This document shows positions 1 to 24,000 of a DNA stretch of 24,000 nucleotides, in pieces. Within the stretch, counting starts at the first letter, position 1. Every line of letters begins with the position of its first letter. Below the pieces are notes generated by a model. That model worked only from the letters and a program-made list of their open reading frames with translations, searched no databases and had not been told where the DNA came from. The translations under genes were made by a program, and so were the position numbers. Source of the stretch: an uncultured Alphaproteobacteria bacterium (GTDB lineage Bacteria; Pseudomonadota; Alphaproteobacteria; Rhodospirillales; Defluviicoccaceae); assembly GCA_963771545.1 (NCBI GenBank), contig CAVYTX010000003.1, positions 814,971-838,970 of the forward strand, in the 5' to 3' direction.

Positions 1-611
1 CTCTGCGGACGCTGCAGAATGATCGTCTTATCGGGTTTGGCGTCCGAAAGCTCGATGGCGCCGTCGAGCAGCGGCTTGTATTTGATCGTCTTGGCGCCTT
101 CGATGCCACACGAGGCCGAAACGATCACCCTCGGTTTTGCGTCGTTAATGCGCACCGCCAACTCGTTGGCGGCGAAACCGCCGAAGACGACCGAGTGCAC
201 GGCGCCGATCCGAGCGCACGCCAGCATGGCAATGGCGGCTTCCGGCACCATCGGCATGTAGACGATCACCCGGTCGCCCTTGCCGACGCCCTGAGCCGCG
301 AGCAGTCCGGCAAATTTGGCGACTTCGTCGCGTAGTTCGCGGAAGGTATATTTGCGCACGGTGTTGCCGGTGACCGGGCTGTCATAGATCAGGGCCAGGC
401 GGTCGCCGTGTCCGGCGTCCACGTGACGGTCCAGCGCGTTGTGACAGGTGTTGACGACGGCGCCCTTGTACCAGCGGTAGAAGGGCTTATTGGAGTCGTC
501 GAGCACCTTGTCCCATTTCTTGATCCAATCGATCTCCTCGGCCGCGTCGCCCCAAAAACCTTCCGGGTCTTGTATCGACCGGTTATATGCTTGTTCGTAA
601 GGTCCGCTCAT
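1..611 (-). CDS. prpE: Propionate--CoA ligase-like acyl-CoA synthetase (Acs/PrpE family), N-terminal ~203 codons; the 3' part lies outside the window
   Basis: Absent from the ORF track because it has no stop codon in the window. Reverse-complement translation from the ATG at 611..609 gives MSGPYEQAYNRSIQDPEGFWGDAAEEIDWIKKWDKVLDDSNKPFYRWYKGAVVNTCHNALDRHV...MLACARIGAVHSVVFGGFAANELAVRINDAKPRVIVSAS. This is colinear with the N-terminus of E. coli PrpE as I recall it. A GGAGGA Shine-Dalgarno lies a few nt upstream (rc of cttcctcc at 612..619). Confidence 0.8.
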   Translation of the reverse strand, partial: MSGPYEQAYNRSIQDPEGFWGDAAEEIDWIKKWDKVLDDSNKPFYRWYKGAVVNTCHNALDRHVDAGHGDRLALIYDSPVTGNTVRKYTFRELRDEVAKFAGLLAAQGVGKGDRVIVYMPMVPEAAIAMLACARIGAVHSVVFGGFAANELAVRINDAKPRVIVSASCGIEGAKTIKYKPLLDGAIELSDAKPDKTIILQRPQ

Positions 612-804
612 CTTCCTCCCCTTCATCCTGGTTGGAGTTGTTGTCCCGTCTCAATTTAATCGGACGGGGTTGACCCGCATCTTCGCGCGATCCGGAGTTT
701 GTTGCAAATTGGCATTTTTTGCAAAGCCGGATTATGGCAATCTGCCACCCTCTCACGGGAACCCATGACAGCTGCAAAAAGCCAAGGAAACCGGTCAACG
801 CCCT

Positions 805-2451
805 ATGAACGCCAGCACCCCACCTGTCAACCCTTTCGAAACCGATCTCGGTATGAACCCGGCCAATCACGCGGCCTTGACGCCCCTCGGTTTCATCGAG
901 CGGACGGCCGAGGTCCATCCCCGGCATCCCTCGGTCATTCATGGATCGCGACGATTTACGTGGTCGGAAACCTATTCCCGATGCCGGCGGCTGGCCTCCG
1001 CCCTGACCGCGCGCGGGGTGGGGGACGGCGATACGGTGGCGATCATGGCCGCCAACACGCCCGAACTGTACGAGGCTCATTTCGGCGTGCCGATGACGGG
1101 CGCGGTCCTGAATGCACTCAATACCCGGGCGGACCCGGGCACCCTCGCGTTCTCGCTCAATCACGGCGGCGCCCGGGTGCTGATTACCGACCGGGAGTTC
1201 GCGGAAGTCATCGAACCGGCGCTGAAACAGGTCCGGCGCGAGATCGTCGTCATCGACATCGACGATCCGGATGCCCGGGTCCGGGGCGCGTCGTTGGGTG
1301 AAATGGATTACGAGGCTTTTCTCGCCACGGGGGATCCGGCGTTCGCGTGGCGTCCGCCGCCCGATGAATGGCAAGCGATCAGCCTGAACTACACCTCTGG
1401 CACCACCGGCGATCCGAAGGGTGTCGTCTATCACCATCGCGGCGCGTACCTGCTCGCGATGGGCAATGTTCTCGCGTGGGACTTGGCCCATCATCCGGTC
1501 TATCTTTGGACGCTGCCCATGTTCCACTGCAACGGATGGTGTTTTCCATGGACCATGGCGGCGATCGCCGGAACCAGCGTCTGCCTGCGCCAGGTCACCG
1601 GCGAAGCCGTTTACGCCGCCCTATCCGAACACAAGGTCACCCATTTCTGCGGCGCGCCCATTGTATTGAGCATGGTCGTCAATGCCGCCGAAAATGAACG
1701 CCGGCCCTTTGACCATGAGGTGAAGGTGATGACCGCCGCGGCGCCGCCACCCGCGTCCACCTTGGAAGCCATGCAGCGGATGGGTTTCAAGGTGACCCAT
1801 GTCTACGGCCTGACCGAGGTCTATGGACCCGCCGTGGTGTGCTCCTGGCAAGACGATTGGAACGAGTTGCCCATCGAGCGGCAGGCATCCCTGAACGCGC
1901 GCCAGGGTGTCCGCTATCACGTGCTCGAGGGCCTGTCGGTGATGGATCCCGAGACCATGCGGCCGGTTCCCGCCGATGGCGAGACGCTTGGCGAGGTGAT
2001 GTTTCGCGGCAACGTGGTGATGAAAGGGTATCTGAAGAACAAGGCCGCCACCGACGACGCATTTGCCGGCGGCTGGTTTCATTCCGGCGATTTGGGCGTG
2101 ATGCACCCCGATGGATACATCCAACTAAAGGACCGGTCGAAGGATATCATCATTTCCGGCGGCGAGAACATATCGTCGATCGAAGTCGAAAACGTTCTGC
2201 ATCGCCACCCGGCGGTCGCCATCGCCGCCGTCGTGGCCAAACCCGATCCGAAATGGGGTGAAACGCCCTGCGCCTTCATCGAACTCAAGCCCGCGACTGG
2301 AAACGTGAGCGCCGAGGACATCATCGGCTATTGCCGGGACAACCTCGCGCACTACAAATGTCCCAAGGCGGTCGTGTTCGGGGAGATCCCAAAAACGTCA
2401 ACGGGTAAGATCCAGAAGTTCAAGCTCCGGGAGAGAGCGCGAAGCTCCTGA
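805..2451 (+). CDS. AMP-dependent acyl-CoA synthetase/ligase (short/medium-chain fatty-acid--CoA ligase family)
   Basis: 548-aa ORF. It carries the AMP-binding signature LNYTSGTTGDPKGVVYHHRGAY, then YGLTE, GWFHSGDLG, DRSKDIIISGGENISS and the C-terminal PKTSTGKIQKF lysine motif. It is divergent from the prpE-like gene. Confidence 0.9.
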   Translation: MNASTPPVNPFETDLGMNPANHAALTPLGFIERTAEVHPRHPSVIHGSRRFTWSETYSRCRRLASALTARGVGDGDTVAIMAANTPELYEAHFGVPMTGAVLNALNTRADPGTLAFSLNHGGARVLITDREFAEVIEPALKQVRREIVVIDIDDPDARVRGASLGEMDYEAFLATGDPAFAWRPPPDEWQAISLNYTSGTTGDPKGVVYHHRGAYLLAMGNVLAWDLAHHPVYLWTLPMFHCNGWCFPWTMAAIAGTSVCLRQVTGEAVYAALSEHKVTHFCGAPIVLSMVVNAAENERRPFDHEVKVMTAAAPPPASTLEAMQRMGFKVTHVYGLTEVYGPAVVCSWQDDWNELPIERQASLNARQGVRYHVLEGLSVMDPETMRPVPADGETLGEVMFRGNVVMKGYLKNKAATDDAFAGGWFHSGDLGVMHPDGYIQLKDRSKDIIISGGENISSIEVENVLHRHPAVAIAAVVAKPDPKWGETPCAFIELKPATGNVSAEDIIGYCRDNLAHYKCPKAVVFGEIPKTSTGKIQKFKLRERARSS

Positions 2452-2564
2452 GCCGGGCCCATTGGAGCCGCGCGGCGACTCCAGAGAACCGGCGGACACA
2501 AACCCGCGCCCGCCGGATGCCTCCCACGGAGGATCCGGCGGGGAGTTGTTTCGCCGTCAGGCCG

Positions 2565-2735
2565 TTATTGTTTAGCGGATAAGTTAGCGAGTTCGTCCTT
2601 GATTTGGAGCTTTTGCTTCTTGAGTCTTATGATTTCAAAATCATCTGGATGCGGTCGGTTGTTTTCTTCTTCAAGCGCGATTTCGAGGGCATTATGCTTG
2701 GCTTTAAGCGCCTCAATCCTCTCGTGCAAACTCAT
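2565..2735 (-). CDS. DUF465 (YdcH-like) small protein, 56 aa
   Basis: Below the ORF-track length cutoff. The rc translation is MSLHERIEALKAKHNALEIALEEENNRPHPDDFEIIRLKKQKLQIKDELANLSAKQ*, with the RPxPDDxxIxxLKKxKLxLKDE pattern I associate with DUF465. A GGAGGA SD lies 7 nt upstream of the ATG (rc of tcctcc near 2743..2748). GC content is much lower than in the neighbouring genes. Confidence 0.75.
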   Translation of the reverse strand: MSLHERIEALKAKHNALEIALEEENNRPHPDDFEIIRLKKQKLQIKDELANLSAKQ

Positions 2736-2952
2736 GGCTAATATCCTCCGCTATAACCAGACTTTCATAATAGACGAACACACCCGAAATTGCCAATGCC
2801 GAGGCGCACCATTCCGCCAACGCAACGGCGCTTTGGCCGGCCCGTTCGACGATTTGAGCGTGGACGATAACGGTGGGCCATCGCGCGGTCCTTTTTGGCG
2901 TGAGAAACAAGGGCGGTACTCTTCACCTGTGGTTTTTTGATGGTGCGGCGAC

Positions 2953-2980
2953 TTGCGCGGAGCGCCCACTTCCATATAAT
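2953..2980 (+). promoter_or_regulatory. Putative sigma70-type promoter for purE (TTGCGC-N16-TATAAT)
   Basis: TTGCGC at 2953..2958 and TATAAT at 2975..2980 are separated by a 16-nt spacer, about 60 nt upstream of the purE ATG. This is a pattern match only. Confidence 0.35.
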
Positions 2981-3040
2981 CCGCCGCTTTTCCGGCCCCG
3001 GTAGCGATACCACCAGATCACGGAACAAGGAACTCGGCGC

Positions 3041-3538
3041 ATGCCAGCCACACCCCCCGTCGTCGCCATCATCATGGGCAGCCAGTCGGATTGGAGAACC
3101 ATGCGCCACTCTGGCGAAACATTGGACCATCTGCATATTCCTTGGGAGGCGCGGGTCACATCCGCCCACCGTACGCCCGACCGGTTGAACGAGTACGTCG
3201 GCTCGGCCAAGTCCAAGGGATTCAAGGTGATCATCGCGGGCGCCGGCATGGCGGCGGCCTTGCCCGGAGCGGCCGCGGCCATCAGCCCTTTGCCGGTGCT
3301 CGGCGTGCCCATGGACGGCAAGTTGATGGGTGGGCTCGATGCGGTCCTCGCGATGGTTCAGATGCCCGCCGGCATACCGGTCGGCACGGTGGCGGTCGGA
3401 CGCTCCGGCGCGGTGAACGCGGCCTTGTTGGCGGCCGCGATCCTGGCCCTTTCCGATCCCGATCTCGCCCACCGTCTTGACGCGTTCCGGGAGGCTCAAA
3501 CGGCCGCCGTTCCGGTGGACCCGGCGGATGGGTCGTGA
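3041..3538 (+). CDS. purE: N5-carboxyaminoimidazole ribonucleotide mutase (PurE, class I-like), variant motif
   Basis: 165 aa. Motifs present: [61 protein letters not shown]. The usually conserved AGGAAHLPG reads AGMAAALPG here (see findings). Confidence 0.88.
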
Positions 3539-4368
3539 ACGATTGCGGCGAACCCATTGAGATCGGCGATGAAGCGCCGGGGCTGGCAGACGTGCGGTGA
3601 GTGATCCGCGCCTTCGTAGATCACAAGCGTTGCCTTCGGCACCGACCGCTCGACGTACCGTGCCGTCGCGACGCCGTAGTAGTTGCTCTCCGAGCCGTAC
3701 ACCAGAAGCGCCGGCACGGTGATGTTCGGCAGGACCAGCCGGTAGTCGGCCTCGATCAGACTCTTCCAGGTGGCCAGGAGGGGCCTGGGATCCACCGACG
3801 CCAGATACGCGCGCAGCCGCTTGGTGCCCGGGCCGTCGGCTTCATAGCTCTCTCGGGCCTGGCGATTGTGTCCGAACGCGATCAATCGCAAGACGGTTTC
3901 CACGAAGTCCGTCTCCAGCGCGGCCACGAACGCGGCGTCGCGTTCACGCGGCCAATCTCCGTAGATGCCCATGCTCCAGGTCGCGTCGGTCAACAAACGA
4001 GGCGACTGGTCGATCACGCATATTTTTGAGAGCCGATGGCAGCCATGGTGGTGAATGTACTCCCACAGGGTCAGCGCTCCCATGGATGCGCCGACGACGA
4101 TCGGCCGTTCCAGGTCCAGATGATCCATCAGGGCGGCCAGATCCTTGGCCATGCGCGAAACCGTTGGCGCCTCGGAACCCAGGATGGGATGGCCGCCATG
4201 ACCGCGCGCGTCCCAGCGGACCACGGTGAAATCCTCCCGCAGAATGCCGGCCAGGGGTTCCCAGATGCGATGGCTGGATCCCCACTCGTGAAGGAGAACG
4301 AGAGGCGGGCCCGACCCGGATAGCCGGTAGAAAAGGTGCTCGCCGTCGTCGGTCACGAAGTATTGCAT
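3496..4368 (-). CDS. Alpha/beta-fold hydrolase
   Basis: 290 aa. It has [10 protein letters not shown] near the N-terminus, the nucleophile elbow GASMG, and a C-terminal GADHSPH catalytic His region. Its 3' end overlaps the convergent purE 3' end by 43 nt. Confidence 0.8.
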
Positions 4369-4437
4369 GGAGATCGCTTTTTTCCGCTATCGATACGACT
4401 GTAGACCAGCCGGCCTCCGATTTGCCATATAAGAGCC

Positions 4438-5376
4438 ATGACGGGGGCAGTTGCAATGCAGCAGGATCGGCAGATGACGAACACAGGATATATCCGACTG
4501 GAGGATCGCGGCGTTCTCGAAATCGCAGGCGAGGACGCCCGTGAATTTTTGCAAGGGCTGATTTCCAACGATGTCCATAAGGTTGCCGCCGGCGCCGCCG
4601 TCTACGCGGCGTTCCTCACGCCGCAAGGTAAGTATCTCCACGATTTTTTCATTGCCGAGCTCGGTGGCGCCCTGTTGCTGGACTGCGAGAAGGAGCGGCT
4701 AGCCGACCTGAAACGTCGGCTGGGCATGTACCGGTTGCGTTCGAAAGTCACGCTTTCGGATCGGACAGAGGACTTTGTGGTTGCCGCGTTGATCGGAGAC
4801 GGGATCGCCGAGAATTTGGGTTTGCCACCCGGACAGACGGGAGCCGCCGTTCCCTTGGGTCAGGGGATCGCTTATGCGGATCCCCGCCTCCCGGCCATCG
4901 GTATCCGGGTTGTTCTACCCAGGGACGGCGCGGCCGCCGTACTGGAGGGCGCCGGGTTGGCGGCCCTCGACCGAACGGATTACGACCAACTCCGCATTCG
5001 GCTTGGACTTCCCGACGGCAGCCGGGACATGCAGGTGGAGAGAGCGATCCTGCTCGAGAGCGGGTTCGACGAACTCCACGGGATCGATTGGGACAAAGGC
5101 TGTTATCTCGGGCAGGAACTGACCGCGAGAACCAAGTACAGGGGACTGATCAGGAAGCGATTGATGCCGGTCGAAGTGGACGGCCCCATGCCGCCGCCTG
5201 GAACCTCCGTAATTCTCGAAGACAAGGAAGTGGGCGAGATCCGCTCCGGAAGCGGCGGTGTCGCCATCGCATTGATGAGATTGGAGGTCCTGGAACATGC
5301 TCCGGAGATGCGCCCGGTGTTGTTGGCGGGACGCGCGGAGATCACGCCGTTCAAACCGCAGTGGGCGAAATTCTAG
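4438..5376 (+). CDS. ygfZ: YgfZ/CAF17-family folate-binding protein (GcvT-like, Fe-S cluster maintenance)
   Basis: 312-aa ORF containing the family signature WDKGCYLGQELTARTKYRG. The start is uncertain; in-frame ATGs at 4456 and 4474 (MTNTGYIRLEDRG) are alternatives. Confidence 0.8.
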   Translation: MTGAVAMQQDRQMTNTGYIRLEDRGVLEIAGEDAREFLQGLISNDVHKVAAGAAVYAAFLTPQGKYLHDFFIAELGGALLLDCEKERLADLKRRLGMYRLRSKVTLSDRTEDFVVAALIGDGIAENLGLPPGQTGAAVPLGQGIAYADPRLPAIGIRVVLPRDGAAAVLEGAGLAALDRTDYDQLRIRLGLPDGSRDMQVERAILLESGFDELHGIDWDKGCYLGQELTARTKYRGLIRKRLMPVEVDGPMPPPGTSVILEDKEVGEIRSGSGGVAIALMRLEVLEHAPEMRPVLLAGRAEITPFKPQWAKF

Positions 5377-5425
5377 AACAGCGAACGGAGCGGGGATGCC
5401 TCCGTCGGCGACCCGCCGCCGCCCG

Positions 5426-5710
5426 CTAAGCCGCCTTGGCCCTCTGGATGCGCTTCTTGAGACGCCGTAACTCGGGCGTCAGGCCAATGCTTTTGGCATC
5501 GAGCAGGAACGCGTCCAGGCCGCCTTTATGTTCGATGGTTCTGAGTGCGTTGGCGGACACGCGCAACCGCACCATCGTACCAAGCGACTCGCTCAGCACC
5601 GACGTCGCCTGCAAATTGGGCAGGAACCGGCGGCGGGTCTTATTGTGGGCGTGACTGACGTTGTTTCCAGTGAGAACACCCTTTCCGGTGAGGCCGCAGC
5701 GCCTGGCCAT
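5426..5710 (-). CDS. rpmB: 50S ribosomal protein L28
   Basis: 94 aa: [34 protein letters not shown]... is a typical L28 N-terminus. An AGGAGG SD (rc of cctcct at 5721..5726) precedes the start. Confidence 0.95.
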
Positions 5711-5834
5711 TTCGTTATTCCTCCTGAACGGTAGACGGGCTGAAGGGTAAACGGGGCCGCTTCGGCTCCGCGAAGAGCCGTTTTTCTAAGCGATCGCGCC
5801 CCGTTTCGTCAAGAGCGGCGGAATGGGAACCGCT

Positions 5835-7049
5835 TTATCCGCGGCGCTTTTGCAGGTTTTGGTCCAGCTTGTCGAGGAACTGCTGGGTGGTCATCCACGG
5901 CTGGTCGGGACCGATGAGAAGCGCCAGATCCTTGGTCATATCGCCGCTTTCCACGGTATCGACGCAAACGGCCTCGAGGTCGCGAGCGAACTCGACGACG
6001 TCGGGGGTTTCGTCGAAGAGGCCCCGATAGTGAAGTCCGCGGGTCCACGCGAAAATGGACGCAATCGGATTGGTCGAGGTTTCCTTGCCCTGCTGGTGCA
6101 TGCGGTAATGGCGGGTGACGGTGCCGTGGGCCGCCTCGGCCTCGACCGTGTGGCCATCGGGGGTCATCAACACCGAAGTCATCAAGCCCAGCGACCCAAA
6201 ACCTTGCGCCACCGTGTCCGACTGCACATCACCGTCGTAGTTCTTACAAGCCCAGACGAAACCGCCCTCCCATTTGAGCGCCGCGGCGACCATGTCGTCG
6301 ATCAGCCGGTGCTCATAGGTGATCCCCTTGGCCTTATACTTTTCGGCGAACTCGGCGGCGAATACCTCCTGGAACAGGTCCTTGAAGCGGCCGTCGTAGG
6401 CCTTGAGAATGGTGTTCTTGGTGGAAAGGTACACCGGCCAGCCGAGATCGAGGCCGTAGTTCAAGCATGCCCGGGCAAATCCCCGGATGGATTCGTCCAG
6501 GTTGTACATGGCCATGGTGACGCCGCTGCCCGGGAAATCGAATACCTCGTGCTCGATCGGGGCCCCGCCGCCGTCCGGAACGAACTTGATGGTGAGTTTG
6601 CCGGCGCCCGGAATCACGAAATCCGTGGCCCGGTACTGATCGCCGAACGCGTGACGGCCGATGACGATGGGCTTCGTCCATCCCGGAACCAGGCGAGGAA
6701 CGTTCTTACAAATGATGGGCTGGCGAAAAACAGTGCCGCCGAGAATATTGCGGATGGTGCCGTTGGGCGACCGCCACATCTGTTTCAGGTCGAACTCCTC
6801 GACCCGCGCCTCGTCGGGCGTGATGGTGGCGCACTTGACGCCCACGCCATACTGTTTGATGGCATTGGCCGCGTCGACGGTGATCTGGTCGTGGGTTTCG
6901 TCCCGTTTTTCGACGCTGAGGTCATAGTACTTCAGGTCGATGTCGAGATAGGGGAGGATCAGTTTTTCCTTGATGAACGCCCAAATGATCCGCGTCATCT
7001 CGTCGCCGTCGAGTTCGACGACCGGATTTTTCACCTTGATTTTCGCCAT
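5835..7049 (-). CDS. icd: NADP-dependent isocitrate dehydrogenase (homodimeric, eukaryote-like subfamily)
   Basis: 404 aa: [23 protein letters not shown]...[15 protein letters not shown]...[16 protein letters not shown]...YDGDVQSD. The match runs full length. Confidence 0.95.
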
Positions 7050-7143
7050 TCCGTCAATCTCCCGCCTCTATCGGTGAGCGTTGGTATTACGCAGCCGAAC
7101 CGGTTTTGGCAAGGTCGGCGGACACGGAGGATAGCCGCGACGA

Positions 7144-7728
7144 TCACAAATGGCTGGTCAGCACCTCTTCCTTGGTTTCCGGAGCCGCCTCCAGGGCCGG
7201 GAACACCTCCTCGGGCGTGGAAACGAAGGTGAAGAGCTCGGCGACGGCTGGATGGGCGAATTCCCCGGCGATGATGGCCTCGATCAGGGCTTTCAAGGGG
7301 TTCCAGTACCCGCCGGCGTCGAGAACGACAATCGGCGCGTTGTGCAGACGAAGCTGCTTCCAGGTGACGATTTCGAAGGTCTCGTCCAGGGTTCCCAGTC
7401 CGCCGGGCAGGGCGACGAAGCCGTCGGCCATTTCGAACATCCGCCGTTTGCGATCGTGCATGCTATCCGTGACCACCAGGTCCGTCAGCCGCCGATGGCC
7501 GACCTCGCATCTCATCAGGAATTCGGGAATGACGCCAACCGCTTCCCCGCCCGCTTCCAGGACGGCGTCGGCGACGACCCCCATCAGGCCGATGGAGCCG
7601 GCGCCGAACACCAGGCGAACGCCGCGCTCCGCGATGATGCGGCCCAAGCGCCCCGCCGCCTCCCGGTAGGCGGGATCGTTTCCTAGCCGGGAGCCGCACA
7701 AAACACACAGGGAGCGAATTTGGCTCAT
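7144..7728 (-). CDS. LOG-family protein (TIGR00730; cytokinin riboside 5'-monophosphate phosphoribohydrolase-like)
   Basis: 194 aa with the GAGSIGLMG and PGGLGTLDE (PGGxGTxxE) motifs. Confidence 0.85.
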   Translation of the reverse strand: MSQIRSLCVLCGSRLGNDPAYREAAGRLGRIIAERGVRLVFGAGSIGLMGVVADAVLEAGGEAVGVIPEFLMRCEVGHRRLTDLVVTDSMHDRKRRMFEMADGFVALPGGLGTLDETFEIVTWKQLRLHNAPIVVLDAGGYWNPLKALIEAIIAGEFAHPAVAELFTFVSTPEEVFPALEAAPETKEEVLTSHL

Positions 7729-7875
7729 TCAGACGTCCTCGCAGTTGCCGTGGTCTGGAGTTCGCGAACCTGTTTACCCGGAACGTCGCCACCAACTCAA
7801 TCTTGCGTTGACGAACGCGGCCCGATTGACCATGTCACTGCAAACACCATTCAGGTCATATCAGGGGAGATCCTC

Positions 7876-8085
7876 ATGTCCGATCGCGTTTACAAAAAGG
7901 TGGAACTCGTCGGCACGTCGGAAATCGGCATCGAAGACGCCATTTCCAATGCCGTCGCCACGGCCGCCCAGACACTTGAGCACATTGACTGGTTCGAAGT
8001 CATCGAAACCCGCGGCCATGTCAACGACGGCAAGGTGGCCCACTATCAGGTCGTCATCAAGGTGGGGTTCAGGCTGGACCGGTAG
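7876..8085 (+). CDS. Dodecin-family (flavin-binding) small protein, 69 aa
   Basis: MSDRVYKKVELVGTSEIGIEDAISNAVATAAQTLEHIDWFEVIETRGHVNDGKVAHYQVVIKVGFRLDR. A GGGGAGA SD lies 6 nt upstream of the ATG at 7876. The ORF-track entry 7720..8085 starts too early. Confidence 0.75.
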   Translation: MSDRVYKKVELVGTSEIGIEDAISNAVATAAQTLEHIDWFEVIETRGHVNDGKVAHYQVVIKVGFRLDR

Positions 8086-8819
8086 GGCGGGGACGTTGAT
8101 ATCAGTGGCCGAGTTCGAAACGCATAGAGTCGCCGGTAAAAAGGCTTGCAGGCTTCAGCGACGGGTCGCAAGGCATCTGAAACGGCCGGAATTTCGGGGC
8201 GATAAGGGGCGAAGCCGGTGGATGTCTCCACGCTGCCATACCAATGATCGGCCCAGACGCCGTCCGTCGGCCTCCGCCCCGGTGGCCAATTCAGCATTGT
8301 TTCCGAGAACGTCACCCCGACCGCATCACATACAAGTCCCAGCACGCGCCGGGGGTTCTGCAGAACGTCGCGGCTGTCCAAGACGGGCGGCACGCGGCCC
8401 GTGCGTGAGTGCACGAGGTCGAAGATCTCCATCTGTTGGGGGAAGCCGAGATCATGGATGGTGGGGTTGGGGCGGGTGCGGGCGTAGGAAGCCGCCACCT
8501 CCCGAGGGTCGCGGATCAGAAAGCAGTTGACGACCTTGTCCAGCCATTCGCGATCGATCTCCGGTAGCAGATGAAGGGTCATATGTTTTTGGTAGAAAAC
8601 GCTCTTGCCATTGGGGATGGGGCCGGTCAACGCGGCGATTACCTTGCGCCAGTCCGTTTCCTGGCTGGCGATGACGTCGTCTCGTCCGGGATGGTCCAAC
8701 CCGGTCTTGAGAAGATAGTGGCCATAAAGGGGCTCGTCACAGACAACGGTATCCGAGCGGTTTTCCCACGCGCGCATCATCGCCGTCGAGATATTGCGCG
8801 GCCCCGACCACATGGCCAT
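8046..8819 (-). CDS. Sulfotransferase-like / P-loop-like protein of unknown function
   Basis: Sequence is MAMWSGPRNISTAMMRAWENRSDTVVCDEPLYGHYL...FLIRDPREVAASY. I place the start at the ATG at 8819..8817 because a GGAGGG SD lies 7 nt upstream. The ORF track extends it to 8870, which would overlap the upstream gene. The 3' end overlaps convergent dodecin by 40 nt. Confidence 0.6.
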   Translation of the reverse strand: MAMWSGPRNISTAMMRAWENRSDTVVCDEPLYGHYLLKTGLDHPGRDDVIASQETDWRKVIAALTGPIPNGKSVFYQKHMTLHLLPEIDREWLDKVVNCFLIRDPREVAASYARTRPNPTIHDLGFPQQMEIFDLVHSRTGRVPPVLDSRDVLQNPRRVLGLVCDAVGVTFSETMLNWPPGRRPTDGVWADHWYGSVETSTGFAPYRPEIPAVSDALRPVAEACKPFYRRLYAFRTRPLISTSPPYRSSLNPTLMTT

Positions 8820-8842
8820 TCGCAAACCCTCCATCATGGTGT

Positions 8843-9773
8843 TCAGGAGCCCGCCCCGGGCGGTGGGCACTCCCTGTCAAGCAGTTGCCTGTATAGTTGG
8901 CTCAGGCGTGGCGCCAAAACGCCCACGCCACCGTCGCCGATGGTCCGGCCGTCCACTTCGACGGCCGGGACGACGCCTCCGAAGGTTCCGGTGACAAAGG
9001 CTTCGTCCGCGCCATATACATCGGTGAGGCTGAAATCCTTCTCGAAGACGGGAATTCGGTTGTCGCGGCAAAGCCCAATCACGTTGGCCCTGGTCACGCC
9101 GTTGAGGCAATAGCGTCCGGTCGATGTCCAGACCTCGCCCTTGCGCACGATGAAGAAGTTCGTGGAGTTGCACGTGGCCACGAACCCATGGGGATCCAGC
9201 ATCAACGCCTCGTCGGCGCCCGCCTTGGTGGCCTGGATGCAGGCGAGAATGCAATTGATCTTGCTGTGACTGTTGAGCTTGGGATCCTGAACGTCCGGCT
9301 CTCCGCGCCGCACGTAAACGGCGGACAGCCGGATACCCCGGCGCGCGGCATCCTCCACGGGGATTTTGTACTCGGGAATGATGACAATCGTTGGACCGCC
9401 GATGTTCAGGCGCGGATCCTGGTGCGGAGTTCGCCTTGATCCCGCGACTCATCATCAGGCGGATGTGAACGTCGGAGACCATCCGGTTGGCCGCCAAGGT
9501 GCGATGAATTTCCTGGCTCACAAACTCGCGCGTGAATCCGATCTCGAAGTCCAGCGCCTTGGCGCCCTCGAACAGCCGATCCAGGTGTCGATCGAGAAAG
9601 GCCAGCTTGCCGTTGTGCAGCCTCAACCCTTCCCAAACGCCGTCGCCAAGGATAAATCCGCTGTCGAACACCGAAATCTTGGCCTCCGAGCGCGGCGTTA
9701 GTTCGCCATTGACATAGACCCGCACCGTCTCGTTGCGCGGATCCTCCCGATAGTCGTGCGTTCCCGTGGCCAT
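8843..9773 (-). pseudogene. Class IV (branched-chain / D-amino-acid type) aminotransferase interrupted by a +1 frameshift near 9428..9434
   Basis: The N-terminal frame (from 9773) gives MATGTHDYREDPRNETVRVYVNGELTPRSEAKISVFDSGFILGDGVWEGLRLHNGKLAFLDRHLDRLFEGAKAL...IRLMMSRGIKA, then Arg-rich nonsense. The next frame continues TPHQDPRLNIGGPTIVIIPEYKIPVEDAARRGIRLSAVYVRR...NSHSKINCILACIQATKAGADEALMLD...TGTFGGVVPAVEVDGR down to the stop at 8843. Confidence 0.85.
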
Positions 9774-10045
9774 TGCGCGTCGTCCCTGTCGCTTTCAGTG
9801 GAAGGGTATCCTTACGGCAAAGATTAAAAAACCGTAATCTTCCGGTAACAGCCGCGTAAGGTCCAATCTGCGATCCTATCAATTATGCTTACTTCGCCAA
9901 CTCACGAGACGAGCAGTTCATTGGAACAGACCGACTTCCCTAAGCGTTCGTCACCCAGGAGCCGTCCGCGACTCCCCGCCGCCGGCGCCACTTCCCCACG
10001 GTGACGGAAACTGGCGTAGCCCTCCTCACAAAAGAAGCGCCAGCG

Positions 10046-10077
10046 GGCCCCGATCCTTTCCCCCCGGGATCGGGGCC
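10046..10077 (+). promoter_or_regulatory. GC-rich hairpin (11-bp stem, 10-nt loop) in the leader of the response-regulator gene
   Basis: GGCCCCGATCC (10046..10056) pairs with GGATCGGGGCC (10067..10077). It is followed by TTACTCTTTCGTT and lies 47 nt upstream of the ATG at 10124. Confidence 0.25.
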
Positions 10078-10123
10078 TTACTCTTTCGTTCAAAGCGGCC
10101 GGCGATCCATGTACAGTCCCGCC

Positions 10124-10804
10124 ATGCGTATCCTCGTCGTTGAAGATGATCTCGAAACAGCTGATTACCTCCGCAAGGGGTTGGGGGAAAGCGGTCACGT
10201 CATCGATCATGTCGCCACGGGCCCCGAGGGACTGGCGATGGCGGTCGTCGGTTCCTACGATGTTTTGATCGTCGATCGGATGTTGCCGGGGCTCGACGGG
10301 CTGACCCTGATCCAGACCCTGCGGGACCAGAGCGTCTTGACGCCGGTGCTGATTCTCAGCGCGCTGGGCAAGGTCGACGACCGTGTCCGGGGATTGAAGG
10401 CGGGCGGCGATGACTATCTCACGAAACCGTTCGCATTCTCGGAACTTCTCGCCCGCCTGGAGGCCGTGGCCCGGCGTTCCGGCGCCGCGGAAAAGGTGAC
10501 GACCAGTTTGCGCGTGGGCGATATGGAGATGGATCTGCTGTCGCACACGGTGACACGCGCCGGCAAGGCGATCGATCTGCAGCCGCGCGAGTTCCGGTTG
10601 CTCGAATATCTCATGCGTCACGCCGGCCAGGTGGTCACCCGGACCATGCTCCTCGAAGCCGTGTGGGACTATCACTTCGATCCCCAGACAAATGTTATCG
10701 ACGTTCATATCAGCCGGTTGCGCGCCAAGATCGACAAGGATTTCGACGAGCCGCTGCTCCACACGGTGAGGGGCGCGGGGTACACGCTTCGTGCGTCCGC
10801 CTAA
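10124..10804 (+). CDS. OmpR/PhoB-family response regulator
   Basis: It starts MRILVVEDD (ATG at 10124; the ORF-track GTG at 10001 is an unlikely extension). It has the receiver Asp in LIVDRMLPGLDG and the LTKPF motif. The winged-helix C-terminus reads REFRLLEYLMRHAGQVVTR...VHISRLRAKID...TVRGAGY. Confidence 0.92.
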   Translation: MRILVVEDDLETADYLRKGLGESGHVIDHVATGPEGLAMAVVGSYDVLIVDRMLPGLDGLTLIQTLRDQSVLTPVLILSALGKVDDRVRGLKAGGDDYLTKPFAFSELLARLEAVARRSGAAEKVTTSLRVGDMEMDLLSHTVTRAGKAIDLQPREFRLLEYLMRHAGQVVTRTMLLEAVWDYHFDPQTNVIDVHISRLRAKIDKDFDEPLLHTVRGAGYTLRASA

Positions 10805-12176
10805 CCTCGCCGGCACATCCGCATTCCGACTCACTCTGCTCTACACGGGGGTTTTTTCGGTCTCCGTCTTTGTCTTGCTCAGCTTTATCTACTGGTCGAC
10901 GGTCGCCGTTATCGAACGTCAAACGGCCGAAACCATCGAATTGGAGATTCGCGGTCTCGCGGAACAGTACCGTCAGCAAGGCGTCACCCGGCTGGTTCAG
11001 GTCATCGGCGAGCGCAGCGGTGAAATGGGGGACCGGAACAACGTCTATCTCCTCACCGACGGGAACCTGGAACGCCTCGCCGGCAATGTCCGCAACTGGC
11101 CGGCGGGAGCCAACGCCAGCGGGCAGTGGGTGAGCCTCGGCCTGCAAAGACGGGAGGACGAGCGTATCGTTCCGCACGAGATCCGGGCCCGCACCTTCAC
11201 GCTTCCGGACGGCCACCGGCTGCTGGTCGGGCGTGACATGTACGAGAAAACGAAATTCAGAAACACCGTGGTCGAAACGCTGGCCTGGTCGCTGGCCGCG
11301 ACCGTGGTTCTGGGTCTGATCGGCGGTCTGTTCGTGAGCCGCCGGATGCTGAGGCGGGTTGACCAGGTTACCCACACCGCGCAAGGCATCATGCAGGGCG
11401 ATCTCTCCCGCCGCATGCGAAAAAGCGGCAGCGACGACGAATTCGACCGGCTGGCGGAGAGCCTGAACGCCATGCTCGATCAGATCGAACGCCTGATGAC
11501 CGGGATGCGCTGGGCCACCGAAAGCATCGCCCACGACTTGCGCAGCCCGCTGACACGTCTCAGAACCCGGATCGAATTGGCTCTCAGGGAGGCGCCGGCG
11601 GCGGGCCAGGACCGCGAGGCCCTGGCCGACGCGCTGGCGCAAACCGACGCCGCCTTGGCGCTGTTCGACAGCCTTCTCAAGATCGCCACGGCCGAGGCGG
11701 GGGTGGCGCCATCGGAACTCACCTGCCTGGATCTAGCCGGATTGGCGCGGGACGCGGCGGAGCTCTACGAGCCCGTCGCGGAGGACAAGGGCATTGCCCT
11801 GGAGATCGACATTTCCGGGGCGGCGCGGGTTCGCGGTCAAGCTCAACTGCTGGCGCAGGCCGTCGCCAACCTTCTCGACAACGCGGTAAAATATACCCCT
11901 TCGGGAGGACGGATAACGGTGTCCATCGAGAACGACGAACACAAGGTCGTGCTCACCGTCGCCGACAGCGGCCCGGGCATTCCGGAAGCCGATCGGGAGC
12001 GCGTCCTCGAACGATTCGTTCGCTTGGAACCCAGCCGCCGGGGTCCCGGAACGGGCTTGGGGCTCAGTTTGGTGGCCGCGGTGGCCAAGCTCCACGGCGC
12101 GACCCTGCGCCTCGACGACAACAATCCGGGGTTGAGAGTTTCTCTCCGGCTGCCCACCTTCCGCGAAAGCGCTTGA
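10791..12176 (+). CDS. Sensor histidine kinase (2 TM, HAMP, HisKA, HATPase_c)
   Basis: 461 aa with a GTG start overlapping the regulator stop by 14 nt. H-box ESIAHDLRSPLTRL, N-box LLDNAVKYTP, G1 DSGPGIP, G2 GTGLGLSLV. Confidence 0.92.
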   Translation: MRPPNLAGTSAFRLTLLYTGVFSVSVFVLLSFIYWSTVAVIERQTAETIELEIRGLAEQYRQQGVTRLVQVIGERSGEMGDRNNVYLLTDGNLERLAGNVRNWPAGANASGQWVSLGLQRREDERIVPHEIRARTFTLPDGHRLLVGRDMYEKTKFRNTVVETLAWSLAATVVLGLIGGLFVSRRMLRRVDQVTHTAQGIMQGDLSRRMRKSGSDDEFDRLAESLNAMLDQIERLMTGMRWATESIAHDLRSPLTRLRTRIELALREAPAAGQDREALADALAQTDAALALFDSLLKIATAEAGVAPSELTCLDLAGLARDAAELYEPVAEDKGIALEIDISGAARVRGQAQLLAQAVANLLDNAVKYTPSGGRITVSIENDEHKVVLTVADSGPGIPEADRERVLERFVRLEPSRRGPGTGLGLSLVAAVAKLHGATLRLDDNNPGLRVSLRLPTFRESA

Positions 12177-12203
12177 TCCTAGACACGCATCGATCAATGC
12201 ATG

Positions 12204-12294
12204 TGGCGGATGGGGTGGGATTCGAACCCACGATGGGCTTATGACCCATACTCCCTTAGCAGGGGAGCGCCTTCAGCCGCTCGGCCACCCATCC
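12204..12294 (-). tRNA. tRNA-Ser (anticodon GCU), CCA encoded
   Basis: The rc reads GGATGGGTGGCCGAGCGGCTGAAGGCGCTCCCCTGCTAAGGGAGTATGGGTCATAAGCCCATCGTGGGTTCGAATCCCACCCCATCCGCCA. It has a 7-bp acceptor stem, anticodon loop CUGCUAA, a long variable arm and the GTTCGAAT T-loop. Confidence 0.95.
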
Positions 12295-12373
12295 TTAAAT
12301 CAGCGCGGAACTTCGCGCCGGATCTCCGCATTATAAACTACGCCTTGTATAAGAGCGCCGTGGGGTGTGTCAA

Positions 12374-12866
12374 TCAAGCCTCCTTGGCGATTTCTGTGGA
12401 GATCGTCCCTCCGGTAGCGCGCGCAAGGTCGACAACCGTCGTGGCGAATACACAATGGGGATGTCCGGCCGCCGCGTAAACGATGGCGAAGCGGCGCAGA
12501 CCGGCGTCGATGACGACGGGCAATTCCTGTTTAAGTCCCACCGGGGCGACGCCACCGATTGCGAAGCCCGTGACCGCGCGAACGGTGTCCGCGTCGGCCC
12601 GCCGGACGGGACCGTCCAGCTTGAGCAAACCCGGTAACGTTTCCTCCCGGCACCGGCGGTCGCCCGAAACCAGCACCATGACCGGTTGCCGCCCGACGAG
12701 AAAAACCAGGGATTTCACGATCGAACCGAGATCGGTGCCGATCGAACTCCGCGGCGTCTTGCGCGCTGCGCGCCGTAGCGGCGAGAGCGGTGATCCGCGC
12801 ATCGATGCCGGCGTCCTCCAATGCGGATTGCACGCGCTTCACGGACTCGTTTTCGAGAATACTCAT
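12374..12866 (-). pseudogene. YbaK/ProX-like aminoacyl-tRNA deacylase interrupted by a +1 frameshift near 12745..12747
   Basis: The N-terminal frame (from 12866) gives MSILENESVKRVQSALEDAGIDARITALAATARSAQDAAE, then nonsense. The next frame continues SIGTDLGSIVKSLVFLVGRQPVMVLVSGDRR...VTGFAIGGVAPVGLKQELPVVIDAGL...AAAGHPHCVF to the stop at 12374. The IVKSLVF lysine and GGVxPxG motifs are typical of the family. Confidence 0.8.
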
Positions 12867-13024
12867 TGATCTCCCGGTTGATCCGCGGTTGCTGCGACGG
12901 CTCGATCACGGTGAGGCCGCTTCCACCATCAACAGTGTAATAACTCTAATTTGCACACTAGCGAACGGCTTGCGAGAGGTATACCCTTAACCTCCCTAGG
13001 GCATCGTTTACAGCGGAGAAACTG

Positions 13025-14170
13025 GTGATCGACGTATCGGGCAACGCGGCCTCCATACAGGCTCAGGTGGAGGCGGTCCATGCCAACCTTCTGGATGACC
13101 TGCCCGATATCAACCGCGTCGCGGTGGCCGTCTACGATGGCCGCACCGATACCCTGAAAACGTTCGTTCACAGCACCCGCGGCGAAACGCCTTTCACCCA
13201 CTACGAAGCCAAATTGGCCGAAGTCCCGTCTCTCGCCGAGTTGGCCCGAACCCGGAGCGAGCGGATCATTGGCGATTTGCGCGCGTCTCGGGAAATCCTC
13301 GGGCGCCATGATCGCCACTTGCTGGAAAGCGGCTATTCGTCCAGTTACACGAAACCCTTTTTCGACCGGGGCGAACTATCGGGGTTCATGTTCTTCGACT
13401 CCGAAAAAGGCAACTATTTCAGCCCCTCCGTCGTTCGGCACCTGACGATTTACTCTCACCTGATATCGCTCCTGATCATCAACGCCCTGGCTTCGGCCAA
13501 CGTGCTCCGTTCGGCGGTCGATGTGGCCCGCGCGATGAGCCATCTGCGCGATGAGGAAACGGGCGCTCACCTGGACCGCATGTCCCGATACGCGCGGCTG
13601 ATCACCAAGACCCTGGCCGATCAGGAGGATCTCGACGATGAGTACGTGGAGTTCGTGTTTTTGTTCGCTCCCCTGCATGACGTCGGCAAGATCGCCATTC
13701 CCGATCGAATCCTATTGAAGGCGGGGAAGCTGACGCCGGATGAGTTCGAGATCATGAAAACCCATGTCGCGAAGGGCGTCGCGATTATCGAGAAAATGGT
13801 GAAAAGCTTCAGCATCGGCGAGGGCGCGCACATCGATGTGCTTCACAACATTGTCCGGTACCATCATGAATCCTACGATGGCAGCGGCTATCTCACCGGC
13901 CGGGAGGGCAAGGATATTCCCCTGGAAGCGAGAATCGTCAGTGTCGCCGACGTGTTCGACGCGCTGACCACGAGGCGCCCCTACAAGAACGCGTGGTCGA
14001 ACGACGATGCGTTTCGATTTCTCGATGACCTGACCGGAAAAAAATTCGATGCCGACTGCGTGGGCGCGCTTTCATCGAAGCGGAAACAGATAGAGACCAT
14101 CCAGCGGCAGTTCCGATTCGCCAAGGGGCAGTTCGAAGGCTTCCACGAGGCTTATCTCGACGATCTCTAG
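13025..14170 (+). CDS. HD-GYP-type phosphohydrolase (putative c-di-GMP phosphodiesterase) with N-terminal GAF-like sensor region
   Basis: 381 aa with a GTG start. It has HLDRMSRY, LHDVGKIAIPDRILLKAGKLTPDEFEIMKTH and HHESYDGSGYLTG (HHExxDGxGY with L in place of the final P). The TAG stop lies inside the left repeat of the downstream element. Confidence 0.85.
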   Translation: MIDVSGNAASIQAQVEAVHANLLDDLPDINRVAVAVYDGRTDTLKTFVHSTRGETPFTHYEAKLAEVPSLAELARTRSERIIGDLRASREILGRHDRHLLESGYSSSYTKPFFDRGELSGFMFFDSEKGNYFSPSVVRHLTIYSHLISLLIINALASANVLRSAVDVARAMSHLRDEETGAHLDRMSRYARLITKTLADQEDLDDEYVEFVFLFAPLHDVGKIAIPDRILLKAGKLTPDEFEIMKTHVAKGVAIIEKMVKSFSIGEGAHIDVLHNIVRYHHESYDGSGYLTGREGKDIPLEARIVSVADVFDALTTRRPYKNAWSNDDAFRFLDDLTGKKFDADCVGALSSKRKQIETIQRQFRFAKGQFEGFHEAYLDDL

Positions 14171-14436
14171 TACCGACTATCACGGTTCCGTGCCCCATGT
14201 GATTGCTTTTCCCGTGTCTTCGGCAGGAGGCGGTGCGCCGACGATGCCGAAGCATCGACAAGCGCCGTCGACGCCCCGAGGACGCGGAAAAAGCAACCCT
14301 CCGGGCGGTCTTCCGAGGCCCCCGGCGGCGTTGCGGGCCGCTTGTGATGCTCCAGCATCACGGCGCGCCCCGCGCCTGGCTGGACGACCTCGGAAGACCG
14401 TCGCATGGGGTACGGAACCGTGATAGTCGGTACTAG
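14167..14436. mobile_element. MITE-like non-coding element with 33-bp terminal inverted repeats (32/33 match), TA within CTAG at both ends
   Basis: The left arm is ctagtaccgactatcacggttccgtGccccatg (14167..14199). The rc of the right arm (14404..14436) is ctagtaccgactatcacggttccgtAccccatg. The interior has further hairpins: CTTCGGCA/TGCCGAAG, CGGTCTTCCGAGG/CCTCGGAAGACCG and GTGATGCT/AGCATCAC. There is no plausible ORF. Confidence 0.55.
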
Positions 14437-14497
14437 GGCCGATTGAAGTGATCGAAGGTCATCTGGCGGAACGGCGGCGGTCCGGCGGCCGTTGGTA

Positions 14498-14722
14498 TTA
14501 CTCCTTGATACCAAAATCCTTGAACCGCCTCTTGAACTTGGCCAACTGGCCACCGCTATCGACCAGCCGATGGACGCCCGTCCATGCCGGGTGGGTCTTG
14601 GTATCGATGCCCAGCTTCAAGGTTTCGCCGGGCGTTCCCCAAGTCGATCGGGTGTTGAAGGTGGTGCCGTCAGTCATTTCGACGGTGATCTCATGGTATT
14701 CGGGGTGTATGTCTTTTTTCAT
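14498..14722 (-). CDS. rpmE: 50S ribosomal protein L31 (no Zn-ribbon cysteines)
   Basis: 74 aa, [49 protein letters not shown]..., from the ATG at 14722. The ORF-track entry 14498..15151 is an upstream over-extension. Confidence 0.93.
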
Positions 14723-14746
14723 CGCGTCGCTCCAAAAGCAGCGCCC

Positions 14747-14775
14747 TATATACTGACCGGAGGCCCAGTTTGCAA
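14747..14775 (-). promoter_or_regulatory. Putative sigma70-type promoter for rpmE (TTGCAA-N17-TATATA)
   Basis: On the minus strand, TTGCAA (14775..14770) and TATATA (14752..14747) are separated by a 17-nt spacer. The -10 ends about 25 nt upstream of the rpmE ATG. This is a pattern match only. Confidence 0.4.
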
Positions 14776-14846
14776 TGTTTGCGCAAAGGATGTTTGCCGT
14801 AAACGGCGCTTGCATCCAAGCGCGTTGAAAAAGAGGGGTCAAAACC

Positions 14847-15176
14847 GTGGCGATCAGCGAGAGCGAGTTCGAGGTCCGCGCGGATGAAATCTTGGAACAT
14901 CTGATGGAAACGCTCGAAAAAACGCTGGGGGACGCACTCGATGTGGATCTCGAGGACGGGATCCTCTCCATCGAACTCGATTCGGGCGGCGAATACGTCA
15001 TCAACAAGCATCGGCCGAACCGGCAGATCTGGATGTCGTCTCCGGCAAGCGGCGCCTCGCATTTCGAATACCGCGCCAACTCGGGATGGGTGGGGACCCG
15101 CGGCGCTGGAAACCTAGTGCAGATCCTGGGCCGGGAGCTTTCGGCGGCCACCGGACGAAGCGTTCAGTTCGAGTGA
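14847..15176 (+). CDS. cyaY: Frataxin homologue CyaY (iron-sulfur cluster assembly)
   Basis: 109 aa with a GTG start. ...[18 protein letters not shown]...[42 protein letters not shown] follows the frataxin/CyaY pattern. Confidence 0.88.
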
Positions 15177-15196
15177 TGCCTGTCGAGTGATGCCTG
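15169..15196. repeat. Perfect 14-bp tandem duplication (TCGAGTGATGCCTG x2) spanning the cyaY stop codon
   Basis: Read directly from the sequence: 15169..15182 is identical to 15183..15196. The first copy contains the cyaY TGA at 15174..15176. Confidence 0.95.
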
Positions 15197-15210
15197 CAAA
15201 CCACCAGCGA

Positions 15211-16416
15211 TCAGGCTGGGTCGCCCGGTTGTTTCGCGCGCAGGTCACGCGCAACCAGCTTGAGGGACCATAAGCTCAGCCCGATGACCGCCGCCATCAC
15301 CATGGCGCCGCCCAGAAACGGCCAATCCTTCCCGATGAAATAGAACAGGGCGCCGGCCCATCCGGGTCCCATCACCCGGGCCAGCGTGGTGACGGACCGG
15401 GCGACGCCCATGGTCCCCCCCTGCAAGTCCGCGCCCACCTGCAAGGAAATGAGGCTGTTGAGCGATGGCGACACCAGGCTGAACCCGAGGGCGACGATCA
15501 CCATCGCCGCCAGCAATGGGGCCAGCGATGTGGAGAACGGGATCATCAGCATTCCCAACGCCAGCGCGATCGAGCCGAACACGACCAACCGTCCTTCGCC
15601 GAACCGCTTCGCCAACCGTCCGATCAGCCCCCCTTGGATCGCCGCGCTGAGCAGGCCGACGAAGGCGAACAGATATCCGTTTTGCTCCGGCCCCCAGCCG
15701 AACGACCGGCGCGACCACATGGCGAAGGTGGTCTCCATGCCGGCGAATACGAATGTGGCCAGAAACGATATGGCGAGGAGCAGACCCACCGATGGCCGGG
15801 CGAGGGCCGTTCTGAAAAGCCGCCATCGGGTGGGCGCCGGGATCGCCGCCTGGCGAGCGCGGGTGGCCGGAGACAGCGACTCCTTCAAGATCAAGGCCGT
15901 CAGCACTAATGCCAGGCCGGAGAGCGCGGCGGCGATCAACGAGGGCGTGCGGTAGTCCGCGGCGAGCGGATCGGAACCCGCGAGCGCGCCGCCGATCGCC
16001 GGTCCGAAAATAAAGCCCAGTCCGAACGCGGCGCCGATCAAGCCCATGCCTTTTGCCCGGTTTGAAGGCTCCGTGACGTCCGCGACATACGCAAACGCGG
16101 TCGAAATATTGCCGGCCATGGCGCCACCGGCCAGCCGTGCGGCGAACAGCATCCACAGGGTGTCCGCGAATCCCAGCCAGATGTAAGCGCCCACGGCCCC
16201 GGCCATGCTTGCCAGCAACACCGGCCGCCGCCCGATCCGGTCGCTGAGCCGGCCCCATAAGGGAGCCGCGAGGAACTGGGTGAACGAATAGGCGGCCATG
16301 AGCAGCCCGACCTGAGCGGGAGTGGCGCCGAAGTGCTCACCGAAAAACGGCAGCAGGGGAATGATCACCCCGAAGCCAACCAAGTCGACAAAAACAATGA
16401 GAAACAGAACGGGCAT
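15211..16416 (-). CDS. MFS transporter (DHA1 / Tet-like efflux family)
   Basis: 401 aa and hydrophobic throughout. MPVLFLIVFVDLVGFGVIIPLLPF...GRLSDRIGRRPVLL is the MFS loop 2-3 motif. Confidence 0.88.
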   Translation of the reverse strand: MPVLFLIVFVDLVGFGVIIPLLPFFGEHFGATPAQVGLLMAAYSFTQFLAAPLWGRLSDRIGRRPVLLASMAGAVGAYIWLGFADTLWMLFAARLAGGAMAGNISTAFAYVADVTEPSNRAKGMGLIGAAFGLGFIFGPAIGGALAGSDPLAADYRTPSLIAAALSGLALVLTALILKESLSPATRARQAAIPAPTRWRLFRTALARPSVGLLLAISFLATFVFAGMETTFAMWSRRSFGWGPEQNGYLFAFVGLLSAAIQGGLIGRLAKRFGEGRLVVFGSIALALGMLMIPFSTSLAPLLAAMVIVALGFSLVSPSLNSLISLQVGADLQGGTMGVARSVTTLARVMGPGWAGALFYFIGKDWPFLGGAMVMAAVIGLSLWSLKLVARDLRAKQPGDPA

Positions 16417-16575
16417 GGCGAATGGTACTGCCGAATCCGGATGTTAGAGTCGGACCACTAGAGGGTCCCCGGTCGGAACTCAAGCCGGGAGGATGCGCCG
16501 ATCGGCTCCCGTCTTCGAAATCGACGGTGTCGACGAGGTCTCGACCCGTCTCGCGCAACGCACAAATGGTGGACT

Positions 16576-17769
16576 TTAACGCTGGGTGAGCTTCAGTTCG
16601 ATGCGACGGTTGCGGCGATAGGCTTCTTCGGTGTCCCGGTCGTCGAGCGGGTGGAACTCCCCGAAGCCGGCCGCCGCCAGGCGCCGGGGCGGAATACCCT
16701 GCTCGATGAGAAGTCTCACCACCGAGGTCGCCCGCGCCGTCGATAGTTCCCAGTTGGAAGGATACAGGATGGTATCGATCGGCCGCTTGTCGGTATGGCC
16801 GTCGACCCGCAGAACCCAGTCGATGTCGTCGGGGATCTTGTCGCTGATTTCCTTCAGGGTATTGGCGACTTGGCGGAGTTGGAGCCGGCCGTCGTCTTCA
16901 AGCTCCGCCGAGCCCGATGGAAACAGGACCTCGGACTGAAACACGAAGCGATCGCCGACGATGCGGACACCGGGAAGATCGCCCAGCGCTTCGCGCAGAC
17001 GTCCGAAGAACTCGGAGCGGTAACGCTGCAACTCCTGGACCTTGCTCGCCAGCGCCGCGTTGAGACGCTGGCCGAGGTTGACGATCTGAACATCTTGATT
17101 TTTTTCCTTCTCCTCCGCGGTCTCGAGGGTGGCCGTGAGTTGCCGGATCTGCTCGCGGAGCGCCGCCGTTTGCTGGTTGAGCAGCGCGATCTGGGCGCGG
17201 GCGCTTTCCGAAATTCGGCGCTCTTCGATCAACGCCGAGTCAGATTGCTCGGACTTGGCCGCCAAGGACGCGGCCTCTCGCTCAAGCTCCTCTTTCAACG
17301 CCCGCAACGCGGCGATGTCATTAGCCAACTGGGCCAGTTCCCGGCGTTGAGTATCGATGGCCTCGTCCTTGGACTCGACGGCCGCCGTGGATTCCGACAA
17401 CGCGCGCTTTAAGTCCGCCGCCTGGCTCTCGGCGCCTTCGGCCCGCTCGTTCAGCGCATGGACGGCGGCGGAAAGGTCGTCGCGCGCGCGCAGCGACGCC
17501 TGAAGTTCGGCGGAGATCTGTCCGATATTGGTGCTGAGTTGGTCGCTGGCCTTGCGCTCGAGCGCGAGAAGTTCGGCCAGTTCATCCACTTGTCCCTGGA
17601 GCCGTTTCAACGCCGTGTCGCGGCCGGATAGCGCTTCGGCGAGGAAGAACTGGGCCAGCACGAATACCATCAACAGAAAGATGATGACCATCAACAACGT
17701 CGCCAGGGCGTCGACAAATCCCGGCCAGGTGTTGTCGGGACGGCGGCCGCGGAGCGCTCGGGTGGCCAT
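16576..17769 (-). CDS. MotB/OmpA-family protein: N-terminal TM with conserved Asp, ~200-aa coiled-coil-like spacer, C-terminal OmpA-like peptidoglycan-binding domain
   Basis: 397 aa. The TM segment is WPGFVDALATLLMVIIFLLMVFVLAQFF (Asp20, in the position of the proton-relay Asp of MotB/ExbD/TolR). Residues ~45-255 are A/L/E/Q-rich and heptad-like. The C-terminus reads FPSGSAEL...VDGHTDKRPI...SNWELSTARATSVVRLL...RRNRRIELKL. Confidence 0.85.
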   Translation of the reverse strand: MATRALRGRRPDNTWPGFVDALATLLMVIIFLLMVFVLAQFFLAEALSGRDTALKRLQGQVDELAELLALERKASDQLSTNIGQISAELQASLRARDDLSAAVHALNERAEGAESQAADLKRALSESTAAVESKDEAIDTQRRELAQLANDIAALRALKEELEREAASLAAKSEQSDSALIEERRISESARAQIALLNQQTAALREQIRQLTATLETAEEKEKNQDVQIVNLGQRLNAALASKVQELQRYRSEFFGRLREALGDLPGVRIVGDRFVFQSEVLFPSGSAELEDDGRLQLRQVANTLKEISDKIPDDIDWVLRVDGHTDKRPIDTILYPSNWELSTARATSVVRLLIEQGIPPRRLAAAGFGEFHPLDDRDTEEAYRRNRRIELKLTQR

Positions 17770-17790
17770 GCGTACGGTCCCGTCCCCGCG

Positions 17791-18939
17791 TCAGCGCTCG
17801 GCGTCTTCGGCGAGCGCCGCGATCGTGCGGGCAAGCAGCCGGATCTCGCTTCTCAACTGCTGGATGATGTCTTCCCGCCCGGCGCTCACTTCTTCGAGCA
17901 AGCGAGCCGCGTAGACCTCGAGGTTACGGACGTGCGTGCGCGTCGCTTCATCCAGGCCGGTGCTTGCGCCTTGGCTGGTGCTGTCGGCCAACCGGGCGAG
18001 AACCGGCCGCAATTCGCTCTGGCCTTCCGCCAGCCTGAGCATCAGACCCTGCTCCGCGCGCATCTGATCGGTGAGGGCGCCGATATTCTCGCCGAGCCCG
18101 ATCAGCTGGGAATGAGTCGACACCCGGTTTTCCTCCCCGCGAGCGATGGTTCGCTGCAGTCCGTCGAGACTTTCGGCCGTCTGCTCCAGCAAGGCCTGAA
18201 CATAGGCGGGAACGGAATGCTCGCCTTCGCCCGACAGAGCGCCGCTGGAAAGCCGGGTCACGCCGGAGAGCCACTCCTCGAGGTCGTTGTAGAAACGGTT
18301 CTGAGCCTGACCGGCCTGCAGGTCGAGAAATCCGAGGATCAGGGAACCTCCGAGGCCGAAAAGCGACGATGAGAAGGCCGTCCCCATCCCGGAGAGCGGC
18401 GCCTCCAAACCCCGCTTCAGATCGGTGAAAACGGTGGCGAGATCGCCACTTTCCACCGACAGCCCGCGAATGACGTCGCCGATGGAGCCGATCGTCTGCA
18501 GCAGCCCCCAAAACGTGCCCAACAGCCCGAGAAAGATCAGAAGCCCGATCGTATAGCGCGACAGATCGCGAGATTCGTCAAGCCGCGACGCAATGCCGTC
18601 CAGCAGCGAGCGCATCGCCATTGCCGACAGCGACAACCGGCTCTTGCGTTCGCCAAGCATGGTTGCCATCGGCGCTAACAGCTTCGGCGGCTTGCCGCTG
18701 ACGGCGCCGATCCGTTCGCCGCGGAAGCTCTCGATCCATGTCACCTCCGGGCCGAGCATGATGACCTGGCGGAAATTGTAGAGAATGCCAAGCACCATGA
18801 CGCCGAGGATCAAGCCGTTGAGCGGGGCGTTCGCCAGGAACGCGTCTCGCAACGGCGGATAAAGCAGGGCTGAAAGGACCGCCACCGCAACCACAAACAC
18901 GGCCATGCGGACCAAGAAACGTCGCGGCCGGGTCATCAC
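17791..18939 (-). CDS. MotA/TolQ/ExbB-family proton-channel protein with ~165-aa C-terminal helical tail
   Basis: 382 aa. Two N-terminal TM segments and a ~80-aa loop are followed by the channel core IGLLIFLGLLGTFWGLLQTIG...PLSGMGTAFSSSLFGLGGSLILGFL. Then comes a charged helical tail (...LLEQTAESLDGLQRTIARGEENRV...QLRSEIRLLARTIAALAEDAER). Start is GTG 18939 or ATG 18936. Confidence 0.85.
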   Translation of the reverse strand: MMTRPRRFLVRMAVFVVAVAVLSALLYPPLRDAFLANAPLNGLILGVMVLGILYNFRQVIMLGPEVTWIESFRGERIGAVSGKPPKLLAPMATMLGERKSRLSLSAMAMRSLLDGIASRLDESRDLSRYTIGLLIFLGLLGTFWGLLQTIGSIGDVIRGLSVESGDLATVFTDLKRGLEAPLSGMGTAFSSSLFGLGGSLILGFLDLQAGQAQNRFYNDLEEWLSGVTRLSSGALSGEGEHSVPAYVQALLEQTAESLDGLQRTIARGEENRVSTHSQLIGLGENIGALTDQMRAEQGLMLRLAEGQSELRPVLARLADSTSQGASTGLDEATRTHVRNLEVYAARLLEEVSAGREDIIQQLRSEIRLLARTIAALAEDAER

Positions 18940-18980
18940 GACAGACTTTTCCAGTTCTTAAGAAGGTTAGAGTACACGCA

Positions 18981-20165
18981 TTATCGCTGGACGACTTTGA
19001 CGTCAACCCGGTCCATGGGGGCTGAAGGCGCTTTGTCGCCCAAGGCGCGCACGTCGATGCGGCTGGTTTTGATCCCGTTTTCGATCAGGTAGGACCGCAC
19101 CGATAATGCGCGCGACAGCGACATCCGCCGCGCCTTGCTGGGCGATAAATTCTCGCCGTCCGCGTAAGCCAGGAGTTGCAGTCGCAAATTTTCCTGCGAT
19201 CGGAGCCGATCCGCCAAATCCTTGAGTTCGGCGCGCGACGAACTGGTCAAGCTTGTATCGGTCGCCCCGAACTCGACTTGGAGCAAGTCCCCCGTCGCCT
19301 GGGTCCCTTCGGAGGGAGGAAGCGAGCCTTGCTCCATGCGTGCCGCCGGCTGCAGCGCAACCGACTTCTCATCCGCCTGGGGGAGGGGCGTTGTCACGGC
19401 TTGTTTCGTCGCGGGGGCGGACGGGGGTTCGATCGCCGCCGCCGACCCGGATGCACCGGTAAGCTCCTGGCTCAACGGAGGCGTTGATGCCGTCTCTTCT
19501 CCCGGCGGCAAGGCCGGTGGGGTGGACAATTCGTGTTCCGCTTCGGGAGCGGAAGCGGCGCCGGTCGCCGTTGGGGCGATGGCCGCCACATCGGCGGCTG
19601 GACGCGGCCTTGGCCCAAGGCGCGCCGGGCCGGTGTCGTCGGGGCCCAGAATTTGAGGCCGCGATGGCGTGGGGCCGACAACGGCTCCCGTACGTGAGGG
19701 CGCCGTGACCGCGCGCGGCTCCTGACCGATGCTTGTGGCTGCCCCTTGAGGGCGCGGACTTGTTTCTTGAGGACGGGGCGCGGGCGTCAGATCGGTCAGC
19801 TCAAGGGCCCGCAATCGAGGTGATTGCCGCTTGGACCCCGGCGGTCTCAGATTCGCCGTTCTTTGCCGAGGCGGATTCAGCGTCGCGTATGGAAGGCTGT
19901 CCGGATCCGGTTCATAAAGTTGCGACTGCGGAAACACGTCCGGCCTCGGCATGATCAGGCCGCCAGGCCGTGCGAGCGAGGGGCGAGTCGACCCCGACCC
20001 TTGGTCCTCGATGACGCTGAGATCCACCGTGACGCTGGGATTGGCGGGCGCGTCGTCCTGGGCGCGCGCGGCGGCGGCAAACAGCACGGTCGCGGCGACC
20101 GCTGCCGCAAAACCAGCCTTGGCTCCGCTGAAATGCCTGCGTTCGGATGAGATCACGATGCGCAA
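18981..20165 (-). CDS. Secreted Pro/Ser/Thr/Ala-rich protein with C-terminal OmpA-like domain
   Basis: 394 aa with a TTG start. The signal peptide is ...AAAVAATVLFAAAARA|QDD, followed by ~250 aa of low-complexity Pro-rich sequence. The C-terminus reads LQVEFGATDTSLTSSSRAELKDLADRL...LLAYADGENLSPSKARRMSLSRALSVRSYLIENGI...IDVRALGDK, a degenerate OmpA_C pattern. Confidence 0.7.
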   Translation of the reverse strand: MRIVISSERRHFSGAKAGFAAAVAATVLFAAAARAQDDAPANPSVTVDLSVIEDQGSGSTRPSLARPGGLIMPRPDVFPQSQLYEPDPDSLPYATLNPPRQRTANLRPPGSKRQSPRLRALELTDLTPAPRPQETSPRPQGAATSIGQEPRAVTAPSRTGAVVGPTPSRPQILGPDDTGPARLGPRPRPAADVAAIAPTATGAASAPEAEHELSTPPALPPGEETASTPPLSQELTGASGSAAAIEPPSAPATKQAVTTPLPQADEKSVALQPAARMEQGSLPPSEGTQATGDLLQVEFGATDTSLTSSSRAELKDLADRLRSQENLRLQLLAYADGENLSPSKARRMSLSRALSVRSYLIENGIKTSRIDVRALGDKAPSAPMDRVDVKVVQR

Positions 20166-20246
20166 GTTATCCTAGACGATTGAAACATCGACAAACCAGA
20201 CTAACGAAGAACCCAATTCCGCACAACGGTCTTGCTCGCTCAGTAT

Positions 20247-20269
20247 TATCGAATATAGATACTTCGATA
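20247..20269. promoter_or_regulatory. Inverted repeat TATCGAA-N9-TTCGATA in an AT-rich spacer upstream of the stator-like operon (candidate operator)
   Basis: TATCGAA at 20247..20253 and TTCGATA at 20263..20269 sit inside the unusually AT-rich stretch cagtattatcgaatatagatacttcgatattgtaaactta. This lies between the suhB stop (20288) and the start of 18981..20165. Confidence 0.3.
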
Positions 20270-20287
20270 TTGTAAACTTACGTCTTG

Positions 20288-21103
20288 TTAATTTTGCCCC
20301 TTTCCCGGCGCGCTGGCTTTTGAGATCAAACTCATGAGCGGGCCATGAAGCGCGCTATTGGCGGACAATATACCGCCTCCGGCAAGCATGCCGGTGCCGC
20401 CCGAGATGTCCGTTACGAACCCTCCGGACTCGCGCACCAGAACGATCCCGGCCGCTACGTCCCATGGGTTCAAGCCATTTTCCCAATAGCCGTCGTATCG
20501 TCCCGCCGCCACATAGGCCAGATCCAGCGCCGCCGAACCATATCGCCGAATACCCGCGGATACCTCCATTACAGACTGCAATTGTTGCAGAAACAAGGCG
20601 TGGTCGGGGATCCCCAAGAACGGTATGCCGGTTGCGAAGATCGCTTCGTTCATGTTCTTGCGGGCCGACACCCGGATGCGCCGGCCGTTGAGGTATGCGC
20701 CGAGCCCCTTCTCGGCGACGAACATCTCGTCGTACACCGGCGAATAAACGACGCCGGCGAACAGGTCGCCATCGCGTTCCAGTGCGATCGATATGGAGAA
20801 ATGGGGAATGCCATGCAGGAAGTTGGTCGTTCCGTCCAGCGGATCCACGATCCAGCGGTTGGACGTGTCCTTGCCCTCGAAGCCGCCGCTCTCTTCCATC
20901 AACATGCCATATGCCGGCCGAGCCTTCACGAGTTGGGCGCGGAGGACCTCTTCCGAGCGCCTGTCGGCCTTGCTGACGAAGTCCGCCGGACCTTTCTTGG
21001 AGACCTGCAGGTGCTCGATTTCACCCAGATCTCGAATAAGACCGCGCGCGGCCTTCCGTGCGGCCGCCGTCATGACGTTCAGCAATGCCGAGCGTTGGAT
21101 CAT
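20288..21103 (-). CDS. suhB: Inositol monophosphatase family protein (SuhB-like)
   Basis: 271 aa with MIQRSALLNVMTAAARKA, WIVDPLDGTTNFLHG and WDVAAG motifs. Confidence 0.9.
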   Translation of the reverse strand: MIQRSALLNVMTAAARKAARGLIRDLGEIEHLQVSKKGPADFVSKADRRSEEVLRAQLVKARPAYGMLMEESGGFEGKDTSNRWIVDPLDGTTNFLHGIPHFSISIALERDGDLFAGVVYSPVYDEMFVAEKGLGAYLNGRRIRVSARKNMNEAIFATGIPFLGIPDHALFLQQLQSVMEVSAGIRRYGSAALDLAYVAAGRYDGYWENGLNPWDVAAGIVLVRESGGFVTDISGGTGMLAGGGILSANSALHGPLMSLISKASAPGKGQN

Positions 21104-21125
21104 AAGAAGGTTTTCGCTTCCGGGG

Positions 21126-21695
21126 TCAGTCCTTGGCGCGTTCCACGTAGGAGCGGTCGGCGGTATTGATAACGATGCGCACGCCGGATTCTATGTGAGG
21201 GGGCACCATCACCCTCATTCCGTTCTCGAGCATAGCGGGCTTATAGGACGACGACGCGGTTTGCCCCTTGACCACGGCGTCCGCTTCGGTCACCTCGAGG
21301 GTCACCGTGTCGGGGAGTTGGAGGCTAATGGGTGAACCCTCGTGGGACTCAATGGTGACCGTCATGTTCTCCTGCAGCATCGGCAACTGGTCCTCGCCGA
21401 TCACCTCCGGCGCGAGTTCCATTTGTTCGAACGTTTCGTTGTCCATGAACGTGTAGGAGGTCCCATCCGTAAAGAGATACTGATAGAGCTTCTGATCGAG
21501 CCGGACCCGCTCGACAGTCTCGGCGGAACGAAACCGTTCGTTGAGCTTGGTTCCGTCCAAAAGATTTTTCAGTTCGACCTGAAGATAAGCTCCACCCTTG
21601 CCCGGCTGCGTGTGCTGGATCTTGACCGCGCGCCAAAGGCGCCCCTGGTGCTCGATGACCATTCCGGGGCGAATGGCGTTACCGTTGATTTTCAT
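21126..21695 (-). CDS. efp: Translation elongation factor P
   Basis: 189 aa from the ATG at 21695: [44 protein letters not shown]... The ORF-track entry up to 21992 is an Arg-rich over-extension. Confidence 0.93.
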
Positions 21696-21808
21696 GGGTT
21701 CATCCGTGTCACTGAAAAGCGCCCGAGTTGAGGCGCGGAAGCTAGCAGGTCGAAAAGATGTGGGCAATGGGCGTACGGCGCGGCTGGCGATGCTGGGGAC
21801 AATCCTGG

Positions 21809-22447
21809 TTATCCACGTCCGCGAAGGGTGTCGTTGAAGCGCCGGACGGCGGCGGCCGGTCCATCTGGGTATTTCCAAACCCCGGCGGAAACGGCGAGGA
21901 AATCCGCGCCGGCCTCGACGAGCGGACGGCAGTTGTCGACGGCAATGCCGCCGATGGCGACGCACGGCACGGTCATCAGTTCCGCCCACCACTCCAGAAG
22001 GGCGGGTTGCGCCCAGGTAGCCGGTTCTTTTGTCGATGTGGGATAAAAGGCCCCGAACGCCACATAGTCGGCGCCGGCGTCGGCGGCGACCATCGCCAAG
22101 TGACGTGAATTGTGGCAGGTCACGCCCACAATGCGGTCCGGGCCGACCCGGTCGCGCGCTTCCCGGTAGGTTCGATCGCTTTGACCGATATGCGCCCCGT
22201 CACAGCCGGTTTCGACGGCGAGGTCGGGGCGGTCGTTCAGGATCATCGCCACGTCCCTGCCCTGGACGATGGGTCGGAGCACGTCGCAGGTTCGCCGGAT
22301 GGTGTCGTCATCCACATCCTTGAGCCGTAACTGAACACAGGCGACATCGCCGGCGTCCAGCGTCGCCCCGAGGAGGGACGGGAACGCCGCCGGGTCAAGG
22401 CGCGCCGGCGTGATTAAATACAGCCGGCAGGAGGTTGGGGAAGTCAC
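21809..22447 (-). CDS. thiE: Thiamine-phosphate synthase
   Basis: 212 aa: LYLITP...VQLRLKD...ILNDRPDLA...DGAHIGQSD...VGVTCH...[16 protein letters not shown]...VAIGGI. Confidence 0.88.
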
Positions 22448-22460
22448 GCGAAGCCGTCTC

Positions 22461-23411
22461 TCAACCCGCCGATGCTTCCTTTCCGAGATAGATGCCGATG
22501 ATCCGGTTCAGCATATCGAGTGCTTCCTCGCGCGGCCGCTGGAAGGTATTGCGGCCGATGATCGAGCCGTTGCCGCCGCCGTCGCGGATATCGCGGGCAT
22601 CCTGAAAAATCTGGTCGGCGCCTTTCTTGGCTCCGCCCGAGAACACCACCAGTCTTCGTCCGTTGAACGCCGCCTGCACGCAATGGCGAACGCGGGCCGC
22701 CTGCGTCGAGACATCGATGCCTTCGGCTTCGTACACCTTTCGAGCCTCTTCTTGCTCGATGTCGGCGCTCGGAAGTTTGATCTTGATGATGTGAGCGCCG
22801 AGCAGCGCCGCCATGTGGCACGCATAGGCGCCGATGTCGACGGCGAGTTCACCCGCCTTGGACAGGTCTCCGCCCCGGGGGTACGACCAGATGACGGTGG
22901 CGATTCCCTTGGATTTCGCTTCGCTCGACATCTCCCGGATGTCTTCCATCATGGTGAAGGCCTCATCGGAGCTTGGATAAATGGTGAAGCCGATGGCGGC
23001 GCACCCCAGCCGCACGGCGTCATCGACCGAGGCGGTGATGGCTTGCGATGGAGCCTCGACGCTCCGGTATAGCGTGTTCGAGCTGTTGACCTTCAGGATC
23101 AGCGGGATTTGCCCGGCATAGGTGTCGGCGACCGCCTCCACCATTCCCAGCGGCGTCGCATAGGCGTTGAGACCCGCATCGATGGCGATCTGGATATGAT
23201 ACGAGGGATCGTAGCCCGCCGGGTTCGGCGCGAAACTGCGAACCGGGCCATGCTCGAACCCCTGATCGACGGGCAGGATGACGACCTTACCCGTGCCGGC
23301 CAGCTTGCCCGTGCACAGAATCCGCGCGATGTTCGCTTTTGTCCCTGGATTGTCGCTTTCGTAGTTCGCGAGAATTCTTTTGACGCGCTGTGTTACCTTC
23401 ATTTTTGTCAT
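22461..23411 (-). CDS. fbaB: Class I fructose-bisphosphate aldolase (FbaB/DhnA, DeoC/LacD superfamily)
   Basis: Colinear with E. coli FbaB as I recall it: [22 protein letters not shown]...IPLILKVN...IGFTIYPSS...IIKIKLP...VVFSGGAKK...[15 protein letters not shown] chose the ATG at 23411 ([10 protein letters not shown]...). The ATG at 23402 and the ORF-track TTG at 23465 are alternatives. Confidence 0.85.
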
Positions 23412-23489
23412 TTTCCCGAATATTCGAGTGTCAGAGTCTCTCAACGATTCAAGTACACGAGGCAATTCCGCTTGGCAACGCGCTTGAAT

Positions 23490-23945
23490 TCAGCATCCGC
23501 GTTGGGACAGCCAGCTTCGGCACGCGCAAACGGGTTCGGGACAGTCGATCAAATCTAGAGCGGGAGGCCGCTCGCGAACGACGGTCGCGCCCGTCTGCCG
23601 CGCGATGTCGGCGACCCTGGCCAAAGTGGCCGGCGGAAGATCAACCCGCACGAATCCAACACCGTGACGAAAGGCGGCGAGCGCGAACCCGGCATCCCTG
23701 CCGCAGTCGAGAATGCCGATGGCGTCAATTCCGGGAAATTCCGCGGTCGCGGCGTTGATGATTTCACGAAACATCGGCGCCCCCATGTAAGCCGCGGCGC
23801 TTGGCGCGCTCCAGAGCGCCACCGGCAGGCCCGTGCCGGCCGCCGCCTTCAGGACCGCGCGCGCATGGTCTACACCGTGAATGACAAAGGCATGCCTGTC
23901 TAGCGGGCTGCGCATGTACGCTGTTTTCGCGGTTGCGCTCGGCAT
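23490..23945 (-). CDS. Hypothetical protein (151 aa), family not recognised
   Basis: The ORF is uninterrupted, with GC3-rich, coding-like codon usage and no Arg-rich shadow character. No motif I recognise. No SD precedes the first ATG, so the start is uncertain. Confidence 0.5.
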   Translation of the reverse strand: MPSATAKTAYMRSPLDRHAFVIHGVDHARAVLKAAAGTGLPVALWSAPSAAAYMGAPMFREIINAATAEFPGIDAIGILDCGRDAGFALAAFRHGVGFVRVDLPPATLARVADIARQTGATVVRERPPALDLIDCPEPVCACRSWLSQRGC

Positions 23946-23953
23946 GAGGCAGC

Positions 23954-23984
23954 AAAAAAAGAGCAGGGCCCCGGGGCCCTGCTC
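23954..23984 (-). terminator. Rho-independent terminator (10-bp GC stem, CCGG loop, U7 tail on the minus strand)
   Basis: GAGCAGGGCC-ccgg-GGCCCTGCTC at 23961..23984 is followed on the minus strand by TTTTTTT (A7 at 23954..23960). It presumably terminates a minus-strand gene beyond the right edge. Confidence 0.8.
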
Positions 23985-24000
23985 TCGTTCTTCGCAAACA

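What the first reader, a model, noticed from the sequence alone, without database searches (positions are those of the whole stretch)
16576..20165. Orphan three-gene MotA/MotB-like stator operon with coiled-coil extensions and an extra OmpA-domain partner
Three co-oriented genes with 41-nt and 21-nt gaps look like one operon.
(i) 18981..20165 encodes a signal-peptide protein with ~250 aa of Pro-rich linker and a degenerate OmpA-like C-terminus.
(ii) 17791..18939 encodes a MotA/ExbB/TolQ-type channel core (LGLLGTFWGLLQTIG ... GMGTAFSSSLFGLGGSLILGF). A ~165-aa charged helical tail follows it, which classical MotA, TolQ and ExbB lack.
(iii) 16576..17769 encodes a MotB-like subunit. It has the membrane-embedded Asp (GFVD20ALATLL) and a bona fide OmpA peptidoglycan-binding domain, but the two are separated by ~200 aa of heptad-like A/L/E/Q-rich sequence instead of the short MotB plug and linker.
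Established knowledge is that Asp-bearing B subunits with A-subunit pentamers form 5:2 ion-driven rotary motors (MotAB, ExbBD, TolQR, GldLM, ZorAB). A tailed A subunit is the hallmark of Zorya ZorA.
Here no flagellar, Tol-Pal, TonB or ZorC/D/E-like genes are present. The flanks are housekeeping (suhB and efp upstream, an MFS gene downstream), and the long extension sits on the B subunit as well. I do not recognise this architecture as any characterised motor, so it is a candidate for an uncharacterised envelope-spanning, ion-driven machine.
Basis: partly seen in the sequence, partly recalled or inferred. Interest (0 to 1): 0.72.

Follow-up and report, generated by a model that had tools for sequence, protein, structure and literature searches.

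The report
Conserved non-flagellar MotAB-like membrane motor operon
These three genes encode a peptidoglycan-anchored, ion-driven membrane motor of the MotAB/TolQR/ZorAB kind that is inherited vertically across Alphaproteobacteria. It is usually mislabelled as a flagellar stator, and its cellular job is still unknown.

Summary
Three co-oriented minus-strand genes are separated by 41-nt and 21-nt gaps.

- **C (18981..20165):** signal peptide, Pro-rich spacer and an OmpA-like end.
- **A (17791..18939):** a four-helix membrane core, then a 138-aa helical C-terminal domain joined by a flexible linker. Its predicted fold matches only A subunits of 5:2 motors (ExbB, TolQ, ZorA, MotA).
- **B (16576..17769):** invariant WPGFVD20 in its single membrane helix, about 220 aa of heptad coiled coil, and a true OmpA domain.

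It is not an orphan. A is followed directly by B in 80 of 81 related loci. The block thiE–efp–suhB–(C)–A–B recurs from Rhodospirillales to Sinorhizobium, and A is as conserved as SuhB. C is a lineage-specific accessory gene.

It is not a flagellar stator, Tol, Ton or Zorya system. Primer-derived termini identify the "motA/motB" genes of flagellum-less Komagataeibacter hansenii as likely orthologues. There, overexpression elongates cells and the proteins sit at the poles, but no mechanism or partner is known.

A new finding is that B length varies from 334 to 660 aa in whole heptads.

**Verdict:** a real, widespread, mechanistically undefined variant of the 5:2 motor family.

The parts
20166..20287 (-). 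Intergenic region between the suhB stop and the C start. It is AT-rich and holds a perfect 7-bp inverted repeat, TATCGAA-N9-TTCGATA (20247..20269). It is a possible promoter or operator for the operon.
   Evidence: Read directly from the sequence. The consensus scan found no sigma-70 site, and no motif is conserved across relatives.
18981..20165 (-). Gene C, an accessory periplasmic protein. Domains: signal peptide (residues 1-35, 20165..20061); conserved N-terminal motif VTVDLSVI (residues 45-52, 20033..20010); Pro/Ala-rich spacer (residues 53-290); OmpA-like domain (residues 291-394, 19295..18984).
   Evidence: C is present upstream of A in at least 57 of 81 loci.
17791..18939 (-). Gene A, the channel/rotor subunit. 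Predicted membrane helices at residues 6-25, 38-60, 129-152 and 189-207. Invariant GLLGT142FWG (Thr codon 18516..18514) and GMGTAFSSS. Juxtamembrane helix to residue 232, Gly/Ser linker 233-244, and conserved helical hairpin 245-382 (18207..17794).
16576..17769 (-). Gene B, the peptidoglycan-anchored stator subunit. Membrane helix at residues 15-43 with Asp20 (17712..17710). Conserved post-membrane segment 44-72. Heptad coiled coil to residue 262 (17640..16984), with its variable part at 73-182. OmpA domain 263-397 (16983..16579).

Best explanation
A and B form a non-flagellar, peptidoglycan-anchored, ion-driven motor of the 5:2 class (A5B2). It is inherited vertically in Alphaproteobacteria and is orthologous to the 'MotA/MotB' of flagellum-less Komagataeibacter.

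What is shown:
- A has the fold and the invariant Thr/Ser channel motifs of ExbB/TolQ/ZorA/MotA subunits.
- B has the invariant membrane Asp and a canonical OmpA peptidoglycan-binding domain.
- The two genes are almost always adjacent.
- The family is as conserved as housekeeping genes.

What is inferred by analogy with MotAB and ZorAB:
- Two B helices sit inside a ring of five A subunits.
- Protonation and deprotonation of Asp20, facing the Thr142/Ser190-192 ring, turns A around B.
- B is held on the cell wall by its OmpA domains, at the end of a dimeric coiled-coil stalk. The stalk's length varies only in whole heptads, so the angular register between channel and anchor is preserved.
- The conserved segment just after the membrane helix (residues 44-72) may act as a plug.
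- Output is most likely taken from A's conserved cytoplasmic helical hairpin (residues 245-382), five per complex on flexible tethers, acting on an unidentified cytoplasmic or polar partner.

The Komagataeibacter data point to a role at the cell pole or in division and envelope function: polar localisation, and chains of elongated cells on overexpression. They do not point to motility or phage defence.

C is a secreted, Pro-rich protein with a partly degenerate OmpA-like domain. It is added in Rhodospirillales-type lineages and is probably a wall-associated accessory.
For: - Fold: all top Foldseek PDB hits are ExbB, TolQ, ZorA and MotA chains, with probability about 1.0.
- Motifs: GLLGTF[WY]G in 86/86 relatives and the Asp motif in 79/81. 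A's Thr142 aligns with the GTxWG motif of E. coli ExbB and TolQ.
- Profiles: PADLOC ZorA1 48.9 bits and ZorB3 84.6 bits. B passes NF006543 at 465.9 bits against a cutoff of 305.
- B's OmpA domain resembles MotS, PomB and MotB structures.
- A is followed by B in 80/81 loci. suhB lies upstream in 53-55 loci. The same block occurs in S. meliloti and in a relative only 41% identical.
- Spread: at least 593 species-level genomes, and 635 clusters at 50% identity with E<1e-30.
- A's identity tracks SuhB's across loci, and GC is normal.
- B length is 5 mod 7 in 49/79 proteins, with p = 6e-9 on unique lengths.
- Topology obeys the positive-inside rule.
- Komagataeibacter link: primer-encoded termini are MTRPTTY and EFRLTDR*. 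The latter matches the RIE[LF]RLTDR ending found only in Acetobacteraceae-type loci. Published phenotypes and polar localisation are in PMC6570709 and PMC7347698.
Against: - No multimer model or structure was made, so stoichiometry and rotation are untested.
- PF01618 is below its threshold for this A. A family profile finds no motor in the PDB by sequence.
- The A tail sits behind a low-confidence flexible linker, which would transmit torque poorly.
- B's coil is about 32 nm if continuous, and up to about 70 nm in the 660-aa forms. That is longer than a periplasm, so the simple stalk picture is incomplete. The monomer model (pLDDT 69) suggests a hairpin but cannot decide.
- The Komagataeibacter phenotypes come mainly from overexpression. 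The orthology rests on terminal peptides and annotation, not on full sequences.
- No output partner is conserved next to the genes.
Confidence: 0.6

Rival explanations
1. It is a trans-envelope energiser of the Tol/Ton type. The A5B2 motor would pull on or position the secreted Pro-rich protein C, or another wall or outer-membrane component, to stabilise or remodel the envelope at poles and septa.
For: - C has a TonB/TolA-like layout: N-terminal hydrophobic segment, Pro-rich spacer and a C-terminal binding domain.
- A's closest folds are ExbB and TolQ.
- K. hansenii overexpression gives chains of elongated cells and polar foci, reminiscent of Tol-Pal.
- An MsbA-related lipid-type ABC exporter is a neighbour in 23 loci.
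Against: - C's N-terminus is a variable, cleavable signal peptide (AxA|Q). It is not a conserved membrane anchor with the His-containing motif that docks TonB/TolA onto the motor.
- C is missing from Defluviicoccus, Sinorhizobium and other lineages that keep A-B.
- B carries its own OmpA anchor, unlike TolR and ExbD.
- No TolA, TolB, Pal or TonB genes are linked.
Confidence: 0.17
2. It is a divergent flagellar stator, as NCBI and JGI annotation says ('flagellar motor protein MotA', 'chemotaxis protein MotB').
For: - A has four membrane helices like MotA.
- B's C-terminal half resembles MotD, MotS and PomB.
- One relative, 38% identical, lies next to flgE/flgD/fliK.
- K. hansenii overexpressers spread faster on soft agar.
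Against: - No NCBIfam MotA model hits A at E<=0.1.
- hhalign against E. coli MotA gives probability 7.9. MotA ranks below ExbB, TolQ and ZorA in fold search.
- B scores below every MotB/MotD/MotS cutoff.
- The pair is present in flagellum-less Komagataeibacter.
- It is not in flagellar clusters in the window or in about 85 other loci.
- From my own knowledge, not tested here: S. meliloti has separate canonical stator genes in its flagellar regulon.
Confidence: 0.06
3. It is a Zorya-like envelope sensor for phage defence whose effector genes lie elsewhere in the genome.
For: - The best profile matches for A and B are PADLOC ZorA1 and ZorB3.
- A has a cytoplasmic helical extension, and its size equals the 383-position ZorA type II profile.
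- In one lineage A is followed by a soluble MCP-signalling protein and a STAS protein, which hints at signalling.
Against: - NCBIfam ZorA scores are about 17 bits against cutoffs of 100 to 500.
- No zorC/D/E/F/G genes are present.
- The family is near-universal, syntenic and slowly evolving, whereas defence systems are patchy.
- ZorA has three membrane helices and a continuous tail; A has four and a tethered hairpin.
Confidence: 0.05

Closest known systems
Komagataeibacter hansenii 'MotA/MotB' (Jacek et al. 2019, PMC6570709; review PMC7347698)
   Same: - Very probably the same family.
- The genes are adjacent, A has four membrane helices, and B has one helix plus an OmpA domain.
- The A N-terminus is MTRPTTY, and the B C-terminus EFRLTDR* matches the Acetobacteraceae-type loci found here.
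- The host has no flagellum.
   Different: - The K. hansenii proteins are shorter (348 and 321 aa).
- No C-type gene was reported.
- Only phenotypes are known: elongation, colony spreading, altered cellulose texture, polar foci, and viable disruptions. There is no structure, no partner and no test of ion dependence.
- Full-length orthology was not checked here.
Zorya ZorAB (types I to III)
   Same: - An ExbB/TolQ-like A subunit with a cytoplasmic helical extension is paired with a MotB-like B subunit carrying an Asp and an OmpA-type wall-binding domain.
- These are the best profile matches.
   Different: - No effector genes are present.
- Inheritance is vertical and housekeeping-like.
- A has four membrane helices, not three, and its tail is a 138-aa hairpin on a flexible linker.
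- B has a coiled coil of about 220 aa that ZorB lacks.
- Scores are far below the NCBIfam ZorA cutoffs.
Flagellar stators MotAB/PomAB/MotCD
   Same: - A has a four-helix topology.
- B has an N-terminal Asp helix, a conserved post-membrane segment and an OmpA domain similar to MotS and PomB.
   Different: - A shows no detectable MotA sequence signal.
- There is no flagellar gene linkage.
- The pair occurs in non-flagellated bacteria.
- The stalk is far longer than the MotB linker.
TolQR and ExbBD
   Same: - These are the closest folds for A.
- They share the GLxGTxWG channel motif.
   Different: - A has an extra N-terminal membrane helix and a C-terminal domain.
- B has an OmpA anchor and a coiled coil instead of the small TolR/ExbD periplasmic domain.
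- No TolA or TonB partner is present.
NCBIfam NF006543 / PRK09039 'peptidoglycan -binding protein'
   Same: B is a member above the curated cutoff (465.9 bits against 305).
   Different: The model only names the protein. No function is attached, and A has no family model of its own.

Membership tests
5:2 ion-driven motor superfamily (MotAB/ExbBD/TolQR/ZorAB) | A subunit with the MotA/ExbB/TolQ channel fold | tested here: met
   The AlphaFold model has pLDDT 87.6. The top 50 Foldseek PDB hits are all ExbB, TolQ, ZorA or MotA chains. Pfam PF01618 is below threshold for this protein (18.3 against 22.9) but above it for the S. meliloti orthologue (23.9).
5:2 ion-driven motor superfamily (MotAB/ExbBD/TolQR/ZorAB) | B subunit with a single membrane helix carrying the conserved Asp | tested here: met
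   WPGFVD20 is invariant in 35/35 close relatives, and the motif is found in 79/81 loci.
5:2 ion-driven motor superfamily (MotAB/ExbBD/TolQR/ZorAB) | Polar Thr/Ser ring in the pore-lining A helices | tested here: met
   T142 is invariant in 83 sequences, and S190 and S192 are nearly invariant. T142 aligns to the GTxWG motif of E. coli ExbB and TolQ.
5:2 ion-driven motor superfamily (MotAB/ExbBD/TolQR/ZorAB) | A5B2 stoichiometry and ion-driven rotation | not testable with these tools
   No multimer prediction or experiment was available.
Flagellar stator MotAB/PomAB | A matches MotA family models or sequence | tested here: not met
   No NCBIfam MotA hit at E<=0.1. hhalign against E. coli MotA gives probability 7.9.
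Flagellar stator MotAB/PomAB | B reaches the MotB/MotD/MotS curated cutoffs | tested here: not met
   MotD scores 121 bits against 283, MotS 98.7 against 264, and MotB 66 against 301.
Flagellar stator MotAB/PomAB | Association with a flagellum or flagellar genes | tested here: not met
   None in the window or in about 85 related loci. The one exception is the L082-L084 group. The probable orthologue is in flagellum-less K. hansenii.
Zorya ZorAB | ZorA and ZorB reach curated family thresholds | tested here: not met
   NF033917 scores 17.3 bits against 500 and NF033915 scores 17.1 against 100. PADLOC models match only partially.
Zorya ZorAB | Adjacent effector genes (zorCD, zorE or zorFG) | tested here: not met
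   The neighbours are suhB, efp, thiE, an MFS or MsbA-related gene, cyaY and L31.
Zorya ZorAB | Long cytoplasmic tail continuous with the last membrane helix; three membrane helices | tested here: not met
   The model shows four membrane helices and a low-confidence linker (233-244) before a two-helix domain. The ZorA description is in PMC11946911.
Tol-Pal / Ton | TolA/TonB-type transducer with a conserved membrane anchor, plus TolB/Pal or TonB-dependent partners | tested here: not met
   C has a variable, cleavable signal peptide. No such genes are linked.
NCBIfam NF006543 (PRK09039.1-2) peptidoglycan-binding protein | Whole-protein score above the curated cutoff | tested here: met
   465.9 bits against a cutoff of 305.
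K. hansenii MotA/MotB (Jacek et al.) | Full-length reciprocal best hit | tested here: inconclusive
   Only primer-encoded termini could be compared. Both match, and the B terminus is specific to the Acetobacteraceae lineage.

The most novel reading that the evidence does not exclude
Alphaproteobacteria carry a fourth housekeeping 5:2 rotary motor beside Mot, Tol and Ton. It would be anchored to the wall through a heptad-phased coiled-coil stalk of variable length. It would drive, through five tethered cytoplasmic helical hairpins, a so-far unknown pole- or division-associated process. That would make it a ZorAB-like machine used for cell biology rather than immunity.
Probability: 0.4. Interest if true: 0.8.

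Novelty: new variant of a known kind. Interest (0 to 1): 0.62.

Why it matters
The characterised 5:2 motors each opened a field: flagellar rotation, Tol-Pal, Ton uptake, gliding and type 9 secretion, and Zorya.

This pair is conserved at housekeeping level across a whole bacterial class that includes rhizobia and acetic acid bacteria. It is routinely mis-annotated as a flagellar stator, and it has no known partner or output.

Defining it would correct thousands of annotations. It could also reveal how proton-motive force is used at the alphaproteobacterial cell pole or envelope. Finally, it would show what a ZorAB-like architecture does outside phage defence. Tractable hosts exist: Sinorhizobium, Azospirillum and Komagataeibacter.

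Tried and rejected
- **PDB by sequence.** A alone gave no hit. A family profile returned only coiled-coil noise.
- **hhalign of the family against single E. coli ExbB, TolQ and MotA sequences.** It matched only the GLxGTxWG motif, or nothing.
- **B monomer model.** Confidence was too low (pLDDT 69, pTM 0.39) to decide between a hairpin and a continuous coil.
- **BLASTP of C's OmpA-like domain against B's.** No alignment. A multiple alignment was used instead.
- **Regulatory motifs.** There is no sigma-70 consensus and no more terminator-like sites than chance. No CtrA box or shared motif occurs downstream of suhB in 55 loci.
- **Source contig.** Exact look-ups of the window's own A and B proteins were not on record.
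- **Literature.**
  - Searches for PRK09039, ZorAB-like, MotA-like and similar terms found no mechanistic study.
  - The S. meliloti Rgs proteins were considered and rejected as unrelated.
  - Guessed S. meliloti locus tags led nowhere.
  - The FIT/GIT survey of MotAB relatives (PMC12505986) and the force-transducer survey (PMC12204202) do not describe this family.
- **A recently acquired island.** Rejected on GC content and synteny.

Full report
**1. The observation**

The three ORFs are present exactly where reported, all on the minus strand:

| Gene | Coordinates | Length |
|---|---|---|
| C | 18981..20165 | 394 aa |
| A | 17791..18939 | 382 aa |
| B | 16576..17769 | 397 aa |

- The gaps are 41 nt between C and A and 21 nt between A and B.
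- Database copies of A begin at the ATG one codon downstream, giving 381 aa.
- GC content across the operon (0.62-0.67) is like the rest of the window.
- The remaining genes in the 24 kb are an acyl-CoA synthetase, a hydrolase, YgfZ, a LOG-family protein, an aminotransferase, a HAMP histidine kinase, tRNA-Ser, an HD-GYP-like protein, L31, CyaY, an MFS transporter, SuhB, EF-P, ThiE and a class I aldolase.
- No flagellar, Tol, Ton or Zorya gene is present.

**2. Anatomy of A**

- Pfam MotA_ExbB scores 18.3 bits, below its 22.9 threshold.
- NCBIfam gives only about 17 bits to two ZorA models whose cutoffs are 100 and 500.
- PADLOC ZorA1 gives 48.9 bits over residues 126-289.
- Neither the single sequence nor a 15-member family profile finds any motor in the PDB by sequence.
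- An AlphaFold model built on 83 relatives is confident (pLDDT 87.6, pTM 0.67).
- Its Foldseek hits in the PDB are exclusively A subunits of 5:2 motors: ExbB and TolQ first, ZorA from rank 31, MotA at rank 49.
- hhalign places the invariant GLLGT142FWG on the GLfGTvWG motif of E. coli ExbB and TolQ. It finds nothing in MotA.
- Hydropathy and the positive-inside rule give four membrane helices with both termini in the cytoplasm. That is MotA-like; ZorA has three (PMC11946911).
- After the last membrane helix comes a conserved juxtamembrane helix to residue 232. A variable, low-confidence Gly/Ser linker follows (233-244). Then come two long helices (245-323 and 331-381) that are conserved across the family.
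- The 'tail' is therefore a tethered helical hairpin, not a rod continuous with the pore helix as in ZorA.

**3. Anatomy of B**

- B passes NCBIfam NF006543 (PRK09039.1-2, 'peptidoglycan -binding protein') at 465.9 bits against a cutoff of 305. It falls below every MotB, MotD and MotS cutoff.
- WPGFVD20 is invariant, and the motif is found in 79 of 81 loci.
- The OmpA domain scores 61 bits. It keeps the GHTD Asp and the LSxxRA Arg and resembles MotS, PomB and MotB structures.
- Residues 44-262 are all helix in the model, with strong a/d periodicity (z = 6.1).
- Conservation is high in the membrane helix, in 44-72 and in 183-262. It is low in 73-182.
- Longer homologues carry a duplicated 42-residue module.
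- Across 79 loci, the length from the Asp motif to the C-terminus runs from 334 to 660 aa.
  - It equals 5 mod 7 in 49 of the 79 proteins, and in 23 of the 48 distinct lengths (chi-square p = 6e-9).
  - Other moduli show nothing.
  - The stalk therefore changes length in whole heptads, which keeps the register between channel and wall anchor.
- A continuous coil would be about 32 nm here and about 70 nm in the longest forms. That exceeds a periplasm, so it must fold back, lie flat or extend on activation.
- The monomer model breaks at 132-136 but is too uncertain to settle this.
- A lengths, by contrast, are nearly constant.

**4. Anatomy of C**

- C has a typical cleavable signal peptide (ARA|QDD).
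- A short motif, VTVDLSVI, recurs in about 20 of 50 orthologues in strict form and in looser form in others.
- The Pro/Ala-rich spacer varies greatly in length.
- The OmpA-like domain passes Pfam (41.5 bits). It lacks the conserved wall-binding Asp in most orthologues and has a deletion near its end.
- Its signal peptide is not conserved in sequence, so it is not a TonB/TolA-type anchor.

**5. Distribution and context**

- A has more than 8000 hits in the 5.8-billion-protein set, most annotated 'hypothetical' or 'flagellar motor protein MotA'.
- There are 635 clusters at 50% identity with E<1e-30.
The best 80 were alphaproteobacterial: Rhodospirillales, Azospirillum, Defluviicoccus, Kiloniellales, Thalassospira and Acetobacteraceae. 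A few bins were evidently mislabelled.
- B directly follows A in 80 of 81 loci. The exception is a 1.6-kb contig.
- C is upstream in at least 57 loci, suhB in 53-55, efp in 45 and thiE in 29. An MsbA-related ABC exporter (TIGR02204) lies downstream in 23.
- Sinorhizobium meliloti has thiE–sel1–suhB–A–B–ABC–rpmE without C. All sampled Rhizobiaceae have A.
- A low-GC relative, 41% identical, keeps L31–cyaY–ABC–efp–suhB–A–B.
- In another lineage A and B lie 5 kb apart.
- In one lineage A is followed by a soluble MCP-signalling protein and a STAS protein.
- In one group the pair sits beside flgE/flgD/fliK.
- A's identity across loci tracks SuhB's.
- This is the signature of an old, vertically inherited core function, not of a defence island.

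**6. Literature**

- Ten searches found no mechanistic study.
- Surveys of MotAB relatives and of periplasmic force transducers do not describe the family.
- One search surfaced work on Komagataeibacter hansenii, which has no flagellum.
  - Its only motility-like genes are an adjacent 'motA' (348 aa, four membrane helices) and 'motB' (321 aa, OmpA domain) (PMC6570709).
  - The published primers encode a MotA N-terminus (V/M)TRPTTY and a MotB C-terminus EFRLTDR*.
  - The first is the family's N-terminus. It is identical to the start of P0124, and the Acetobacteraceae loci read MTRPTSY.
  - The second matches RIE[LF]RLTDR, which in my set occurs only in the nine Acetobacteraceae-type loci.
  - I therefore regard these as orthologues, pending full sequences.
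- Reported phenotypes in K. hansenii:
  - Overexpression gives elongated cells in chains.
  - Colony spreading rises threefold.
  - The cellulose network becomes looser.
  - GFP fusions are polar, and bipolar in long cells.
  - There is no effect in E. coli.
  - Disruption mutants are viable and make denser cellulose.
  - The authors state that the partner receiving the energy is unknown.

**7. Interpretation**

- Shown: fold, channel motifs, the membrane Asp, the wall-binding domain, gene adjacency, conservation, and independence from flagellar, Tol, Ton and Zorya gene sets.
- Inferred by analogy with solved MotAB and ZorAB complexes: A5B2 assembly, ion-driven rotation of A about wall-anchored B, a plug role for residues 44-72, and output through the cytoplasmic hairpins.
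- The physiological role is not established. Polar localisation and division-type phenotypes in Komagataeibacter favour a pole, division or envelope function.
- Rivals and my estimates: a Tol/Ton-like energiser using C (0.17), a divergent flagellar stator (0.06), and a Zorya-like sensor (0.05). Evidence for and against each is in the structured fields.

**8. Verdict**

The finding is real and mostly well read. It is a new variant within the 5:2 motor kind. It is widespread, mis-annotated and barely studied, and its stalk and tail architecture match no characterised motor.

It is not an orphan, and it is not wholly unknown. I score interest at 0.62.

Noticed in passing
window 20247..20269 (minus strand), between suhB and gene C: A perfect 7-bp inverted repeat, TATCGAA-N9-TTCGATA, sits in an AT-rich stretch. 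It could be an operator or promoter element. It is not conserved in the relatives examined.
   Followed up: partly
B orthologues in loci L001-L092; window 16984..17640: B length varies almost twofold (334-660 aa) but in whole heptads: 49/79 proteins are 5 mod 7. The 439-aa forms carry a duplicated 42-residue module at about residue 122.
   Followed up: yes
L091:7635-9006: In one low-GC lineage, A is followed by a soluble protein with an MCP signalling domain (71.9 bits) and a STAS protein instead of B. This is a possible clue that the A tail talks to a chemoreceptor-like signalling module.
   Followed up: partly
L082-L084, 3300-7100: A relative pair, 38% identical, lies next to fliK, flgD and flgE on the opposite strand, with a DUF456 gene between. 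This is the only flagellar linkage seen.
   Followed up: partly
23 loci, e.g. L055:3243-5120; L086:8894-10708: An MsbA-related ABC exporter (TIGR02204, 871 bits) is a recurrent convergent neighbour just downstream of B. In the window an MFS transporter (15211..16416) occupies that place.
   Followed up: partly
L024, L028, L003, L072: Contigs labelled Patescibacteria, Mycobacteriaceae, Gammaproteobacteria and beta proteobacterium carry the alphaproteobacterial suhB–C–A–B block at 56-70% identity. They are probably mis-binned metagenome contigs.
   Followed up: no
window 23490..23945 (minus strand): A 151-aa ORF upstream of the class I aldolase has weak partial similarity to class II fructose-bisphosphate aldolase (E 3e-7, residues 19-102). 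What appears to be the same small ORF recurs upstream of fba in about 13 related loci.
   Followed up: no
public annotation of A and B homologues: [quoted passage not shown] The flagellar names are unsupported.
   Followed up: yes
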